In this document: one piece after another, positions 1 to 64,000 of the stretch
How the letters are laid out: the number at the start of each line of letters is the position of its first letter
Numbering within the stretch: the first letter of the stretch is position 1
The notes under the pieces: generated by a model
Seen by the model: only the letters and a program-made list of their open reading frames with translations
Told to the model about the DNA's origin: nothing
Databases searched by the model: none
Assembly (NCBI GenBank): GCA_044226625.1
Contig: JBGAGQ010000003.1
Location: 156,190-220,189 of the forward strand
Source: Thermoanaerobaculia bacterium
GTDB lineage: Bacteria; Acidobacteriota; Thermoanaerobaculia; Multivoradales; UBA5704
Length of the DNA: 64,000 bases
Reading direction: 5' to 3'
Made by a program: the position numbers and the translations under genes

Positions 1-1482
1 GCCCCCCTGGATCGTCGTCACGATCACGAGGTCGCCCGCGAGCGCCGGAGAGCCGGCGATGCCCCATTGGTGGGCTCCCGGAACGTCCGGCAGCGGATGC
101 CGTCGCAGCAATCGACCGGTCGCGCGGTCGAGAGCGGAAAAGCTCGCGACGTGATGGATGAAGTAGGGCTCGCCTCCGGCCGCTCCGACGAAGATCCGAT
201 CGCCCACGAGCAGCGGCGTACCGAAGGTCCAGCCGTAGACGTCAGAGCGCCAGAGCACCTTCCCGTCCTCGGGGCGGATCGCGCTCACGCGGCGAAGGTC
301 GGAAGAGCCGACGTACAGAATTCCATCCGCCAGGACCGGCGTCGATTCGAGCCACGAGCCCCAGAAGAAGAGCTTCCACAGCCGCTCCCCGGTCGAAAGA
401 TCGAGCGCGAACAGGCCGGCCCCTCGGTTCCCGATGAAGACCCTCGTACCCTCGACGAGCGGCCGGTCCTCGACCTCGGCGCCCGTGTCGAATCGCCAAA
501 GCTCCTTACCGGTCGCCCGGTCCAGGGCGTAGACGAAATGGTCAGCGCTGCCGAAGATCACTTTGTCCCCGGCTACCGCCGCCCCACCGCGAACCTTGCC
601 GCTCGTCGCGATTCGCCACTTTCGCGCGCCCGTGGCCGCGTCGATTGCGTGGAAGCCGCCAGCTCCCGACCCGACGTAAACCACTCCGTCCGCGACCTCT
701 GGCTTCGGCCCGTGCCAGTCCCAGTCGAAGACCTCCGGATGCCCGATCACTCGCGAGACCCGCTCGTCGCCCAAGTCGTATCGCCAAACTTCCTTGCCGT
801 CGTCGCGGCGCAACCGAAGCAGGTAACCGTTGTCGCAGACGAAATAGACCGCGTCCGCGGTCACCATGGCCGTGCCGAAAACCGGCCGACCGGCGGCGAA
901 CGACCAGAGGATCTTGCCGTCGCGGGCGTCCAGGGCGTTGAACACGCCGCCCGTCGTTCCGACGTAGACCTTGCCGTCGAAGACGATGGGTGACGCAAAG
1001 ATCTGGCCGTTCAAGCGCGTCTGCCAGGCGGGAGCCGGTCCCTCCGGAACGGCGGGGATCGGCGTTGGCTCGGGAAGCCGCTCGGCTCGACGAAAGAGCG
1101 CCGCGCTGTTCGGCCCCGGATAGGTTCCTTCGAGCACGCCCTCGTGCAATCGCAGCTTGAGCGCCAAATCGTCGAGAAGGATCCACTCCCCTTCCCGTCG
1201 GACCGTGCCGGCCTTGACGTTGAAATAGTTCGAGATCGGCTGGGTCAGGAAGAGATCGACCCCGCCGTCCGCGCTCCCTCGCAGATCGAGCCCGACCTCG
1301 ATCCGCTCCTTCTCGGTACCGATCGTCCCCAGCCAGAGCCCGACGATCGGATCCATCGCGGCAGGCGGCTCAGAGGCTCGAGCCCCGGTGCTCCAAACCA
1401 TCGCCACGCCCAGAACCGCAGCCGCAACGATCCATGAAACCCGGTTCTTCGAGCGACATACCTCCCCTATGAGCTTTCGCAT
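1..1482 (-). CDS. Secreted PQQ-like beta-propeller repeat protein (BamB-like), 3' end outside window
   Basis: Hand translation of the minus strand from ATG 1482 (alternative 1494): signal-like N-terminus, then WQTRLNGQIFASPIVFDGKVYVGTTGGVFNALDARDGKILWSF and further G-x-x-W repeats. Absent from the ORF track, consistent with no stop inside the window. Confidence 0.8.
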   Translation of the reverse strand, partial: MRKLIGEVCRSKNRVSWIVAAAVLGVAMVWSTGARASEPPAAMDPIVGLWLGTIGTEKERIEVGLDLRGSADGGVDLFLTQPISNYFNVKAGTVRREGEWILLDDLALKLRLHEGVLEGTYPGPNSAALFRRAERLPEPTPIPAVPEGPAPAWQTRLNGQIFASPIVFDGKVYVGTTGGVFNALDARDGKILWSFAAGRPVFGTAMVTADAVYFVCDNGYLLRLRRDDGKEVWRYDLGDERVSRVIGHPEVFDWDWHGPKPEVADGVVYVGSGAGGFHAIDAATGARKWRIATSGKVRGGAAVAGDKVIFGSADHFVYALDRATGKELWRFDTGAEVEDRPLVEGTRVFIGNRGAGLFALDLSTGERLWKLFFWGSWLESTPVLADGILYVGSSDLRRVSAIRPEDGKVLWRSDVYGWTFGTPLLVGDRIFVGAAGGEPYFIHHVASFSALDRATGRLLRRHPLPDVPGAHQWGIAGSPALAGDLVIVTTIQGG

Positions 1483-1570
1483 CCCACACCTCATGCACCC
1501 AACCGGGCGCGATCTCCTCTCGGAGACGAGATACGGGAGGTGACAGGACAGGTTTCCGCGAGGGCGATGC

Positions 1571-3136
1571 CTACCCCTCACCCGCCGCCCGCGCGCGTTC
1601 GAAGCGGGTGGCCTCGTCCTCAGGGAGCGTGCGCGCGGCAAGGAGGAAGAAGCCGAGGGCGACGACGTTCGCGATCAAGGCGAGCGAGATCGCGATGCGG
1701 AGGTCGCCGAAAGCCATGCTCAGGCGGCCGATCGTGTAGGGGCCCATCGCGAGACCGATCAGGGTGTTGACGAGCAGGAACGCGGCCGAGGCCATGGCGC
1801 GCATGCGGGGGAGGACGAGGTCCTGGATCGTCGAGGTGCCGGGGCCGAGCCAGAGCGCGGAGGCGGCGTAGAGCGGGAGCGCGAAGGCGAGCGCCGCGGT
1901 GGTGTTCGGGGTCCAGCAGACGGCGAGCGCGAGCGGAATCGTGAGAACGGCGTTCAACATGCCGACGTAGAGGCGCCCGCGCGGCGAACGCAGTCGCAAG
2001 CGGTCGGCGACCACGCCGCCGAAGGTCACGCCGATCCAGCCGCCGAGCGCCGCCGCGCCGCCGACGAGGAAGCCGAGCCGATCGAGCGGGATCGCGTGGA
2101 CGCGGGAGAAGAACGGCGCGAGCCAGAAGCCGAAGCCGTAGCCGTTGAACGAGAGGAACGAGAAGCCGAGGACCGAGAAGATCATCGAGCGGGTGCGGAA
2201 GATCAGCGCCGTGCTCGGTCGGTCGCGGAGCGCGAGCGATTGCCCCCAGGAGACCGCGGCATAGATGCCGAGCGCGAGCGAGCCCCATTGCGCCGGGTTG
2301 CCGAGCGCGCCGGTGAGAAGGTACGCGGCGCCGACGAGCCCCAGCGCCGCGCCGAGGTTTGCGGCGAGCATGGCGGCGGAGGCGCCGCGGCGGATGAGGT
2401 TCCAGACCGTGAACGGTGGGATCACCGAGGCCAGCTCGGCGAGGAACGCCGGGAGCGGCTTTACTTGCTCTCGGGCCCCCGCCAGATCACCGCCGTCGCT
2501 CATCCCCCGCTTCGGCTCGCGCAATGTGACGGCCCAGAGCGCGAGCGGAATACCGGGAAGGCCGACGACGAAGAACGCGGCCTGCCAGCCCGAAAGGCCG
2601 AGCGGCGCGCCGCCGGATGCGAACGCCTGGTCCCACCGGTCGACCACCAGGCCGCCCAGGAACAGACCGAGGCCGGAGCCCAGGTAGATGCCGCTCGAGT
2701 AGATCGCGAGCACCGTGGCGCGCCGGGCGCGCGGGAAGTAGTCGGAGAGGAGCGAATAGGCGGCGGGCGAGGCGCTCGCCTCGCCGATCCCGACGCCGAT
2801 GCGGGCGAGCGCGAGATGGGCGAACGACCGCGCGAGGCCGGAGAGCGCCGTCATCACGCTCCAGAAACCGAGCCCGATCGAGATCAGCCGGCGCCGGTCC
2901 CAAACGTCCGCGAGGCGGCCGAGCGGCAAACCGAACAGGGCGTAGAAGACGGCGAACGCCGTGCCGTAGAGGTACCCGAGCTGCGCGTCCGTCGCGCCGA
3001 GGCCGGCCTTGATGCGCTCGGCCAGGATCGAGAGGATCTGGCGATCGAGGAAGTTGAAGACATAGACCAGCACCAGCACCGCGAGCACATAGCGCGCGTA
3101 CGGGCCGCCGACCTCGTCGTTCTTGTCGTCCGCCAT
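1571..3136 (-). CDS. MFS transporter (spinster-like)
   Basis: FNFLDRQILSIL, motif A GRLADVWDRR, RIGVGIGEA, many TM helices. Confidence 0.9.
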   Translation of the reverse strand: MADDKNDEVGGPYARYVLAVLVLVYVFNFLDRQILSILAERIKAGLGATDAQLGYLYGTAFAVFYALFGLPLGRLADVWDRRRLISIGLGFWSVMTALSGLARSFAHLALARIGVGIGEASASPAAYSLLSDYFPRARRATVLAIYSSGIYLGSGLGLFLGGLVVDRWDQAFASGGAPLGLSGWQAAFFVVGLPGIPLALWAVTLREPKRGMSDGGDLAGAREQVKPLPAFLAELASVIPPFTVWNLIRRGASAAMLAANLGAALGLVGAAYLLTGALGNPAQWGSLALGIYAAVSWGQSLALRDRPSTALIFRTRSMIFSVLGFSFLSFNGYGFGFWLAPFFSRVHAIPLDRLGFLVGGAAALGGWIGVTFGGVVADRLRLRSPRGRLYVGMLNAVLTIPLALAVCWTPNTTAALAFALPLYAASALWLGPGTSTIQDLVLPRMRAMASAAFLLVNTLIGLAMGPYTIGRLSMAFGDLRIAISLALIANVVALGFFLLAARTLPEDEATRFERARAAGEG

Positions 3137-3312
3137 CCCATCCTCCTCAAGAAAACTTCCGATGTTCGGTCCTTGGAGGCTTCTGGCCTTTGTCGCGAGA
3201 TGAAGGTGGCCGCCCCCCGGAGAATTCCGCGAGGACGGCGCGAAACTGTCTGAGCCCCAAAGGGGCGAGTTTTGAGCGCCACCGCAGCGGAATCCTCCGG
3301 GGGGCCCTCACC

Positions 3313-4323
3313 TCACAGCACGAACGCCGCGCCCGCTTGGTTGTACCCGACGCCCGACCCGAGCAGCACCACCAGATCGCCCGACCCGGCTTTCCCCGCT
3401 TCGAGTGCGTCGTGCAGCGCCATGGGAATACAGGCAGACCCCGTGTAGCCCCACTTCTCCATGACCATGTGGGCACGCTCGACCGGGAGCCCCAGATCGG
3501 CCATGACGATCTCGATCGATGGTTTTCGCACCTGGGTGAAGATCCAAAGCTTCACCTCGCCGAGCCCGAAGCCGCCCTGCGCGGCGAGCCTGCGCGCGAG
3601 GCGCGGCCACCCCTCGTGGTTCACTTCCGGCGGATAGCGCTCGTAGGACTTCACCGTCGTCCGCCCCGCCTCGACCGACTCCTTCGACGCCGGCTCGACC
3701 GTACCGCCCGAGAGGATCGCCCAGTTGCGCGCGTAGGAACCGTCGGCCTGGAACGCCGCGGCCACGAAGCCGGGCTCGTCGCCAGCCGTCAGCACCGCTG
3801 CCCCCGCGCCGTCGCCGTAGAAGAACCGGGTCGGCTCGGTCGGCGCCGCGAGCCGCTGCATCAGATAGGCCCCCACCACCAGCACGGTCCGAAGCGCCGG
3901 ATTCGAGGCGATCATCCCGGCCGCCGCGGCCATGCCGGTTGGAAACGAGGCGCAGGCGCAGCCGACGTCGAACGTCCCGGCGTTCTTCGCGCCGAGCTTG
4001 TGCTGGAGCACGACCGAGGTCGCGGGGGTGAGGTAGTCGGGCGAATCGGTGCCGAGGACGATCAGGTCGATCTCCTCGGGCGTCTTGCCGGCGCGGTCGA
4101 GCGCCTGACGCGCCGCTTCGAGCGCGAGGTCCGAAGTCGCCTGGTCGTCGCGCGCCCAGTAACGGCGAACGATGCCGGTCGACGCCTGCATCTTCTCGAC
4201 GTACTCGGGCGCGACGCCCGCCAGCAACGCGGCGAGCTCGGCGTTGCCGACCTCGCGCTCGGGCAGGTAGAGACCGGTCGAGGCGATCCGCGCGAAGCGC
4301 GGCGCGGAAGAGATCCGGTTCAA
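3313..4323 (-). CDS. 3-oxoacyl-ACP synthase III (FabH-like), non-canonical active site
   Basis: C-terminal part of ORF 3313..5094; TTG start overlaps the upstream TGA; ASTGLYLPER, DVGCACASF (catalytic Cys), FTQVR, GYTGSA. Confidence 0.85.
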   Translation of the reverse strand: MNRISSAPRFARIASTGLYLPEREVGNAELAALLAGVAPEYVEKMQASTGIVRRYWARDDQATSDLALEAARQALDRAGKTPEEIDLIVLGTDSPDYLTPATSVVLQHKLGAKNAGTFDVGCACASFPTGMAAAAGMIASNPALRTVLVVGAYLMQRLAAPTEPTRFFYGDGAGAAVLTAGDEPGFVAAAFQADGSYARNWAILSGGTVEPASKESVEAGRTTVKSYERYPPEVNHEGWPRLARRLAAQGGFGLGEVKLWIFTQVRKPSIEIVMADLGLPVERAHMVMEKWGYTGSACIPMALHDALEAGKAGSGDLVVLLGSGVGYNQAGAAFVL

Positions 4324-5192
4324 TGCGGATCCCCCGGCGGCGGAGCGTCCGCGGGTTTCTCGTCGGGAGATTTTACCGGAGCGGCCCGTTCGATCGCGTT
4401 CTCGATGCGCGCCGCGGCATCGTCCGGATGTTCGAGCACGTACCCGTGCGAGGCTCCCGGCACGATCTCCAGCGTCGATCCCGAGATCGCCTTGTGCAGC
4501 TCCTCGGAGTACGGAGGAGGAAACGTCACGTCTTTCTCGCCCGCGATGATCGTCACGGGCGCGCGGATCTTTCCGAGCTTGGGCGCGAGGTCCATCGTTT
4601 CGAGCGCGGCGAGGATGGCGTCCACCCCGGCAAACCAACTCTTGGGCAGCGCGGCCACCTGCTGGCGGCGGAGCGGCAACGCCTCCTTGTTCGCGGCGAT
4701 CCATTCGGGCGAATACGTGGTCGGCACGATCGTGTCGAGCACCCGGCCGCCGTCGCCCCCGGCGACCGCCTCTTGGGCGAGCTTGCGGAGCAACTTCGTT
4801 CCGGCGACGTTTTCTTCCGAGAGGCGCGCGGTCGAGTTGAGCGCGACCACCGAAGCGACGCGATCCGGATGCTCCGCGGCGAGCACCAACGCCACGAGCG
4901 AGCCGAACGAGGTCCCCGCGAAATGCGCCTTCGGAATCTCCAAGCGGTCCAGCACGGCGACCACGTCGCGCGCGTGACCGGAAAGGTCCGTCGGCGCGGG
5001 CGCGTCGGCCGAAATCGGCGACTGCAGCTGACCCCGGAAATCGAGCAGGATCACCTTGTGCTTGCCGCGCAGCTTCGCCGCCACGGGCTCCCAATGAAAC
5101 GTCGTCATCATGCCGCCGTTCAACAGGACGATCGGCGCGCCGGCCGCGTCCCCCTGGACGACGTAATGGATGGCGGGAGGTGCGTCGATCAT
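4320..5192 (-). CDS. Alpha/beta fold hydrolase
   Basis: MIDAPP start in ATGA overlap; LDFRGQ, GTSFG nucleophile elbow, GEKD, ASHG. Confidence 0.85.
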   Translation of the reverse strand: MIDAPPAIHYVVQGDAAGAPIVLLNGGMMTTFHWEPVAAKLRGKHKVILLDFRGQLQSPISADAPAPTDLSGHARDVVAVLDRLEIPKAHFAGTSFGSLVALVLAAEHPDRVASVVALNSTARLSEENVAGTKLLRKLAQEAVAGGDGGRVLDTIVPTTYSPEWIAANKEALPLRRQQVAALPKSWFAGVDAILAALETMDLAPKLGKIRAPVTIIAGEKDVTFPPPYSEELHKAISGSTLEIVPGASHGYVLEHPDDAAARIENAIERAAPVKSPDEKPADAPPPGDPH

Positions 5193-6745
5193 GGCTCGGC
5201 TCCTGACTCTCTGAGATAGCGCTCGCGCAGATCGCCCTTGACCACCTTGCCGTACGGCGTGCGCGGCAGGGCCTCGACGAACACGAACACGCTCGGGTGC
5301 TTGTAACGGGCGAGGCGAGGGCCGAGGAACTCTACCAGCTCCTCCGCGGCCGGCCGGCGCTCTCCGGCGACCACGAACGCCACCCCCATCTCCCCCCACT
5401 TCTCGTCCGGCACTCCAACCACCGCGGCGTCGCGGACGTCCGGATGGAGCAGCAGCTCCCCCTCGATCTCGGCCGGATAGACGTTCACGCCGCCACGGAT
5501 CAGCAGGTCTTTCGCCCGCCCGGCGATCGTGTAGAAGCCGTCCGCATCGCGCCTCGCGAGATCGCCGGTGCGCCACCAGCCGTCCTCGGAGAGCGCCTCG
5601 GCGGTCGCCTCGGGGCGGTTCCAATAGCCGCGCGAGACGTGCGGCCCCCGAAGGTGGAGCTCGCCCACCTCGCCATCCGCCACCTCGTTGCCGTCCGCTC
5701 CGACCAGCCGCGCCTCGGCGAACAACAGCGGCTTGCCGATCGAGCCTGCCTTGGCGATCGACTCCTCGACCGTCATCGCGAAGCAGTTCACCCCGACTTC
5801 GGTGAGGCCGTACCCCTGTTTGAAGACGATGCCGCGCTCCTGGTAGCGGTCGATCAGGAAGCGCGGCAGAGGCGCGCCCCCCGAGACCAGCCAGCGCACC
5901 GAAGAGAGATCGGCGGCGGCGAACGCGGGATGTTCGGAGAGACGCTCCCACACCGTGGGCACGCCGAGCACCACCGTCGCGCGTTCGCGCTCGATCGTCC
6001 GCCAGACCTCCTCGGCGTCGAATCCCGCGTGGAGCACGATCGTGCCGCCGATCGTGACGATCGGAACAAGAAACGCGAACAGCCCGCCCGCGTGGTAGAG
6101 CGGCAGGAAGATCGGCGTCACGTCGTCCTCCCGAAGCTGCCAGGAGACGACCGTGTTGTAACCGTTCCAGAGCACCTGCCGGTGCGGGATCATCACGCCT
6201 TTCGGCCTGCCCGTGGTGCCGCTCGTGTAGAGCAGCGCCCACAGATCCTCGGACTCCAGCCGCGCGGCCTCGAACGGGCCTTCGGAGAGCGCCGCGATCT
6301 CCTCCGTCAACGCGAGATCCTCAGGCACCGCGCGCAGGTGGGTATCGAGCGCCACGCCGAGCCGAATCGGCAGGAGATCGCGTAGCTCCCTCGCGTGGGC
6401 CGCGTGATCGCCGTCGTAGAGAAGGACGGTCAGGCCGCTGTCCTCGACCAGGTGGGCGATCTCCCGCGCCGTGAGGCGCGTGCCGATCGGAACGAGCACG
6501 GTGCCCGCTTTCGCGCAGGCGAAGAAGACGTCGAGGAACTCGACACGGTTGCCGGAAAGAAGCCCGACGCGGTCGCCCTTGCGCAGGCCGAACCGTTCGC
6601 GGAACAGCTGCGCCATCGCGACGGCGCGCCGGTCGAGCGCCGCGTACGTGAGCCGCTCGGCCCCCGGCGCGGGCGGCACCGTGACGAGCGCGAGCTTCTC
6701 CGGCGTGAGCCGTGCGCGCTCCCCGAGGAGGTCTCCGGCGATCAC
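5189..6745 (-). CDS. AMP-binding acyl-CoA synthetase
   Basis: YTSGTTGRPKG, GYGLTE, RTGDL, PRTPYGKV. Confidence 0.92.
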   Translation of the reverse strand: MIAGDLLGERARLTPEKLALVTVPPAPGAERLTYAALDRRAVAMAQLFRERFGLRKGDRVGLLSGNRVEFLDVFFACAKAGTVLVPIGTRLTAREIAHLVEDSGLTVLLYDGDHAAHARELRDLLPIRLGVALDTHLRAVPEDLALTEEIAALSEGPFEAARLESEDLWALLYTSGTTGRPKGVMIPHRQVLWNGYNTVVSWQLREDDVTPIFLPLYHAGGLFAFLVPIVTIGGTIVLHAGFDAEEVWRTIERERATVVLGVPTVWERLSEHPAFAAADLSSVRWLVSGGAPLPRFLIDRYQERGIVFKQGYGLTEVGVNCFAMTVEESIAKAGSIGKPLLFAEARLVGADGNEVADGEVGELHLRGPHVSRGYWNRPEATAEALSEDGWWRTGDLARRDADGFYTIAGRAKDLLIRGGVNVYPAEIEGELLLHPDVRDAAVVGVPDEKWGEMGVAFVVAGERRPAAEELVEFLGPRLARYKHPSVFVFVEALPRTPYGKVVKGDLRERYLRESGAEP

Positions 6746-6746
6746 T

Positions 6747-7529
6747 TCAGCTCCCGATCACCAATCCGCCGTCGACCGAGAGCACCGCGCCGTGAACGAA
6801 GCTCGCCGCGTCCGAGGCGAGCCAGAGGTACGCCCCGGCGATCTCCTCGACCCGGCCGAGCCGCCCGAGCGGGGTCTTGCCCGCGATGCCGTCGATCACC
6901 TTCTGCGGCATCTTCTCGACCATCTCGGTCGAGATGTAGCCGGGCGCCACGGCGTTCACCCGGATGTTGTAGCGCCCCAGCTCGCGCGCCCAGGTGCGGG
7001 TCATCGCAATCACCCCCGCCTTGGTCGCCGAGTAGTTGGTCTGGCCGAAATTGCCGTACAGGCCGACCACCGAGCTCGCCGACAGGATCACCCCGCCGCC
7101 TCGCTCGATCATCCCGGGCACCACGGCCCGCGTGGGAAGGAAGACCCCACGCAGGTTGACGGCGAGCACGGCGTCGAAATCGGTCGTCGACATCGTGCCG
7201 AGCAGCGAGCCGTCCTTCCATTTCGCGAGCTGCGCGTCGCGCGTGATCCCGGCGTTGTTGATCAACACGTCGATCCGGCCGAAGCGCTCGAGAGCGCGCG
7301 CGACCCCTTCACCCACCGCCGCCTCGTCGGCGACGTCGACCGCGTCGAACAGCGCCTCCCCTCCCCCGCTTTCGATCTCCGCCGCCGCGGCCTCTCCCGC
7401 CTCGGCCGAGCGGTCCCACAGCACCACTTTCGCTCCTTCGGTCGCGAAGCGCCGAGCGGTCGCGCGGCCGATTCCCGCGGCGCCGCCGGTGACCAGCACG
7501 ACCCTGCCGCCAAGTCCCGTCTCGATCAT
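6747..7529 (-). CDS. SDR 3-oxoacyl reductase (FabG-like)
   Basis: TGGAAGIG, NNAGITRD, NYSATK (YxxxK), NAVAPG; start at MIETGLGG. Confidence 0.9.
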   Translation of the reverse strand: MIETGLGGRVVLVTGGAAGIGRATARRFATEGAKVVLWDRSAEAGEAAAAEIESGGGEALFDAVDVADEAAVGEGVARALERFGRIDVLINNAGITRDAQLAKWKDGSLLGTMSTTDFDAVLAVNLRGVFLPTRAVVPGMIERGGGVILSASSVVGLYGNFGQTNYSATKAGVIAMTRTWARELGRYNIRVNAVAPGYISTEMVEKMPQKVIDGIAGKTPLGRLGRVEEIAGAYLWLASDAASFVHGAVLSVDGGLVIGS

Positions 7530-7629
7530 GAAATACCCTCGGAAAGCCGGCCGGACGCGCGCGGACCGAAGAGTCCCCGGGCGTCCGGCCGAGTGCAGCG
7601 GAACGATGCCGAGAAAGGCGCTTCGTCGA

Positions 7630-9993
7630 TCAGAAGAACTTGTAGTCGATCGTCGCGAGCACCGTGCGCGGCGCACCGTAGGACCCGACCAGGATACCGA
7701 GCGCCGGGATGTTGTACCCGTTCGTCAGATATCCCTTGTCGGTCAGGTTCTTGCCGTTCACGCCGACGCGCCACTTCGCGTTCGGCGACAACCAGCTGAT
7801 CGAAGCGTCCCACAGGCTGAAGGCGTCCTGGACGATCGGCAGCAGCGGCTGGCCGGGGCGCCCCGGATACGGGCCTCCTTCGTTGGTGAGCACCGACTCG
7901 TCGCGATAGGCGACGCCGAACGAGCCGCTGATCAACCCCTTGGAGATCGGGAAGCTCAGGTTCGCGTGGAGCGCGCCCGTGAACTCCGGCGCGTTCGTGA
8001 TCACCTGCGTGTCGACGAAGCCGTCGCGGTTCGCGTCCAGGAACTCGTCCGGCTTCGCCGAGAGGTAGCTCACGTTGCCCACCAGACGGAACCAGCTCGC
8101 GGCGTGCGGCGAGCCGTCGAATTCGACCTCGACCCCCTTCATCGTCGCGTCGCCCGCGTTCAGGAAGTTGCCGAAGAAGGCGTCCTCGACGCCGTCGCCG
8201 TTCGAATCGTAGGCGGTGAACGTGCTCACCTGGATGTCCTTGTACTTGCCGTAGAACGCCGCCGAGTTGAGCACCAGCTGCCGGTCGAACAGCACCGTCT
8301 TCAAGCCGACCTCCAGCACGTCGAGCACCTCGTCCTTGAACGGCAACGCGGAGGCGGGAAAGACGGAAGCCTGGGCGCGCACGTTGAAGCCGCCGCTCTT
8401 GAAGCCGCGCGAGAGGGTCGCGTAGGCGAGGACGTTCGGATTGACCTGATAGTCGACGCCGAGCTTCGGCGCGAGAGAGTTGAAGGTGACGGTCTTGTCG
8501 AAGTCAGCGGTCACCGCGTTCGGCACGGTGAAGGTGTCGTTCGTGAAGCCGCGGTTCAGCGCGATCACGTTCTTCTTCTCGCGCGTCGCCCGGAGGCCGA
8601 GGTTCAACTGGGTCTTCGGATTGAGCTGATAGCTGCCGTCGCCGAAGAGCGCGATCGAATCGGTGTTGGTCTCCCCTTCCGTGGTGCCGAAGATCCGGTT
8701 CAGGAAGATGTTCTTCACCAGACCGCCGGCTTTGCCGTCGAAGTAATAGGCGCCGAGGACGCCGGTGATCTTGCCGCCGCCGTCGTAGTTGAACTGCAGC
8801 TCTTCCGACGTCTGCTTGTCGAAGTAGGTCGCGATGACGTCGGTGATGCGCGCGGGCGTCGTGTCGAAGTCGATGTTGTTGTCCGAATCCGATTTCCGGT
8901 GCGCGGTGATCGACTTGGCCGACCACGGATCGCTGATCTTCCAAGAGACCACGAGCGACGTTCCGCTCGCGTCCGTGCTGTTTTTCGGCGCGAGACCGCT
9001 TTCCGTGTCGAAGTTGTTCGAGAGCGCCGGGCAGGCTCGGCCGAGGAACAGCGGGCAGAGCGGGTTCGGCGCGAGGCGGCGATATCCCTTCGGCTCCGCG
9101 TCGTCCTTCGTCTGGTCGTAGCTCACCTGGACCTTCACGTCGTCGGAGACGAGCCAGTCGAGCGCGGCGCGAAACGCCTTCGTGTCCTTGTCCGAGACGT
9201 CGCGGCCGGTCAGCCGGTTGGTGCCGTAGCCGTCGTGCTTGAGCGACGCCGCGGCGATCTTGCCGCGCAGCTTGCCGGCGACCAGCGCGCCCGAGAGGCT
9301 CGCGCGGAAGTCCTCGTTCGAGAAGCTGCCCGGCGAGATCGAGAGACGGCCGTCGAGAGTGTCGGTGAGCTCGCGGCTCACGTACTTGATCGCGCCGCCG
9401 ATCGTGTTCTTGCCGTACAGCGTCCCCTGCGGTCCGCGCAGCACCTCGATCCGCTGCACGTCGTAGACGTCGAGCAGCGCCCCTTGCGGCCGGGCGATGT
9501 AGACGTCGTCGAGATAGAGGCCGACACCCGGGTCGACGCCCCAGAGCGGGTCGGCCTGGCCGATGCCGCGCATGAACGCGGTGAGCGTGGTGGTCTGGTT
9601 GCGCCCTTGATAGATCGAGAGGTTCGGTACGGAGGACTGAAGCTCCGAGATGTCGGCCGCGGCGGTCTCCTCGAGCGCCTCGCCACCCAGGACGGTGACG
9701 GCGACGGGGACTTCCTGGACGTTCTCTTCCCGCTTGCGGGCGGTGACGATGATCTCGTCGGAGACGGTCGGCGTCTCCTCCTCGGCCTTCACCTCCTCCT
9801 TCTTTTCCTGCGCGTCGGCGGCGGGAGCCTGCGCCGCGTCTTGCGCCGCCTTGGCGATCGGGTCCGGGCTCGCGGAGTCGGTCGCGAACACCGCGCCGCC
9901 GGTCCCGACGAGCGCCGCCATGAGGAACAGCGACAGGGCTCCAAGCGACGACGCGCCCCCTCCCGAGATTCTCAGCTCTCTACGACCATTCAT
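7630..9993 (-). CDS. TonB-dependent receptor
   Basis: Signal peptide, IIVTARKREE, RIEVLRGPQGTLYGKN plug motif, C-terminal DYKFF. Confidence 0.95.
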   Translation of the reverse strand: MNGRRELRISGGGASSLGALSLFLMAALVGTGGAVFATDSASPDPIAKAAQDAAQAPAADAQEKKEEVKAEEETPTVSDEIIVTARKREENVQEVPVAVTVLGGEALEETAAADISELQSSVPNLSIYQGRNQTTTLTAFMRGIGQADPLWGVDPGVGLYLDDVYIARPQGALLDVYDVQRIEVLRGPQGTLYGKNTIGGAIKYVSRELTDTLDGRLSISPGSFSNEDFRASLSGALVAGKLRGKIAAASLKHDGYGTNRLTGRDVSDKDTKAFRAALDWLVSDDVKVQVSYDQTKDDAEPKGYRRLAPNPLCPLFLGRACPALSNNFDTESGLAPKNSTDASGTSLVVSWKISDPWSAKSITAHRKSDSDNNIDFDTTPARITDVIATYFDKQTSEELQFNYDGGGKITGVLGAYYFDGKAGGLVKNIFLNRIFGTTEGETNTDSIALFGDGSYQLNPKTQLNLGLRATREKKNVIALNRGFTNDTFTVPNAVTADFDKTVTFNSLAPKLGVDYQVNPNVLAYATLSRGFKSGGFNVRAQASVFPASALPFKDEVLDVLEVGLKTVLFDRQLVLNSAAFYGKYKDIQVSTFTAYDSNGDGVEDAFFGNFLNAGDATMKGVEVEFDGSPHAASWFRLVGNVSYLSAKPDEFLDANRDGFVDTQVITNAPEFTGALHANLSFPISKGLISGSFGVAYRDESVLTNEGGPYPGRPGQPLLPIVQDAFSLWDASISWLSPNAKWRVGVNGKNLTDKGYLTNGYNIPALGILVGSYGAPRTVLATIDYKFF

Positions 9994-10009
9994 CGTTCAT
10001 TCCCCTTTT

Positions 10010-10702
10010 TCAGTCGATGGCATCTTTGGACGAGCGAGCGCGTTTCGGACGCGGTGCGGTCCGAGGCTCGCCCGGCATTTCAAAGCGAGGGAGGAGGCCG
10101 AGGCGCAGGATGCGGCAGAACTCGGCGACCGCGGTCTTGGAATCGAGGCCCAGGTGCATCGGAACGCCGAAGCACTTCTCGACCGTGAAGTAGTAGAAGA
10201 ACCAGCGGGTGGCCATCATCACGCCGAACAGCGGGCTCGGATCGCCCAGCTCGCCGCGCTCTTGGCGCGCTTTCAGGTTGTCCTCGTAAGTCGCCGAGAA
10301 GCGCTCGGCCATCCGCCGGTAGAACTCGTGGATGTGCTTGCCCTTGAACTCGATGACGTCGATGTAGATCAGCAGGATCGAGTGCGAGTTGCGATCGACC
10401 ACCTGCTCGATCGCCGCGGCGAGATCCTCCAGGTCGTCCGGAAATCGGTTGGCGGCGAAGATCTTGTTGAGCGGCAGCTCGGGGTCGGTGAGCTCCTGCC
10501 AATAGCGGTCGATCAACACCGCAAGGATCTGCTCCTTGCCGCCGAAGTGGTGGTAGAGGTTACCCACCGAGACGTTCGCCTTGCGCGCGATCTGCCGCAT
10601 CGTCGTGGCGCGGAAGCCCTGCCGCGAAAACAGCGCGAGCGCCGCCTTCTGCACCTTCTTCATCGCCGCGTCGCTGCGGTCGGCCTGCGTCCTCTTGCGC
10701 AT
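10010..10702 (-). CDS. TetR/AcrR family regulator
   Basis: ALALFSRQGFRATTMRQIARKANVSVGNLYHHFGGKE HTH; start at MRKRTQ. Confidence 0.92.
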   Translation of the reverse strand: MRKRTQADRSDAAMKKVQKAALALFSRQGFRATTMRQIARKANVSVGNLYHHFGGKEQILAVLIDRYWQELTDPELPLNKIFAANRFPDDLEDLAAAIEQVVDRNSHSILLIYIDVIEFKGKHIHEFYRRMAERFSATYEDNLKARQERGELGDPSPLFGVMMATRWFFYYFTVEKCFGVPMHLGLDSKTAVAEFCRILRLGLLPRFEMPGEPRTAPRPKRARSSKDAID

Positions 10703-10730
10703 CGCTCCCGGATCCGAACCGAAGATCCCG

Positions 10731-10744
10731 AACGAACGTTCGGT
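10731..10744. promoter_or_regulatory. Putative TetR operator
   Basis: Imperfect palindrome AACGAAC|GTTCGGT about 30 bp upstream of the tetR start. Confidence 0.5.
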
Positions 10745-10923
10745 TTGTTTTGCGCGGAGGATAGGGGCGCTCCGGGGAGCGGTCAAGCCGCACCGCGGCG
10801 TAAATCGGGAGGAGGATCGGGACGGGATTCGTCAGGCGGAGCGAAGCTCGCTCCACGCGGAAGCTAACCCGCGGCGCTTCCGATCGTCTAACCTTCCGGA
10901 ACGACTCTCCGAGGAGGAAACTC

Positions 10924-11481
10924 ATGCGCCTTCGACCGCTCGCCCTTTGCCTCGCCCTCGCCCTGATCGCCGCCGGCGCACGGGCGGCTCAGGAATCCCC
11001 TTCTCCGGAGGCACTCGCGAAGACGGCGGCGGAGCTCACGCGCAAGGGCGACTGGGCCGGGTTTGCCCGGATGATGCACCCGGAGGCACTCGCCGAGCTC
11101 ACGCGGATCTTCCGGCCGATCGTCGCGGCCGAAGGGGCCGGTCCGATGCGGTCGGCGTTCTTCGGCGTCGAGAGCCTCGAGCAGTTCGACGCTCTCACGG
11201 ATGCCGGGGTGTTCGAGCGGTTGATGACCAATCTGGCGAAGAACGTCCCGGCGGTGGCCGAGGCGATGTCGACGTCCGAGATCTTCGTCGTCGGCTCGCT
11301 TCCCGAGGAGGACCAGCTGGTCCACGTCGTCTACCACGGGGGCGCCAAGGCTGAAGGGCTGATTTTCTCGAAGACCTCGGTGATGACCTTCCGCCGCTAC
11401 AACGGCGAGTGGCGGGCGCTGCTGTCGGGAAACGTCGAAGGGCTCGCGGCGCGCCTGCGGCAATTGACGCAAGCGAAGTGA
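10924..11481 (+). CDS. Secreted hypothetical protein
   Basis: GAGGAGG RBS, signal peptide ending ARA, high-GC codon usage. Confidence 0.75.
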   Translation: MRLRPLALCLALALIAAGARAAQESPSPEALAKTAAELTRKGDWAGFARMMHPEALAELTRIFRPIVAAEGAGPMRSAFFGVESLEQFDALTDAGVFERLMTNLAKNVPAVAEAMSTSEIFVVGSLPEEDQLVHVVYHGGAKAEGLIFSKTSVMTFRRYNGEWRALLSGNVEGLAARLRQLTQAK

Positions 11482-11493
11482 CGGGTCCGTTCC

Positions 11494-12486
11494 TCATGTC
11501 GGGTCGAAAAGGCGCAGCCGATCCTCGATCCAGCCGCGGACCTCGGCCGCGCAGCCGACCCGCGCGAGCGCGGTGCGAAACTGCTCTCGATACTCTGGCT
11601 CCGCCAGATAGTGGTAGTGCAACAGGATCGGAATCCGCCCCGGCTCCAGCGGCCATGCCGGGGTGCCGTCGACGTGCAGGTGCAGCGGGATGTTGAACCG
11701 ATCGTCGTAGACCCGGACGTCCGAGGTTCGACTCCAGATAGCGACGGAGAGCGCGGCCTGGCTCGCGCCCCACCATTCGCTGGCCGCGCGGCCGACGAAC
11801 CCGGTGGAGGCGAGGATGTCGAGACCGGCTCCGGCCCACGGCCGCAGATGCTCCGCCCGAGACGCGAAGAAGATTTCCCGGGTCCGCTCGAGAATCCCGA
11901 GATCGCGCCGGACCACAGTGAAGCCGCCGTTGTACGAGGCGCGGATCGACGCTCGATCGATCGTCGTCTCGAGGAATGGCAGACGGTCGAGCCCGATTCC
12001 GCCGAGCGCGCAAAGACGGGACCAATACGCCTCCAGCGGGTCTCCCTGACCGCTCGAAGCCGACCCTTTGAGGTCGACCGGCCGAATCCCGACGTCGGCG
12101 CGCACCAACTCGGGCTCCCCCACCCAGACCATGTCGGAATCAAGCATCACGAGAAACTTCGATTCGAGGTTGCCCTCAGCCCAGGCACCCACGACGATGC
12201 GGTTGATCGTGCCGTAGGCGCTCGCGGTCTCGTTCAGGGACTCGGCCCGATAGGTCACGTCCAGCGCCTCGAGGCGGGAAACGTGGTCGGGCGAGAGGGC
12301 CAGGTGAGGTCGCGGCGCGACGGCGACGATCGCAGAGCTCCGGTAGCGGCCACCGAACGTCCGCAGGCTCTCACAGAGAAGGAGCGCCTGCGGCAGGAGC
12401 CGGTTCTCCTCCACGCAGAGGAGGAACGTAACCTCTCCTTCCCCAAGGGTGTCCATCGCGAGCTCCGCGCCGGAAAGTCCGGTCAT
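11494..12486 (-). CDS. Putative GT-A fold (GT8-like) glycosyltransferase
   Basis: ALLLCESLR, LVMLDSD (DxD), YNGGF, SQAALS, LLHYH; ATGA-coupled to upstream GT4. Confidence 0.6.
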   Translation of the reverse strand: MTGLSGAELAMDTLGEGEVTFLLCVEENRLLPQALLLCESLRTFGGRYRSSAIVAVAPRPHLALSPDHVSRLEALDVTYRAESLNETASAYGTINRIVVGAWAEGNLESKFLVMLDSDMVWVGEPELVRADVGIRPVDLKGSASSGQGDPLEAYWSRLCALGGIGLDRLPFLETTIDRASIRASYNGGFTVVRRDLGILERTREIFFASRAEHLRPWAGAGLDILASTGFVGRAASEWWGASQAALSVAIWSRTSDVRVYDDRFNIPLHLHVDGTPAWPLEPGRIPILLHYHYLAEPEYREQFRTALARVGCAAEVRGWIEDRLRLFDPT

Positions 12487-13535
12487 CTCCACCCGTCCGA
12501 TCGACCGGATTTCTCGGAGTGCTCCTTGGTCGCGGAGCCGCCGGCCAGCACCGCGCGAAACATCGCTGCATAGCGAGCCGCCTGCCTCGACCAACTCCAG
12601 TCCTCCACCGCCGCGCGGGCGGCCCGCCCCATGCGTCGGCGCAGATCCTCGTCATCGCGTAATCGAACGATCTTCGCAGCGAAATCGCCCGGATCCCGCT
12701 TGGCGAAGAAGCCGTTTTCGCCGTCCCGGATCAGCTCGGGCATGTTGCCGACCGGCGTGGTGATCACCGGCAGGCCGCAGGCTGATGCCTCCAGGCAGGG
12801 GTTCGGCGTCCCTTCGCTTCGGCTCGCGCATAGGTAAACGTCGATCCCGCGATAGAACTCGAGCATCTCGTCGCGGTCGCGCCACGTCTCTTCGCGCACG
12901 GCCAACCGCACTTCGACGCCGGCCCGTTCCGCCGCAGGCTCGATCACCTCTCGGACACCGCGGTGCTCTGGGCCATGGTTGGTGAGGCTCCCCGCCCACC
13001 CGACGCGAAACGGCCGTCGCGACCGCACCGGCACCTCGGAGGAGCCGGGACGAAAGAAATCGACATCGACCCCGTTCGGGGTGTAATGGACGGGTCGGCT
13101 CAAAATCGACCGCATCTCCTCGAAGAGCCGTCGGTTGTTGGCGAAGACCGCCGCAGGCATCCCATTGAGGGTCCGAACCGCGGGCTCGCGCCAAGCTCCC
13201 TCCAGCTCGTAATGGCTGCATACACCGATCATCAGGCGGTCGCGCCGCTTCGCCAGCTCCGCCCGCAGGCCCGCGAGCCGCTCGACCTGGAGCCAATAGT
13301 AGAGAAGCACACCGTCGGCGCGGACTAGGTCGTCGGCGTTCACCTGATCCTGGTATCGCTTGACGATCTCGAACGATCCGGCGAGCTCTCGCGCCAGCGC
13401 ATCGGTCTTCCGGTCGTGGGCCCAGTTCGGTCGATCGACGACGCACAGGACGACCGGCCGTGCGCGTGTCGCGAACGGCCTCCCGAGCCAGCGCCGTAAT
13501 CGGGGGCCGAGCGCCAGGCCGCTCAAACTCGCCAT
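12483..13535 (-). CDS. Glycosyltransferase family 4
   Basis: PNGVD, SRSEGTPNPCLEASACGLPVITT, IRDGENG. Confidence 0.9.
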   Translation of the reverse strand: MASLSGLALGPRLRRWLGRPFATRARPVVLCVVDRPNWAHDRKTDALARELAGSFEIVKRYQDQVNADDLVRADGVLLYYWLQVERLAGLRAELAKRRDRLMIGVCSHYELEGAWREPAVRTLNGMPAAVFANNRRLFEEMRSILSRPVHYTPNGVDVDFFRPGSSEVPVRSRRPFRVGWAGSLTNHGPEHRGVREVIEPAAERAGVEVRLAVREETWRDRDEMLEFYRGIDVYLCASRSEGTPNPCLEASACGLPVITTPVGNMPELIRDGENGFFAKRDPGDFAAKIVRLRDDEDLRRRMGRAARAAVEDWSWSRQAARYAAMFRAVLAGGSATKEHSEKSGRSDGWR

Positions 13536-14320
13536 TGCACGCAGTGGGTCGTCCTCGGAGCGGACGGATCGAGATCGCCATCGACGACGAGCCGCTTCAG
13601 TTCCCTCTCCGAGGGAAGCTCAACCGACTCCGCGCGGAGCGTCGGTCGCCAGCTATGCCAACCACCGCGAACCTCCTCCGGGTCGTAGGTCTTCGCGGCG
13701 TATTTCCGCGCCACGTGCTCGCGGCTCAGGAAGAGGTAATGGCACATCTTGAACCGGTGCGGTGAAAGCCGTTGGTCGGCAAAGCGGACGTTGTGCCCGC
13801 CGGTGCTCGCGAGGTCCACCCGCGCCGGCTGCCGCTTCCATGCCCGCACCAGATGGAGGGGGCTCGGGGCGAACGGGTAGTACCAGCGCATGGTGCGTCG
13901 AAAGTCCGGGTGGTCGTGGTGCGGTTCTTCGCGCGTGGGCACGAACGTGAACTCCTGAAACTCGATCGCGTCATACCCCTCGCGATCCGCTTCCGCGAAC
14001 GCCTCGAGCAGCGTCTGGCCCGGTCGCGGCGGCAAGAGGATCTCGTCGGCATCGAGATGGATGAACCAGTCGGCGTCCAGCTCCGCCGCCAGCGCCTCCT
14101 TGCGGCCCAGGATCTGTCGCCAGCGAAACGTGCCGTCCCGAGGGAGCCGTTCGATGCCTCGGAGCCCGAGCCCGAGGTAGGCGGCGGCGATCGTCTCGGT
14201 GCGATCGGTCGACTGGTTGTCGCACAAGTAGGCTTCCACCCCGTGGGCGGCGAGGTGCTCCAGGCAGCCGCCGATGAAGCGTTCCTCGTTGTAGGCCGCG
14301 ATGATCGCCAGCACCCGCAT
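13523..14320 (-). CDS. Glycosyltransferase family 2
   Basis: MRVLAIIAAYNEE, DNQSTDRT, HLDADE. Confidence 0.88.
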   Translation of the reverse strand: MRVLAIIAAYNEERFIGGCLEHLAAHGVEAYLCDNQSTDRTETIAAAYLGLGLRGIERLPRDGTFRWRQILGRKEALAAELDADWFIHLDADEILLPPRPGQTLLEAFAEADREGYDAIEFQEFTFVPTREEPHHDHPDFRRTMRWYYPFAPSPLHLVRAWKRQPARVDLASTGGHNVRFADQRLSPHRFKMCHYLFLSREHVARKYAAKTYDPEEVRGGWHSWRPTLRAESVELPSERELKRLVVDGDLDPSAPRTTHCVQWRV

Positions 14321-14401
14321 GAGATAGAGGATAATCGAGCCTCCAAGACCCGCCAAACGCCATGTTCTCAATCCGGTAACCCTTCCGACACTGGAGCTTC
14401 G

Positions 14402-15568
14402 ATGTCGTCTCCGCTCATCGTCTGCGGTATGCACCGCTCTGGAACCTCGCTCGTCGCGAGCGCTCTCGAAAGAGCGGGTCTCGCGATCGGCCGCGACGTG
14501 GCGTCCCCCGGCCTCGGCAATCCGCGGGGTCATTTCGAGGACTCCGATTTCCTCGACCTGCACGAGGAGATGCTCGCGGCGAAGGGTGAGAGTTGTTTCT
14601 CGATCGGACCGGACTTCGAGCCGCCCGCGGACGTGCGCTTCGTCGACCGAGCCCGGGAGCTGGTCGCGGAACGGCAGTCGAACGACGTCTGGGGTTGGAA
14701 AGATCCGCGCACCACGCTGTTCCTCGAGTTCTGGGACCACGTGGTGCCCGACGCGCGGTACCTTTTCCTCTATCGCCCACCGGTCGACGTCGCCCTTTCG
14801 CTCTGGCGGCGCAACGGCGATCTCGAGCTGCGCGAAGCCCCCTGGCGCGTGATCCTCGCCTGGGAGGTCTACAACCGGCGCCTGCTCGACTTCGCCGCGC
14901 GGCACCCCCATCGCTGCCACGTCGCCCAGGTGCCTGCGGTCGCCGCCGACCTCGGGACGCTGGTGCGAGCGCTGCGCGACGATCTCGGCGTTCCCCTGCG
15001 CGAGGACGCCGTGGGCGCCGTCTACGTCCCTCGGGAGCTTTCGGTGGAAGTGCCGCCGAATCCCGTCTGGGAGGGCCTGATCCCCGAGGCCCTCGCGCTC
15101 TATCGCCTCCTCGAGGAGCGCGCGGCCCGGCCCGCGCTCGGAAACGGCCCCGGCGAGCTCTCCCCGGAATCCTCCCGCGAGCTGGTGCTGCTCCGCGCGG
15201 CCGAAACCCTCCTCTTCGCGCTCCTCGAACGATGTGACCGGAAGCCGAGGACCGAGACGCCGTCGATCGACCAGCGCAAGGCGTATCACCGCATCCGCAT
15301 GGAGGACGAGGCGGCGGTCGCCTTGGACTTCGCGCTCGAAAGCGGCCTGCCCGAGACGAGCGAGATGGCCGCCGCTCTGGTGCGCGAGCGCGAGCGGATC
15401 GAAGAGCTGATCGCCGGCCTGATCGACGAACGCGAGCGCTGCGCCGCCGCCGAGGCTCGCGCCGCCGAGCTCGGACGGACGATCCGCGGCATCGAGCAGT
15501 CGTGGAGCTTCGCCCCGACCCGCGCCTGGTGGTGGCTGCGCGGCCGTCTCGGCCGACGGAAGTCGTAG
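14402..15568 (+). CDS. Sulfotransferase family protein with C-terminal coiled coil
   Basis: IVCGMHRSGTS 5'-PSB loop, NPRGHFED, WGWKDPR, YRPPVDVALSL. Confidence 0.85.
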   Translation: MSSPLIVCGMHRSGTSLVASALERAGLAIGRDVASPGLGNPRGHFEDSDFLDLHEEMLAAKGESCFSIGPDFEPPADVRFVDRARELVAERQSNDVWGWKDPRTTLFLEFWDHVVPDARYLFLYRPPVDVALSLWRRNGDLELREAPWRVILAWEVYNRRLLDFAARHPHRCHVAQVPAVAADLGTLVRALRDDLGVPLREDAVGAVYVPRELSVEVPPNPVWEGLIPEALALYRLLEERAARPALGNGPGELSPESSRELVLLRAAETLLFALLERCDRKPRTETPSIDQRKAYHRIRMEDEAAVALDFALESGLPETSEMAAALVRERERIEELIAGLIDERERCAAAEARAAELGRTIRGIEQSWSFAPTRAWWWLRGRLGRRKS

Positions 15569-15619
15569 TTTCCCAACTCTCCCGACGCTGACCCGCCCGC
15601 TTTCGAGGGGAAGGCGAAG

Positions 15620-16273
15620 CTACGGCTCGGCGTCAGGTCTCGAGGGCAGGAGCGCCTCCCGCCTCTTGCGTGTGAGGTAGAGCACGAGCAGAGCGAGCGC
15701 CGCGCCGAGTAGGGCGAACGACATGTCCTTCTGCGCGTCCCAGGGGTCTCCCTGCTGGCCGTTGTAGGCGTCCGCGTCGGCCCCGGCGAGAACCAGCGAC
15801 AGACCCCATTCGAACAGCTCGTAGACCATGCTCCAGGCGAGCACGAACTCGAAAGCGGCGTAGTAGGCGAACCGGCGCGGTGCCCGGAAGTAGCGGACGC
15901 AGACTTCCCAGACCGGCCGGACCCACAGGGCCCCGAAACCGAAATGCACCAGGCGGTCGAAATGATTGCGCCGGAACCCGAATCGCTCGGTGAGCGAAAA
16001 GCCGATGAGCCGCCGCGCCCATTCGTCATAGGGGACGTACGAGTAGATGTAGCGCGCGCCGACGACGTGAAGCAGGAGGAATGCCGCGAGGCAGGTGACC
16101 GCCGGGCTCGAGAGAGGAAAGCGCCGTGCGGCGAGCGGCCAGAGCACGAGGCACAGCACGGTCGGAATGTGCTGGAGCAGCATTTGGTCCGGATACGGAG
16201 CCGCGATGCAGCTCGCGAGGAGAGCGAAGAGGCAGAGCGCCCAGAGGGCGCTCTGATAGCGATCACCGAACAT
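15620..16273 (-). CDS. DUF2238 (YjdF-like) membrane protein
   Basis: HVVGARYIYSYVPY, RNHFDRLVHFGFG, QQGDPWDAQKDM. Confidence 0.88.
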   Translation of the reverse strand: MFGDRYQSALWALCLFALLASCIAAPYPDQMLLQHIPTVLCLVLWPLAARRFPLSSPAVTCLAAFLLLHVVGARYIYSYVPYDEWARRLIGFSLTERFGFRRNHFDRLVHFGFGALWVRPVWEVCVRYFRAPRRFAYYAAFEFVLAWSMVYELFEWGLSLVLAGADADAYNGQQGDPWDAQKDMSFALLGAALALLVLYLTRKRREALLPSRPDAEP

Positions 16274-16305
16274 CGACTCGGCCGAAGCGCGCGATTCCGC
16301 TCCGG

Positions 16306-18744
16306 TCAGTCCCGCCGCAACGCCGTCAGCGGATCGAGATCCGCCGCCCGGCGCGCGGGGAGGAAGCTCGCGTACAAGGCGACCGCCGCGAGGAGCGAAG
16401 GGGCGAGGAGGAACGACAGCGGATCGGTGGCCGAGGTTCCGAACAGGAGCCCTTCGAGCCAGCGGGTGTGCACGAACGCCGCCGCGAGCCCCGCGGCGAG
16501 CCCGACGCCCGTGAGCGCCGAGGCCTGGCCGACGACCAACCCGAGCACCTGGCCGCGCCGGGCGCCGAGCGCCATGCGCACCCCGATCTCGTGGGTGCGC
16601 CGGCTCACGGCATAGGAGATGACGCCGTAGATGCCGAGCGCGGCGAGGGCGAGCGCGAGCCCGCCGAAGAGGGAGAGGAGGAGCGCGGTGAAGCGGGGCC
16701 GGGTGACCGCCTCGGAGACCAGCTGGGAGAGCGGCGCGAGGTCCGAGATCGGCTGGGTCCGGTCGACCTCGGCGATCGCCGCGCGCACCGCCCCGGCGAG
16801 CCCCAGCGGATTTCCGGCGGTGCGGACGAAGATCTTCATCGTCGAACGCCGGGCGATCGAGTTCGGCACGTAGAGCGCCGGGGCGGGGGGCGTCGCGAGG
16901 TTCTCGTTCCGCACGTCGCCCACCACGGCGATCACCTCGACCGGCTTGGCGCCGAACAGGAGGTGCCGGCCGACCGCATCTCCTCCCGGCCAGAGCCGTC
17001 GAGCGAGCGCCCGGTTGACGATCATCGCCGGGGGTGCCTCCACGCCATCCCGCGCGGTGAAGTCGCGGCCCGCGAGCCGCGGGATACCGAGCGCCCGGAA
17101 ATAGCCTGGGGTCACGATGAACGTGCCGCCCTCTGGGGTGATCTCCTCGTCCCGCCCCTCGACCTTGAAGGAGTAGGGCTCGCCGCCGCCGCGCAGCGGT
17201 AGCGTCTTACTGCCTCCGACCGATTCGACACCCGGCAGCTCGGCGATCCGCGCGAGGAGCCGGTTCTGGTAGCGGGTCATGTCGGCCGGATCGGCGAATT
17301 TGCCATCGGCGAGGCTCACGGAGAGCGCCAACACGTGATCGGACCGGAAGCCCGGATCGACCTCGAGCAGGTTCCGGAAGCTTCGGACCAGCAGCCCCGC
17401 CCCGATCAGCAGCACGGTGGCCAGCGCCGTTTCCGCGACCACCAGCGCGCCGCGCGCGGCGCGGCCGCGCCGCCCCTCTCCTCCCCCGCGTCCCCCCTCG
17501 CGCAAGGCCTCGGGCGCCCGCGAGCTTGCGGCACGGAGGGCGGGGAGAACCCCGGAGAGCACCCCCGTCGCGATCGAGAGAGCAAGCGTGAACAGGAACA
17601 CCGCGAGATCGGGGCGGATCTCCTCGGCCCGCGGCAGCTCGCGGCCGCCGAGCGCGATCAGGGCGTCGACGCCCCAACCGGCAAGGAGGAATCCGAGCCC
17701 CCCGCCGATCAGCGCGAGCAGCACGTTCTCGGTGAGGATCTGCCGCGCGAGCCGACCGCCTCCGGCACCCAGCGCGGCGCGCACCGCAAGCTCGTGCCGC
17801 CGCGTGGTCGTCCGGGCGAGCAAGAGATTCGTGAGGTTCGCGCAGGCGATCATCAGGACGAACGCCACCGCGGCGAACAGCACCAGGAGAGCCGGCCTCA
17901 GATCCCCGACCAGCGATTCGCGCAACGGCCGCACCACGGCGCGCTCCCGTTTCTCGTTGGTCTCGGGGTAGGCGCGCGCGAGCCGCGCGAACAGGGTGCT
18001 CGAGGCCGCCGTCGCCTGCTCGATCGTGGCCCCGGGGGCGAGGCGCGCCACCACCTCCATCCAGCGGAGGCCGCGCAGGTGGGGAATGTCGTCCTCACCC
18101 ACTAACGAAATCGGCGCCCAGAGATCGACCTCGCGCGTCGGCAGCACGAACGACGGGGGCATGACGCCCACCACCGTGAACGGCTCGCCTTCGAGCGTGA
18201 CCTGCCGGCCGACCACCGCCGGGCTCGCGCCGAAGCGCCGTCGCCAGAGGCCGTCGGAGAGAACCACGACGTGATCTTTGCCCACGGCGTCGTCCGATGG
18301 CTCGATCGTCCGGCCGAGCGCGGCGGGGATGCCGAGGGTCGAAAAATAGCCGCCCGAAACGGTCGCCGAATCGACGCGCTCCGGCTCGCCGTCGCCCACC
18401 AGGTTCATGCCGGTGAGCCCGGCCATGAAATGCGAGGCCGCGATCTTCGCAAACGGTGAGGGCTTCCCCGGCTTCGGGGAGAGATCGGCCACCAGGTCGT
18501 CGTAATCCTGGGGCGAAAACGCGGCCGAGATCCCGCCCGCCTGCTCCGGATCGGCGTAGTAGACGCGCACCAACCGGTCGGGCTCGGGATACGGCAGCGG
18601 CCGGAGCAGCACGCCGTAGAGAACGCTCCAGATCGCGCTGTTGGCGCCGATCCCGAGCGCCAGGGTCGCGATCGCCACGGCGGCGAAGCCGGGGCTCTTC
18701 TTCAAGGTACGCGCCGCGTAGCGAACGTCGTCGAGCAAGGTCAT
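16306..18744 (-). CDS. ADOP/MacB-FtsX duplicated ABC permease
   Basis: [61 protein letters not shown]. Confidence 0.93.
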
Positions 18745-18903
18745 GGGGCGCTCCTCCTTGTCGTGGTTGTCCCTAGCCTACGAAAAAGGGCCGCCCAAGG
18801 TTCCACCGTTCATCCCGGTTCGCCGCTTGCGCGCTCCTTCGGGCTGCCCTAGGCTTCCCCCTCCCATTCCATGGTGGTGCTGTCCCTTTGGAGGAGGCTT
18901 CTC

Positions 18904-19515
18904 ATGAGCGACCTGCCCGATACGATCGCCGAAGCGGTCGAGAACGCCGGTGACGATGCCGGTTCGTCCCTGAACTCGGTGATCGCCCTGCTGGTCGCGC
19001 TGATCGCGACCTTCATGGCCGTCTGCAACATCAAGGACGGCAACATCTGCCAGGTGATGGCGCAGCAGCAAGCGAAAGCCGTCGATTCCTGGTCGTACTA
19101 CCAGGCGAAGAGCATGAAGCAAAACCTCGCCGAGAGCGTGCTCGACCAGCTCACGTTCGAGAAGGAGTCCGGCGCCGATCGCCTGGCCCCCGCCGCCGCC
19201 GCGTTGCTCGACAAGAAGATCGCGGCTTATTCGGAGAAGGTGACGAAGTACGGCTCGGAAAAAGACGAGATCAAAGCCCAGGCCGAAGCCGCCGAGGCCG
19301 AATACGACCGTCTGGGTCTCCACGACGACCAGTTCGACATCTCCGAGGCGGCGCTGAGCATCGCGATCGCGCTGCTCGGCGTCAGCGCGCTCACCCGCAA
19401 GCGCTGGCTCGTCGGCGTAGCGCTCTTCTTCGCCATCGCCGGACTGGTCTTCGGCCTCGCGGGCTTCCTCGGCTGGGGCCTACACCCGGATGCCGTGGCG
19501 AAGATCCTGACGTAG
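18904..19515 (+). CDS. DUF4337 membrane protein
   Basis: GGAGG RBS; CNIKDGNI, DSWSYYQAKSMKQ, HDDQFD. Confidence 0.8.
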   Translation: MSDLPDTIAEAVENAGDDAGSSLNSVIALLVALIATFMAVCNIKDGNICQVMAQQQAKAVDSWSYYQAKSMKQNLAESVLDQLTFEKESGADRLAPAAAALLDKKIAAYSEKVTKYGSEKDEIKAQAEAAEAEYDRLGLHDDQFDISEAALSIAIALLGVSALTRKRWLVGVALFFAIAGLVFGLAGFLGWGLHPDAVAKILT

Positions 19516-19563
19516 AAACTCGGCACCCTCGATTCCCGTAAGGCTCCCCAGGAGGGCACGAGC

Positions 19564-19761
19564 ATGTGGACATTCCTCGCCTGGCTGATCCTTTTCCTGC
19601 TCTGCTGGCCGCTCGCGCTCTTGGCGCTGGTGCTCTACCCGTTCGTCTGGCTGCTCTCGATCCCGTTCCGGCTCGTCGGGATCACGCTCGAAGCGGTGTT
19701 CGCGTTCCTGCGCGCGATCCTCTTCCTGCCGGCCCGAGTGCTCGGGGGAGGTCGGGCTTAG
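19564..19761 (+). CDS. Small hydrophobic membrane protein
   Basis: GGAGG RBS; CWPLALLALVLYPFVWLLSIPFRLVG. Confidence 0.75.
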   Translation: MWTFLAWLILFLLCWPLALLALVLYPFVWLLSIPFRLVGITLEAVFAFLRAILFLPARVLGGGRA

Positions 19762-19768
19762 CGGTTTG

Positions 19769-20341
19769 TTACGGCGGCGTTTTCTCCGTTCGACCGGCGG
19801 AGGCCTGTCGATCCCTTCCTGTATCACCCGGACGGTCGGACAGGTAGCGAAGGGGCTCCTCCATTCGGCGGCAATTCCGAATCTCGAGGAGGGCCTCCGA
19901 CCGATCGAGCAGGAAATCGAAACGCCTGACTCCGAGACGGCTGCTCTGATCGATTTGAAGGTAGCGGACCTGGCCAGCTCGGAGGTTGAGCTGAATTCCT
20001 CCGTAATCCTGGCTCACGGTGGAATGGAATCCGCTTTTTAGAATCCAGTACGCGGAGGCCCGGATCGCGGTCGACCCAGGCGCCACGGCCACCGATGAGT
20101 AGGTACCCCTCTGTACTTCCTCGAAAGCGGCGGCCCCTACCGATACCCAAACACGTTTCATCGAGCCGGGTCCTCCAGCGGGCCAATAAACGTAGATGAG
20201 GGCCTTATCCGGAGGCGGGGCTTCAGGTCGGGCGAAGAGATCTCCCGGTCGCGCCCACGGAGGCGGCTCCTCACAGGCCCCAAGGACGCCCGCGAGCAAC
20301 ATCCAGGGCAGGCATCTCGACCAGATCGTGGCGCTTCTCAT
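19769..20341 (-). CDS. Putative lipoprotein (DUF2846-like)
   Basis: Lipobox LGAC; PPPDKALIYVY; LRAGQVRYL. Confidence 0.6.
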   Translation of the reverse strand: MRSATIWSRCLPWMLLAGVLGACEEPPPWARPGDLFARPEAPPPDKALIYVYWPAGGPGSMKRVWVSVGAAAFEEVQRGTYSSVAVAPGSTAIRASAYWILKSGFHSTVSQDYGGIQLNLRAGQVRYLQIDQSSRLGVRRFDFLLDRSEALLEIRNCRRMEEPLRYLSDRPGDTGRDRQASAGRTEKTPP

Positions 20342-20404
20342 CGATAGCTCGCTCCCCCTATGGAGCTACGCGAGATAGGGAATCTTTGTGGCTCGACTCG
20401 ATCG

Positions 20405-21661
20405 CTACGGTTTCGCCGTGCCGTAGAGAAACCGAAGCATCCCTTCAACGCGGGAGGCCCAGGAGATCTCGTCGTGTTGGCCCCCCTCCAGTTCCTCGAA
20501 GTGGAGATCGACTCCTTCCTTCCATCCCTTCTGGATAAGCGCGTCCCGGACGCGGAGCACCGCCGCTACGTAGTCGTCCCCCTCTCCCGTCCCGACGTCG
20601 ACCCAGAGGCGTAGGCGCGGTTTCTCCTTCAGACCCTCGATCGTCTTGAGCATCAGCTCGCCATCCCAACGGACCGCGGGTGAGACCGCCAGCGCGGCGC
20701 CGAAGACCTTCGGTTTCTCGAGCCCGAGCCAGAGAGAGACGAGCCCTCCGAGCGAGGCACCGCCGAGCGCCGTGTCCTCGGGGGCGCGCCGGGAACGGTA
20801 GGTTCGGTCGATGAACGGCTTGAGCTCCTCAGCGAGGAACCGGCCGTAAAGGCCCGCCTTACCACCCACCTTTTTCATCGATCCGTCGTCGTTCTTCCAG
20901 TCGATCGGGGTCGGCGCGTACTCGTCGAAGCGGTCCTTCGTGTTGGCGACCGCGACGACGATCACCGGTTCGATACGGCCGGTCGAGATGAGCTTCTCCG
21001 CCGCCTCGTCGACTTGCCACTCCATCCCCTGCTCGCCGCCATCGAAGACGTTCTGGCCGTCGTGGAAGTAGAGCACCGGATAGCGCCGCTTCGTCTCGCG
21101 GTCATAGCCCGGTGGCAGATAGACCTGAACGTCCCGGGTGGGAAGCAGACGGGAAGGAAACGCCGGATGCCTCCTTATCGTGCCGACCCGGGACAGCTCG
21201 GGGGGCTCGGGCGGCGAGTTGAAAGCACGCCGAACGGTCTGCGTGGCGGCGCGCAGATAGAGCAGGCGATTGGTTCCGTCCTCCCACCCATCGCCTGGCC
21301 GTTCGGGGCGCTCGATCTTGAACTTGTAGGTCACCGGCTGGCCGCCGAACGGCGCGCGCGGGAAGGCGACCTCCACCTTATAGATCCCGTCGCCGTCGGG
21401 ATCGGCGGCGAGGCGCGTCTCCGACCAGCCGAGCGGCACCGTTCCGCTACGCACTCCGACGCGGTCGCTCGTTGCTTGGAACCGGCCGGCGGCGATCTCC
21501 GCACGAAGGTCGATCTCGAAAAGGACGTGGAACTCCTGCGCTCCCGGCTGAACCAGGGCGAGAACGGGCTCGGCGGCGCCGAGCGGGCGCGCTCCGATGA
21601 GGGACGGAACGGCCAGGGTGAGGGCCAGAGCGGGAAAGAAGAACGCGGGTCGACAGAACAC
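20405..21661 (-). CDS. Secreted esterase (IroE/Fes-like alpha/beta hydrolase) with N-terminal CBM20-like domain
   Basis: VYLPPGY, YPVLYFHDGQNVF, GASLG, HDEISW; N-terminal DPDGDGIYKV...YKFKI...WEDG. Confidence 0.85.
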   Translation of the reverse strand: MFCRPAFFFPALALTLAVPSLIGARPLGAAEPVLALVQPGAQEFHVLFEIDLRAEIAAGRFQATSDRVGVRSGTVPLGWSETRLAADPDGDGIYKVEVAFPRAPFGGQPVTYKFKIERPERPGDGWEDGTNRLLYLRAATQTVRRAFNSPPEPPELSRVGTIRRHPAFPSRLLPTRDVQVYLPPGYDRETKRRYPVLYFHDGQNVFDGGEQGMEWQVDEAAEKLISTGRIEPVIVVAVANTKDRFDEYAPTPIDWKNDDGSMKKVGGKAGLYGRFLAEELKPFIDRTYRSRRAPEDTALGGASLGGLVSLWLGLEKPKVFGAALAVSPAVRWDGELMLKTIEGLKEKPRLRLWVDVGTGEGDDYVAAVLRVRDALIQKGWKEGVDLHFEELEGGQHDEISWASRVEGMLRFLYGTAKP

Positions 21662-21919
21662 GGTTGGGCCCTCCTCTTGGCGAACAAAGCGACTCTTGAA
21701 GCTTATCGCACGCGCTGATGAAGGGACCGCTTGCGGGGCAATCGCTCGATCGCTATCAATGTGTCACAGGAAGTTCACGTACGAGCTATGGACGCGCCCC
21801 CTGCCAACCGCGGTCCTTCAGCTCTTGCTGTCACTTTCTCGTGACATTTGCGACACCCGCAAGCGCGGGTCCTGCTCTAGCGTCTTCGCAGCAGCTCTTT
21901 GAGAAAGTGGGAGGCTACG

Positions 21920-22558
21920 ATGAGACTTGTGGATCCCCGTCTCCAACAGGTCAAGGCGTTGACCGCATTGATGGCTGGAATGATCAATCAAATGGCCTAC
22001 CGAAGTTTCGATGAGGCTATCTATCTCCCGTCCAGCCACGTTGTTGACTGGCTGGACCGGCAGGACGAAGAAGTGAATCGGCTCGAGGAGCACCTCGAGG
22101 CTGAAATCGCTCTGACTCTCGCCCTGCATCATTCTTACGCCAGCGACTTTCGAGTACTCCGGGCCACGATGAGCTCGACGCGTCATCTCGAACATTTAGG
22201 CGACGCCCTCAAGAGCTTCGCGCGAAGAGTGTGGGAAACCCACGATGAGTTCGGAGTGTGCTTCCATTCTGGCCTCGTTCCCCTGGTGAAAGTTACAGGA
22301 GATCTCGTGTTCAACGCGCTTCGTTCGTTAACCGAGGAGAATCCGAACTTGGCAAATCAAACCGCGCTCGAAGGCCGCTCGACCGAACACTTAGTTCGCG
22401 ACTGCCTTCACGAATTTGCAAAGAGCGACTCCAGAGAGCCTAGCAAAGGCATGCACATCCGGGCGGGGGATCAACTCTATGCCGTAGCTTTGGAGGCCAA
22501 GCGCATCGCAGATACGGTCTCCTATTGTCTCAATGGGGACCCTCTGCAAGAGCCCTGA
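21920..22558 (+). CDS. PhoU-domain protein, divergent and orphan
   Basis: GGAGG RBS; DEEVNRLEE...ASDFRVL...LEHLGD matches PhoU repeat 1; repeat 2 degenerate (KRIAD). Confidence 0.6.
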   Translation: MRLVDPRLQQVKALTALMAGMINQMAYRSFDEAIYLPSSHVVDWLDRQDEEVNRLEEHLEAEIALTLALHHSYASDFRVLRATMSSTRHLEHLGDALKSFARRVWETHDEFGVCFHSGLVPLVKVTGDLVFNALRSLTEENPNLANQTALEGRSTEHLVRDCLHEFAKSDSREPSKGMHIRAGDQLYAVALEAKRIADTVSYCLNGDPLQEP

Positions 22559-22587
22559 GGTCACTATCCGATGATCGTGCCTGGAGG

Positions 22588-24176
22588 CTACCTCGCGCCC
22601 AGCACCTCCAACCGCACCGGCTCGTCGCGGTTCAGGTAGCTCTCCCCCGCCACGTTCATGCCGGTCGCTTGGTAGTTGCGATCGGCGCGCGCTCCCCAGC
22701 CTTCGAGGACGAGGAGGGCGATCGCGACGACGCCGAGGGCGCGGAGCGCCCGGCGCGGCAGCGGCGCCTCGGCCGGCGGTAGGAGGGGGCGCTCTCGGAG
22801 CGCGAGCCGTCCGATCCCAACCAGCGCCGACGCGACCAGGACGTTCCAGAACGGCAGGTAGAGCAGCCCTTGGCGAACGTAGCCGAAGAACAGGCCGGTC
22901 GAGACGAGACCCACTCCGGTAACGAGAAGGACGACGACGCCCCACCGGCGAGCTGACCCCGGCTGCATCAATGCGAAGATCCAGCCGAGCAGCGCGAGCG
23001 GGGCGAGAATCCAGAGCGCACCCTTGCCGTCGGGGAGGAAGACGTCGACCGCGCCGCGTACGCCGGAAAGGCCGCCAGGTCGATTCCACTGCGTCCAGCC
23101 GAGCCGAAAGGCGCCGAAGAAGCGTCCCCACTTGCGCAGGAGGAGCCGACCAAAACCGCGCGGGTTCTCGCGGATCCAATCCCAGGCCATTCGATCGCCG
23201 TGGAGCAGGAACTTCAGATGCTCCGGGTTGCGGAGGTTGAGGACGTCCGAGGTGCTCGCCGAGGCCATCAGCGAGCGGGAGAACGTACCGTCCGCCCCGG
23301 CGTGGTTCGCGAGCGCGAGGTTGATCGGTCCGTAGATCGTGATCGGCACGAAAGTCGGAAGCGGTTCCGCCGCCCCCTCGTGAGCGTTCACCTCGGAGAG
23401 GCGCAGGGCGTTGCGGAGCGTCCATGGGGCCACGACGAGAAACGCGCCGAGGAGGGCGAACGCCCACGGACGAAGCGACGCGGGATTCGACGAACGTCGC
23501 GCTCGCCAGAAACCCAACAAGCCGATGCCGAGGAGGAGCCCGCCGACCAGGACTCCTTCCGCGCGCAGGAGGGCGAGACAACCCAAGAGCGCGCCGAGCA
23601 ACAGCCCCGTTCGCCACGTGCCGGTCGCGGCACCGGGAGCGGAGAGAGGATGTTCGAGCTTGCGGGTCCAGATCCAGAGGATGAGGAGCAGCAGGGTGGC
23701 CCACGTTCCTTCCGTGACCGGGGCGACGTGGATCACGTAGAGGCCGAATGAGTAGAGCGAGAGCAGCGCTCCAAGGAGCGCCGCGAGCCGGCCGACGTAG
23801 GGCCGCGCGACGGCGTAGAGCAGGCCGATCGAGGCGCTCGCGACGAGGGCGAGGACGGCTTTCTCGGCGAAGAATGGAACCTTGGCGCTCGCGCCTCCCG
23901 CTCCGAGAAAGGTATGCAGGCCCGCGAGCAGCCAGGCGAAGCCGGGCGGATGGAACGGAATGCCGCCGTCGTAGAGCTTGCCCTCGAGCAACGAACGGGC
24001 ATATAGATAAAAGGTTTCGGAGTCTCCCTCGTAGAAGATCGTGAACGGCCAGTCGCGATCGCGGTTCGAGACGAGGAAGAAAGGTCCGCGCGCGAGCCGG
24101 ACGCTCGGCGAGGCGAGGCGGGCTTCGCTCGCGGCCCCGCCACAGCTCGGGGGTCGGGTCGTTTCTTGGGGCTCAA
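22588..24176 (-). pseudogene. ArnT/PMT-like (GT-C) membrane glycosyltransferase with 5' frameshift
   Basis: Main frame extends upstream of 23991 (FFLVSNRDRDWPFTIFYEGDSETFYLYARS..FHPPGF..VTEG..PWTLRN) without a start codon; the likely start TTG 24176 is in another frame. Confidence 0.6.
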
Positions 24177-24237
24177 GGCGGCGCGACGATAGCAGAGGGA
24201 ATCGGTAACTGATCGGAATCTGAGAGGAAGCGAGGAA

Positions 24238-24268
24238 AGGGGGACCGCCGGCGATCGGCGGCCCCCTG
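24238..24268. terminator. Hairpin downstream of metalloprotease 1
   Basis: AGGGGGACCGCCG-GCGAT-CGGCGGCCCCCT stem-loop; weak U tract on minus strand. Confidence 0.5.
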
Positions 24269-24282
24269 TCGAGCTCGATCGT

Positions 24283-26352
24283 TTACAGCGTGCAGGTCGG
24301 CCGCGCGCCGCAGGCGATGCCGTGCGCGGTGTAGGCGTCCCAGATCCTGCAGCCGTTCGGCGTGCCGTTCGCGAGGTTGCCGTCGTCGTCGTCCGCGGCC
24401 AGGAACACCGTGTACCAGTTCGACGCCGCGCAGCCGTCCACCGTCGCCGCCGGGTTGCACTTGCCTCCCGCGGCGACGCGATACGCGCTCTTGCTCGGCG
24501 TCAAGCTCTTGTACCAGATCGAATCCATGTTCGCCCAACCGGCGGTCGAGCCGTAGCGGCTGACGAGCGACTGCGCGAGATCCCAGTTCGCCGAGCTCGC
24601 GATGTAGCTCTCGCAGTGCCCTTCATAACCCATCGGTCCCTGATAGGCGCCGATGAAGATCAGCTGGAAGTAGGGGCAGGTGTAGCGGTCGCAATTGATG
24701 CCGTTGTTGTCGGCGACCGTGCTCGGCTTGGCGATCGTCTTGGTGCCCAGCGTCGAGAAATCCTGCATGTCGCGCACGCCCGTGCAGGTCGTGCAGTTCG
24801 TGCAGGTGACGCCCGGCTGGAAGTTCGGGCCGATGCAGCTGTTCTTCGTCTCGAGGAAGGCGAACGTGTCGCCCACCGCCTCGCCCGTTCCCTTGTCGCT
24901 CGCGGCGCCGCCCGAGTTGGTGTCCATCCCATGGCCCCACTCGTGGAGGAACACCGCCGCGATCTCGCCCGTGTTCGAACAGCCGCCGCCCGAGCGGTAG
25001 AAGTTCACCGTCGAGCCGTTCCAGAACGCGTTGCACGTCTGGTTGATGTTCATGTTCGCGGTGACCGTACCGTTCAACCAGGCGTTGCCGGGCAGGAAGC
25101 CGGCGGCTTTCCGGTTGATGTTGGTCAGGTGGTAGTAACCCGACCGCGTGGCGTGGGTGTTGCCCGCGCCGCCGACGCCCGGCGTCGTGCAGTCGGTGCC
25201 GCCGCTCGTGCCGAACGCGAGGTTGCCCGTCGTCGAATCCGACAGCGAGATCGCGCCGCAGTTGTCGGTCATCTTGAAATACTTACCGTTGAGCGTCGAG
25301 GTCGCCGCCCCGCCCGAGTAGGTGTAATTGCCCGCGGCGTCGGTCACCTTTGCGCCGCCGTTCGTGACGTTCGCGAACGGCAGACCGCGCACCACCTCGG
25401 GGTCCGTGTTGGTGGTCGGGAAGATCCCCCCGGTCACCTGGGCGTAGGAGTTCAAATCGACCATCTCCAGCACGCGGCCGGACTTGGCGTCGACCACCGC
25501 CTGCCAGGTCGTCGGATCGCCGTCCCGCCGGAACGCGAGACGCCACGCCAGGACGTGGCCGTAGCCCTTGCCCGGAGCGCCCGCGTAACGCATCGCCGGC
25601 GCCTCGCCGGCGGTGAGCGTCGGGTAGATCCGGAGCGCGCCCGCGTCGACGATTTCGGTCTTCTCGAACAGGCCGACACCGAGGCCGGCGAGCGCCACGG
25701 CGAACGCCTCTTCGCGGGTGATCCGAGGCCGGACGTCGAGCGTCACGTCGGCGATCTTCTCCGCGCCGAACTGCACGATGTTGCCGTTGTTGACGCGGAA
25801 GAAGACGTTCGCCCCCTCGACCGGCAGGCCGCGATAGAACTGCTGCAGCTCGATCGACCAGAAGCGGCCGTCGCCCGAGCGCGCGCTCGACGCCGCGTCG
25901 AGCCGCAGCGAGGCCGGCGCGACCCGCAGGACCTCGGGGAACCGCGCGAGGAACCCGCGCACGCGCGCTTCGACGTCGGCAAGGGTGGGATCCCGGTCGA
26001 GCTTCACGTCCTCACGGGTCAGGCGGTTGCCCTTGCCCGGCATCAGCGGTATGCCCACCCCTTCGATCAGGTTCGGCCGGCCGCTCCGCGTGTCCATCCG
26101 GACCTCCCACTCCGAGGAGTGGTTCGCGAAGAAGCGGTCGAGCGCCGCGAGGTCGGCGGCCCGCCGCGTGCCACGCTCGTAGATCGCGAGCGAAGGCGTG
26201 ACGTCGAGGTCGGGGACCGAGCCCCCGCGCGCGAAGGCGGCCGGACGCGGTGCGCCGGGGGGCGCCGAGGGCGGCTGGATGGCGTGAGCGAGCGACGGCG
26301 CGAGAATCGCCGCGGCGAGGACGACGAGACTCCTCGGACACAGAGCTTTCAC
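24283..26352 (-). CDS. Secreted zinc metalloprotease (M4/M36-like gluzincin) with FTP/PepSY-like propeptide, paralog 1
   Basis: GGAGGAG RBS + GTG, signal peptide, QFYRGLPVEG, VDAKSG, CNAFWNG, HEWGH and downstream GEAVGD. Confidence 0.88.
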   Translation of the reverse strand: MKALCPRSLVVLAAAILAPSLAHAIQPPSAPPGAPRPAAFARGGSVPDLDVTPSLAIYERGTRRAADLAALDRFFANHSSEWEVRMDTRSGRPNLIEGVGIPLMPGKGNRLTREDVKLDRDPTLADVEARVRGFLARFPEVLRVAPASLRLDAASSARSGDGRFWSIELQQFYRGLPVEGANVFFRVNNGNIVQFGAEKIADVTLDVRPRITREEAFAVALAGLGVGLFEKTEIVDAGALRIYPTLTAGEAPAMRYAGAPGKGYGHVLAWRLAFRRDGDPTTWQAVVDAKSGRVLEMVDLNSYAQVTGGIFPTTNTDPEVVRGLPFANVTNGGAKVTDAAGNYTYSGGAATSTLNGKYFKMTDNCGAISLSDSTTGNLAFGTSGGTDCTTPGVGGAGNTHATRSGYYHLTNINRKAAGFLPGNAWLNGTVTANMNINQTCNAFWNGSTVNFYRSGGGCSNTGEIAAVFLHEWGHGMDTNSGGAASDKGTGEAVGDTFAFLETKNSCIGPNFQPGVTCTNCTTCTGVRDMQDFSTLGTKTIAKPSTVADNNGINCDRYTCPYFQLIFIGAYQGPMGYEGHCESYIASSANWDLAQSLVSRYGSTAGWANMDSIWYKSLTPSKSAYRVAAGGKCNPAATVDGCAASNWYTVFLAADDDDGNLANGTPNGCRIWDAYTAHGIACGARPTCTL

Positions 26353-26556
26353 GTGGTCTCCTCCCTTTCGTTGAGGGGTGGTGGCTTGCCTTAAACACCG
26401 TAGTGCTCCCCGCCGAGGAGAACGAGCCGGCCGGGAGCGAGGCATTTTGGCGCGGTGCGCCGGACCACCCTGGGCAGGCCTCGCGGCCCCCCATACGAGA
26501 AAGGCCGCCACTCGAAAGCGACGGCCTCTCCCCAGTCGAGAAAGGTGCCGGAACCT

Positions 26557-28620
26557 CTACTGCGTGCAGGTCGGCCGCGCGCCGCAGGCGATGCCGTGCG
26601 CGGTGTAGGCGTCCCAGATCCTGCAGCCGTTCGGCGTGCCGTTCGCGAGGTTGCCGTCGTCATCGTCCGCGGCCAAGAACACCGTGTACCAGTTCGACGC
26701 CGCGCAGCCGTCCACCGTCGCCGCCGGGTTGCACTTGCCGCCGGCGACCAACCGGTACGCGCTCTTGCTCGGGGTCAAGCTCTTGTACCAGATGGCGTCC
26801 ATCTTCTGCCAACCGGTGGTCGTGCCCCAACGGGTGACGAGCGACTGGGCGAGGTCCCAGTTCGCCGAGCTCGCGATGTAGCTCTCGCAATGCCCTTCAT
26901 ACCCCATCGGTCCCTGATAGGCCGTGATGCCGCCGCTCAGGTACGGGCAGGTGAAACGGTCGCAGTTGATGCCGTTGTTGTCGGCGACCGTGCTCGGCTT
27001 GGCGATCGTCTTGGTGCCCAGCGTCGAGAAGTCTTGCACGTCGCGCACGCCCGTGCAGGTCGTGCAGTTCGTGCAGGTCACGCCCGGACGGAAGTTCGGG
27101 CCGATGCAGCTGTTCTTGGTCTCGAGGAAGGCGAACGTGTCGCCCACCGCCTCGCCCGTCCCCTTGTCGCTCGCCGCGCCGCCCGAGTTGGTGTCCATCC
27201 CGTGGCCCCACTCGTGGAGGAACACCGCCGCGATCTCGCCCGTGTTCGAGCAGCCGCCGCCCGAGCGGTAGAAGTTCACCGTCGAGCCGTTCCAGAACGC
27301 GTTGCACGTCTGGTTGATGTTCATGTTCGCGGTCAGGGTGCCGTTCAGCCAATTGTTGGTGGTGAGGAAGCTGGCCGCTTTCCGGTTGATGTTCGTCAGA
27401 TGGTAGTAGCCCGAACGCGTGGCGTGCGTGTTGCCCGCGCCGCCGACGCCCGGCGTCGTGCAGTTGGTGCCGCCGCTCGTTCCGAATGCGAGGTTGCCCG
27501 TCGTGGTGTTCGAAAGCGAGATCGAGCCACAGTTGTCGCTCATCCGGATGTACCGGCCGTTGAGCGTCGAGGTCGCGGTGCCGCCCGAGTAGGTGTAGTT
27601 GCCCGCGGAGTCGGCCACTTTGCTGCCACCGTTCGTGACGTTCGCGAACGGCAGGCCGACGACCACCTCCGGGTCGGTGTTGGTGGTCGGATAGACACCG
27701 CCGGTCACCTGGGCGTAGTCGTTCAGGTCCTGGAGGCTCAGCAGGTTGCCGGTCCGCGCGTCGACCACGGCGCCCCACGTCGCCGCATCGCCTTCGCGAC
27801 GGAAGGAGAGCTTCCAGGCGAGCACGTGGCCGTACCCTTTGCCGGGGTTGCCCGCGAAGCGCATGCCCGGGGCCTCGCCCTCGGTGAGGGTGGGATAGAT
27901 CCGGAGCGTGCCCGCCTCGACGATCTCGGTCTTCTCGAACAGGCCGATGCCGAGCGCGGCGAACGCCTTCGCGAACGCCTCTTCACGGCTCACCGACGGA
28001 CGCACGTCGAGCCGGACCTCGGCGATCTTCTCCGCGCCGAACTGCACGACGTTGCCCTGGTTGATGCGGAAGAAGACGTGCGCGCCGTCCACGGGGATCC
28101 CCCGGTAGTACTGCGCGAGCTCGATCGCCCAGAACTGGCCGTCCCGGCCGGCGCGCGCGCTCGAGGTCTCGTCCAACCGGAGCTGGCCTGGCGCCACCCT
28201 CAGGATCTCGGGGAACTTCGCGAGGAACCCCCGCACGCGGGTCTCAACGTCGCGCAGCGTCACGTCGCCCGAATGGCCGAGCCCGAGGTCTTCGCGGGTC
28301 AGCCGGTTGCCCTTGCCGGGCAGCAGCGGGATACCGATCCCCTCGATCAGGTTCGGCCGCGCGTTGCGCGTGTCCATCCGAACTTCCCACTGGTCGGAAT
28401 GGTTGGCGAAAAAGCGCTGGAACGAGGGGAGGTTCACGGCCTGCCGCGACCCGCGGCCGAAGATCTCGAGCGACGGCGAGACCTCGAGCAGGGTCGGCTT
28501 CGCCCCGAGCGGAGCTACGCGGAGCGATTCGTGCGGCGGAACGATGGCGGACGCGAACGACGGGAACCACAGGGCTGCGACGAGAGCGACGGCGACACTC
28601 CCCCTGACGAGGGTCCTCAT
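26557..28620 (-). CDS. Secreted zinc metalloprotease (M4/M36-like), paralog 2
   Basis: AGGAGGAG RBS + ATG 28620; same motifs as paralog 1. Confidence 0.88.
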   Translation of the reverse strand: MRTLVRGSVAVALVAALWFPSFASAIVPPHESLRVAPLGAKPTLLEVSPSLEIFGRGSRQAVNLPSFQRFFANHSDQWEVRMDTRNARPNLIEGIGIPLLPGKGNRLTREDLGLGHSGDVTLRDVETRVRGFLAKFPEILRVAPGQLRLDETSSARAGRDGQFWAIELAQYYRGIPVDGAHVFFRINQGNVVQFGAEKIAEVRLDVRPSVSREEAFAKAFAALGIGLFEKTEIVEAGTLRIYPTLTEGEAPGMRFAGNPGKGYGHVLAWKLSFRREGDAATWGAVVDARTGNLLSLQDLNDYAQVTGGVYPTTNTDPEVVVGLPFANVTNGGSKVADSAGNYTYSGGTATSTLNGRYIRMSDNCGSISLSNTTTGNLAFGTSGGTNCTTPGVGGAGNTHATRSGYYHLTNINRKAASFLTTNNWLNGTLTANMNINQTCNAFWNGSTVNFYRSGGGCSNTGEIAAVFLHEWGHGMDTNSGGAASDKGTGEAVGDTFAFLETKNSCIGPNFRPGVTCTNCTTCTGVRDVQDFSTLGTKTIAKPSTVADNNGINCDRFTCPYLSGGITAYQGPMGYEGHCESYIASSANWDLAQSLVTRWGTTTGWQKMDAIWYKSLTPSKSAYRLVAGGKCNPAATVDGCAASNWYTVFLAADDDDGNLANGTPNGCRIWDAYTAHGIACGARPTCTQ

Positions 28621-29055
28621 GGGCACTCCTCCTTTTAGATCACAGGATGTTCCTGTACCCAAGTAGGTGCACGGGAAGGCGGTCGGCGAGACGAGGAATG
28701 TCGGAAGGCCGCCCGGACATTTCGCCGAGGAAAGTCGCCCCGTCCTCACCGGCCCGAGGAAGGCGGGCTCGCGAGCTCCCGCTGATCCCCGCACCGCGGA
28801 TTTCCGGCCGAACTTTCCGACGCCGCAAAGGCGCTTCCGCCGATCTTGCCGAAATGATGATGCCGTTTGCCGCCTCCCAGCGCGCGGCAGACCTCGGCAC
28901 CACCCTTGCTATCCGACACAAACGAAAGCTTTTCGTCGGTGCGCGACGAAGAGCGTGCTCCCAAGAGCGGGGGGAACTCTCGCCGGTCGAACCGATCCCG
29001 CAGGCTCGAGCCGGACCCCTTCGTCGTCGCGGGGTATTTGTGTAAGGAGGATTCG

Positions 29056-29640
29056 ATGACCCGACTAAAGAAATATCTCCCCCTGCTCGCCGGGGCCGCC
29101 GTCACCGCCGCTCTAGCCTCAGGTCCCGCTCGAGCCACCGATCTCGGCCTGTACGGCTCCTACTGGGATACCGACGCCTTGAACTCGACCGCGGGCGGCG
29201 GCATCAAGCTCGGCTTCGGCGAGGGATTGGTTCGCTTCGAAGTCCGCGCGAGCCACTTCCCCGATCTCTCCGAGAACCTGAATGAGCTCGTCGACAACGG
29301 CACCGGCCGCTTCAAGGTCCGCGCGACCGTTCCCGAGGCGGGAGTGACCTTCAACTTCGCCCCCGAGAGCCGATTTCAGCCCTACGTCGGCGCGGGCGCT
29401 TCCTACTACGTGCTCGACACGAACCGATTCGAGATCAACGACGAGGTGGGTTGGTACGGCCTCGTCGGCTTCCACGTCGGCGGCGCCGAGGGCGGTCCGG
29501 CCTTCTTCGCCGAGGGCGTCTACCACAAGGTCGACGCGACGATCGAAAACGACAGCGCGAGCGACCCGGACTTCAACGGCAAGGTCGACTTCGACCTCTC
29601 CGGCCCGGCGGTGAACGCGGGCGTGTTGTTCCGGTTCTAG
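29056..29640 (+). CDS. Small outer-membrane beta-barrel protein (OmpA/OmpW-like)
   Basis: AAGGAGG RBS, signal peptide, FQPYVGAG, C-terminal GVLFRF. Confidence 0.85.
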   Translation: MTRLKKYLPLLAGAAVTAALASGPARATDLGLYGSYWDTDALNSTAGGGIKLGFGEGLVRFEVRASHFPDLSENLNELVDNGTGRFKVRATVPEAGVTFNFAPESRFQPYVGAGASYYVLDTNRFEINDEVGWYGLVGFHVGGAEGGPAFFAEGVYHKVDATIENDSASDPDFNGKVDFDLSGPAVNAGVLFRF

Positions 29641-29668
29641 ACCGGCTCGAGACCCAGGGTGTAGTTCA

Positions 29669-29702
29669 GGACGGCGGGGAGGAATCCCCGCCGTTCCTCT
29701 TT
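29669..29702 (+). terminator. Rho-independent terminator between convergent genes
   Basis: GGACGGCGGGGA-GGAA-TCCCCGCCGTTC followed by CTCTTT. Confidence 0.65.
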
Positions 29703-32211
29703 AGATCGAGGCCTCGGCGTCCTCCAGCTCCCCGAGCCGCCGGCCGTACCCGTGCTTCTCGATCAACCGCCGCGCCTCAGAAAGCGCCTCGCGGTCTTTG
29801 AACATCCGCCCGCGATAAAGCGCGACGTCGGCGAGATATAGCGGCATCGGCCCGCGGGAAGCGATCTCTTTTACCGCGGCCAGGTCCGCCCGCGAACCGG
29901 TTTCGTCGCCCTCGGCGAAACGAAGCCAGGCTCGTGTGAGGAGGCCTTTGGGGAGATGGGTTAGGTGATGCGCGTTGCGTAGGAGGTCAACGGACTTCTC
30001 TATATCCGGTCGCGCAGCATCGGCAATAGTGCCTTCCAAAACTGACTGGTAGAGGGCCAAGCGACCGAGGATCAGATGACCTACAGCGCGATCCAGTGGG
30101 GCTCCATAAACAGTTGCCCACCCTAACGCCTGCCTCGCCCGCTCCTCGACCTCTACCAAGCCTGCCGTAAAGCCTTCCCGAGACTCGCCACGAGCTGCGG
30201 CTCGCTCGGCCTCGCCGAGAAGGAGGACGCAATACCGGAAGCCCTGGAACGAGTAAAGCCGGGGAAAACCGTTTTCCCTCTTGCTCTGAAGGGTCTCGGC
30301 TTCGACGAATAGTGCCTCCGCCTCTTTCCGTCGTCCCAACTGGTGAAGACTGTCAGCCAGTGTCGAGCGAACTACAATTCTCAGGAACGGATCCGCGCTG
30401 CGGTCGGCCAAGGTGACACAACGCTGGGCCTCAGACATCGCTGCCAGCAACTCGCCCCTATCGAGCTCTAGTCGAATGAGGTTGCTAGCCGCTGCCGCCG
30501 CGTTCTTCCACTCACCTTTTCTCTCATTTGCCTTCAGGGTAGCCCGAATCGGATCCGCCGCTTCCGTGAGCCGACCCAAGGCTTGTAACTGAATAGAAGC
30601 CTCATTGAGCAACCAAAACTGGGCGGTCTCAGACAACAGGGACACCGTCGAAAACCAGGGAGTTTCGAAGAAATAGGCGAGCGCTCCCAGGTTCGATCCG
30701 AACGCGCCAAGCTTTCTCCAGCTAAAGAAGCCATCCGCCCCGGTGCCGCGCAGAACGCGGTCCCGATAGATTCCGGCGCGCGCCTCCTCATACCGCCCCG
30801 CCAGACAGCCGTGGGCCACAGCCTGATAAAGGGGCTGAAGGCCTTCGAGGGTGTCGGGCCAATGCTTCGTCGAGTCCCGCAGATGCTCGAACAGACGGCT
30901 GTGCGCGTCTCGCCATACCTCCTCATGCCTCTCGCGGAGCTGCTTGGCAAAGTACTCCCGGACGAGCGGATGGGCATCGAGCGCGCCGTCGTCGCGCTTG
31001 GAGAGGAGCTTCCGATAGGCGAGCTTCGTGACCGCGAGGTTCCATTGTGCGTCGGAGATTCCTACGAGAGGATCGGTCAGGCCCAGGATGACTGGATCGC
31101 GCCGCAATGCTGCAATGCAGCCGGGGTCGGCGGGCCGATCGAACAAGCCGAGCAGGCGAAGGATGGCGAGCTGGCGCTCGCCCGCTGCATTTTCCCCGCC
31201 CAGCCAGTTTTCGTACGTCGCGATGGCGCGGAATGCATGGCCGTTCTGCCGCTCGCGGTTCGCCTCCTCCAGCTCCACGAGATCGAGCTTCCGAACGTCC
31301 CCCTCGTACGCCTCATGGAGATAGGAGCCGAGGACGTCCAAGGTCAGCGCGTGGCCGTCCATCTCCTCGACCAACTCCTCCAACTCTTTTTGCGTCCCTA
31401 TCACACCGAGCTTCCGGAGCAGCGCCACGCCGGCCGTCGTGCTCAACCGATCCAGGGTCCATTCGAGAAACCGCGTGCCGCGGTAGGCGTTGAGGTGCTC
31501 CGCGATTTTCTCCCGAGTCGTCACGACGCACAGCCCGGGGTTGCTCCCCGCGATACCCTTGAGCAGCGCCTCTAGGCCCGGGTCTTTGAGCTGCCCCGCG
31601 AGCGGGCTCGATGCCGGGTATTGGAGCGGCTCCAGACCATCGAGGACCAACAGCGCTCTCCGCCGAGCGACGAATTCGGCGAGCTTGGAGCCCTTGTTCC
31701 ACGCGGAGACAGGGCTCTCCGCGAGCTTCTCTCCCTCCTCGCCTCCGAAGAACCGGAGCGCCTCGTTTACGAACGGCTCGCCGGTGGCGGCGCTCTGCTC
31801 TTTCGTGCCTTGGCTGTAGAACGACCAATCGAAGTAGTCCGCTCCGCCGAGATCCTTCCCCGCCGCCCATTTCGCGACCAGCGAGGTCTTACCCACGCCG
31901 CCCCAAGCGACCAGCGCCACGACGTGAATGCCGGGGCTCTCCCACGCGGCGTCGAGCCGCGCCAGGTCGATTTCACGCCCGAACAGCTCTTCAGCCACGT
32001 GGGTGAGGCGGGTGGTGGCGATCTTCGGCGGGACGGCAAGCGGGAGTGGTGCGGCAGGTGCGGGCGGAGGATAGATCGTTACGTCGCCGTAAACGTTGCC
32101 ACCGACCGAAACTCCGTGATCGCCCGATGTGACCTGTCGCGAAGCCGGAATCTCCTCCGGCCTCTCCGATTCCGCCTTCGGCGGCGGTCCTTGGCTCTTG
32201 CCTTCGCTCAA
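29701..32211 (-). CDS. STAND/NB-ARC-like ATPase with wHTH and TPR sensor, no enzymatic effector domain
   Basis: Walker A WGGVGKT, Walker B LLVLDGLE, GHALTL, DAHPLVREY, helical repeats; TTG start. Confidence 0.85.
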   Translation of the reverse strand: MSEGKSQGPPPKAESERPEEIPASRQVTSGDHGVSVGGNVYGDVTIYPPPAPAAPLPLAVPPKIATTRLTHVAEELFGREIDLARLDAAWESPGIHVVALVAWGGVGKTSLVAKWAAGKDLGGADYFDWSFYSQGTKEQSAATGEPFVNEALRFFGGEEGEKLAESPVSAWNKGSKLAEFVARRRALLVLDGLEPLQYPASSPLAGQLKDPGLEALLKGIAGSNPGLCVVTTREKIAEHLNAYRGTRFLEWTLDRLSTTAGVALLRKLGVIGTQKELEELVEEMDGHALTLDVLGSYLHEAYEGDVRKLDLVELEEANRERQNGHAFRAIATYENWLGGENAAGERQLAILRLLGLFDRPADPGCIAALRRDPVILGLTDPLVGISDAQWNLAVTKLAYRKLLSKRDDGALDAHPLVREYFAKQLRERHEEVWRDAHSRLFEHLRDSTKHWPDTLEGLQPLYQAVAHGCLAGRYEEARAGIYRDRVLRGTGADGFFSWRKLGAFGSNLGALAYFFETPWFSTVSLLSETAQFWLLNEASIQLQALGRLTEAADPIRATLKANERKGEWKNAAAAASNLIRLELDRGELLAAMSEAQRCVTLADRSADPFLRIVVRSTLADSLHQLGRRKEAEALFVEAETLQSKRENGFPRLYSFQGFRYCVLLLGEAERAAARGESREGFTAGLVEVEERARQALGWATVYGAPLDRAVGHLILGRLALYQSVLEGTIADAARPDIEKSVDLLRNAHHLTHLPKGLLTRAWLRFAEGDETGSRADLAAVKEIASRGPMPLYLADVALYRGRMFKDREALSEARRLIEKHGYGRRLGELEDAEASI

Positions 32212-32280
32212 CGTGGCGCTCCGGGGGTCGGACTGGATGGCGGAGCGTCCAGGATATCGCTGAAATGGAACAAGGATCGG

Positions 32281-32366
32281 CCGGCCCTTCAGGCCTTGGA
32301 ATTGGATTTCGGTCCCCGAAACCCAGGCCGTTGGCCTGGGCTATTATGGAGCGGCCCTTCGGGCCT
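32281..32366. repeat. REP-like palindromic element
   Basis: GGCCCTTCAGGCC...CCCAGGCCGTTGGCCTGGGCTATTATGG..GGCCCTTCGGGCC; shares GGCTATTATGG and hairpin layout with 62145-62446. Confidence 0.7.
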
Positions 32367-32416
32367 CAAGAGCAGCGCCTCGAATAGCGACGTTCGAGGG
32401 TTCCAAATCGGTGCCC

Positions 32417-33550
32417 TCAGGCCCGTCGCCGGATCGCCGCTCCCGGCGTCTCCGGCTCGAGCGCCTTCAGGTACTGCCGGTCGAACGCCGCGAGCTGGCT
32501 TTCGAGCTCGGAGTAGGGGCCGGGTTCCCAAGCCTTCGAGGTGACCCCTTTGTAGGTGTTCGCGCAGAGATCCCAATCTTGGCGATTGGTGAGATCCCAG
32601 AAGTCGATCGCGGGTTGGGGATCGAAACCAGGGGCGGCGATCGCGTCGGGATGGAAATACCAATCGCAGAAGATCCGGGTGCGATCGATCGCGAGCGGTT
32701 GCGCGCGATGGATCAAAACGTAATCGGGATGGAACGATAGGAACGCGCTCGGGAAAACCGTGTAGTAATAGACGCGCCCCGCCTGCTCGGGCGAGAGGCC
32801 GGAGAACGGCACCGCGCACCGGCCGCCGCCGATGGTCATACTTCCGGACGGATCGGTCATCCACATCGGTCCGCCGAGGACCGGTCCTTCGTCGAGGTCG
32901 TTTTCCGTGTTGCGATACGGGGTGAGCTTGTTCAGGTGCGGGTGTACGCCTGGGCAGTGGTAACACTCGCTGTAGTTGTGGAAGAAAAGCTTCCAGTTCG
33001 ACTCGACCTCGTAGACCGTGGTGTGGACCGAGCGAAGCTCCGGCAGGCGCCACGCCTCGAACCGGCCGCCGAGCCCGGCGAGCGCTTGGTCGAACGGCAC
33101 CGCGTCCTCGGCGAGGTTCACGAAAAGCAGCCCTTGCCACTCGGCGAGCGCCACGGGTAGGAGCGACCAATCTCCGTTCTCGAATCCGTGGACGTCCGCC
33201 ATGCTCGGCGCCGCGCGGAGCGCGCCGTCCAGGCCGTAGGTCCAGGCGTGGTACGGGCAGACGATCGCCTTGCCCAACGTACCGCTCGGGTCACCGCACA
33301 GGCGGCTGCCGCGGTGGCGGCAGAGGTTGTGAAACGCGCGGACCTTGCCGTCCGTGCCGCGGATGACCAGCACGCTTTCGCGCGCGACGTCGAACCGGAA
33401 GAAGCTCCCCGGCGAGGCGAGCTGCGAGACGTGCCCGGCGAGCAGCCACGAGCGGGAAAAGATCCGCTCGCGCTCGAGGTCGAAGATCTCCATCGAGGCG
33501 AAATACTCACGGGACAGGGTGCGCTGACCGAAGGAGGTACGGGATTTCAT
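32417..33550 (-). CDS. Rieske non-heme iron oxygenase alpha subunit (GbcA/Stc2/CMO-like)
   Basis: CRHRG...CPYHAW Rieske motif, NWKL..NYSECYHCPGVH, QDWDLC. Confidence 0.92.
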   Translation of the reverse strand: MKSRTSFGQRTLSREYFASMEIFDLERERIFSRSWLLAGHVSQLASPGSFFRFDVARESVLVIRGTDGKVRAFHNLCRHRGSRLCGDPSGTLGKAIVCPYHAWTYGLDGALRAAPSMADVHGFENGDWSLLPVALAEWQGLLFVNLAEDAVPFDQALAGLGGRFEAWRLPELRSVHTTVYEVESNWKLFFHNYSECYHCPGVHPHLNKLTPYRNTENDLDEGPVLGGPMWMTDPSGSMTIGGGRCAVPFSGLSPEQAGRVYYYTVFPSAFLSFHPDYVLIHRAQPLAIDRTRIFCDWYFHPDAIAAPGFDPQPAIDFWDLTNRQDWDLCANTYKGVTSKAWEPGPYSELESQLAAFDRQYLKALEPETPGAAIRRRA

Positions 33551-33646
33551 GGCGGCCCTCGAGAATGGAGGCCCAGTTTAGCATCCGGCTTGCGCCCGCC
33601 TGGAGGCCAGGTGATAGTCTTCGCCCGCCTTTCCGGGGCCTTTCTG

Positions 33647-34795
33647 ATGCCGATTCCTTCGCCGTTCCACGAGCGCACGTTCCCTTTGTGCACCAGCTAC
33701 CGCTGGAAGGACTGGGCGGGCTATTGCGCCGTGTCGAGCTACGACACTTCGCACGAACGCGAGTACTTCGCGTTCCGCGAGGCGGCCGGCCTGCTCGACG
33801 TCACTCCCCTCTACAAATATGAAGTGGTCTCGAAGCTCAAGGCCGGCCGGGTCGCCTACACCTGCTGGTGCGACGACGGCGGCAAGGTCGTCGACGACGG
33901 TACGGTCGCGCGCCTCGAAGACGAGCACTTCCGCGTCACCGCGGCCGATCCGTCGCTCCATTGGCTGACCGCGCTCTCCCGCGGCTACGACGTGCGAATC
34001 GAGGATTCGAGCACGCGGCTCGCGGCGCTCGCGCTTCAAGGGCCCCTGTCGCGCGACGTCCTGAAGAGCGCCACGACCGGCGCCGACCTCGACCGGCTCA
34101 AGTTCTTCGGCGTGACGCAAGCGAAGCTCGGCTCGATGCCGATCTGGATCAGCCGCACCGGCTATACCGGCGACCTCGGTTACGAGATCTGGGTCGATCG
34201 GGAGCAGGCGCTCCCCACCTGGGACGCGCTGATCGAGTCCGGCCGCCCGTACGGCATCGAGCCCGCCGGCCTCGACGCGCTCGACGTGGCGCGGGTGGAG
34301 GCGGGCTTCATCCTCCTCGGCAACGACTACTTCAGCGCGAAGAAAGTCGTGCTCGAATCGCGCAAGTCGACGCCGCACGAGCTCGGGTTCGGCTGGATGG
34401 TCGACCTCACCCGCGGCAACTTCATCGGCCGCGACGCGATCGAGGCGGAGACGAAGCGCGGCTCGATCTGGCAGCTCGTGGGGCTGGAGATCAGCTGGGA
34501 GGAGCTCGAGGCGCTCTACGCGAGCTTCGACCTGCCGCCGAGCCTGCCGGTCACCGCGCGGCGCGACGCCCTGCCGGTCTACGCCGAGGACGGCCGCCAG
34601 ATCGGCCAGGCGACCAGCCACACCTGGTCGCCGATCCTCAAGAAATATCTCGCGATCGCCTCGGTGCATCGCGGCTTCGAAACGCTCGGCGGCAAGCTCG
34701 CGATCGAGCACACCGTCGAGTACGAGCGGCGCCAGGTGACGGCGACGGTCGCGAAGCTCCCCTTCTACGACCCCGAAAGGAAGAAGAAGCCGTGA
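33647..34795 (+). CDS. GcvT-family (folate-binding) aminomethyltransferase-like protein with apparent internal deletion
   Basis: REAAGLLDVTPL, DDGTV, ALQGP, SRTGYTGDLGYEI, RVEAG, PFYDP. Confidence 0.88.
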   Translation: MPIPSPFHERTFPLCTSYRWKDWAGYCAVSSYDTSHEREYFAFREAAGLLDVTPLYKYEVVSKLKAGRVAYTCWCDDGGKVVDDGTVARLEDEHFRVTAADPSLHWLTALSRGYDVRIEDSSTRLAALALQGPLSRDVLKSATTGADLDRLKFFGVTQAKLGSMPIWISRTGYTGDLGYEIWVDREQALPTWDALIESGRPYGIEPAGLDALDVARVEAGFILLGNDYFSAKKVVLESRKSTPHELGFGWMVDLTRGNFIGRDAIEAETKRGSIWQLVGLEISWEELEALYASFDLPPSLPVTARRDALPVYAEDGRQIGQATSHTWSPILKKYLAIASVHRGFETLGGKLAIEHTVEYERRQVTATVAKLPFYDPERKKKP

Positions 34796-36348
34796 GCGCT
34801 TCGCGATACGACGCAATCGTCGTGGGGGCCGGCCACAATGGGCTGGTCTGCGCGGCCTATCTCGCCAAGGCGGGCCGGAAAGTGCTGGTCCTCGAGCGGC
34901 GCCATCAGGTGGGCGGCGCCACCACCAGCGAGGAGATCTACCCCGGCTTTACCTATACCTGCTGCTCCTACGTCGTCTCGCTGCTCCGGCCGTGGATCAT
35001 CCGCGACCTCGACCTGCCGCGTTTCGGCTACGAGATCCTGCCGCTCGAATCGACGATCACGCCGTTCCCCGACGGCCGGTATCTCATGCGCGACGCCGAT
35101 CCCGAGCGGACGCGCCGATCGATCGCGAAGTTCTCGCCCAAAGACGCCGAGGTCTACAAGCGGTTCGGCCAGGAGATGGCCGAGCTCGGCCGGCTGATCA
35201 AGCCGCTGATCGACGAGGCGGCGCCCGATCCCCTGTCCCGCGACCCGCGCGAGCTGCTGCGCCTCGGGCGCCTGGCGAAACAGCTGCGAGGCCAGGGCGA
35301 AGAGTGGCTCTACGCGAACGTCAAGATGATGACGATGAGCGCTGTCGACTTCCTCTCGGAGCGCTTCGAGAGCGAGGAGCTGATCGCGCCGATGGCGATC
35401 TCCGGGATCATCGGCACGTTCCTGGGCATCCGCTCGCCGGGCACCGCCTACGTGCTCCTCCACCACTACATGGGCGAGATCGACGGCAGCTTCCGCGCCT
35501 GGGGCCTCGCCGATTCCGCCCGCGCGCTCGGGGTGGAGATCCGCACCGAGGCGCCCGTCGCCCGGCTGCTGATGAAGGGCGGCAAGGCCGCGGGCGTGGT
35601 GCTCCAGAACGGCGACGAGATCCTGGCGAAGCAGGTGGTCTCCGGGCTCGATCCGAACCGCACGTTCCTGAAGCTCGTCGGCGAGGAGAACCTCGATCCG
35701 GAGATCGTCCAGCAGGTCAAGCGCTTCAAGATGCGCGGCTCCTCCGGCAAGGTGAACCTGGCGCTCGACGGACTGCCCGACCTCGCCTGCCTGCCGGGTC
35801 CGGGGCCGCATTTGACGGGCGGCATCACGATCGCGCCGTCGATCGATTACCTGGAGCGCGCCTACGACGAGGCGAAGTACGGCGCCTTCTCGAAGAAGCC
35901 GTTCATGGACATCCTGATCCCGTCGCTCACCGATCCGTCGGTGGCGCCGCCGGGCAAGCACACGATGTCGATTTTCGTCCAATACGCCCCCTATCACCTC
36001 AAGGAAGGCGCGGCCGACTGGCCGAACCAGCGCGAGGCGTTTGGCGACGCGGTCATCGACACGCTGTCGGAGTACATGCCGAACCTGAAGGAGCGCATCC
36101 TCCACCGGCAGGTGCTCTCGCCCTGGGATCTCGAACAGATCTACGGCCTCACCGAGGGGAACATCTTCCACGGTGAGCTGTCGCTCGAGCAGCTCGCGTT
36201 CCTCCGGCCGATGGCCGGCTGGAGCCGCTACAAGACTCCCGTCGACAACCTCTGGATGTGCGCGTCGGGGACCCACCCCGGCGGCGGCATCATGGGCGCG
36301 CCCGGCGCGCTCTGCGCGCGGACCATGCTCGGCAAGAGGGCGGTCTGA
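34792..36348 (+). CDS. CrtI/phytoene-dehydrogenase-like FAD oxidoreductase 1
   Basis: GTGA overlap; GAGHNGL, LERRHQVGGA, GNIFHGEL, GTHPGGGIMG. Confidence 0.9.
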   Translation: MSASRYDAIVVGAGHNGLVCAAYLAKAGRKVLVLERRHQVGGATTSEEIYPGFTYTCCSYVVSLLRPWIIRDLDLPRFGYEILPLESTITPFPDGRYLMRDADPERTRRSIAKFSPKDAEVYKRFGQEMAELGRLIKPLIDEAAPDPLSRDPRELLRLGRLAKQLRGQGEEWLYANVKMMTMSAVDFLSERFESEELIAPMAISGIIGTFLGIRSPGTAYVLLHHYMGEIDGSFRAWGLADSARALGVEIRTEAPVARLLMKGGKAAGVVLQNGDEILAKQVVSGLDPNRTFLKLVGEENLDPEIVQQVKRFKMRGSSGKVNLALDGLPDLACLPGPGPHLTGGITIAPSIDYLERAYDEAKYGAFSKKPFMDILIPSLTDPSVAPPGKHTMSIFVQYAPYHLKEGAADWPNQREAFGDAVIDTLSEYMPNLKERILHRQVLSPWDLEQIYGLTEGNIFHGELSLEQLAFLRPMAGWSRYKTPVDNLWMCASGTHPGGGIMGAPGALCARTMLGKRAV

Positions 36349-37907
36349 TGAGCCGGTCCGGAGCGTTCGACGCGATCGTCCTCGGAGCCGGTCCGAACGG
36401 CCTCGCCGCCGCGACCCGCCTGGCCCAGAAAGGGCGGAAGGTGTTGGTCGTCGAGCGCGCCGACGCCGTCGGCGGCCTTTCGGCGCGGCACGAGTTCCAC
36501 CCGGGCTACGCCGTCTCCGGCATCCTTCACGACGAAGGTTTGACCACACGCGCAACGGCGGAGACGCTCGGCCTCGGCGGCCACGGCCTCAAATTCCGCA
36601 AAGCCCCGGCGACCTTCCTCGCGGAGGCGGACGGAGCGGGGCTCCTTCTCCCCGGTGATGACGCGGGCGACGCCGCGGCGATCGGTCGGCGATCGGCGAA
36701 GGACGGCGAGAGCTACGCGGCGATGCGCGCGTTTCTCACGCGGATCACGCCGCTCGTCGCCTCGATTCTGTCCGAGCCTCCGCCGCCGATCTCCCCGACC
36801 TCCGCGGGCGACCTCTGGCAGATCGCCAAGCGCGGTCTGTCGCTCTTCCGGATCGACAAGAAGGACCTCCTTGAGCTCGCGCGCGTGGCGCCGATGTGCG
36901 TGGCGGACTATCTGAACGAACGGTTCGAGACGCCGCTCCTCGTCGAAGCGTTCGCGGCCCCGGCGGTCGCCGCCACCTGGTCCGGCCCCTGGTCGGCCGG
37001 GACGACGACGAACTTCCTGCTCCGCGAATGCGCGGGCGGCGAGGCGATCCAGGGGGGCCCGCCAGCCCTCATCGCGGCGCTCCTCGCCGCGGCCCGCGCG
37101 GCGGGTGCGGAGATCCGTACGGGCGCCGAGGTCGCGCGCATCCGGTTGGAAGGCGGGAAAGTCCGCGGCGTGGCGCTCGCTTCCGGCGAGACGATCGACG
37201 CGGGCGTCGTCCTCTCCTCCGCCGATCCGAAGCGGACGATGCTCGACCTGCTCGCGCCGGGCACCCTGCCGCTCAAGATCGAAGAGGAGTTCCTGAACGT
37301 CCGCGCCCGCGGCACGGCGGCGAAGGTCCACCTCGCCCTCTCGGGTCCGCTCGAATGGAAGGGTGATGCCGGTGATTCCGGCAGTGCCGAGCAGATCCGC
37401 ATCGGCGGCGGCCACGTCGACGACCTGGAGCGCGCCTTCGACGCGATCAAGTATCGACGTTTCTCCGAGCGGCCGAACCTGGAGATCCGCATCCCCACGC
37501 TCGCCGATCCGAGCCTCGCGCCCGCCGGCCACCACACCGCCTCGATCCTCGCGAGCTTCGCCCCACGCAATCTCGACGGCGGCTGGACCGACGCCGCGCG
37601 GGAGAGCTTCGGAGACGCGGTCCTCGCCGTCCTCGAGCGCCACGCCCCGAACCTCCGCCACGTCCTCGTCGCGCGGGAAGTCCTCACCCCCGCCGACCTC
37701 GAATCGCGTTTCGCCCTCTCCGGAGGCCAACTCCACCACGGAGAAATCGCCCTCGACCAGCTCCTCGTCATGCGCCCCGGCCCCTCCGCGCCGCGCTACG
37801 CGACGACGGTCCCCGGGCTGTATCTGGGAGGAGCCGGCAGTCACCCCGGCGGCGGCGTACGGATCACGGCGGGGGTGCTGGCGGCGGAGGCGGTGCTGGG
37901 GGGTTGA
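36348..37907 (+). CDS. CrtI/phytoene-dehydrogenase-like FAD oxidoreductase 2
   Basis: TGATG overlap; GAGPNGL, GGQLHHGE, GSHPGGG. Confidence 0.9.
   Translation: MSRSGAFDAIVLGAGPNGLAAATRLAQKGRKVLVVERADAVGGLSARHEFHPGYAVSGILHDEGLTTRATAETLGLGGHGLKFRKAPATFLAEADGAGLLLPGDDAGDAAAIGRRSAKDGESYAAMRAFLTRITPLVASILSEPPPPISPTSAGDLWQIAKRGLSLFRIDKKDLLELARVAPMCVADYLNERFETPLLVEAFAAPAVAATWSGPWSAGTTTNFLLRECAGGEAIQGGPPALIAALLAAARAAGAEIRTGAEVARIRLEGGKVRGVALASGETIDAGVVLSSADPKRTMLDLLAPGTLPLKIEEEFLNVRARGTAAKVHLALSGPLEWKGDAGDSGSAEQIRIGGGHVDDLERAFDAIKYRRFSERPNLEIRIPTLADPSLAPAGHHTASILASFAPRNLDGGWTDAARESFGDAVLAVLERHAPNLRHVLVAREVLTPADLESRFALSGGQLHHGEIALDQLLVMRPGPSAPRYATTVPGLYLGGAGSHPGGGVRITAGVLAAEAVLGG
37847..37895 (+). 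repeat. Direct repeat copy 1 (3' end of oxidoreductase 2)
   Basis: CGGCGGCGGCGnnnGGATCACGGCGGGGGTGYTGGCGGCGGAGGCGGTG recurs at 41127-41175. Confidence 0.9.
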
Positions 37908-37982
37908 GCGGATCGGGCAGGTGGCTGGTTGAGGCAGATCAGCCCACACCAGAGTGTTAGAATCCACCCGAAGAGGTGGATT

Positions 37983-38150
37983 ATGACCATCACACTAGAG
38001 CTGTTCACCGAACAAGAGAAGCACCTACGGACTGGGGCCGTCCAGCACGACCCGCAAATCGTGCGCGAGGTTCTGCTCCAAGCGATTGATTCACCCACTT
38101 TGTTGGATGAAGCGGTTTCCCGGGCCGGGATCTACGCCGATCATCCCTGA
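37983..38150 (+). pseudogene. Antitoxin-like remnant
   Basis: GAGGTGG RBS, TGTTAGAAT extended -10; MTITLEL... and ...DEAVSRAGIYADHP resemble the two ends of a VapB-type antitoxin with the middle missing. Confidence 0.45.
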
Positions 38151-38178
38151 CCTCCGTTGCATGCAAATGTATTGATTA

Positions 38179-38913
38179 GTGGCAAGCTTGGGGATAATGA
38201 ATACCGTCTCGCTGGCAAAAGCGCTCAACACGATTAGAAGCAACGGATGGGTGCTAGTAGAGTGCGAGGAAACCCCCGCAGGCCTCCTAGATCTTGCCTG
38301 CTCGTTTGGAGAACCCGTCGCTGCACCTGGGCGCCCCATCGTTCAGGTACTCCGCCCGAACTTCGAGTGCACTGCGCGGCCAAACACCACGAGCGCAATA
38401 CACGGCCTGCGGGCCTTCCCTCCTCATACCGACTTCGCGCATTGGCCAGTTCCACCGCGCCTCCTCTTCTTCCGCAGCATCGGCAGGCCTTCAAAGACAC
38501 CTACACTACTCCTTAGTTTTTCCAAGGTTCGGTTTGATGAAAGGTTCGGTGGGGATTGGCGCCGTGCTGTTTGGCAGGTCAGGAGGATTCGGCGCAACTT
38601 TCTCTGTTCCGCCGCCTTCGAAACCGCTAGGGGAGAGGGCTACCGGTGGGACTCAGATGTGATGATTCCCTATGGCGAGTTAGCTGAACGAGTTGCTCCT
38701 GAATTCTCGCGCGCTCTTGAGGTCGCACTCCACCGCGACAGCGAGGCGATTCACTGGAAGACGCGAAGCGCCGCACTTATTGTTGACAATTGGCGTACTC
38801 TTCACGCTAGAACAGCTGTGGCAAGCGTGGACAATGATCGCGCACTTGAGCGGATTGCCATTATGGAGATACAATTAGGTGAAGCCCAATCCCCAATCTC
38901 TTTGGACACATGA
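38179..38913 (+). CDS. TauD/TfdA-family Fe(II)/2-oxoglutarate dioxygenase
   Basis: PPHTD (HxD) and LIVDNWRTLHAR (distal His + Arg); AT-richer DNA; start may be ATG 38197. Confidence 0.8.
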   Translation: MASLGIMNTVSLAKALNTIRSNGWVLVECEETPAGLLDLACSFGEPVAAPGRPIVQVLRPNFECTARPNTTSAIHGLRAFPPHTDFAHWPVPPRLLFFRSIGRPSKTPTLLLSFSKVRFDERFGGDWRRAVWQVRRIRRNFLCSAAFETARGEGYRWDSDVMIPYGELAERVAPEFSRALEVALHRDSEAIHWKTRSAALIVDNWRTLHARTAVASVDNDRALERIAIMEIQLGEAQSPISLDT

Positions 38914-39838
38914 TGTGCTTTGGAGCAAGGCTCGCTCATTCATGGAGCGAGCGCTTGCTGCGCCTCGAGACAGTGACCTCTTTCCTTTTTGGGCATCTCT
39001 AGCTCTCGAGTTGCTCGCACGCTCTGCGCTGGCGTATGTATCACCAATTCTTCTCGCTGATACAGCTGATCCCGATGGCCGAAACCTGCTCCACGCGCTG
39101 GGCTTCGAGCCCAAGGTCAAAGCGTATGTGCCTAGATCGATTGTGGCGAACGATGTACTTACGCGGTGCGAGCAATTAGTTCCTGAATTCACTAAAGATA
39201 TCGAGAATTTCTGCCGCGGCTTCACCATTAAGCGAAATGAGGAACTTCACAGCGGTGGCACTCCATTCTCTTCCCTCGCCAGCACAACTTGGCTGCCACG
39301 CTTTTATGAATCCGCGAGAGTTCTCTTGGGCTTTCAAGGAATGGAGCTTGTCGATTTTGTCGGCAGCGACGAAGCCAAGGCTGCGGAGGTCATGCTGAAG
39401 GCAGTCGCAGACGAGGCAGCCAAGAGTGTTCGGAAACTGATCAAAGCCCACTCAGAAGTTTGGAATGGTAAGAAACAGGAAGAGCGCGAACAGCTCGAAG
39501 AAGCCGCAAAGAATCACGCCCACCCCTGGAGAGGCCATGTGGTCTCATGTCCTTCGTGCGGATCACCGGCCTTATTGACGGGCGAGGAAGTAAAGCGGCA
39601 GCCCCCAGTCCTTGAAAATAATGAGCTCGTGGTTCGAAGGGTAGTTCTGCCCACAGAGTTGAAGTGTTTAGCCTGTGGATTGGGTATCCACAGTCATAGT
39701 CAGCTTTATGCGGCAGACTTGGGCGGCCAGTTCACGAGCACCCTCAGATTTGATCCTGTCCACTACTACGCGGTAAGCGATGATGACGGGGACGACGATG
39801 ACGAGTCTTACGAAGACTGCGAGTACAACAACGAATAG
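38879..39838 (+). CDS. HEPN-like protein with C-terminal zinc ribbon and acidic tail
   Basis: ALELLAR helix, RNEELH (RxxxxH), CPSC...CLAC, tail DDDGDDDDESYEDCEYNNE; overlaps the TauD stop. Confidence 0.7.
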   Translation: MKPNPQSLWTHDVLWSKARSFMERALAAPRDSDLFPFWASLALELLARSALAYVSPILLADTADPDGRNLLHALGFEPKVKAYVPRSIVANDVLTRCEQLVPEFTKDIENFCRGFTIKRNEELHSGGTPFSSLASTTWLPRFYESARVLLGFQGMELVDFVGSDEAKAAEVMLKAVADEAAKSVRKLIKAHSEVWNGKKQEEREQLEEAAKNHAHPWRGHVVSCPSCGSPALLTGEEVKRQPPVLENNELVVRRVVLPTELKCLACGLGIHSHSQLYAADLGGQFTSTLRFDPVHYYAVSDDDGDDDDESYEDCEYNNE

Positions 39839-39980
39839 GTGTTTTCCTCTGCGGTAGAAGTTCGATCCACCTCTGCCGGCGATTGGAACTAGGCGCGAGC
39901 GCTCAGGTGATACGGTCGGCCCGAAGACTCATGCGCGGACCAACTCGAGATCAAATGCACCTTCTTGGTAGGCCTTAAGC

Positions 39981-40375
39981 ATGGCATTGGCGAAGCGCGA
40001 GGTATCCGTCTCCTTGGATGAGGATCTCGTCGCCCAACTCGAGCGCTAAGGGCAGGGTGTGTCCGCACAGGTCAATGCGGCGGTACGAGCTAACCTTGAA
40101 TCTCGTCGTCGCCACAAACTGCTCGAAGAGTCTCTCGACCACGTTGATGAGTCGGCCTCCTCGGATGAGCCGCTGCGTCGTACTCGACGCTGGCGCCCTG
40201 GAGGCTTCGGCCTCCAGCCAATCCGGTAATAGAGAGGTCTGGAGGTCCGAGCAGTGCTCCGTGCTGCGGTGCGTCTTCTTGTTCCCACCGTGATTCTCGC
40301 CGAGCTATATCGAGGACCTCGGCACAACCCGATGGTGGACGCCGAGCGATCGGCATTGAGCCTCCCGTCATCTGA
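39981..40375 (+). pseudogene. Decayed antitoxin (RHH-like) + PIN toxin pair
   Basis: MALAKREVSVSLDEDLVAQLER then in-frame TAA (40047); MSRCVVLDAGAL from 40165 and out-of-frame VPTVILAELYRG. Confidence 0.6.
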
Positions 40376-40407
40376 ATGCCGGTAGAGTTGGTAAAGGAGT
40401 GGTGATC

Positions 40408-40587
40408 ATGTCCCGAATCGACCCTATCGTCGAAGAAATCCACGCCTTACGCGAAGAGATTGCGCGCGCGGCGGGCTACGATCTTGACAGAATTCTGGAG
40501 GCCGCCAGAGACCGGCAGGCGGTGGCGGGTGTGCAAACGGTACGGCTTGTCCCCAAAACGCCCGAGTACGTCGAGAAGGCGTCGTGA
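40408..40587 (+). CDS. Small antitoxin-like protein (DPIVEEI type)
   Basis: AAGGAG RBS; DPIVEEIHALREEIARAAGYDL; preceded by a PPVI*MPVEL remnant resembling a PIN-toxin C-terminus. Confidence 0.55.
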   Translation: MSRIDPIVEEIHALREEIARAAGYDLDRILEAARDRQAVAGVQTVRLVPKTPEYVEKAS

Positions 40588-40679
40588 GTCCCGCTGACGA
40601 CGATCTTGCTTAAGCTTTCTGCCGAACAAGAGCAACGGTTGTAAGCCGGCGCCGCCGAGCAGGATGCAAAGACCGTCCG

Positions 40680-40905
40680 CGATCGAAAAATGAAAGCGCC
40701 CATATCGTTGTAGGTACTCCCGAGCGTTCCGGGCGACCGAGAGATCGGGCAGCTTGAGAACCTCCGACAGCGTGTCGGTGTCGAGGAGAGGCGGATTGCC
40801 CGGAGCCTTCATCCCTCGCGGGATGAGAAGTGACTGCGGTCGAGAGCGATCTCCTCGATCTCCCGGATTTGCTCATCTGAGAGCCCCTCTTAGACCCGCT
40901 GCCAG
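40680..40905 (-). pseudogene. Decayed antitoxin C-terminus + truncated PIN toxin
   Basis: WQRV*EGLSDEQIREIEEIALDRSHF, then ATGA-coupled MKAPGNPPLLDTDTLSEVLK...FHFSI. Confidence 0.55.
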
Positions 40906-41126
40906 GCCGAACGACAAGACATGATCGAAGCCACCTGCCAGCTCTTGGTCCATCAGCGGGTAATCGAAACGCTCTCCACGGACGAAGAGGAAAAGAGACG
41001 CTGAAACCTCCAGCTCACTTACGTCAAACCGGCAACACGCCGCAGCGGTATCGCGCACCGCCCTCGAAGCGTTTCTCCATGCGGCTCTCGAACAGGGCGC
41101 CGGAGGAATTCAGCTCGATTCCGCAT

Positions 41127-41175
41127 CGGCGGCGGCGAGAGGATCACGGCGGGGGTGTTGGCGGCGGAGGCGGTG
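41127..41175 (+). repeat. Direct repeat copy 2
   Basis: Matches 37847-37895 with 4 mismatches. Confidence 0.9.
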
Positions 41176-41223
41176 TAGTCTTTCCAGAAACTGGCCTGAC
41201 TTTTGGGCCATGCGTTAGAATAA

Positions 41224-41532
41224 ATGGCGATGGCAAGCCTGGAAGCCGTGCTCGAAGCAGCCCAGACGCTCTCCCACGATGAGCGGCGTCGGCTCATGAT
41301 CGAGCTGGATGCTCTGGAAGCGATGGAGCGTCCGGCGGTCCCAGCGGGCCGAGAACCCCTCGCCGCGCTTCGGGCTCTGTCCGGTTCGGCGCACGCCGCC
41401 GACCACAATCCAGCCAACGTCGACCCCGTAGAGGAGGCTCGACGACAGTCGATCTTAGCCAGTGGCCACCCTTCGGAGAAGGAAGTTCTCGAATTCATCG
41501 AGTACGCGGCTGACACCCAGGGCTGGAAGTGA
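41224..41532 (+). CDS. Putative antitoxin with DUF3018-like C-terminus
   Basis: EEARRQS...EVLEFIEYAAD..W; GTGA overlap with the toxin. Confidence 0.6.
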   Translation: MAMASLEAVLEAAQTLSHDERRRLMIELDALEAMERPAVPAGREPLAALRALSGSAHAADHNPANVDPVEEARRQSILASGHPSEKEVLEFIEYAADTQGWK

Positions 41533-41858
41533 AGCGGGGCTCCATCGTCGTCGCGGCAGCCAAAGGGGCATACACCGGAAAACCTCGCCCGGCGCTCGTC
41601 ATTCAATCGGACCTGTTCAATCCCACGCACCAAAGCGTCACGATCTGTCCGATAACTTCCGAATGGGTCGACGCGCCTCTTTTCCGTATTCCTCTGCCCC
41701 CCGGCGAACGCACCGGCCTTCGCAGTCCTTCCCAGATCATGATCGACAAGATTGCGAGCATTCCCCGATCCGCAATCACGGCGGAGATTGGCAGTTGCGA
41801 TCACGCCGAACTTCAAGCCGCCGAGGACGCCCTGCGCTATTGGCTAGGACTCGGCTGA
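41529..41858 (+). CDS. mazF: PemK/MazF family toxin
   Basis: MKRGSIV, GKPRPALVIQSD, ICPITS, TGL..PSQIMIDKI. Confidence 0.92.
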   Translation: MKRGSIVVAAAKGAYTGKPRPALVIQSDLFNPTHQSVTICPITSEWVDAPLFRIPLPPGERTGLRSPSQIMIDKIASIPRSAITAEIGSCDHAELQAAEDALRYWLGLG

Positions 41859-41909
41859 GTATCGAATCCCAGCCTAGATCCAAATTCGGCGTCCCGGTAG
41901 AGACCGGCT

Positions 41910-44573
41910 TCACTCTTCCGTGAGCACCACCATCGGCGAAACCCGGGCGGCGCGATGGGAGGGCAGCAGGCAGGAGGCGAGGCAGACCGCGCCGAGGAGG
42001 CCGGCCGCTGCGGCGAAGGCGGCTAGGTGCAGAGGCGGCACCCCGAAGAGGACCGTTTGCATGGCCCGGCCGGTCAGCCAGGCTCCGAGGACGCCGAGCG
42101 CCGTGCCCGCCGCGAGCAGGCGCAGGGCGAGCGAGAGGAATTGGCCGCGCACCTGCTCCGGCCGAGCCCCCAACGCCATCCGCAGGCCGATCTCGCGGCG
42201 GCGCTGCATTACGGCGTAGCTCAGCACCCCGTACGTGCCCACCGCGGTGAGCAGCATGGCGATGCCGGCGAAGAGGGCGGCCAGCAGCGTCGGCGAGCGG
42301 CGGGCGATCAGGCTGTCGGCGATGCGGGTCTCCATCGTCCGCAGATCGTAGACCGGCAGCTCGGGATCGATCCGGCGGACGGCTTGACGTAGCGCCGGCG
42401 CGAGCGATTCCTCGGGCAGGCTCGAGCGGACGACCAGGTAGATGCTGTGATCCATCCGGTAGCCGAAAGGGTAATAGATCGCGCCCTGGGCTTGGTCCTC
42501 GACCAGCCCCGCTTGTTTCACGGGACCGACCACCCCCACCACGGTGTAAGCCTCGGCGGCGTTTTCCTCGCCTGCGCCCTCGAAGATCTTTTGGCCGAGC
42601 GCGCCGCCGCGCGGCCAGTAGCGGCGCGCGAAATCCTCGTCGATCACGCAGACCCGCTCGGCGCGGCGGGAGTCCGCTGCCGTGAGGAGGCGTCCTTCCC
42701 GTAGCGAAAAGCCCAGGGCGGAGAAGAAGTCGCCGCCCACGCCGTAGGAGTAGAACCCGTGCGGCGCCTCTCCGGGTTGCGGCCGATGCCCCTCGACCGT
42801 GGCCGCGCTCTTGTTGCTGATGCCGCTGAGCGGCACGTTGGTGGCGAATCCCGCGGCCTGCACGCCCGGCTGGCGGCCGAGCTCCGCGGTGAGCCGCTCG
42901 GTGACCGCGAGCAGGTCCGGTCGCCGCGGATAGGTCTGCACCGGCAGGACCAACCGCCCGCTCAAAACGTGCTCGGGCCGGAATCCGGGAGAGACAGTCA
43001 TCACCTTCTGGAGGCTGAGCCCCAGCAGGCCCGCTCCCGCGAGCAACACGAAAGCCAGGGCGATCTGGGTGACGATGAACGCGTGGCGCAGCCGCTGCGC
43101 CGCCCGGCCGGCCGTGGTGCCGCGCGATTCGACTTGCAGGCCGGGAGCCGCGGCGTTGCGCAGGCTCAACCAAGCGACGGTAAGACCGAGCGCGATCCCC
43201 ACGCCGAGCGAGCCCGCCAGGGCGATCAGCGCCAGCCGGGCGTCGAAAACGACGTGCGATCCCAGCGGCAATCGATCGACTCCGAGCAGAGCCAGGAGGC
43301 GGATGCCGCCGGCTCCGGCGGCCAGTCCGAGGAGGCCTCCGGCGAGCGCCAGGAGCAGGCTCTCCACCACGGCTCCGCTGACCACGTGCCGCCGGCCGGC
43401 CCCAATCGCCTGCCGCACCGCGAGCTCCTTGACCCGGCCGCTGGCGCGGATGAGCAGCAGGTTGACCAGGTTGACGCCGCCGATCAGGAGCAGGAAGAGC
43501 GCTCCGGCCTGGGTCAGCAGCAGCGTGGGACGGACCGCCGCCACGTGGTCCGCCCGCAGGGGCACCACGAGCGAGCGGAAACCGGCGTCGGCCATCATCC
43601 TAGCTTCCGGGCCGTTCACCTCCGCGGCGGCATTGCGGGCGTCGATCTGCGCCTGGGCCTCCTCCAACGTAGCCCCGGGCGCGAGCCGGGCGATCATGCG
43701 CGCGGTCCCGGAATGCCGATTCTGGGGAGCACGCTCTTCGGGGCTCGACGCGAGCGGGAGGTAGATCTGGGTCTGGGACGACAGAAAGCTGAAGGTGGGT
43801 GGCAGGATCCCGACCACGGTCCTGGAGATCGCGTTGACGCGGATGCTGCGGCCGATCACGCCGGGATCGGCGCCCAGGCGCTGCCGCCAGTAGCCGTCCG
43901 TGAGGATGGCCGAGTCATTTTTCCCGCTCAGGGTCTCCGCCTCCGTGAAGACGCGGCCCCTTACCGGGCCAAGCCCCAGGGTGGAGAAGAAGTCGGGAGA
44001 GACCCGCGTGACCGGCACCTGCTCCGTCGTGCCCGCCTCCCCCACGACCGCCGTGGCGTCGCGATAGACCGCCAGTCCCGAGAAGGCCGGAATCTGCCCC
44101 CGGCGCTCGTAATAATTCGCCAGCGAACAGCCGTCGTTCGGCACGCCGGCTTTGGGGTAGGTGTTGTATACGCTCACCAGACGGCCGGCGGCGGGGAAAG
44201 GCAGCGGCCGGAGCAGCACCGCGTCGACCACCGCGAAGAGGGTCAGGTTGGCGCCCAGGCAGAGCGCCAGGGTGGCCAGCGCGGTGGCCGTGAAGCCCGG
44301 CGTCTTGCGCAGCAGGCGGGCGGCGTAGCGCAGGTCTTGGCGGAGGTCGTCGAACAGGCGCAGGCCGCTCGCCTCGCGGCAGTCCTGCTTGACGTTGTCG
44401 AGGCTGCCGAATTCCTGGCGAGCGCGGCGCGCCGCCTCCGTCGGCGGCACGCCGGAGAGCACGAGGTCCTCCGTGTAACGCTCGACGTGGAAACGCATCT
44501 CTTCGTCCATGTCGTCCTCGAAGCGACCACGACGGCGGAGCGTCTGAAACGTGGCGAGCAGCCTTCTGGCCAT
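41910..44573 (-). CDS. ADOP duplicated ABC permease with prefix domain
   Basis: DEEMRFH...ARQEFG prefix, QDLRYAARLLRKTPGF, RRREIGLRMALGA; coupled to padR. Confidence 0.93.
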   Translation of the reverse strand: MARRLLATFQTLRRRGRFEDDMDEEMRFHVERYTEDLVLSGVPPTEAARRARQEFGSLDNVKQDCREASGLRLFDDLRQDLRYAARLLRKTPGFTATALATLALCLGANLTLFAVVDAVLLRPLPFPAAGRLVSVYNTYPKAGVPNDGCSLANYYERRGQIPAFSGLAVYRDATAVVGEAGTTEQVPVTRVSPDFFSTLGLGPVRGRVFTEAETLSGKNDSAILTDGYWRQRLGADPGVIGRSIRVNAISRTVVGILPPTFSFLSSQTQIYLPLASSPEERAPQNRHSGTARMIARLAPGATLEEAQAQIDARNAAAEVNGPEARMMADAGFRSLVVPLRADHVAAVRPTLLLTQAGALFLLLIGGVNLVNLLLIRASGRVKELAVRQAIGAGRRHVVSGAVVESLLLALAGGLLGLAAGAGGIRLLALLGVDRLPLGSHVVFDARLALIALAGSLGVGIALGLTVAWLSLRNAAAPGLQVESRGTTAGRAAQRLRHAFIVTQIALAFVLLAGAGLLGLSLQKVMTVSPGFRPEHVLSGRLVLPVQTYPRRPDLLAVTERLTAELGRQPGVQAAGFATNVPLSGISNKSAATVEGHRPQPGEAPHGFYSYGVGGDFFSALGFSLREGRLLTAADSRRAERVCVIDEDFARRYWPRGGALGQKIFEGAGEENAAEAYTVVGVVGPVKQAGLVEDQAQGAIYYPFGYRMDHSIYLVVRSSLPEESLAPALRQAVRRIDPELPVYDLRTMETRIADSLIARRSPTLLAALFAGIAMLLTAVGTYGVLSYAVMQRRREIGLRMALGARPEQVRGQFLSLALRLLAAGTALGVLGAWLTGRAMQTVLFGVPPLHLAAFAAAAGLLGAVCLASCLLPSHRAARVSPMVVLTEE

Positions 44574-44914
44574 CACGCCTCCCCGGGCTCGGCGCTCAGG
44601 GCCGCGGCGATCGCCGACGCCAGCCGGTTCCAGCCCGCCGTCTCCTCCTCCAGGCGCCGCCGCCCGGCCTCGGACAGGGTGTAGTACTTCGCTTTGCGGT
44701 TGTTCTCGCTCTGACCCCATTCGGCCACGATCAGCCCCTGGTGCTCCAACCGGTACAGCGCCGGATACAGAGACCCCTGGGGGATGTCCAGCGCGTCGCC
44801 CGAGATCTGACGGATGCGCAACAGCACTCCGTATCCGTGCAGCGGCTCGAGCGACACCGCCTTGAGGGTCAGCATGTCGAGGGTACCGGGAAGCAGGTTC
44901 GCGGTGTCGTTCAT
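44573..44914 (-). CDS. PadR family regulator (acidobacterial type)
   Basis: LLPGTLDML, LHGYG, GSLYPALYRLE, WGQSENNRKAKYY. Confidence 0.95.
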   Translation of the reverse strand: MNDTANLLPGTLDMLTLKAVSLEPLHGYGVLLRIRQISGDALDIPQGSLYPALYRLEHQGLIVAEWGQSENNRKAKYYTLSEAGRRRLEEETAGWNRLASAIAAALSAEPGEA

Positions 44915-44921
44915 GGCGTCT

Positions 44922-44972
44922 CTCCTTGCCTGACTAGGAGTGTGCCGCGATCTCTCCTAGCCTGTCAAGGAG
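44922..44972. promoter_or_regulatory. Two palindromic putative PadR operators
   Basis: CTCCTTG-N5-CTAGGAG (44922-44940) and CTCCTAG-N5-CAAGGAG (44954-44972). Confidence 0.7.
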
Positions 44973-45174
44973 AGAGGCGAGCGTCTGCTCGATTGATCAC
45001 GATCCCACGCGGAGTGCGACCGCCTTCCCGGTCGCCGGCGTTTAGGATCCGCCCCAGAGTCTCGACAGCGGAATGGAGCGGTACACGATCACGCCGGACG
45101 GGCGCTGTCCCTCGTAACGAGCGACAGCTCCTCCGCGCCGTAATTCCTAGAACTCCTTCGATAAAGGAATCCCC

Positions 45175-46227
45175 ATGTCCAGATGCTTGCGCGCCGTTCC
45201 GATCGCTCTCCTTCTCCTCTTGGCATGTTCTGTTCCCTCCCGGGCGGTACCGGGGGCGACCGACAGAGTGCCGGCGGCGACCCTGCTGGTCCCGTTCTTC
45301 GAAACCGGAATCAACTCTGAATTCAATCCGAACGACACGCTCATGGTCGTCACCAACTGGCTGTTCGGGAATCAAACGTTCCATTACCACGTCTGGGACA
45401 TCGACGGAAACGCGACCCCGATCCACGGCAACATCACTCTCGGCAGCCTCGGAACGTGGACCGCCGCCATGCGAAACATTCTGAACGCGGCGACTCCGGA
45501 GCAACGCAACTTGCTGGCCGTCGGCGATTTCTACCGGGGATTCGTCACGATCGACGTGGTGACCGCCGCGACCGCTTTGAACCCGCGGCAGCCGGACTAC
45601 CCGTTCTCGCAAGAAAATGCCCTCGAAGGCTTCATTTACTACACCCGCCTCTCTCAAGGCTCGGCCAACGGTCTGGCGATGGTTGCCCTGGAGGCGATAC
45701 CCGCCACCGCCAACAGCCTCCTCCGAGGGTTCTATCGCGCGGGCGATCTCCGGGAAGAGATCGACGCGAACGCCCGGGTGTGCGCGCAGGCGCTGGCCAC
45801 AGGCGCCCCATGCCCCGCGACGGCCGCAGGCGACGACATCGACCGCTTTCACCTGCGGGTCTTCCGCTCGACGCCACTCAACGGCAGCAGCCGGGCAGTG
45901 ATCTTTGCCTGGACTCTCGGCCGACCGGACGGGCCTTCGTTGATCTGCGACGATCCGGGAGCCGGCTGCGCGTCGTCCTATACCTTCCGCCAGTACAACG
46001 AGAGCGGCGCCATCGTCCAGGACACGACGCTTCGTCTGCCCAACGTCGTCAACGTGATCTCGGACTCCCGAATCCTCGGAGACCAGGCAGGATGGATTTC
46101 GGTGTTCGACGTACCGAACATCGCCTTCGATACCCAGGTCTACGCTTTCTCGTTCAACTCGGCTTTCCCTTCGGGCAACGTCGGCTTGACGTGGGATGCA
46201 ATCTTTGAAGGGTACATCGTGCCGTAG
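45175..46227 (+). CDS. Secreted hypothetical protein
   Basis: AAGGA RBS, signal peptide, DRVPAATLLVPFFE, beta-rich, paired Cys. Confidence 0.8.
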   Translation: MSRCLRAVPIALLLLLACSVPSRAVPGATDRVPAATLLVPFFETGINSEFNPNDTLMVVTNWLFGNQTFHYHVWDIDGNATPIHGNITLGSLGTWTAAMRNILNAATPEQRNLLAVGDFYRGFVTIDVVTAATALNPRQPDYPFSQENALEGFIYYTRLSQGSANGLAMVALEAIPATANSLLRGFYRAGDLREEIDANARVCAQALATGAPCPATAAGDDIDRFHLRVFRSTPLNGSSRAVIFAWTLGRPDGPSLICDDPGAGCASSYTFRQYNESGAIVQDTTLRLPNVVNVISDSRILGDQAGWISVFDVPNIAFDTQVYAFSFNSAFPSGNVGLTWDAIFEGYIVP

Positions 46228-46353
46228 GTGCGTGGGCAACTCCCCAACGCGATGGATACGGTCCGTCACCCCTTAACCTGATCCCCGACTTGGCGAGGCG
46301 TTCTACGGCTTCCCAGGCGCCTCTGCGCTCCATGGATACGCGCTGCAGTTCAA

Positions 46354-46633
46354 GAATCCGGGACGTATCTCCGGAATACGGGACGAAAATTCCGAATACG
46401 GGACGTATCTCCGGAATAGGGGACGAAAATACCGAATACGGGACGTGAAATCGGAATACGGGACGTTTCCACTGATTACGGGACGTATAGCCTGAATACG
46501 GGACGCACCTCCTGGTAATGGGACGTAATTCCAGAGTACGGGACGAATTTCCAGAGAACGGGACCGATGGCCAGAGAATGGGACGTGCGCCCGGGAAACG
46601 GGACGTGCTGGGCGAATAGGAGACGTGCCGACG
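46354..46633. repeat. Tandem array of 14 units with 20-bp period (core GAATACGGGACG + 8 variable nt); degenerate units to about 46727
   Basis: GGACG or a one-mismatch variant starts at 46361, 46381, ... 46621. Confidence 0.95.
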
Positions 46634-46764
46634 GTGGCTCGCCCCTCTCGGTTGGAAATCGGGGCGCTCCGTCGGAAATCAGCACATCGGGGCAGGATTC
46701 GGGTCGGCAGGCCAGAATTCGGGACGTCGTTCGGCTGGCTGCCGCATGCGCGATGGAACGCGCG

Positions 46765-47154
46765 TCACCCCTTCTTCTTGCCGAGTGCGGCGGCGATCTC
46801 TTCCCGCATCATCTCGCGCAGGCTCTCTTTGAGGTCGGCGTCCAGCTCCGGTGCGTCCGGCCGGCGCTTGTTCGGCGGATCGGTGCTGGGAACGATCCAA
46901 TCTTCCAAGCGGTGCTGCGCCGAGCGTTCGGCTTCGGCGTGCGCGAGGCGAAAGAAGTCCGAGGTCGGAACCTGGAGGTATCGCGCGAGGCCGTTCACGT
47001 GGCGGACGCGCAGCTCCATCTGGCCGTTGAAGATCTCGTCCAAGCGACCGTGGCCGATTTCCATCGCCTGCTCGACCTCGTGCTTCGTCCCCGGCGCGGC
47101 GGCGACCGCCCTGCGCACGACGTCCAGCACCGCCTTGATGTCCTTGTCGCTCAT
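46765..47154 (-). CDS. XRE-like helix-turn-helix protein
   Basis: KHEVEQAMEIGHGRLDEIFNGQMELRVRHV..LARYLQV...DFF. Confidence 0.7.
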   Translation of the reverse strand: MSDKDIKAVLDVVRRAVAAAPGTKHEVEQAMEIGHGRLDEIFNGQMELRVRHVNGLARYLQVPTSDFFRLAHAEAERSAQHRLEDWIVPSTDPPNKRRPDAPELDADLKESLREMMREEIAAALGKKKG

Positions 47155-47353
47155 CGTTCAACTCTACCCGCTCTTGGCCACGGCCGCACCGCAATTCGTA
47201 CCGGTCAACCCCCAACGCCAGGGGGCTCCAGAAGCATCGATCCGTTCGATGACGGACCACCTCGCATCCATCCCTCACTCGTAACATCGATCTCTGCGCA
47301 TTCGCCTATGAAAGATGTCTTACCTTGACCATCTTTCAGAGGAGGTTCATCGA

Positions 47354-48505
47354 ATGCCTTCGGTACGTCCCGCGTTCCGTCTCATCGCCGTTTTCGCCTG
47401 CGCTCTCGTGCTTTCCACGCTTTCGGCCGGTGCCCAGGGAGCTCCGCAGTGTGGGCAGTACCCGCGCATGGTTCCGAACTACGACTATCCCCCGAACGCC
47501 TCCCAGTTCGACTCGATCTGCCTGCCCGAAGCGTGGGAATTCATGCGGGCCCGGTGGCAGGGCATCTCGCTCGGCGCGCCTTGGCCCACCGTGGTGGTGA
47601 TCGACGACGGCTTCTTCACGACCAAGGACAGCAGTCTCCGGCCGTCGCTGTTTCCCGGTCCGGGTGGCAGCACCGCCGCGGGCGACACGGCCCCGCTCCC
47701 GGCCTACGGCATCCACGGCACGAGCGTTCTCTCGCTGCTGGCTTCTCGGCTGGGCAACGGCTATATCGAAGGGGGCGTCGGCCCGATCGCGGGGTTCGCC
47801 AACCTCGGCGCCGACTTCTTCCTGATTCGCGACCGAACGACGGCTCAGGGTCCCACCCCCGGGCTGATCGCCCAGTTCCTCGGCCAGTACGTCATGCCCT
47901 ATGCCGGCCGGCGGGTGGTGAACATCAGCCAGTCGCTCGTCGACGTCACGAGCTCGACCCAACTGGCGGACCAGCTCGACTACGCGAACTGGGAGCAGAT
48001 CGTGGTCGTGACCGGCGCCGGCAACCATCGCGAAACGGTTCCGGCCAACGCCTGGATCCGCGGCTTCGAAAACGTCATCGTGGTGGGGGGCCTGAACGAG
48101 ATCGGGAGCAAGCTTTGGGTCGGAGGGACCGGCGTGGGATCCGCGACCGGGGCGGGCGTCGACCTCTACGCTCCCGCCGAAAACCTCGACGTCCTGATTC
48201 GGGACGCCCAGATCGTCACCGACAGCGGGACCTCGTTCGCCGCTCCCCTCGTCACCTCGGTCGTGGCGATGATGCAGAACCTCGACCCGACGCTCGACTC
48301 GTGGGAGGTGCGCGACATCTTGATCAAGACGGCCGACGCGGGAACCTACCGGCGCTTGAACGCGATCAAGGCCCTCCTGTGCGTCGACTCGATCAGTCGC
48401 TGGAGCGCCTATCCGCCCCCCGGCAGCAACTGGCTGCCGGTGCACAACTGGTCGTGCTCGATGAGCGGCTTCGGCGTCGCCTCCGGGCAGCGCGTCGGCT
48501 GGTAA
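47354..48505 (+). CDS. Secreted S8 subtilisin-like serine peptidase
   Basis: GAGGAGG RBS, signal peptide, VIDDG, HGTSV, GAGN, GTSFAAP. Confidence 0.9.
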   Translation: MPSVRPAFRLIAVFACALVLSTLSAGAQGAPQCGQYPRMVPNYDYPPNASQFDSICLPEAWEFMRARWQGISLGAPWPTVVVIDDGFFTTKDSSLRPSLFPGPGGSTAAGDTAPLPAYGIHGTSVLSLLASRLGNGYIEGGVGPIAGFANLGADFFLIRDRTTAQGPTPGLIAQFLGQYVMPYAGRRVVNISQSLVDVTSSTQLADQLDYANWEQIVVVTGAGNHRETVPANAWIRGFENVIVVGGLNEIGSKLWVGGTGVGSATGAGVDLYAPAENLDVLIRDAQIVTDSGTSFAAPLVTSVVAMMQNLDPTLDSWEVRDILIKTADAGTYRRLNAIKALLCVDSISRWSAYPPPGSNWLPVHNWSCSMSGFGVASGQRVGW

Positions 48506-48858
48506 AGAGGTCGCGCCACCCCTCTTTCCCCCATTCGTCCCCGGTGGCCCGGCGGCTTTCCCATTCAACCCGCCGCGGCCGCATTTCGCCCCAGCGACCC
48601 GCCATTGGTCCCCGGGCGTCTTTCCCTACCCCTTGGGGCGGGTACCATCGACCTCGACCTCCCGACGGCCCACGAGGCGCTGACCTCGTCTCGATGGGTC
48701 GCCCGAGCTCTCCTCCTCCTGCCGGCGAAATCTGCGGCCCCCTCAACCGCCGATTTCGTCGGCCCTTTTTCTCGATTCGTCCCTGAAATCGCCTCTCGCG
48801 GCTCACCTCAGCCGGCTCGAAGCACGGCCGCGCGGCGGACGGCCCCCTCTGGAGCCCG

Positions 48859-48876
48859 CTTCATCTCGGGTTCATC
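48859..48876 (+). promoter_or_regulatory. TTCAT-N6-TTCAT box upstream of the Omp85 gene
   Basis: CTTCATCTCGGGTTCATC; near-identical copy on minus strand at 53788-53805. Confidence 0.6.
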
Positions 48877-48898
48877 GCCCCCCCACTAGCTTCATTCC

Positions 48899-50578
48899 AT
48901 GTGGAAGGGTCCAAACCGCGAGCGCCGCCCGCTCGCGGGTCTCCTCGCGCTGGGCATCCTCTCCTCCCTGCCGATTCTCGGGGAGGAGGCCCCCCGTCCC
49001 ACGGCCGCCGAGGTCGAGGCGAGCGGGGCGACGATCGGCCAGGTCACCTTCCGCCGGGGAAACATCTTCGATCCGAGCCAGCCGGAGGAGAACCGCAGGC
49101 TCTTCCGGCTCGCGAATCGGCTCCACCGCGTCACGCGCGCCGACGTGATCGAGGACCTCCTCCTGTTCCGCCCCGGCGATCCGTTCTCGGCCCAGAAGGT
49201 CGCGGAATCCGAGCGCCTGCTGCGGGCGACCCACTATTTCTATGACCCTGAGATCCGAATCGTCGGCGTCGCCGACGGCAAGGTCGACCTCGAGGTCGTG
49301 ACGCGCGACGTCTGGACCCTCAAGGGGGGCGTCGGGGTGGGACGCAGCGGCGGCACGAACTCCTCCCACTTCAAGATCGAGGACACGAACCTGCTCGGCA
49401 CGGGGCAGACGCTGGACATCGATCGGTCGACCGACGTCGATCGCACCAGCTCGCTGTTCCATTACCGCGATCCGAACGTCGGCCACAGCCGGGTCCTGTT
49501 CGACCTCGCCTATTCGAGCAACAGCGACGGCGACGGCAAGAGCGTGCAGGTCGAGCGGCCCTTCTTCGCCTTCGACAGCCGTTGGGCGGCCGGCTTCTCC
49601 GTCGCGTCCGACGACCTGATCGAATCGCATTACCGGCTCGGCCACATCTTCGAGGCGTTCCGCCAGAAGAAGGAGCGCATCGACGTCTATGGCGGCCTGC
49701 TCCGTCCGCGAAACCCGGACGCGCAGGCGCTTGAAGGCAAAGAGGCGAGGGCGCACCGCTTCTCGCTTGGATTCACCTTCGAGCGCAACCGCTTCTCGTT
49801 CGAGCCGGACCGCCAGGCACCCGCCGTCCTTCCGCCCGATCGAGACCTCGCGTACCCCTGGATCGCGTTCGACTCGATCGGCGACGACTACTTGAAAACC
49901 CGCAACTTCGATCAGCTCGGCCGTGCCGAGGATCTTGCGCTCGGCCACCGGTTCCACGCCCGGATCGGCTATTCGAGCTCGATCTTCGGCGCCGACCGCG
50001 ACGAGGCGATCTTCGACAGCACGGCGAGCTGGGGATACCGGCCGCCCTCGCATCCCCGGCAGACGATCCTCCTTTCCGGAACGGCGTCCGGGCGGTACGG
50101 CTCGGACGGCGGGCGCAACTTGAGGGCCGGTTTCGAGGCGCGCTATTACGTGCGCGACTTCGGCGATCAGCTCTTCCTCGCCTCGCTCTCGGCCGACGCC
50201 ACCCGCCACCTCGACCCGGAAGAGCAGCTATTGCTCGGAGGGGACAGCGGCCTGCGCGGCTATCCCCTGCGCTACCAGGACGGCGACCATCGCGTCCTCG
50301 TCTCGCTCGAGCAACGGGTGTTCACGAACTGGTATCCGTACCGGCTATTCCACGTCGGTGGGGCGATCTTCTTCGATGCCGGAAGGGTCTGGTCGAACGA
50401 TCCGTCGAAGCGGGCGTATCTCGAAGGGCTGCTCAAAGACGTCGGCTTCGGGCTCCGCCTCGGCTCGAGCCGCTCGGCGCTCGGCTCCGTCGTCCACCTC
50501 GACGTCGCCTTCCCGCTCGACGGCGACCCCTCGATCAAGCGGGTGCAGTACCTCGTGACCACGCGGACCGGCTTCTAG
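48899..50578 (+). CDS. Omp85 (BamA/TamA-like) protein with a single POTRA domain
   Basis: LLFRPGDPF, ESERLLR, LGGDSGLRGYP, FFDAG, C-terminal F. Confidence 0.88.
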   Translation: MWKGPNRERRPLAGLLALGILSSLPILGEEAPRPTAAEVEASGATIGQVTFRRGNIFDPSQPEENRRLFRLANRLHRVTRADVIEDLLLFRPGDPFSAQKVAESERLLRATHYFYDPEIRIVGVADGKVDLEVVTRDVWTLKGGVGVGRSGGTNSSHFKIEDTNLLGTGQTLDIDRSTDVDRTSSLFHYRDPNVGHSRVLFDLAYSSNSDGDGKSVQVERPFFAFDSRWAAGFSVASDDLIESHYRLGHIFEAFRQKKERIDVYGGLLRPRNPDAQALEGKEARAHRFSLGFTFERNRFSFEPDRQAPAVLPPDRDLAYPWIAFDSIGDDYLKTRNFDQLGRAEDLALGHRFHARIGYSSSIFGADRDEAIFDSTASWGYRPPSHPRQTILLSGTASGRYGSDGGRNLRAGFEARYYVRDFGDQLFLASLSADATRHLDPEEQLLLGGDSGLRGYPLRYQDGDHRVLVSLEQRVFTNWYPYRLFHVGGAIFFDAGRVWSNDPSKRAYLEGLLKDVGFGLRLGSSRSALGSVVHLDVAFPLDGDPSIKRVQYLVTTRTGF

Positions 50579-50628
50579 TTCGCGGGCTGCTGAAAACCCC
50601 TGGGGGGCCGCTCGGCGTACTGCACCGC

Positions 50629-50772
50629 CCCCACCTCGATCCTCCCCCGCAAGCGGGGGAGGAGGCCCGCCCGGCCCCTTTTGCCTCCTTCGGGTCCGCC
50701 CGCCGCTCCCGACTCCTACTTCCTCTCGGTGCAGGGTCCTCCCCCCGCTTGCGGGGGGAGGCCAGGAGGGGG
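50629..50772. repeat. Inverted pair of REP-like palindromes between convergent genes
   Basis: CCTCCCCCGCAAGCGGGGGAGG and CCTCCCCCCGCTTGCGGGGGGAGG. Confidence 0.7.
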
Positions 50773-50803
50773 GAACTCAGGCTGGCGGGGTTGGGGTTTC
50801 TCT

Positions 50804-51775
50804 CTAGCGCCGCGGCGTGTGCCAAGTGAGGTTCAAGACGATCGGCCGATCGATCCCTTTGTGGATCACCTGCTCGGCGCCGAAGTGGTAGATCGTCGCC
50901 CCGAGGTCGATGCCGAATCCGCTCCGCTCGTGCTCGACCGCGAGCCCCGCGCCGACGTAGCCGTCGCCCATGTGGAGACCGCCGGTCTCGCCGGAAAGGT
51001 CGAAGCCCGGGCCGGTGATCCTGCCGGCGAACGCTTGCCGCGGCAGTGGCAGCGCGCCGATCACCCGGGGCGCGAGCGACCAGCCCCGTCCGAGCGGGCG
51101 GTCGTGGCGCCAGCCGACGTAGGGGGTCACGAAATCGTACGTCGCGCTGTGGTCGAGCACGCCGGACGCCCCGGCGTTCCGCCCCGTGACGAGCCGATAG
51201 TCGAGCGTGTAGTCCGAGAGATCCAGGCGTTCCCAGAGCACCCCGAACGTCCAGGTGGTGGCGCCGCCGTTCGCCCGCCTCGGACGTTGCCAGACGGCTC
51301 CCCCGCCGGCACCGAAATGTCGGACATCGCCCTGGGGGTGGGAGAACTCCGCGAACTCCGGCAGGTCGAGCGGGATGTCGTTGCGGAACAGCGGCCGAAA
51401 TAGATCGCGCCCCGAGCCGCCGGAAAAGGTCAGGGCGTCGTAGAAGCCGACCGCCTGGACGCCCCACCGCTCGGAGAGCGAGCGCGTGGCGCCGAGACCG
51501 AAGAGGACGCCTCCGACGCGCGCGAAGCCGCCGCCGTTCCGGGCCCCCGCGATCTGCGCCTCGAAGCGCCACGGCCCCCCGCCTTCGGGCGCGGGCGCCG
51601 CGAGCGGCAAGGTAAGATAGCGGAGGTTCATCTCGCTCTCGGGCAGATGCTCGGTGATGAACTCGACGTCCTCGCCGGGATTCGCCACGGCCGCCCACAC
51701 CGCGGCCGGACGGGACGCGACGCCCAGCGCCACGAAAGCGAGGACGGCCACGGCGCCGCGAGATGGAGCTTTCAT
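50804..51775 (-). CDS. Putative outer-membrane beta-barrel protein
   Basis: MKAPSRG signal peptide in ATGA overlap; amphipathic strands; C-terminal VLNLTW. Confidence 0.65.
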   Translation of the reverse strand: MKAPSRGAVAVLAFVALGVASRPAAVWAAVANPGEDVEFITEHLPESEMNLRYLTLPLAAPAPEGGGPWRFEAQIAGARNGGGFARVGGVLFGLGATRSLSERWGVQAVGFYDALTFSGGSGRDLFRPLFRNDIPLDLPEFAEFSHPQGDVRHFGAGGGAVWQRPRRANGGATTWTFGVLWERLDLSDYTLDYRLVTGRNAGASGVLDHSATYDFVTPYVGWRHDRPLGRGWSLAPRVIGALPLPRQAFAGRITGPGFDLSGETGGLHMGDGYVGAGLAVEHERSGFGIDLGATIYHFGAEQVIHKGIDRPIVLNLTWHTPRR

Positions 51776-53766
51776 TTCCGCAGCTCCGCCCGAAGTCCGT
51801 CGGGGGTCGACAGCAGGTAGCCCCCCTTGCGATAGAGGACGTCCGCGCCGTCGTAGTAGGCGATCGCGTCTTCGATCAAATCGTGACCGCCCGGGTCCGG
51901 GTGCGGAATCGGCTCGAACTGGTCGTCGGCCACCACCGAGTAGAGGGAGGCGCGGCTCTTCAAGCCGAGCACCGCGATCCGCCCGCCGCGCATCAAGGCG
52001 ATCTCGTTGTTGTGGGTCATCAACGCGCGTCCGCGCTCGGCCGGGATGCGGAAGACGTCGTGGCCGAAGAATCGCGATTCGTAACTCATGCCGAGGAGGC
52101 CGAGGATCGTCGGCGGCAGGTCCAACGACGAGGCGAGCGTATCGATCCGCTGCCCCGCCGGCACCAACCCGGGCGCGAGGAACAGGATCGGCACCTCGTA
52201 GCTCGGAAGCGGGATCTCCTCCGCGCCGTAGACCCGGGCGCCATGATCTCCCATCAGCACGAACAGGGTGTGATCGAAGAAGGCATGCCCCTTCGCCTGC
52301 TCGACGAACCGCCCGAGCGCCCAGTCGGCGTAGCGAACCGCGTTGTCGCGTCGCTTGAGCTTCGGGTCGGGGCGAATCGTCCCTTCGGGAAACGTGAACG
52401 GCCGGTGGTTCGAGACCGACAGGATCAGCGTGTAGAACGGCTTGCCCGTCGCCTCCATCGCGTCCATCTGGAGGAGCGCCTGGTCGAAGATCGCGCCGTC
52501 CGCCGCGCCCCAGGCGGTGGTGAAGGTCCCCTCGGGATAGTCCTTCTGCTCGAAGATCCGGTCGATGCCGTTGCGCGACAGGTAGCCGCCCATGCCGTCG
52601 AACAGCGCTCGGCCGCCGTAGACCCAGAGGGTCTGGTAGCCGTGCTCGCGGAGCAATCCGGGCAGCGTGAAGAGCCCCTTGGAGGTCGGCCGCCGGACCA
52701 CCGAGATGCCGGGGAGCGGAGGAAGCCCGGACGTGGTTGCCTCGATCGCCCGGATCGTCCGGTTGCCGGTCGAGTAGGCGTGGGTGAGCAACGTCCCTTC
52801 GCGGGTGAGCGCGTCGTACCTCGGGGTCAAGGAGACCGGCCGCGGATGGAGCGCGCCGATGAACTCCGAGCCGAGGCTCTCCTCGAGCACGACCACCACG
52901 TTCCAAGGACGCGTCGGGGGCGGCGCGAGCGAGCGCACCGCGCGCAGCGTCGAGCTGTCGCGGAACGAGCCGGGGACGGTCGCCGGCTCGGTGAGGAGCC
53001 GGTGGAGTCGCGGGAACACCTGGGCGTCCGGCCGGGTGGCGTAGAGCCCTTCGTAGGTGGCGTTGCTCCCGGCGAGCGCCGCGACGAAGGTGAGATAGCC
53101 GTTGCTCGCGATCTGGTTCACCGCGCGGTCGTTCGAGACCTCGGCGATCGAGGCGGGCACGACCAGGGTGAGGGCGAGGGCGACGCCCAGATAGACGGCG
53201 AAGCCGAGGAAGCGCCGGCGCCATCTCTCCGGTTCCATCCACGCGCGGGCGATCGGTCGCCGCAACGCGAGCAGGAGGCCGATCGACACCACGGCGAGTA
53301 CCACGAGGATTTTGCCCGTCGGGTAGCTCTGCCAGATGTTGTCGGTCACCTCGGTGGGGAACATCAGATAGTCGACCGCGACGAAGTTGAACCGGTCGTT
53401 GAACTCGAGGAAGAAGAAGAGCTCGACCACCGCGACGAACAGCGCTCCGAAGAACGCCAGCACGAACCCGACGCGGAAGACGGCCTTCTGCCAGCGGCTC
53501 GCGAACCACCGCTCGGGCAGGAGCGCGAGATAGATCATCAACGGCAGCGCCGTCCAGAGCGCGGCGACGACGTCGAGCAGCAGGCCGCTGCCGAGCGCGG
53601 CGAGGGTTATCCCGAGCCCGTTCTGGCGCGGCACGTGCTGGAGCCCCAGGAGGACCAGCCGCGTGAGCAGGAACAGCGCGACGAGAAACCCGATCCAGAT
53701 CAGGGCGAGACGATAACGGCAGGCGAACGAGCGGCGTAGCGGGGAGATGGGTGGAATCGTCGACAC
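51772..53766 (-). CDS. LTA synthase / MdoB-like phosphoglycerol transferase (sulfatase fold)
   Basis: Several N-terminal TM helices, NVVVVLEESL, GNRT catalytic Thr, SNHRPF, YAD, GDHG. Confidence 0.9.
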   Translation of the reverse strand: MSTIPPISPLRRSFACRYRLALIWIGFLVALFLLTRLVLLGLQHVPRQNGLGITLAALGSGLLLDVVAALWTALPLMIYLALLPERWFASRWQKAVFRVGFVLAFFGALFVAVVELFFFLEFNDRFNFVAVDYLMFPTEVTDNIWQSYPTGKILVVLAVVSIGLLLALRRPIARAWMEPERWRRRFLGFAVYLGVALALTLVVPASIAEVSNDRAVNQIASNGYLTFVAALAGSNATYEGLYATRPDAQVFPRLHRLLTEPATVPGSFRDSSTLRAVRSLAPPPTRPWNVVVVLEESLGSEFIGALHPRPVSLTPRYDALTREGTLLTHAYSTGNRTIRAIEATTSGLPPLPGISVVRRPTSKGLFTLPGLLREHGYQTLWVYGGRALFDGMGGYLSRNGIDRIFEQKDYPEGTFTTAWGAADGAIFDQALLQMDAMEATGKPFYTLILSVSNHRPFTFPEGTIRPDPKLKRRDNAVRYADWALGRFVEQAKGHAFFDHTLFVLMGDHGARVYGAEEIPLPSYEVPILFLAPGLVPAGQRIDTLASSLDLPPTILGLLGMSYESRFFGHDVFRIPAERGRALMTHNNEIALMRGGRIAVLGLKSRASLYSVVADDQFEPIPHPDPGGHDLIEDAIAYYDGADVLYRKGGYLLSTPDGLRAELRK

Positions 53767-53787
53767 TGGAGCAGGATATGGGAGGGA

Positions 53788-53805
53788 GATGAACCCGGGA
53801 TGAAG
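53788..53805 (-). promoter_or_regulatory. TTCAT-N6-TTCAT box upstream of the LTA synthase gene
   Basis: Minus strand CTTCATCCCGGGTTCATC followed by -10-like TATCCT. Confidence 0.6.
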
Positions 53806-53832
53806 GCTTCGCGGCCGAGAGTTTTCGGTTGG

Positions 53833-56436
53833 TCAGCCTGGTAGCTTGGCGAGCGCCGCCTTCGCCGCGGCCACCTGGAGGCGGTCGTCGGCCTCGGTCC
53901 AAAGAGCGATGGCCCGCTCGTAACCGGCGCGGGCGGCGGCCCGATCGCCGGTCTGGGCGGCGATCGCGCCGCGGCCGAAATGGGCGTGCGCCTCCTGGCT
54001 GCGGTCCTCGAGCTCGCGCGCGAGGGCGAAGCCCCGATCGTACCCCTGCCGCGCCGCCTGGAGCCGTCCCGCCTCGAGATCGAGGCGAGCCAGAGAGAGC
54101 GTCGCCGTGGCCTCGTAGCTCTTGTCGCCGATCCGGCGAAACGCGTCGAGCGCCGCGTGGAAGTGGCCGGCAGCCTCAGGATCTCTCCCCGCGGCGGCTT
54201 CGAGCCTCCCCGAGCAGAGCTCGGCCCGCGCGATCCCCTCGGCGTCGCCGTTCTGGCGGCTCAGCCCGGAGGCCTCTCGCAAGTGAGCGCGCGCCGGCTC
54301 GAACCGCCCCTCGTCGATCTCGATCTCCGCCGTGCCGCGGAGGACCTGGGCCGTGCCGTGGGCGTCGCCGAGGCGGCGGTCGATCGCGAGCGCTTCCGCC
54401 AGGTAGCCCCGGGCTTCCCGGTTGTCGCCCTGGGTGCGACGGACGCTCGCGAGGTTCGCGAGGGTGAGCGCCATGCCCTGCGCGTCGTCGATCTCCCGCT
54501 TGATCGCGAGCGAACGCTGCAACAAGCTCGCCGTGGCCGCGAGGTCGTTCTCGCCGATCAGGGCCGCCAGGTTGTTCAGGACCTTGGCTTCGCGCGTCCG
54601 GTCTCCCACCTCGTGAAAGACCCGCACCGACTCCTCGTAGATCCGGCGCGCCTGGGCGACGCGCCCTTCGGATTGATCGATGTGCGCCTCGGCCGCCCGC
54701 GCGCTCGCCGCCGCTCCCCGGTCTCCCGAGCGGCGATAGATCGCGCCGGCCGCGCGAAGGTCCGCGCGCGCCGCGTCGAGCTGGCCGAGGCGGATGTAGG
54801 CCCACCCCCGGGCGACCCGCCCCGCGGCGGTGAGCAGGATCGCCTTCCTGCCTTCCGCCTTTTCGACCGCCCGCTCCGCCGCGTCGCGACAACGGGGGAA
54901 ATCGCCCACCCCCCAGGCCGCGTCGGATTCCGCGAGGTCGATCCGCGGATCCTCGCCGTCGGGCGGCGCGAGCTTGCGGAGCGCCGCCGCGGTGGCGAAC
55001 GAGATCTCGGGCGAGCCCGACTGGCGCTGCGCCGCGGCGAGGCTCAAACCGTAGTCGAGGTTGTCGGGAAAGCGGCTCCAGAGCTTCTCGTAGACCTTCC
55101 TCGCCTGCGCCATCTCGAAACGCATCTCGTGAGCCCGGGCGGATAGGACCCAACGGATCTCCTCCGGCAGGCCGCCCGCACGGGCGAGGGCGCGCCCGGC
55201 CGCCTCGGCCGCCCGAGAGTCGAAGCCGAGCCGCGACCAGGCGACCGCGAGAGCGTCGTCGAGGAAGGGGTTGTCCGGGTCGGTGCGCCGCGCCTGGTCG
55301 AGACGGGCGATCGCCCCGACGGCATCGCGCACGGCGAGGCGTCCCATCGCCTCGGACCATAGCCGCAGCGATTCGCCGTTGGCGGCGACCGAGGCGGCCT
55401 CGCCGGAGGGGCCTCTCGGGTCGTGGCCGAGGCTGCTCAGGATGCCCTTCGACGCCGCCCGCGCGAGGTCCAGCAGGCGCGCCACGCTCCCGGTCTGGCG
55501 CGCCCAGGCGATCGTCTCGCCGCTTGCGACGTCCTGCACCGTGACCTGGACGCGAACTTCCGTCCCCGCCTCGGTCGGGCTCACGAGGTACGAGCCGGCC
55601 ATCACCAGCCGGGTGCCGAGGTTCTCGCCGACGCGGCCGAGCCCGGCGTCGCCCACCGTCCCCTCCGCCGCCTTGAGCTCTCTCTGCATCCGCAGGACGT
55701 TGTCGGCCGGGATCAAGCGCAGGGTGCCCGGCGCGATCAGCTCGAAGCGGAGGATCTCCGTGAGCGCGGCCGAGATCCAGCCGTCCTCGGAGCGCTCCGA
55801 CAGATTGCGAAAGCCGAGAATCGCGAGGCTCGGACGGGCCGCGGCAACGGCGGCGGTACGCGGCTCCGCGGACGGCCGCGCCGAATGCGACGGCGAGGCG
55901 GGCAACGATCCTTCGAGCAGCGAGGCGGCGGCGAACCCCGCGAGCAGGAAGGCGCGGAGCGCGAAGGCGCCATGCCGCCGTACGGGGCGGCGAAGCGGAG
56001 ATTCGGCCACCGGCCGCCGGTACGAAACGGGCGCGGGCTCGTCGAGCCCCACGGCGGCCGAAGGCGCGGCCGCGTTCGATGGAGGCGCCGCGAGGGGCAC
56101 CGCCGGAGGGTCGGTGACGGGATCCTCGACCCTCTCGAGCGGCGCGATGAAGCGGTATCCCCGCCGATGCACGGTCTCGATGATCCGGGGCCGCCCCGGA
56201 TCGTCGCCGAGCGCCTGGCGGACCTCGCTGATCGCCTGTTTGACCGAAGCGGGCGACAGGTGCTCCACCCCCCAGACCCGGTCGAGCAGGTCCTCCTGCG
56301 ACAGGATCTTCGGCGCGCTGCCCGCGAGGACCTCGAACATCCGGTAGGCCTGGGGGCGTAGGCGCACCTCTCCCTCCGCCCCCGAGAGGCGGCCCGCCTC
56401 CCGATCCCAGGTGAAACCGCAAAACCGGACCTTCAT
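53833..56436 (-). CDS. OmpR/CadC-type winged-helix regulator with TolB-N-like and TPR domains
   Basis: LLDRVWG, ISEVRQALGD, IETVHRRGYRF, LAILGFRNLS, TPR repeats. Confidence 0.9.
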   Translation of the reverse strand: MKVRFCGFTWDREAGRLSGAEGEVRLRPQAYRMFEVLAGSAPKILSQEDLLDRVWGVEHLSPASVKQAISEVRQALGDDPGRPRIIETVHRRGYRFIAPLERVEDPVTDPPAVPLAAPPSNAAAPSAAVGLDEPAPVSYRRPVAESPLRRPVRRHGAFALRAFLLAGFAAASLLEGSLPASPSHSARPSAEPRTAAVAAARPSLAILGFRNLSERSEDGWISAALTEILRFELIAPGTLRLIPADNVLRMQRELKAAEGTVGDAGLGRVGENLGTRLVMAGSYLVSPTEAGTEVRVQVTVQDVASGETIAWARQTGSVARLLDLARAASKGILSSLGHDPRGPSGEAASVAANGESLRLWSEAMGRLAVRDAVGAIARLDQARRTDPDNPFLDDALAVAWSRLGFDSRAAEAAGRALARAGGLPEEIRWVLSARAHEMRFEMAQARKVYEKLWSRFPDNLDYGLSLAAAQRQSGSPEISFATAAALRKLAPPDGEDPRIDLAESDAAWGVGDFPRCRDAAERAVEKAEGRKAILLTAAGRVARGWAYIRLGQLDAARADLRAAGAIYRRSGDRGAAASARAAEAHIDQSEGRVAQARRIYEESVRVFHEVGDRTREAKVLNNLAALIGENDLAATASLLQRSLAIKREIDDAQGMALTLANLASVRRTQGDNREARGYLAEALAIDRRLGDAHGTAQVLRGTAEIEIDEGRFEPARAHLREASGLSRQNGDAEGIARAELCSGRLEAAAGRDPEAAGHFHAALDAFRRIGDKSYEATATLSLARLDLEAGRLQAARQGYDRGFALARELEDRSQEAHAHFGRGAIAAQTGDRAAARAGYERAIALWTEADDRLQVAAAKAALAKLPG

Positions 56437-56478
56437 CGCCGCGCCTCTTCTCCCTCGAGCCCTCTCTCGGACCTCGGT

Positions 56479-56515
56479 TTGACCGTTTCTTGACCTTTGC
56501 CGGACGCCTTTGACC
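56479..56515 (+). promoter_or_regulatory. TTGACC direct repeats in divergent promoter
   Basis: TTGACC at 56479, 56490 and 56510. Confidence 0.55.
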
Positions 56516-56594
56516 GCCTCGCCGGCCGATGCTCGGGGTGTGGCGGACGGAGCTCGCGTGGAGCCCGCCGCCCAAGCAACCGAAAGGAGAGACC

Positions 56595-57032
56595 ATGATC
56601 CGTCGCAGCCTCTTCGCCCTCTTCGCCCTCGCCCTCTCGACCCTCGGCCTCGCCAACGCCGCCTCGGCGCAGCCCACGTTCACCGACCTGCTCCATCACG
56701 AGCGGACCTTCCTCAACTATCAGGCTCGGCAGGATGCCGCGACCCTCTACCTCTCGCTGCCGCCGGGAGGTTGGTCGACGCAGGCGCAGCTGGAAGCCGC
56801 GAAGCTCCAGGCCTCGCTCGACTGGCTCGCGTCGCACGGTTATCTCTTCTCCGACCCCAGCATCGACATCGAGTTCCACTCCGGCTCCGACGGCAACACC
56901 ATCACCATCGACGGCAACGGCATCCACGTCGTGATCAACCTGCCCTGTGGGCCGTTCATCCCGGTACAAAAAGAGCAGTTGATGGTGGTGACGATTATCC
57001 GTCAGGTGCCACAGATCTCGAACGGCTACTGA
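56595..57032 (+). CDS. Small secreted hypothetical protein
   Basis: AAAGGAG RBS; signal peptide ending ASA. Confidence 0.8.
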   Translation: MIRRSLFALFALALSTLGLANAASAQPTFTDLLHHERTFLNYQARQDAATLYLSLPPGGWSTQAQLEAAKLQASLDWLASHGYLFSDPSIDIEFHSGSDGNTITIDGNGIHVVINLPCGPFIPVQKEQLMVVTIIRQVPQISNGY

Positions 57033-57202
57033 TCTCTTGAACCCACGAAATCGCGATTTCCTTCGCCAGGAGAATCTGACCTGACGCCCGGAGCCGGAGC
57101 GCGCCGCTCGGGCTTCGGCGCCTGGCACCCCGGTTGCTCTTCTCGCAGGAAGGTCGGGCCGTTTCGGCCCGGCCTCCCTTCCCGTTGCGGAGCTGCCCTT
57201 CG

Positions 57203-58003
57203 ATGCGTCGATTCCTCCCCCTCCTCTCTCTCCTCCTCCTCCAGACGGTCTCCCTCGGCGGGTCTTCGCTTCGTGCCGCCGATCTGAAAACTGCGCCCCG
57301 GCCGAACCCGAAAGTCCGCGAGCAGACGCTCTCCCATCCGAAGTTCGGCCAGGTCACCCTCTATCGCGAGAGCGATCGGCCCGCGCACGTGGCGGTCTTC
57401 GTCTCGGGCGACGGCGGCTGGCGGCTCGGGGTGGTCGACATGGCGCGCCATCTTGCCGATCTGGACGCATTGGTGATCGGCGTCGACATCCGGCATTACC
57501 TGAAAGCGATTGGCCGCGCGAAGGTCCCCTGCGGCGACGCCGCGGGCGATTTCGAAGAGCTGGCGCGTTACGTCCAAACGGAGCTCGGATATTCCGCGCC
57601 GCGGAGCCCGGTCCTCGTCGGCTACTCCTCGGGGGCGACCCTCGTCTACGCCGCTCTGGTCCAGGCCGAGCCCGGGCGTTTCCGCGGCGCGCTGAGCCTC
57701 GGCTTCTGTCCGGACCTGGAGGTGGTGAAGCCGTTCTGCCCCGGCCGAGGGCTCGCGTCGGTCCCGAATCCCAAGGCGAAAGGGGTCCTGTTCGAGAGCG
57801 CGTCGACGCTCGAAGAGCCGTGGGTCGTCTTTCAAGGAAGCATCGACCAGGTGTGCGACCCGAAGGCGACCGCCGACTACGCCAAGAGAGTCTCGCACGG
57901 CGAGCTCGTCTGGCTCGACAAGGTGGGGCACGGCTTCTCGGTCGAGCGGCGCTGGCTGCCCCAGTTCGCCGACGCGTTCCGCCGCGTCACGGGAGCGCGA
58001 TGA
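57203..58003 (+). CDS. AcvB/VirJ-family hydrolase, single domain
   Basis: FVSGDGGW, GYSSG, VGHGF. Confidence 0.82.
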   Translation: MRRFLPLLSLLLLQTVSLGGSSLRAADLKTAPRPNPKVREQTLSHPKFGQVTLYRESDRPAHVAVFVSGDGGWRLGVVDMARHLADLDALVIGVDIRHYLKAIGRAKVPCGDAAGDFEELARYVQTELGYSAPRSPVLVGYSSGATLVYAALVQAEPGRFRGALSLGFCPDLEVVKPFCPGRGLASVPNPKAKGVLFESASTLEEPWVVFQGSIDQVCDPKATADYAKRVSHGELVWLDKVGHGFSVERRWLPQFADAFRRVTGAR

Positions 58004-59526
58004 AACCCGGTGAGAGATTCGGGCTAACGCTCGCGCTCGTCCTCCTCGTGGGTTCCGGTCCAAAGGCGGCGCCTGCCGCGCCGACCTCGGCCACCGCACC
58101 GGCCGAAGCCGGCGCGGTGCCCCTGCCGACCGAGCTTCGCCTCGGACGGTTCGGCCGCGTCCTGCTCGAACGGCCGAAGGCGACGCCGAGCCAGGTCGTT
58201 CTACTCGCCGCGGACGGCGCGCGCGGACCGATCGACGCCGTCGCGCGCGAGGCCACGGAGCGCGGCGCCCTGGTGGTCGAGTTCGACGCAAAGGCCTATC
58301 TCGTCGCGGCGGGAGCCGCGCGGGACACCTGCACCTACGCCGCGGCCGATCTCGAGGCGCTCTCTCAGAGAGTCCAAAAGCAGCTCGCCCTCGCGAGCTA
58401 TCGGCCGCCGATCCTGATTGGTGTCGCTGCGGGTGCGACGCTCGCATACGCCGCCCTCGCCGAAGCGCCGCCGAACACGTTCCGCGGCGCGATCAGCGTC
58501 GGTTTCCGTCCCTACCTGGAGATCGAAAAGCCGCTCTGCGCCGGTCACGGCCTGCCGATCGTCCCGAGCCCACGAGAGGACGAGAAGGGGTTTGCCCTCG
58601 GGGCGAATCCGAAGATCGAGCAGACCTGGATCGTCCTCCTGGGAGAGTCGGACCCCGCCGCCGCTTCCCAAACCGCGGACCTGGTCCGCCGCGTATCGCA
58701 CGCGGCGGTCGAGAGCGTGCCGGGCGTCGGCCGCGCGTTCGACGAGGCGGCCCTCTGGTTGCCGCGTTTCCGCGAAGCCTGGGCGACCCTTGCGGCACCC
58801 GCCGCGAGCGTGCCGCCTGCCGCGGCGGTGGCCGACCTGCCGTTGATCGAAGTTCCGGCATCCGCCGGTCAAAGCCCAGCCTCACTGGGCTCGACATCCT
58901 CTTCGACGTTCGCGGTCATCCTCTCCGGAGACGGAGGCTGGGCAGGGCTCGACAAAGAGCTCGCCGGAGCGCTGGCTGAGCGCGGGATCCCGACCGCGGG
59001 ATGGAACACGCTTTCCTACTTCTGGAACGAACGGACGGAGGCGGGCATGGCGGGCGACCTCGTTCGCGTGCTGCGCCACTACCAGTCGGCGTGGCGGCGC
59101 GATCGCGTGATCCTGATCGGCTACTCCTACGGCGCCGAGGTGCTGCCGTTCATGGCGAGCCGGCTGCCTTCGGACCTCGCCAAGCAGGTCGTCGGGGTCG
59201 CGCTGCTCGGCCCGGGGCCGACCACGACGTTCGAATTCCATGTCAGCAACTGGCTCGGATCGATCGCGGGGACCCCCACCGACCAGCACGAGGTCCTGCC
59301 CGAAATCCGCGCCGCCGCGGCGAAGCTTCCGGCGGTGCCCCTCCTCTGCCTCTACGGTGAGAAGGAATCGGACTCCCTCTGCCCCGCGATCCGGCCGCCG
59401 CTCGGACGGAGCCTGCCGTTCGCCGGGGCGCACCACTTCGGAGGCAATTACGACGAGGTCGCCGATCGCCTCCTCGCCGCGCTCGGTTTGGGTGCCGCTC
59501 CCGCCGCGAAAACGGCCGTGCACTAG
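58000..59526 (+). CDS. acvB: AcvB/VirJ-family lysyl-phosphatidylglycerol hydrolase, two domains
   Basis: ATGA overlap; LSGDGGW, SYFW, GYSYG, GAHHFGGNY. Confidence 0.85.
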   Translation: MKPGERFGLTLALVLLVGSGPKAAPAAPTSATAPAEAGAVPLPTELRLGRFGRVLLERPKATPSQVVLLAADGARGPIDAVAREATERGALVVEFDAKAYLVAAGAARDTCTYAAADLEALSQRVQKQLALASYRPPILIGVAAGATLAYAALAEAPPNTFRGAISVGFRPYLEIEKPLCAGHGLPIVPSPREDEKGFALGANPKIEQTWIVLLGESDPAAASQTADLVRRVSHAAVESVPGVGRAFDEAALWLPRFREAWATLAAPAASVPPAAAVADLPLIEVPASAGQSPASLGSTSSSTFAVILSGDGGWAGLDKELAGALAERGIPTAGWNTLSYFWNERTEAGMAGDLVRVLRHYQSAWRRDRVILIGYSYGAEVLPFMASRLPSDLAKQVVGVALLGPGPTTTFEFHVSNWLGSIAGTPTDQHEVLPEIRAAAAKLPAVPLLCLYGEKESDSLCPAIRPPLGRSLPFAGAHHFGGNYDEVADRLLAALGLGAAPAAKTAVH

Positions 59527-59537
59527 GATCGCGGTCG

Positions 59538-62114
59538 ATGCGTCGGCGCCTGATGCCCTACGTTTCGGCCCTGCTGTTCCTGGCCGCCCTCTGGCTGCTC
59601 CGCCGTGAGCTCAGCTCGTTCCATTACCGCGAGGTGGTGGCGTTCCTCGCCGCCCTGCCGCTTCACCGCCTCCTGCTGGCGATCGCGCTCACCGTGGCGG
59701 GCTACCTCGCCCTCACCGGTTACGACCTGCTCGCCGGCCTCTACACCGGGCGGATGCTCCCTTACGGCAAGACCGCGCTCGCCTCCTTCGTCGGCTACGC
59801 CTTCTCGAACGCCCTCGGCCATCCGCTGCTCACCGGCACGCCGCTCAAAGCCCGGATGTACAACCATTGGGGAATCGCCGCGCTCGACGTGACGCGCCTG
59901 GTGCTGTTCAGCCTCGCGACCTTCTGGCTCGGCTTCTCGACCCTCGCCGGGCTCGCGTTCACGATCGAGCCGCTGCCGCTGCCCCGCTCGATGCTGCGCT
60001 TCGGCCTCTCCTCGGTGCGCCCGATCGGCGCGCTGTTCCTCGCAATCGTCGCGGCCTACCTCGCGGCGAGCTGGCTCGCGCGATCCCGGCGCTCGGGGCC
60101 GATCGTCGTGCGCGGCTTCGAGCTCGCGATCCCCCGGCCCGCCCTCGCGCTCGGCCAGGTCGCCGTCTCCTCGCTCGATTGGGCGCTCGCCGGCGCGGTC
60201 CTCTACGCCCTGCTCCCCGACTCCTGGCGACTGTCGTTCCCCGCCTTTCTCGGCATCTACCTGCTCGCCCAAATCGGCGGCCTGGCCTCGCAGGTCCCCG
60301 GCGGCCTCGGCGTGTTCGAAGGGATCCTGGTGGCTCTCCTGCCGCCCGAGATCCCGCGCTCTGAGGCGCTCGGCGCCCTGGTCGCCTATCGCGGCGTCTA
60401 CTACTTCCTGCCGCTGCTCTGCGCCGCGCTCCTGCTCGGCGCGCACGAGGTCTCGGAGCGGCGCGAGCAGGTCGGGCGGCTCGCCCGCCGGGTCGGGCGC
60501 ATCGGTCGCCTGGGCCGCATGGCGCCCGAGCTGGTGCCTCCCGTGCTCGCCCTGCTCACGTTCGCCGGCGGCATCGTGCTCCTCGCCTCGGGAGCGACGC
60601 CCGCCGTGCCCGAGCGGTTGGTCTGGCTCGATCGCTTCCTGCCGCTGCCACTGCTCGAGATCTCGCACTTCGTCGGCAGCCTCGTCGGGGTCGCGCTGCT
60701 CTTCCTCGCCCAGGGACTGAGGCGCCGGGTGGACGCCGCCTACCCCCTGACCGTCGCGCTGCTCGGCGCGGGGATCGTCGCCTCGCTCGCCAAAGGCCTC
60801 GACTGGGAGGAGGCGCTCGTGCTCGCCGCGATGCTCGCCGCGCTGCTCCCCTGCCGGCGGTTCTTCTCGCGCCGCGCCGCTCTGTTCGGCGCGCCGTTCA
60901 CCGCGGGCTGGCTGGTGGCGATCGCCACCGTGCTCGCGGGCTCGATCTGGCTCGGCCTGTTCGCCTTCAGCCACGTCGACTACTCGCACGAGCTCTGGTG
61001 GCGTTTCGCGCTCGACGCCAACGCGCCGCGGTTCCTGCGCGCGTCGGTCGGCGGGTTCGCGCTCGCCGTCGCCATCTCCCTCGCCCGCCTGCTCCGGCCG
61101 GCGCCGCCGCGGCCGACCCTCCCTTCGCCTGAGGACCTGGAGCGCGCGGCGAGCGTCGTCTCGGCCTCGCCGCGATCGAGCGCGCATCTCGCGCTGCTCG
61201 GCGACAAGGAGCTGCTCTGGAGCGAGGATCGCTCGACGTTCCTCATGTACGCGGTCGAGCACCGGAGCTGGGTGGCGATGGGCGACCCGGTCGGCCCCGG
61301 GGCCGCGCACGCCGAGGTCGCGTGGCGCTTTCGCGAGCTGTCGAGCCGCTTCGGCGGCTGGCCCGTGTTCTACCAGGTGAGCCCCGAGAGCCTGCCGCTC
61401 TACGTCGATCTCGGCCTCAGCCTGATCAAGCTCGGCGAGGAGGCGCGGGTGCCGCTCGCCACCTTCGACCTCGAAGGGCGGCCGCGGAAGAAGCTCCGCC
61501 ACGCGCACCGGAAAGGGATCGAGGCGGGCTGCTCGCTGGAGATCCTGCCTCCGGGCGGCGGCGCCTCGGACTTCGACGAGCTGGAGGCGATCTCCGACGA
61601 CTGGCTCGCGCACAAGCGGGCGCGCGAGAAAGGCTTCTCGCTCGGCACCTTCGATCGCGCGTACCTGGCACGCACGCCGCTCGCGCGGGTCTCGTGCGGC
61701 GGCCGGATCGTCGCCTTCGCGAACCTCTGGCCCGGCGCGCCGGGCACCGAGATGTCGCTCGATCTGATGCGCTACCGCCGCGACGCTCCGGCGGGGGTGA
61801 TGGACTACCTGTTCCTCGAGCTGCTGCTCTGGGCGAAGAGCGCTGGATACGCCTGGTTCAACCTCGGGATGGCGCCGCTCTCGGGCCTTCCCGGAAGAGC
61901 CCTGGCACCGCTCTGGAGCCGGCTCGGCTCGACCGTCTACCGCCACGGCGAGGCGTTCTACAACTTCCAGGGGCTTCGCCAATACAAAGAGAAGTTCGAC
62001 CCGGTCTGGGAGCCGCGCTATCTCGCGGCCCCCGGAGGCCTCGCCCTCCCGCGCATCCTCGGCGACCTCGCGAGCTTGATCGGAGGGGGGCTGCGCGGAG
62101 CGCTCGGACGTTGA
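59538..62114 (+). CDS. mprF: Bifunctional aminoacyl-phosphatidylglycerol flippase/synthase
   Basis: VPGGLGVFE, LGDKE, MGDPVG, KLGEEA, EKGFSLG, DLMRY, FYNFQGLRQYKEKF. Confidence 0.95.
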   Translation: MRRRLMPYVSALLFLAALWLLRRELSSFHYREVVAFLAALPLHRLLLAIALTVAGYLALTGYDLLAGLYTGRMLPYGKTALASFVGYAFSNALGHPLLTGTPLKARMYNHWGIAALDVTRLVLFSLATFWLGFSTLAGLAFTIEPLPLPRSMLRFGLSSVRPIGALFLAIVAAYLAASWLARSRRSGPIVVRGFELAIPRPALALGQVAVSSLDWALAGAVLYALLPDSWRLSFPAFLGIYLLAQIGGLASQVPGGLGVFEGILVALLPPEIPRSEALGALVAYRGVYYFLPLLCAALLLGAHEVSERREQVGRLARRVGRIGRLGRMAPELVPPVLALLTFAGGIVLLASGATPAVPERLVWLDRFLPLPLLEISHFVGSLVGVALLFLAQGLRRRVDAAYPLTVALLGAGIVASLAKGLDWEEALVLAAMLAALLPCRRFFSRRAALFGAPFTAGWLVAIATVLAGSIWLGLFAFSHVDYSHELWWRFALDANAPRFLRASVGGFALAVAISLARLLRPAPPRPTLPSPEDLERAASVVSASPRSSAHLALLGDKELLWSEDRSTFLMYAVEHRSWVAMGDPVGPGAAHAEVAWRFRELSSRFGGWPVFYQVSPESLPLYVDLGLSLIKLGEEARVPLATFDLEGRPRKKLRHAHRKGIEAGCSLEILPPGGGASDFDELEAISDDWLAHKRAREKGFSLGTFDRAYLARTPLARVSCGGRIVAFANLWPGAPGTEMSLDLMRYRRDAPAGVMDYLFLELLLWAKSAGYAWFNLGMAPLSGLPGRALAPLWSRLGSTVYRHGEAFYNFQGLRQYKEKFDPVWEPRYLAAPGGLALPRILGDLASLIGGGLRGALGR

Positions 62115-62144
62115 AAAGCCGAAGATCGGCGGAGCGAAGGATGG

Positions 62145-62446
62145 ACCGGGCTTTCAGCCCTGGGTTTCCCTTTCGGACTTGGGACCTGGGGCGTTGCCCC
62201 AGGCTATTATGGGTCCGCGCCTTTGGCGCTGGCGCTCGTGCATTTCGGGCCGCTTAGTTCCAGCCTCCAAGTCTCAAGAGCGCGAATGCTGCATTCGATC
62301 ATCGCCTGAGGCAACGCCCCCAGGATTGTGCGCCGCTTACATCTCGAAAAGCGCCGAAGGCGCGACCCATAATAGCCTGGGGCAACGCCCCCGGGATTGT
62401 GCGTCGCTTGCACCTCGAAAAGCGCCGAAGGCGCGACCCATAATAG
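62145..62446. repeat. Cluster of REP-like palindromes (BIME-like), 71-bp tandem unit
   Basis: AGCGCCGAAGGCGCGACCCATAATAGCCTGGGGCAACGCCCC units at about 62350 and 62421, an inverted copy at about 62185-62230 and a partial copy at about 62305. Confidence 0.85.
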
Positions 62447-62538
62447 ATGCTATGGAGGGTCGAGGCCCCCGGGTGAGTGAGGTTGTGGGCCGGCTGGATA
62501 ATTCTCTGGAACCACCATCGCCAAACGGAGGCAACCAG

Positions 62539-63687
62539 ATGAGCCAGACGACCCACAAAACAGAGTCTAAAGCGGCCGACCAGAGTTTGTATCTCGCGCT
62601 GGATTTGGGCTGGACCCAATGGCATTTGGCGTTCACGACCGAAATGGGGCAGAAGCCTCGATTGCGGACGATCCCCGCCCGGGAGCTGTCGACTTTGCAA
62701 GAGGAGATCCGACGGGCCAAGGAGTGCCTTGGCCTGCCAGCTCAGGCTCGCGTAGCGAGCGTTTTCGAGGCGGGTCGAGACGGTTTCTGGCTGCACCGAT
62801 TTCTGCAATCGATTGGCGTGGAGAATCGCGTCGTGGACTCCTCGAGCATCGAGGTGAGTCGACGGCGACGTCGGGCCAAAACCGACCGGTTGGATGTTCT
62901 CAAGCTAGTGGATTTGCTGCGACGCCACGAGTCGGGAGAGGTGCGAGCGTGGAGTGTCGTTCGGGTTCCGAGCGTCGCCGCGGAGGATTTTCGCCAGTTG
63001 GGCCGGGAGCTGGACTTGCTCAAGCAGGAGCGGACGGAGCACGGCAACCGGATTCGAGCCCTCTTAGCGACGCAAGGAGTCGACCTGGGGACCGGAGCCT
63101 CAGGCTTTCGGCAGAGTTTCGACCGGCTCCGGTTGTGGGACGGAAGCGAGCTGCCTCCCGTTTTGCGAGCACGGTTGGAGCGGGAGCAGCAAAGGATGGA
63201 GTTTGTGGAAGCACAGATTCGAGAGCTGGAGAAGCAGCGTCAGGCGCAGGTTCAGGCTCCCACGTGTCGGGCCGAAGAGCAGGTCAACCGTTTGCTGCGA
63301 CTCAAGGCGGTCGGGATCAAGAGCGCGTGGCTGTTCGTGAGTGAGTTTTTCTCCTGGAGAGATCTTCGGAATCGTCGCCAAGTGGGGAGTTTGGCGGGTT
63401 TGGCGCCGACTCCTTACCGCAGTGGCAGCGACCTGAATCGCGAGCAAGGGATCAGCAAAGCTGGAAATCCCCGGATTCGAACGATGGCGATCGAGATCTC
63501 CTGGGGATGGTTGCGCTGGCAGCCCGACAGTGACCTATCCCAGTGGTTCTGGACTCGATTCGGCAAAGCGGGAGGCCGGGCGCGCAAGGTCGGAATCGTT
63601 GCCTTGTCCCGCAAGCTGCTCGTGGCGCTCTGGCGCTATTTGGAAACAGGAATCACCCCGGCTGGAGCCCAGTTGAAGCCCGCGTAG
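62539..63687 (+). CDS. IS110-family DEDD recombinase/transposase
   Basis: GGAGG RBS; LALDLG, FEAG, KTDRLD, GLAPTPYRSG, ISKAGN, VALSRKL. Confidence 0.96.
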   Translation: MSQTTHKTESKAADQSLYLALDLGWTQWHLAFTTEMGQKPRLRTIPARELSTLQEEIRRAKECLGLPAQARVASVFEAGRDGFWLHRFLQSIGVENRVVDSSSIEVSRRRRRAKTDRLDVLKLVDLLRRHESGEVRAWSVVRVPSVAAEDFRQLGRELDLLKQERTEHGNRIRALLATQGVDLGTGASGFRQSFDRLRLWDGSELPPVLRARLEREQQRMEFVEAQIRELEKQRQAQVQAPTCRAEEQVNRLLRLKAVGIKSAWLFVSEFFSWRDLRNRRQVGSLAGLAPTPYRSGSDLNREQGISKAGNPRIRTMAIEISWGWLRWQPDSDLSQWFWTRFGKAGGRARKVGIVALSRKLLVALWRYLETGITPAGAQLKPA

Positions 63688-63689
63688 GG

Positions 63690-63900
63690 AGGAGGAACCC
63701 GCAGCTCGTGATCTGGCGGAGCGCGCCCGGGCCCAGGCTGGGTCCCTCAACCGAGAACCGTATGTTTAGATGGGGCAGCTCCTTTCAGGTTTGTCGATCG
63801 CGCCTTGAGCGCATGGAGCATCCGGTGTCTGGCCCAGAGGGTCAGCACGAATAGAAGCTGGCGAGGGGCCAAGGCCCTTCCACACCATGACAAGCCGCCA
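63690..63900 (+). ncRNA. Putative bridge/seek RNA
   Basis: Contains CCCAGGCT, AGCATC and ATAGAAG matching target and donor halves, flanking two hairpins; boundaries approximate. Confidence 0.65.
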
Positions 63901-64000
63901 GGTCGGGATTCGAACACGCTGTCGAAAACACGGAGACGAAACGACACCAGAGAGTCTTGACAGCAAGGACCCTCATAGAAGCCTGGGGCAACGCCCCAGG

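Follow-up and report, generated by a model that had tools for sequence, protein, structure and literature searches.

A horizontally mobile two-gene module, in which a gene for a predicted Fe(II)/2-oxoglutarate (2OG) oxygenase (g1) lies upstream of a gene for a predicted HEPN-type RNase (g2), was identified in the genome of a Thermoanaerobaculia bacterium, within the stretch of 64,000 nucleotides of contig JBGAGQ010000003.1 analysed here (the window). The pair most likely acts as a toxin-antitoxin (TA) or anti-phage module. A more specific proposal, to which about an even chance is given, is that this mobile module consists of a HEPN RNase effector and an oxygenase partner that controls it, possibly through hydroxylation of the g2 tail. 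Many immune and toxin systems, among them Cas13, Csm6, RNase L, HepT and the Abi proteins, use HEPN RNases as effectors, and the way in which each of these RNases is silenced is the key question for every family.

The module and the site that it occupies have the following layout.

37923..40404, no strand assigned: module-bearing stretch with no counterpart at this site in two genomes of the same genus (G001 and G003), from comparison of the flanks
38179..38913, plus strand: g1, from the open reading frame list; 244 residues from a GTG start, 238 residues from an ATG at 38197
38865..38869, plus strand: GGAGA, putative ribosome-binding site of g2, read from the sequence; within the 3' end of g1, 9 bases before the GTG at 38879
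38879..39838, plus strand: g2, from the open reading frame list; 319 residues from a GTG start, arranged as HEPN domain, helical linker, four-cysteine zinc ribbon and acidic tail

Positions 38879-38913 (35 bases) are shared by the two genes. Translation of g1 may in fact begin at the ATG at 38197. The GTG at 38879 was taken as the start of g2 because of the GGAGA sequence and because of the conserved residues W9, L14 and K17, which lie upstream of the start in the public gene call (P0001, 298 residues). The first-pass annotation had described two overlapping, intact genes of foreign composition located among TA pseudogenes. Both reading frames were recovered exactly where it had placed them, and their GC contents of 0.566 (g1) and 0.533 (g2) set them apart from flanks with 0.697 (34000-37900) and 0.702 (42000-45000), that is, 53-57% in the genes against about 70% around them. 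The mention of TA pseudogenes was correct in part: in comparison with two genomes of the same genus, an antitoxin-like reading frame at 37985-38150 shows an internal deletion, whereas the MazE-like/MazF pair at 41224-41858, 1.4 kb downstream of the module, looks intact (Pfam PemK_toxin 4e-23, MazE-like 6e-05).

Up to about positions 37908-37922, the left flank is shared with G001-G004 and G006, the five genomes of the same genus that were searched. In G001 (contig C135) and G003 (contig C9), about 10 bases past this flank, the sequence resumes matching the window at 40405-40588; G001 has the module on a different contig. A search of the flanks for att-like sites or repeats at the ends of the module found none. 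A 49-nt direct repeat brackets a larger stretch of 3.3 kb, and short inverted repeats, probably due to chance, also occur. A scan for promoters and terminators gave nothing exceeding shuffled expectation.

The pairing of the two genes is conserved. With tblastn, 71 of 76 loci showed a g1 homologue directly upstream of g2 in the same orientation, and HMM search gave 79 of 84 loci, from many phyla; one of the five HMM misses has merely 132 bases of upstream sequence. The pair was also present in all four further genomes (4/4) that came from the genome search. A 4-base overlap between g1 and g2 is common across the loci, and one protein of 483 residues (P0243), the sole fusion seen, joins the two, with an hhalign probability of 99.8% to g1 over residues 6-177 and a match to g2 over residues 176-483. 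Among 750 flanking reading frames, the g1 and g2 clusters alone recurred in more than three loci; no third conserved gene, whether transporter, ligase, protease, exporter or other metabolic gene, was found in this set. Three g2 homologues (L032, L053 and L066) lack the oxygenase and still keep the RNase-motif residues R119, N120 and H124, a situation that sits uneasily with g2 being a lethal toxin by itself. These three loci have no alternative partner in common, and the upstream "ORFs" of oxygenase-less loci showed no Pfam family and no similarity to g1.

Structure prediction suggests that the two proteins form a stable complex, held through the N-terminal helix of the HEPN domain and not through the tail. 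The g1-g2 prediction scored 0.67, against 0.01 for the best of three controls; 58 of 80 solved complexes attained the score mark, as did 2 of 110 mismatched pairs, counts that hold only roughly because the alignments were made in this analysis. The runs agreed in at least 89% of contacts, with a pLDDT of at least 81 for the partner. The predicted interface involves residues 4-27, 53-55 and 153-163 of g2 and residues 50, 89-91, 124-132, 139-150 and 165-168 of g1, and it excludes the RNase motif, the metal ligands of the oxygenase and the tail; the model thus gives no picture of a substrate in an active site. The interface residues W9 and K17 are not lost in the oxygenase-less homologues, so this comparison does not discriminate. 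That g1 and g2 are chance neighbours with no functional link is so improbable as to be practically negligible, being at odds with the same-strand adjacency in 79 of 84 loci of many phyla, with the frequent 4-base overlap and the fused protein, and with the gap in score between the complex and its controls.

The upstream protein g1 is predicted, from sequence and fold, to be a Fe(II)/2OG oxygenase of the clavaminate-synthase/TauD class with an intact active site, in agreement with its earlier description as a minimal 2OG-Fe(II) enzyme. The two motifs on which that description had relied, HTD and DNWRTLHAR, were verified in the translation.

38425..38433, plus strand: H83-T84-D85, HxD metal ligands of g1; H83 and D85 invariant in 40 of 40 homologues, translation checked
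38803..38853, plus strand: distal histidine and arginines of g1 (H209, at 38803, with R211, R221 and R225); all invariant in 40 of 40 homologues, translation checked

T109 and N204 are likewise invariant in the 40 homologues, and R156 and D158 are near-invariant in the same alignment. By analogy of spacing with TauD, R221 is taken to bind the C5 carboxylate of 2OG, with T109 assigned to 2OG binding as well, and R225 presumably contacts an anionic group of the substrate. The Pfam TauD family (PF02668) matched g1 with 28.3 bits (E 2.1e-06), marginally above the gathering cut-off of 27, and the best matching stretch covers only residues 199-226. A sequence search of the PDB with g1 returned nothing below E 0.01. 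Within 401 genomes of the phylum, g1 orthologues appeared at E<=1e-56 and the next TauD-like matches at E>=1e-13, which marks g1 as a distinct subfamily.

The AF2 model of g1 (pLDDT 92.2) gave 263 Foldseek matches in the PDB at E<=0.001 and fits a double-stranded beta-helix fold of the clavaminate-synthase type, with an HxD...H iron triad and conserved threonine and arginine. Clavaminate synthase (1drt, 1.5e-11) and the asparagine oxygenase AsnO (2og7, 4.9e-11) were the top folds, followed by matches to IsnB/PvcB, TmpA, KDO1, OrfP, BBOX and CsiD. Clavaminate synthase, AsnO, KDO1, OrfP and PvcB share the fold with Foldseek values from 1.5e-11 to about 3e-09, and query-normalised TM values of about 0.65-0.70 were obtained for the clavaminate-synthase-like/TauD oxygenases. 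In contrast with these amino-acid oxygenases, g1 is shorter (about 240 residues versus 255-385), is only 13-21% identical to them and is always paired with a HEPN gene. The close structural relatives act on free or carrier-bound amino acids, that is, on small molecules and not on proteins, an observation that speaks against hydroxylation of the g2 tail.

The closest solved folds also provide an argument for a conflict system gated by a signal or metabolite, since clavaminate synthase, AsnO, PvcB/IsnB, TmpA, KDO1, BBOX and CsiD are all small-molecule enzymes. The oxygenase would then make, destroy or sense a small molecule, such as an amino acid, a nucleobase or a nucleotide derivative, and g2 would stay unmodified, with its HEPN and zinc-ribbon domains responding to that molecule or to the conformational state of the oxygenase. 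The invariant R211, R221 and R225 and the near-invariant R156 and D158 would fit a small anionic substrate, and a stable side-by-side contact with both active sites outside the interface, as predicted for the complex, is compatible with such gating. The neighbourhood of the pair has no conserved transporter, ligase or other metabolic gene, however, and the explanation, which is judged unlikely, also has to contend with the g2 tail described below.

The N-terminal domain of g2 is predicted, on the basis of fold and motifs, to be a HEPN domain with a complete active-site signature. The features of g2 are located as follows.

38891..39358, plus strand: HEPN domain, residues about 5-160; helices 11-27, 34-54, 106-124 and 135-152, insert 55-105
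39008..39022, plus strand: Ex3[KR] motif in HEPN helix 2 (E44-L-L-A-R48); E44 in 97 of 97 sequences, position 48 R in 93 and K in 4
39233..39250, plus strand: Rx4H motif at the end of HEPN helix 3 (R119-N-E-E-L-H124); R119, N120 and H124 each in 97 of 97 sequences
39536..39751, plus strand: beta-rich zinc-ribbon domain with C224/C227 and C263/C266; strands within residues 220-291 of the g2 model
39785..39835, plus strand: disordered acidic tail ending Y-N-N-E, DGDDDDESYEDCEYNNE, from the translation; pLDDT below 50 for residues 304-319

All the elements that the first-pass annotation had assigned to this gene were borne out: the translation places RNEELH at 39233-39250, the two CxxC pairs are conserved in 96-97 of 97 sequences, the tail at 39785-39835 is strongly acidic, and the HEPN assignment is favoured by structural comparison. 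The AF2 model of g2 (pLDDT 92.6) was compared by VIA-align with 48,161 chains, and the ten best matches were all HEPN or HEPN-type domains. These comparisons include 2hsb_A, the best match (Z 12.6, rmsd 3.1, 122 residues aligned), 3o10_A (Z 10.6, rmsd 3.4, 122 aligned), 1ufb_A (Z 9.9, rmsd 3.1, 115 aligned) and HepT SO_3166 (5yep_B; Z 9.9, rmsd 3.2, 113 aligned); prophage HepS (9oik_A) aligned with Z 7.0 (rmsd 4.6, 114 residues). For helical bundles, Z values below about 13 can reflect only a shared arrangement. According to one HEPN survey, the active site consists of Ex3[KR] in helix 2 and of Rx4-6H closing helix 3, the arginine being followed by a polar residue (N, D or H) (PMC3710099). These features are seen in g2, namely the predicted fold, Rx4-6H with a polar residue after R, and Ex3[KR].

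Other searches were less informative. Foldseek gave no PDB match to g2 at E<=0.001, the best being the sacsin HEPN domain (E 0.25), so that the HEPN call derives from VIA-align and the motifs. No Pfam HEPN family matched g2 at E<=1, a sequence search of the PDB with g2 yielded nothing below E 0.01, and a profile search of the PDB yielded nothing below that value either, with a LIM zinc-finger match at E 1.5. The g2 profile and a HepT-like (PF01934) profile built from 28 sequences among the genome matches, the sole HEPN family profile compared directly, aligned with an hhalign probability of 0.7%. Membership in the HepT-like/HepT-MntA family was rejected on this value, on the missing Pfam match and on the conserved neighbour, which is a dioxygenase and not MNT.

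The g2 family itself is large: a word-index search found 171 homologues at E<=1e-3, and a profile search of public data clustered at 50% identity found 2134 cluster representatives at E<=1e-3. In genome contigs, a single-protein query confirmed no relatives and an alignment-based query was needed. An ESM Atlas search returned only unnamed clusters, 30 of 30 with no common Pfam family, and a search for longer forms found no g2 protein of 560-2000 residues.

Of the cysteines of the predicted zinc ribbon of g2, C227, C263 and C266 are present in 97 of 97 sequences and C224 in 96 of 97; sequence hints to its identity are weak (Lar_restr_allev E 0.04, 2k5c E 0.15). The tail has the family consensus [YF]xN[ED] at or near the C-terminus. 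NE or ND forms the C-terminal end in 65 of 97 sequences and N[ED] lies within the last six residues in 87 of 97, and the last 30 residues of the homologues are on average 30% acidic and 4% basic. N[ED] followed by 0-2 residues ends 71 of 79 g2 proteins associated with g1, versus one of four lacking it (Fisher p = 0.0066, relatedness uncorrected), and in that single case a transposase gene is inserted upstream. Gating by a metabolite would leave both the motif and its loss in three of the four oxygenase-less homologues unexplained.

A conserved motif at the extreme C-terminus, after a disordered linker and co-occurring with the oxygenase, could also point to a biosynthetic pair of the RiPP or "pearlin" kind, in which the oxygenase would build a modified residue on the g2 tail for later release and the remainder of g2 would be a recognition scaffold. 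This idea comes from analogy only and is considered very improbable: it would not explain a scaffold of 300 residues with a fully conserved RNase signature, and no protease, ligase or exporter is conserved nearby.

The distribution of the module is that of a mobile element. In the window it occupies a variable region that also holds TA genes. It was present in 4 of 41 related genomes and on 53 plasmid records, 32 of them conjugative. On an Acinetobacter plasmid the pair lies between BrnTA, RelE/ParE, IS elements and a recombinase, and on a Shinella plasmid it is found among the DNA-repair genes for Ku, exonuclease III, SRAP, DinB and ImuA. Five IMG/VR contigs, some of them prophage-like, carry it, and the 49 reading frames flanking it there include tail, tail-sheath, tape-measure, head-closure, integrase and repressor families; a search of 50,697 deposited phage genomes gave no match. 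The 249 nearest-neighbour reading frames include nine Phage_integrase matches, together with resolvase, transposase, YhaV and SieB. PADLOC matches among the nearest neighbours include DRT reverse transcriptases, AbiEii, PbeA, BrxH, CapP, Bil and PD-T7-3, as well as PDC-S15, PDC-S19, PDC-S45 and PDC-S68, and many neighbours are housekeeping genes; these tallies are raw counts from crude gene calls, uncorrected for background, and do not establish enrichment in defence islands.

The surroundings on the Shinella plasmid would suit an RNA-processing or RNA-modifying holoenzyme, in which the HEPN and zinc-ribbon protein would bind or cleave a specific RNA (for example, a tRNA), the oxygenase would oxidise a base or an RNA end, and the pair would serve its carriers as an accessory for stress or repair. 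Nucleic acids are handled by zinc ribbons and HEPN domains alike, and the complex is predicted to be stable. Nevertheless, no nucleic-acid substrates occur among the solved TauD/CSL-class relatives in the g1 matches listed, and the patchy occurrence in 4 of 41 genomes, the plasmids, the prophage-like contigs and the TA and IS neighbours fit a selfish or defence module better; an enzyme complex of this type is distinctly unlikely.

The statement, made from the sequence at the outset, that no system with this pairing had been described still stands. In PADLOC-DB v2.0.0 (2023), g1 and g2 matched no family at E<=1, and NCBIfam and PHROGs gave no useful match for either; g2 fits no HEPN family of Pfam, and a full-text literature search, the scope of which did not extend to subscription journals or the supplementary tables of screens, found no paper on this dioxygenase-HEPN pair. 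The nearest known arrangement is HepT/MntA, in which an enzyme neutralises a HEPN RNase by covalent modification (PMC7641770, PMC8610362). HepT/MntA resembles g1-g2 as a two-gene operon with the enzyme gene upstream and an Rx4H HEPN gene downstream. It differs in its partner, a nucleotidyltransferase instead of a 2OG/Fe(II) oxygenase, and in comparison with HepT, g2 (about 310 residues) has an added helical linker, zinc ribbon and acidic tail. The fit to type VII TA systems is architectural only: the gene for the enzyme comes first, that for the HEPN protein follows, and the two are coupled.

A precedent for an oxidative antitoxin is the oxygen-dependent type VII system Hha/TomB, an oxygen-responsive module in which the antitoxin inactivates the toxin by oxidation (PMC8610362). 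Its logic is like that proposed for g1, although neither protein is related to those of the module: TomB, which is no 2OG oxygenase, acts by promoting the oxidation of cysteine, and Hha does not belong to the RNases. The stand-alone abortive-infection proteins AbiV, AbiU2, AbiD/F and AbiJ are listed as HEPN RNase effectors on mobile elements (PMC3710099, Table 1). Together with ApeA and prophage HepS they are mobile-element effectors, as predicted for g2; unlike g2, none is known to be described with an oxygenase partner, and the words dioxygenase, 2OG, TauD and oxoglutarate do not occur in the survey (PMC3710099).

The first-pass annotation had proposed an oxidation-gated RNase, in which the dioxygenase would hydroxylate the HEPN protein or would make or sense a modified nucleotide and the acidic tail may be autoinhibitory; of that reading, the folds, motifs and pairing are supported here, and the rest is conjectural. 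In the mechanism proposed here, g2 would be translationally coupled to g1 and would act as a metal-independent RNase of the HEPN type, to which a zinc ribbon and a flexible acidic tail are fused. The pair may work like an enzymatic, type VII-like TA system or an abortive-infection module, with the RNase as the probable effector and the upstream oxygenase as the probable controlling partner. The weakest step is that g1 would hydroxylate the conserved C-terminal [YF]xN[ED] tail of g2, conceivably at the beta position of Asn or Asp, a reaction type of the AsnO/SyrP-like enzymes in this class. The availability of O2, Fe(II) and 2OG would thereby govern RNase activity, and the RNase would be released once these are lacking or the oxygenase is no longer newly made, for example upon phage takeover or plasmid loss. 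In its strongest form, the proposal makes the pair the first TA or anti-phage system governed by protein hydroxylation, the oxygenase continuously hydroxylating the tail Asn or Asp and the RNase firing when O2, Fe(II), 2OG or fresh oxygenase runs short; this version is speculative and rather unlikely to be correct in full.

In the regulatory protein hydroxylases, such as FIH and PHD in animals and the bacterial ribosomal and EF-Tu hydroxylases, a 2OG oxygenase makes the activity of a target protein dependent on O2, iron and 2OG. The logic is the same as that proposed for g1, but these enzymes belong to other classes of 2OG oxygenases (JmjC and PHD types), and we know of no link between these regulatory hydroxylases and toxin or defence modules. 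If the proposal is true, the module would extend the oxygen-sensing logic of FIH/PHD to bacteria, with an RNA-degrading effector at its output.

The g2 family combines large size (the 2134 clusters), presence in many phyla and a lack of annotation with an obligate partner, an oxygenase whose catalytic site is intact. Should this oxygenase control the RNase, hydroxylation would be a new chemistry for toxin gating, and the status of oxygen, iron and central carbon would be new inputs to it. For annotation, it would give a name to two "hypothetical" or misleadingly metabolic genes on conjugative plasmids; plasmid homologues of g1 carry the RefSeq name "TauD/TfdA family dioxygenase". Tool builders would gain an RNase switch that is compact and ligand-dependent.

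The module comprises two overlapping genes, and the first-pass annotation had placed both open reading frames at exactly the coordinates found here:

38179-38913, + strand: g1, the upstream gene, an open reading frame of 244 aa
38879-39838, + strand: g2, the downstream gene, an open reading frame of 319 aa

The two genes overlap by 35 bases in the window. Their GC contents (g1 0.566, g2 0.533, both flanks about 0.70) are foreign to the surroundings, as had been claimed. The motifs quoted in the same annotation are also present in the translations, namely HTD (H83-D85) and DNWRTLHAR (H209) in g1, and RNEELH (R119-H124), the CxxC pairs C224/C227 and C263/C266, and the tail DGDDDDESYEDCEYNNE in g2. 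The public gene call for g2 is shorter (P0001, 298 aa). The GTG at 38879 is preferred as the g2 start because GGAGA lies 9 bases 5' of it and because residues W9, L14, and K17, kept throughout the family, are all located 5' of the start of the shorter call.

Judged from its sequence and model, g1 is a small Fe(II)/2OG oxygenase of the clavaminate-synthase/TauD class, predicted to be catalytically intact, in agreement with the 2OG-Fe(II) enzyme first proposed. This assignment is based on the Pfam TauD threshold, barely passed (28.3 vs. 27 bits), on the invariance of H83, D85, T109, N204, H209, R211, R221, and R225 in an alignment of 40 homologues drawn from related loci, on a confident AF2 model (pLDDT 92.2, pTM 0.88), and on matches to PDB folds. 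The best of these were clavaminate synthase (1.5e-11) and the asparagine oxygenase AsnO (4.9e-11), together with IsnB/PvcB, TmpA, KDO1, BBOX1, and CsiD.

The g2 protein gave no match of weight in Pfam, NCBIfam, PADLOC, PHROG or PDB sequences. Its AF2 model, built on a 97-sequence alignment (pLDDT 92.6), contains the following parts:

residues 11-27, 34-54, an insert, 106-124, and 135-152: helical domain
residues 163-213: linker of two long helices
residues 220-291: beta-rich domain carrying four cysteines
residues 304-319: disordered tail (pLDDT <50)

Foldseek returned only weak rows for g2, with HEPN domains on top (sacsin HEPN, E 0.25). In a Foldseek-independent search of 48,161 chains, the top ten were all HEPN or HEPN-type, among them:

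2hsb_A: Z 12.6, rmsd 3.1, aligned 122
3o10_A: Z 10.6, rmsd 3.4, aligned 122
1ufb_A: Z 9.9, rmsd 3.1, aligned 115
5yep_B (HepT): Z 9.9, rmsd 3.2, aligned 113

Such Z values (9.9-12.6) are indecisive for helical bundles, according to the search tool's own warning, and g2 was therefore checked for the motifs that define the family. The HEPN survey gives these as an Rx4-6H that closes helix 3 and whose R is followed by a polar residue, and an acidic residue of helix 2 that typically belongs to an Ex3[KR] (PMC3710099). In g2, R119-N120-x-x-L-H124 forms the end of helix 106-124 and E44-x3-R48 lies in helix 34-54; E44, R119, N120, and H124 are each present in all 97 sequences, as is R or K at position 48. 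From the fold ranking and the two motifs at their expected places, we file the N-terminal domain in the HEPN superfamily as a predicted RNase with a complete signature, which upholds the HEPN claim. Membership in the HepT-like family was rejected (hhalign probability 0.7% against a 28-sequence HepT-like profile). HepT-like (PF01934) genes are themselves abundant in the lineage, occurring in 28/31 of the related genomes (G000-G036) with up to 12 per genome; the window's own genome has two matches.

Profile-guided scanning, with each species represented by one genome, identified 76 g2 loci in many phyla, including Pseudomonadota, Bacteroidota, Acidobacteriota, Planctomycetota, Verrucomicrobiota, Chloroflexota, Cyanobacteria, Actinomycetes, and Myxococcota, as well as Leptospira, a Saccharibacteria bin, and a Cohnella. 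By tblastn, 71 of these 76 loci have a g1 homologue directly upstream in the same orientation; with HMMs, and with five viral and three plasmid loci added, g2 is preceded by one in 79/84, so the proposed pairing is conserved; it was also present in 4/4 further genomes from a genome search. Among the five g1-less loci, one has only 132 bases upstream and another a transposase gene there. The commonest junction is a 4-base overlap. When 750 flanking ORFs were clustered, only the g1 and g2 clusters exceeded three loci, and the module thus consists of two genes with no third conserved. A search of 401 genomes from the phylum separated g1 orthologues (E<=1e-56) well from other TauD-like genes (E>=1e-13), and all three strong g1 hits adjoin g2. 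The two genes are adjacent and coupled, an association called obligate here, and neighbourhood by chance is excluded. The metagenomic protein P0243 (483 aa) is the single apparent g1-g2 fusion, with g1 residues 50-221 aligning to its positions 6-177 and the g2 profile matching 176-483; it may be either a genuine fusion or the product of a frameshift where the two genes usually overlap by 4 bases. The family is large: as the cut-off tightens from E<=1e-3 through 1e-10 to 1e-30, it retains 2134, 1322, and 554 representatives. On an Agrobacterium pAt plasmid (L084, 5316-6009), the PLSDB gene table leaves a gap immediately 5' of the g2 homologue, where the g1 HMM scores 116 bits, and the oxygenase gene is thus present but unlisted, or a pseudogene in that record.

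A complex of g1 and g2 is also predicted, with a score of 0.67 against 0.01 for the best of three controls, a level reached by 58/80 solved complexes and 2/110 mismatched pairs, a rough calibration since own alignments were used. Contact agreement between runs was at least 89% and partner pLDDT at least 81. The interface would involve g2 residues 4-27, 53-55, and 153-163 (first HEPN helix, end of the last HEPN helix, and start of the linker) and g1 residues 50, 89-91, 124-132, 139-150, and 165-168. The Rx4H motif, the metal ligands, and the tail all lie outside this interface. The prediction supports binding, short of proof.

The last 30 residues of the g2 family average 30% acidic and 4% basic residues (n = 97). 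An exact NE or ND terminus occurs in 65/97 sequences and N[ED] within the last six residues in 87/97, mostly with an aromatic residue two places before it. Among loci with known neighbours, N[ED] followed by 0-2 residues ends 71/79 oxygenase-associated g2 proteins and 1/4 oxygenase-less ones (Fisher p = 0.0066, with small numbers and kinship ignored); in several of the exceptions among the 79, D replaces N. That a disordered linker leads to a conserved motif which co-occurs with the oxygenase suggests that g1 may use the tail as a substrate or pseudo-substrate, or dock onto it. A rival reading of the same tail takes the module as a tail-scaffold biosynthetic pair. The class of g1 includes Asn and Asp beta-hydroxylases, such as AsnO, which is among its top fold matches, and SyrP.

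Both genes carry intact catalytic signatures. In the preferred reading, g2 would be the effector, a predicted HEPN RNase, and g1 would control it as enzymatic (type VII) antitoxins do. Precedents are the enzymatic antitoxin MntA acting on HepT (PMC7641770) and the oxygen-dependent antitoxin TomB acting on Hha (PMC8610362). In the most specific step, g1 would hydroxylate the tail Asn or Asp of g2, coupling RNase silence to O2, Fe(II), and 2OG, a proposal whose grounds are tail-oxygenase co-occurrence and enzyme-class analogy. The oxidation-gated RNase of the first-pass annotation, sharpened by the tail motif and the predicted complex, is a reasonable hypothesis. Counting against control of an effector by the oxygenase are three solitary g2 homologues (L032, L053, and L066; match about 6000-6980 in each) that retain Rx4H and have no upstream oxygenase gene; their tails differ (…YDEPD, …YYDDDR, and …NDYRD), and a search for an alternative neighbour common to them found none. 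The position of both active sites outside the predicted interface also counts against it, as does the nature of the solved g1 relatives, whose substrates are amino acids and comparable small anionic compounds. Two other rivals would have the same system gated by a small molecule, or make g1-g2 an RNA-modifying holoenzyme.

In its presumed mode of working, the module is most like HepT/MntA, but it differs in having neither an MNT partner nor a HepT-like profile match. The words dioxygenase, 2OG, TauD, and oxoglutarate have no occurrence in the HEPN survey (PMC3710099), which mentions no oxygenase partner. PADLOC v2.0.0 has no model for g1 or g2, and no paper on the pairing was found in the full-text literature covered, which excludes subscription journals and supplementary tables of defence screens, so the earlier claim that no described system matches the pair stands, although an unindexed mention is possible. 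We rate the module as a HEPN effector with an enzymatic partner, an already known kind of arrangement; should control by hydroxylation hold true, it would bring in a new chemistry of control.

The distribution of the module is mobile and TA- and defence-like. It occurs in 4/41 related genomes and in 1/7 other genomes of the genus. The g2 family was found on 53 plasmid records (32 conjugative, 5 mobilizable, and 16 non-mobilizable), where RefSeq annotates the pair as 'TauD/TfdA family dioxygenase' and 'hypothetical protein'; on an Acinetobacter plasmid it is flanked by BrnT/BrnA, IS, recombinase, and RelE/ParE genes, and on a Shinella plasmid its neighbours are DNA-repair genes. The family is absent from 50,697 deposited phage genomes and present on five IMG/VR contigs, where the 49 neighbouring ORFs gave matches to families of tail, sheath, tape-measure, head-closure, integrase, and repressor proteins. 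Among the 249 crudely called ORFs nearest to the 76 genomic loci (two per side) are Pfam matches to Phage_integrase (9), resolvase (2), transposase (5), YhaV, and SieB, and PADLOC matches to DRT reverse transcriptases, AbiEii, PbeA, BrxH, CapP, Bil, PD-T7-3, and several PDC candidates, along with many housekeeping genes. As raw tallies without a background rate, these neighbours are suggestive of defence enrichment.

Small cassettes make up a mosaic in the window region: an antitoxin-like ORF, the module, remnants, and a MazE-like/MazF pair. The left flank matches 5/5 same-genus genomes up to about 37908-37922. In two of them (G001 and G003) it is followed by small TA-like genes matching the window from 40405 onward, so these lack about 2.5 kb with the module; G001 carries its own copy on another contig. 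In G001 and G003 the counterpart of the antitoxin-like ORF (MTITLELFTEQEK..., 37985-38150) is longer, about 96 alignment columns being absent from the interior of the window copy. The ORF is followed in the window by the module, and in the relatives by sequence that we take to start like a PIN (VapC) toxin. Downstream of the module, at a distance of 1.4 kb, comes the MazE-like/MazF (PemK) pair (41224-41858; Pfam E-values 6e-05 and 4e-23), apparently intact and overlapping by 4 bases. The module and several small TA-like ORFs lie in 3.28 kb bracketed by a direct repeat of 49 nt (92% identity; 37847-37895 and 41127-41175), suggesting segmental insertion or recombination at this hotspot. The first copy of the repeat is the 3' end of an oxidoreductase-like gene terminating at 37907. 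Two adjacent long ORFs here (33868-36348 and 36258-37907, + strand), with dinucleotide-binding-like N-termini (…VVGAGHNGL… and …VLGAGPNGL…), look like paralogous FAD-dependent oxidoreductases, and both are found at 83-84% DNA identity in 5/5 same-genus genomes searched.

Follow-up and report, generated by a model that had tools for sequence, protein, structure and literature searches.

A conserved array of two-turn DNA repeats behind an XRE-type gene in Thermoanaerobaculia: a probable operator row for the neighboring protein

Introduction

Operators are normally found at promoters rather than behind the gene. What, then, is a long row of evenly spaced DNA units doing behind the gene of a small helix-turn-helix (HTH) protein? 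We met this question in a 64,000-nucleotide stretch of a Thermoanaerobaculia bacterium (G000:C81:156190-220189), called the window below. The draft genome to which it belongs (G000) has 6.6 Mb in 133 contigs, a G+C content of 67.7%, a completeness of 97.9% and an estimated contamination of 5.5%. An earlier note, made from the sequence of the window alone, had described the row as a 12-nt constant core followed by an 8-nt variable segment, and had offered two readings: an iteron- or centromere-like platform, possibly for the adjacent XRE protein, or a transcribed repeat-spacer RNA growing from the left. In open-access papers and bioRxiv we found no description of an HTH-plus-array module. Here we follow the array and its neighboring gene through related species, through the paralogs of the gene and across the window genome, and weigh what the pair might be.

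Results

The array occupies positions 46354-46633 (plus strand) and consists of 14 in-phase 20-bp units in succession with zero indels, as described before; the fourteen variable 8-mers listed in the earlier note match the sequence exactly. The 12-nt core, GAATACGGGACG, is exact in five of the units, and the remaining nine deviate from it at one to four positions. The motif GGGAC (unit positions 7-11) is retained in 13 of the 14. Tandem Repeats Finder gives 10.6 copies at period 20 (71% matches, score 145) and 3.8 copies at period 40 (82% matches, score 183), the latter confirming a 40-bp higher-order duplication of units 1-4. There are 14 copies of GGGAC within the array's 440 bp, all on the same strand, compared with a genome average of 0.96 per kb per strand, and the G+C content is 55% in the array versus 67% in the window. 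In a logo of 158 units of this array type (the C81 type), the GGGAC positions are each present in 151-158 units, and positions 19-20 (C, A) are conserved too. The period was thus described correctly, whereas the free segment is shorter than 8 nt: the truly variable part covers about 6 nt (positions 13-18) and is A+T-biased, and the conserved C at position 19 is also seen in the four-species alignment described below.

Both edges of the array are frayed. A degenerate "unit 0," GGATACGCGCTGCAGTTCAA, forms the gene-distal edge (46334-46353, plus strand) and is also found at the matching place in three orthologous arrays (alignment A2). At the other end, approximately five degenerate gene-proximal units with G+C-rich linkers (46634-46733, plus strand) run up to the 3' end of the HTH gene. 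CGGGAC-like cores offset by +1 bp are visible there at 46654, 46694, and 46714, in line with the ghost units noted before. The last two gene-proximal units (…CCGGGAC… and …AATCGGGACGTCG…) are kept in four of four species, so that the rightward decay of cores holds as far as the degenerate units go, but not as simple decay. In the window genome this degenerate stretch has about 33 extra bases.

The array is bounded by two 3' ends, that of a plus-strand open reading frame (ORF; 45175-46227) without Pfam match and that of the minus-strand HTH gene. A promoter and terminator scan of 45800-47400 returned zero sites. No cas, rep, or par gene occurs among the window ORFs scanned (16 and 23 references in two scans, selected by length and codon bias), as the earlier note had it. 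The array is also present in sister species. DNA contigs of run X1, a possible source sample of the window assembly, reproduce it without differences. A second strain in the X1 contigs shows 16 differences and a 3-base deletion in the proximal part of the array.

The HTH gene (46765-47154, minus strand), whose 3' end faces the array, encodes the 129 amino acid XRE/lambda-cI-like protein P0001, the presumed array binder. The Pfam domain HTH_3 (PF01381) matches P0001 with an E-value of 0.0059 and 17.1 bits, under the cut-off of 23, and among NCBIfam models ClgR alone appears (16.8 bits versus a cut-off of 170). A PDB profile search with the family finds lambda cI (E=0.014), and the nearest Atlas clusters of P0001 carry HTH_3. 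The AF2 model (pLDDT 83.7) has the five-helix HTH fold of the lambda cI/434 type, and its best Foldseek matches are XRE and restriction-modification C-proteins (TM 0.65-0.72 on target, probability 1.0, E approximately 0.014). The family as a whole (30 paralogs of 125-135 amino acids, alignment A1) is built from an N-terminal HTH, a linker rich in Pro and, at the C terminus, an amphipathic helix (LRxLIREE...) that spans residues 106-127 in P0001. Residues E28, G36, G44, H52, L56, and R113 are invariant among these paralogs, and H35, R37, W86, R117, and E119 nearly so.

P0001 is predicted to form a homodimer through residues 1-87 (score 0.80 versus 0.00 for the best control; contact agreement at least 64%, partner pLDDT at least 75), with the C-terminal helix outside the predicted interface. 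Of proteins solved as one-chain pairs, 20 of 30 attained the mark used, as did one of 23 solved as single chains. The prediction ran on an alignment made in this analysis and may have passed because the protein resembles XRE dimers of known structure. RNA contigs from two studies (X4 and X5, contigs only) cover 46866-47104 inside the gene, a weak hint that it is expressed, and do not extend over the array. PADLOC defence models matched none of the four paralogs scanned.

Between the HTH gene and a divergent subtilase gene (47315-48505, assigned by Pfam) lies an intergenic stretch (47155-47314) that we presume to be the promoter region. It contains neither GGGACG nor CGTCCC, and a search for a sigma-70-like site in it found none. 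Because the array stands behind the gene and its core is absent upstream, ordinary promoter autoregulation is disfavored.

Are gene and array inherited together? Orthologs of the HTH gene (83-85% amino acid identity) occur in three of the seven other genomes of the genus (G001, G002, and G003), and in all three the array lies directly behind the gene, in the same place as in the window. Gene and array are therefore co-inherited in four of four species having the ortholog, and the locus is syntenic in these species, on large contigs. The array sequence itself is found in four of the seven other genus genomes and in none of 33 genomes outside the genus. The four arrays align unit by unit across approximately 17 units (A2), and gains or losses of single units between species are confined to the gene-distal part of the array. 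Only to this extent does the suggested growth from the left hold.

The alignment also separates what is held constant within a unit from what is not. Pairwise identity among the four arrays is 0.95 for GGGAC, 0.63-0.81 for unit positions 1-6 and 0.88 for position 19, and falls to 0.53 for linker positions 13-18. For comparison, it is 0.79 at the four-fold degenerate sites of the HTH gene, whose codon positions 1, 2, and 3 show identities of 0.93, 0.93, and 0.78. The linkers, less alike than four-fold sites, are thus free to drift, while core and phase are constrained, which agrees with the selection on core and spacing that had been proposed from the window alone. A fast-turnover minisatellite is excluded by this combination of conserved core and phase with drifting linkers in four species.

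We then asked whether the arrangement extends to the paralogs of the gene, of which the eight genus genomes have between one and eight each. We fetched 32 paralog loci, 30 of them with at least 200 nt of 3' flank, and 31 5' flanks. A clear array lies directly 3' of the gene at 24 of the 30 loci (lag-20/40 autocorrelation at least 0.55; lag 21/42 in L169), counts that are not independent, as the 30 loci come from eight related genomes and several orthogroups. At five further loci the signal is lower (0.44-0.52) but still peaks at lag 20, and at L184 it is absent. All 31 5' flanks stay below 0.55 at every lag. The three paralogs within the window genome likewise have arrays: 11 units of GGGACRGAAGTTCCCGTCCT on C61, a weak array on C60, and one with a 21-bp period on C124, where 32 periods were counted. 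In the 3' flanks, GGGAC occurs 184 times antisense to the gene and 17 times on the sense strand; the corresponding counts in the 5' flanks are 16 and 20. The polarity of the array relative to the gene is fixed. In several paralogs the array begins 0-7 nt past the stop codon.

The sequence of the unit varies along with the recognition helix of the neighboring protein. Paralog groups with a GHGR signature have (G)GGAC in common and carry group-specific 5' flanks: the helix GHGRLDEIF goes with the unit GAATAC-GGGAC, GHGRLIDLV with AAATCT-GGGAC, GHGRINDLF with CTTCCT-GGGAC, and GHGRLEE.. with (G/C).TTCT-GGGAC (GATTCT flank). SHGR(M/L)EDLW is paired with TCGGAC, and GGHLSKVL (C124) with an unrelated 21-bp unit. 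In other genera, proteins with the signatures GHGN/GHGS, TPSYL, and SRGYL have 21-bp arrays with other cores, some of them upstream of the gene. Such correlated divergence of gene and array is partly expected from linkage (co-inheritance) alone. Paralogs at 48-62% protein identity still have core, phase, and polarity in common, which indicates selection.

No second conserved neighbor gene was found beside the modules at the window and paralog loci scanned. The gene beyond the array is convergent in ten cases, co-directional in five and unassigned in 14, by crude ORF calling and at non-independent loci. An all-against-all BLAST for recurrent neighbor genes returned mostly translations of the repeats themselves.

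A profile search of 1.84 billion representatives retrieved 960 proteins at E ≤0.001 and 163 at E ≤1e-10; its top match, P0008, proved to be an unrelated artefactual repeat protein. Of 151 genomes of the order, 46 carry family members (E ≤1e-8), with up to 14 copies per genome, distributed as 21 of 21 genomes in f1, 8 of 8 in f4, 15 of 21 in f7, 1 of 6 in f2, and none elsewhere. In a phylum-wide sample, two of 301 genomes match (E ≤1e-12), both from the genus of the window, and one close homolog is named by NCBI as a Thermoanaerobaculia MAG protein. The HTH genes of f4 and f7 are often tandem pairs, and beside them we saw no array. A tblastn search of the HTH protein against 72,556 plasmids gave zero matches, and no relative of the family was found in viral contigs. 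When a sequence collection was scanned for four GGGACG at 20-bp spacing, the matches listed were mostly unrelated perfect minisatellites; among them only two Thermoanaerobaculia loci (L096 and L053) looked alike, and both lack a family gene in the DNA fetched.

How many such arrays does the window genome contain? The C81 type is present at nine places (C20, C29, C58, C81, C92, C100, C114, C133, and a variant on C93), compared with one or two copies in each sister species. All nine have the 20-bp period, and together they hold 129 GGGAC. Four of the nine lie within approximately 400 bp of a contig end. The copies resemble one another only from about -35 to +430 relative to the array start, and the linkers are homologous from copy to copy (TATATTCG, TGAATNCA, AATTAGCA, etc.); the arrays were therefore copied whole, and the linkers are not acquired spacers. 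None of the eight orphan copies has the HTH gene alongside. They adjoin unrelated genes (WYL regulator, NRPS-like, HAD, MacB, fn3, ABC/CrcB, DinG-like helicase), and several arrays adjoin other small dispersed repeats. We saw no terminal inverted repeats or target duplications by eye at the orphan edges and no transposase among the orphan neighbors scanned. Arrays of the C81 type never form inverted pairs on one contig. The MacB orthologs in G001, G002, G003, and G006 have no array behind them, and the other flank of the C58 orphan (an NRPS gene) is unconserved.

The C81 type is itself part of a wider population. The window genome has approximately 70-90 tandem arrays, nearly all with a period of 20 or 21 bp or multiples of these. 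In the spectrum of tandem periodicity (lags 7-45, threshold 0.60 over 140 nt), 30 regions fall at lag 20 and 41 at lag 21, with harmonics at lag 40 (25 regions), lag 41 (8), and lag 42 (45). The remaining lags have 0-4 regions each, all of them multiples of three except two at lag 43. Confinement to 20/21 bp in arrays of unrelated sequence points to a property of the DNA, namely two helical turns, as a helical-phase constraint predicts. These other phased arrays fall into several sequence families, among them a palindromic GGAAGTSACTTCC type with about nine copies, and stand among unrelated genes. An array lies behind three of six divergent Pterin_4a-like small genes. A 145 amino acid ORF beside the C125 array proved unrelated to the HTH family profile (hhalign). 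A member of the HTH family lies within 1 kb of only four of 67 phased arrays, so that most arrays must act in trans or have other binders. The gene-plus-array module is one face of a larger phenomenon in this genome.

Discussion

The gene and the array are linked, phase and core are conserved, polarity is fixed, and the protein has an HTH fold. Against this background the array is probably a phased row of operators for the adjoining XRE-type HTH protein, so that gene and array would form a self-contained two-part chromosomal module. The earlier suggestion of a phased platform for the adjacent XRE protein is thus strongly supported by comparison (four of four orthologs, 24 of 30 paralog loci), while the labels iteron and centromere do not fit.

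We infer binding of the array by P0001, its stoichiometry and the role of the complex from these comparisons, and they might look as follows. The 20-bp unit would supply a single strong site, GGGAC, which is asymmetric; the near-invariant His-Gly-Arg that opens the recognition helix would probably read it. With units two turns apart, bound proteins would occupy nearly one face of the helix. A 20-bp unit against a 10.5-bp helical repeat works out to a drift of about -34 degrees per unit, which would give one left-handed turn per 10-11 units. Some 300-400 bp of DNA at the gene's 3' end would thereby be covered with protein. How might a dimer use such a site? The unit contains no convincing inverted half-site that a symmetric dimer could use (GTCCC is matched at no more than 2.07 of 5 positions on average). 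On a straight duplex, one two-fold dimer cannot bind two direct repeats at once, and two options suggest themselves: the second subunit could rest on a weakly conserved A+T-rich ..TCC. patch 9-10 bp off, or dimers could bridge two arrays in a handcuffing-like manner. Neighboring dimers could be joined, or a partner recruited, through the C-terminal helix, which is left free and carries the invariant Arg113. P0001 would occupy the eight orphan arrays as well. The coated DNA might serve as a roadblock or insulator where genes end, as a landmark for pairing or anchoring, or as a reservoir of protein.

Could the arrays instead be dispersed repeats, self-propagating or neutrally expanding in the manner of MITE or BOX elements, with cores kept alike by gene conversion and an HTH neighbor of no functional meaning? 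The nine copies in the window genome against one or two in the sister species would suit such a family, as would a conserved block of just -35 to +430 amid unrelated genes, the other small dispersed repeats that several arrays adjoin, and the 70-90 phased arrays that mostly lack a nearby family gene. Yet conversion of whole units would not yield the different constraint within the unit (0.95 versus 0.53) seen in four species, core, phase, and polarity persist among paralogs of 48-62% protein identity, and even arrays unrelated in sequence keep to a period of 20/21 bp. Terminal inverted repeats, target duplications, and neighboring transposases, within the inspection by eye and the neighbors scanned, are missing as well. 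We consider this explanation unlikely. Another view grants the platform and changes its occupant: the arrays would be phased sites for something else (a nucleoid-associated protein, say, or a regulator encoded elsewhere), and the HTH gene would be linked to them in another way, e.g., by an array that shields or terminates it. That most arrays in the genome have no adjacent family gene fits this view, and so do the arrays behind three of six Pterin_4a-like genes and the lack of dyad symmetry in the C81-type unit. It is nevertheless improbable, as the flanks of the array change with the recognition-helix signature of the adjacent paralog, the near-invariant GHGR pairs with the near-invariant GGGAC, and no other conserved neighbor gene was found.

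An array that acts as RNA, whether within the HTH mRNA, as a 3' UTR rich in repeats, or as a separate transcript, processed or serving as a protein sponge, appears very unlikely. Arrays that start 0-7 nt past the stop codon in several paralogs are probably transcribed at least partly, and by reading of the sequence ACG-GGA-CGU could form a small hairpin presenting GGA. On the other side, the 158 units contain no Watson-Crick covariation (the top mutual-information pairs are neighboring positions), folding gives z-scores of -1.71 (plus strand) and +1.16 (minus strand), and Rfam at E-values up to 10 matched nothing on the array. In some relatives the array is upstream of the family gene, and the fixed period of 20/21 suits DNA geometry. 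Together with the homologous linkers, these results speak against the transcribed repeat-spacer RNA of the earlier note. A sponge of the CsrB/RsmZ type, suggested by the resemblance of ACG-GGA-CGU to a CsrA site, was rejected since the 97.9% complete genome has no CsrA gene (PF02599) and the array shows neither covariation nor an Rfam match. A CRISPR or other repeat-spacer locus was set aside as well: the "spacers" are homologous between copies and species, the unit has 20 bp, and no cas gene is among the ORFs scanned.

If the row of operators is the right reading, what does it resemble? The sopC site of the F plasmid is located directly behind sopB, and the parC of pSK41 is built of 20-bp repeats. 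Iterons (R6K, P1, pSC101) are direct repeats of approximately 17-22 bp, spaced by about two turns, that combine a conserved core with a variable spacer, and iteron arrays are paired by protein dimers (handcuffing). The array resembles iterons in repeat length, in spacing and in the combination of core and variable spacer, and handcuffing is a possible analog of array bridging. Unlike an iteron-Rep system, the window locus has no Rep initiator and is chromosomal and syntenic across species; an iteron-Rep origin was therefore rejected, the only adjacent gene being that of the 129 amino acid HTH protein, with no Rep among the window ORFs scanned. XRE C-proteins and lambda cI share the HTH fold with P0001, as well as dimerization through the C-terminal helices of that domain and cooperative occupancy of adjacent operators, features that are predicted or proposed here. 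They use two or three palindromic operators at a promoter, in contrast to the 10-30 asymmetric sites behind the gene in our case.

Partition cassettes are likewise close in layout. As described in PMC3177203, sopC comprises 12 direct 43-bp repeats, and SopB binds a 16-bp inverted repeat in each of them. The type Ia sopB-sopC pair and the window module have in common the gene of a DNA-binding protein, a tandem array of its own (here putative) sites and a large nucleoprotein complex. The window module differs in having no gene for a SopA/ParA-type NTPase and no plasmid, and in an XRE rather than a ParB fold. Its period is 20 rather than 43 bp, its units are asymmetric, and several putatively orthogonal paralog modules and orphan arrays stand on one chromosome. 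In the type II ParR-parC systems of R1, pB171, and pSK41 (PMC3074162), cooperative coating is considered to give a helical nucleoprotein filament. They too place short tandem repeats beside the gene of a small dimeric binder, the dimer being predicted in our case; ParR differs in being a ribbon-helix-helix protein. Its parC is found upstream, where it also serves as the promoter-operator, the gene of the ParM motor is next to it, and the whole system is carried by a plasmid. The stbS site of R388 has two sets of five 9-bp repeats with 2-bp spacers and, according to bioRxiv 10.1101/2022.04.29.490116, works with no plasmid-encoded NTPase. Like the window module, StbA-stbS thus does without an NTPase and couples a small HTH protein, with a DNA-binding N-domain and a separate C-terminal part, to direct repeats next to the protein's gene. 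StbA has a PadR-like fold, an 11-bp period, an array upstream of the operon on a plasmid, and additional single sites that control other promoters, all of them differences from the window module. We therefore rejected a plasmid partition cassette for this locus: the array does stand beside the gene, but an NTPase gene is absent among the neighbors scanned, the locus is chromosomal, and there is no plasmid match.

It is tempting to go one step further. The dozens of two-turn arrays might be address sites in an unrecognized layer of chromosome architecture in Thermoanaerobaculia, in which small sequence-specific proteins would build helical or bridging nucleoprotein filaments, modules would found the system, and orphans would extend its reach as NTPase-independent landmarks for pairing, anchoring, or insulation. 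We offer this as a tentative possibility. The strict 20/21-bp rule over sequence-unrelated arrays in one genome calls, in any case, for a general explanation. If P0001 does coat its array, the module would be a natural chromosomal counterpart of the centromere and iteron platforms of plasmids and of synthetic lacO/tetO arrays, present as several mutually orthogonal pairs of protein and site in one cell. Through it one could study directly how chromosome regions are marked or insulated in a bacterial class rich in uncultured members, and the pairs would form a ready-made orthogonal set for labeling DNA.

Variation within the array and other repeats of the window

The array under study consists of 14 in-phase 20-bp units (window 46354-46633) followed by degenerate units. 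In sequencing run X1, which may come from the source sample of the window, a second contig covers window 46537-46778, the gene-proximal part of the array, and differs from the window sequence by 16 bases and a 3-base deletion. These differences point to a strain variant of the array co-occurring in the sample.

The window also carries repeats of other kinds. A dispersed repeat of approximately 160 bp (window 50609-50773) has dozens of copies genome-wide at 70-100% identity, one of them just upstream of the array on contig C29, which has no HTH gene beside it. Window 62126-62578 belongs to a different family of small dispersed repeats, one that recurs many times in the genome, and contains a tandem duplication of 71 bp (62304-62446; 93% matches). 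Two adjacent minus-strand ORFs of approximately 740 amino acids each (window 24286-26511 and 26560-28794) have no Pfam match; they are probably tandem paralogs, because the same 9-bp tandem repeat, CGTGCAGGT, occurs in each (at 24781 and 27052, respectively).

Two-helical-turn periodicity across the genome

Is a period of two helical turns common in this genome? Over the whole genome and all lags from 7 to 45, tandem periodicity was found in 30 regions at 20 bp and in 41 regions at 21 bp (e.g., C9:14260-14608, C14:76565-76951, C40:30090-30629, and C33:47892-48389 for periodicity of the 20-/21-bp type), with harmonic lags at 40, 41, and 42; each remaining lag accounts for 0-4 regions. The 6.6-Mb genome thus holds some 70-90 two-helical-turn arrays, most of which have no HTH family gene nearby. 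Among them is another multi-copy 20-bp family, whose core, GGAAGTSACTTCC, is palindromic (C9:14260, C14:76565, C44:5203, C58:46205, C84:184870, C91:2530, C125:66196, C126:44970, and C1:37233). The genes neighboring these arrays are unrelated: SBP/CheX, TPR, sigma-54 activator, DAHP synthase, and cation efflux genes.

Arrays beside distant HTH family members and Pterin_4a-like genes

At C124:7402-8522 (locus L169), a gene distantly paralogous to the HTH gene (24% identity, tblastn) has a 21-bp array behind it; 32 periods were counted in this array, whose unit resembles CCAGCCCACCACTGGTCTGGC. In another genus (locus L200, G457:C71), approximately 1.2 kb with 21-bp periodicity (locus positions 48-1270) is located directly upstream of an HTH family member. 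Within the order, the more distant families f4 and f7 have HTH family genes arranged as tandem pairs (L205, L208, L209, L210, L214, and L216); phased arrays were not detected next to these pairs.

Three small divergent Pterin_4a (PCD/DCoH-like) genes of the window's genome (C109:47969-48232, C76:30734-30994, and C125:66613-66873) each have a 20- or 21-bp array directly behind them. On C76 the order is Pterin_4a-like gene, array, and then a distant HTH family member. The Pterin_4a-like gene and its array, together with the HTH family member at C76, possibly represent a second or three-part module.
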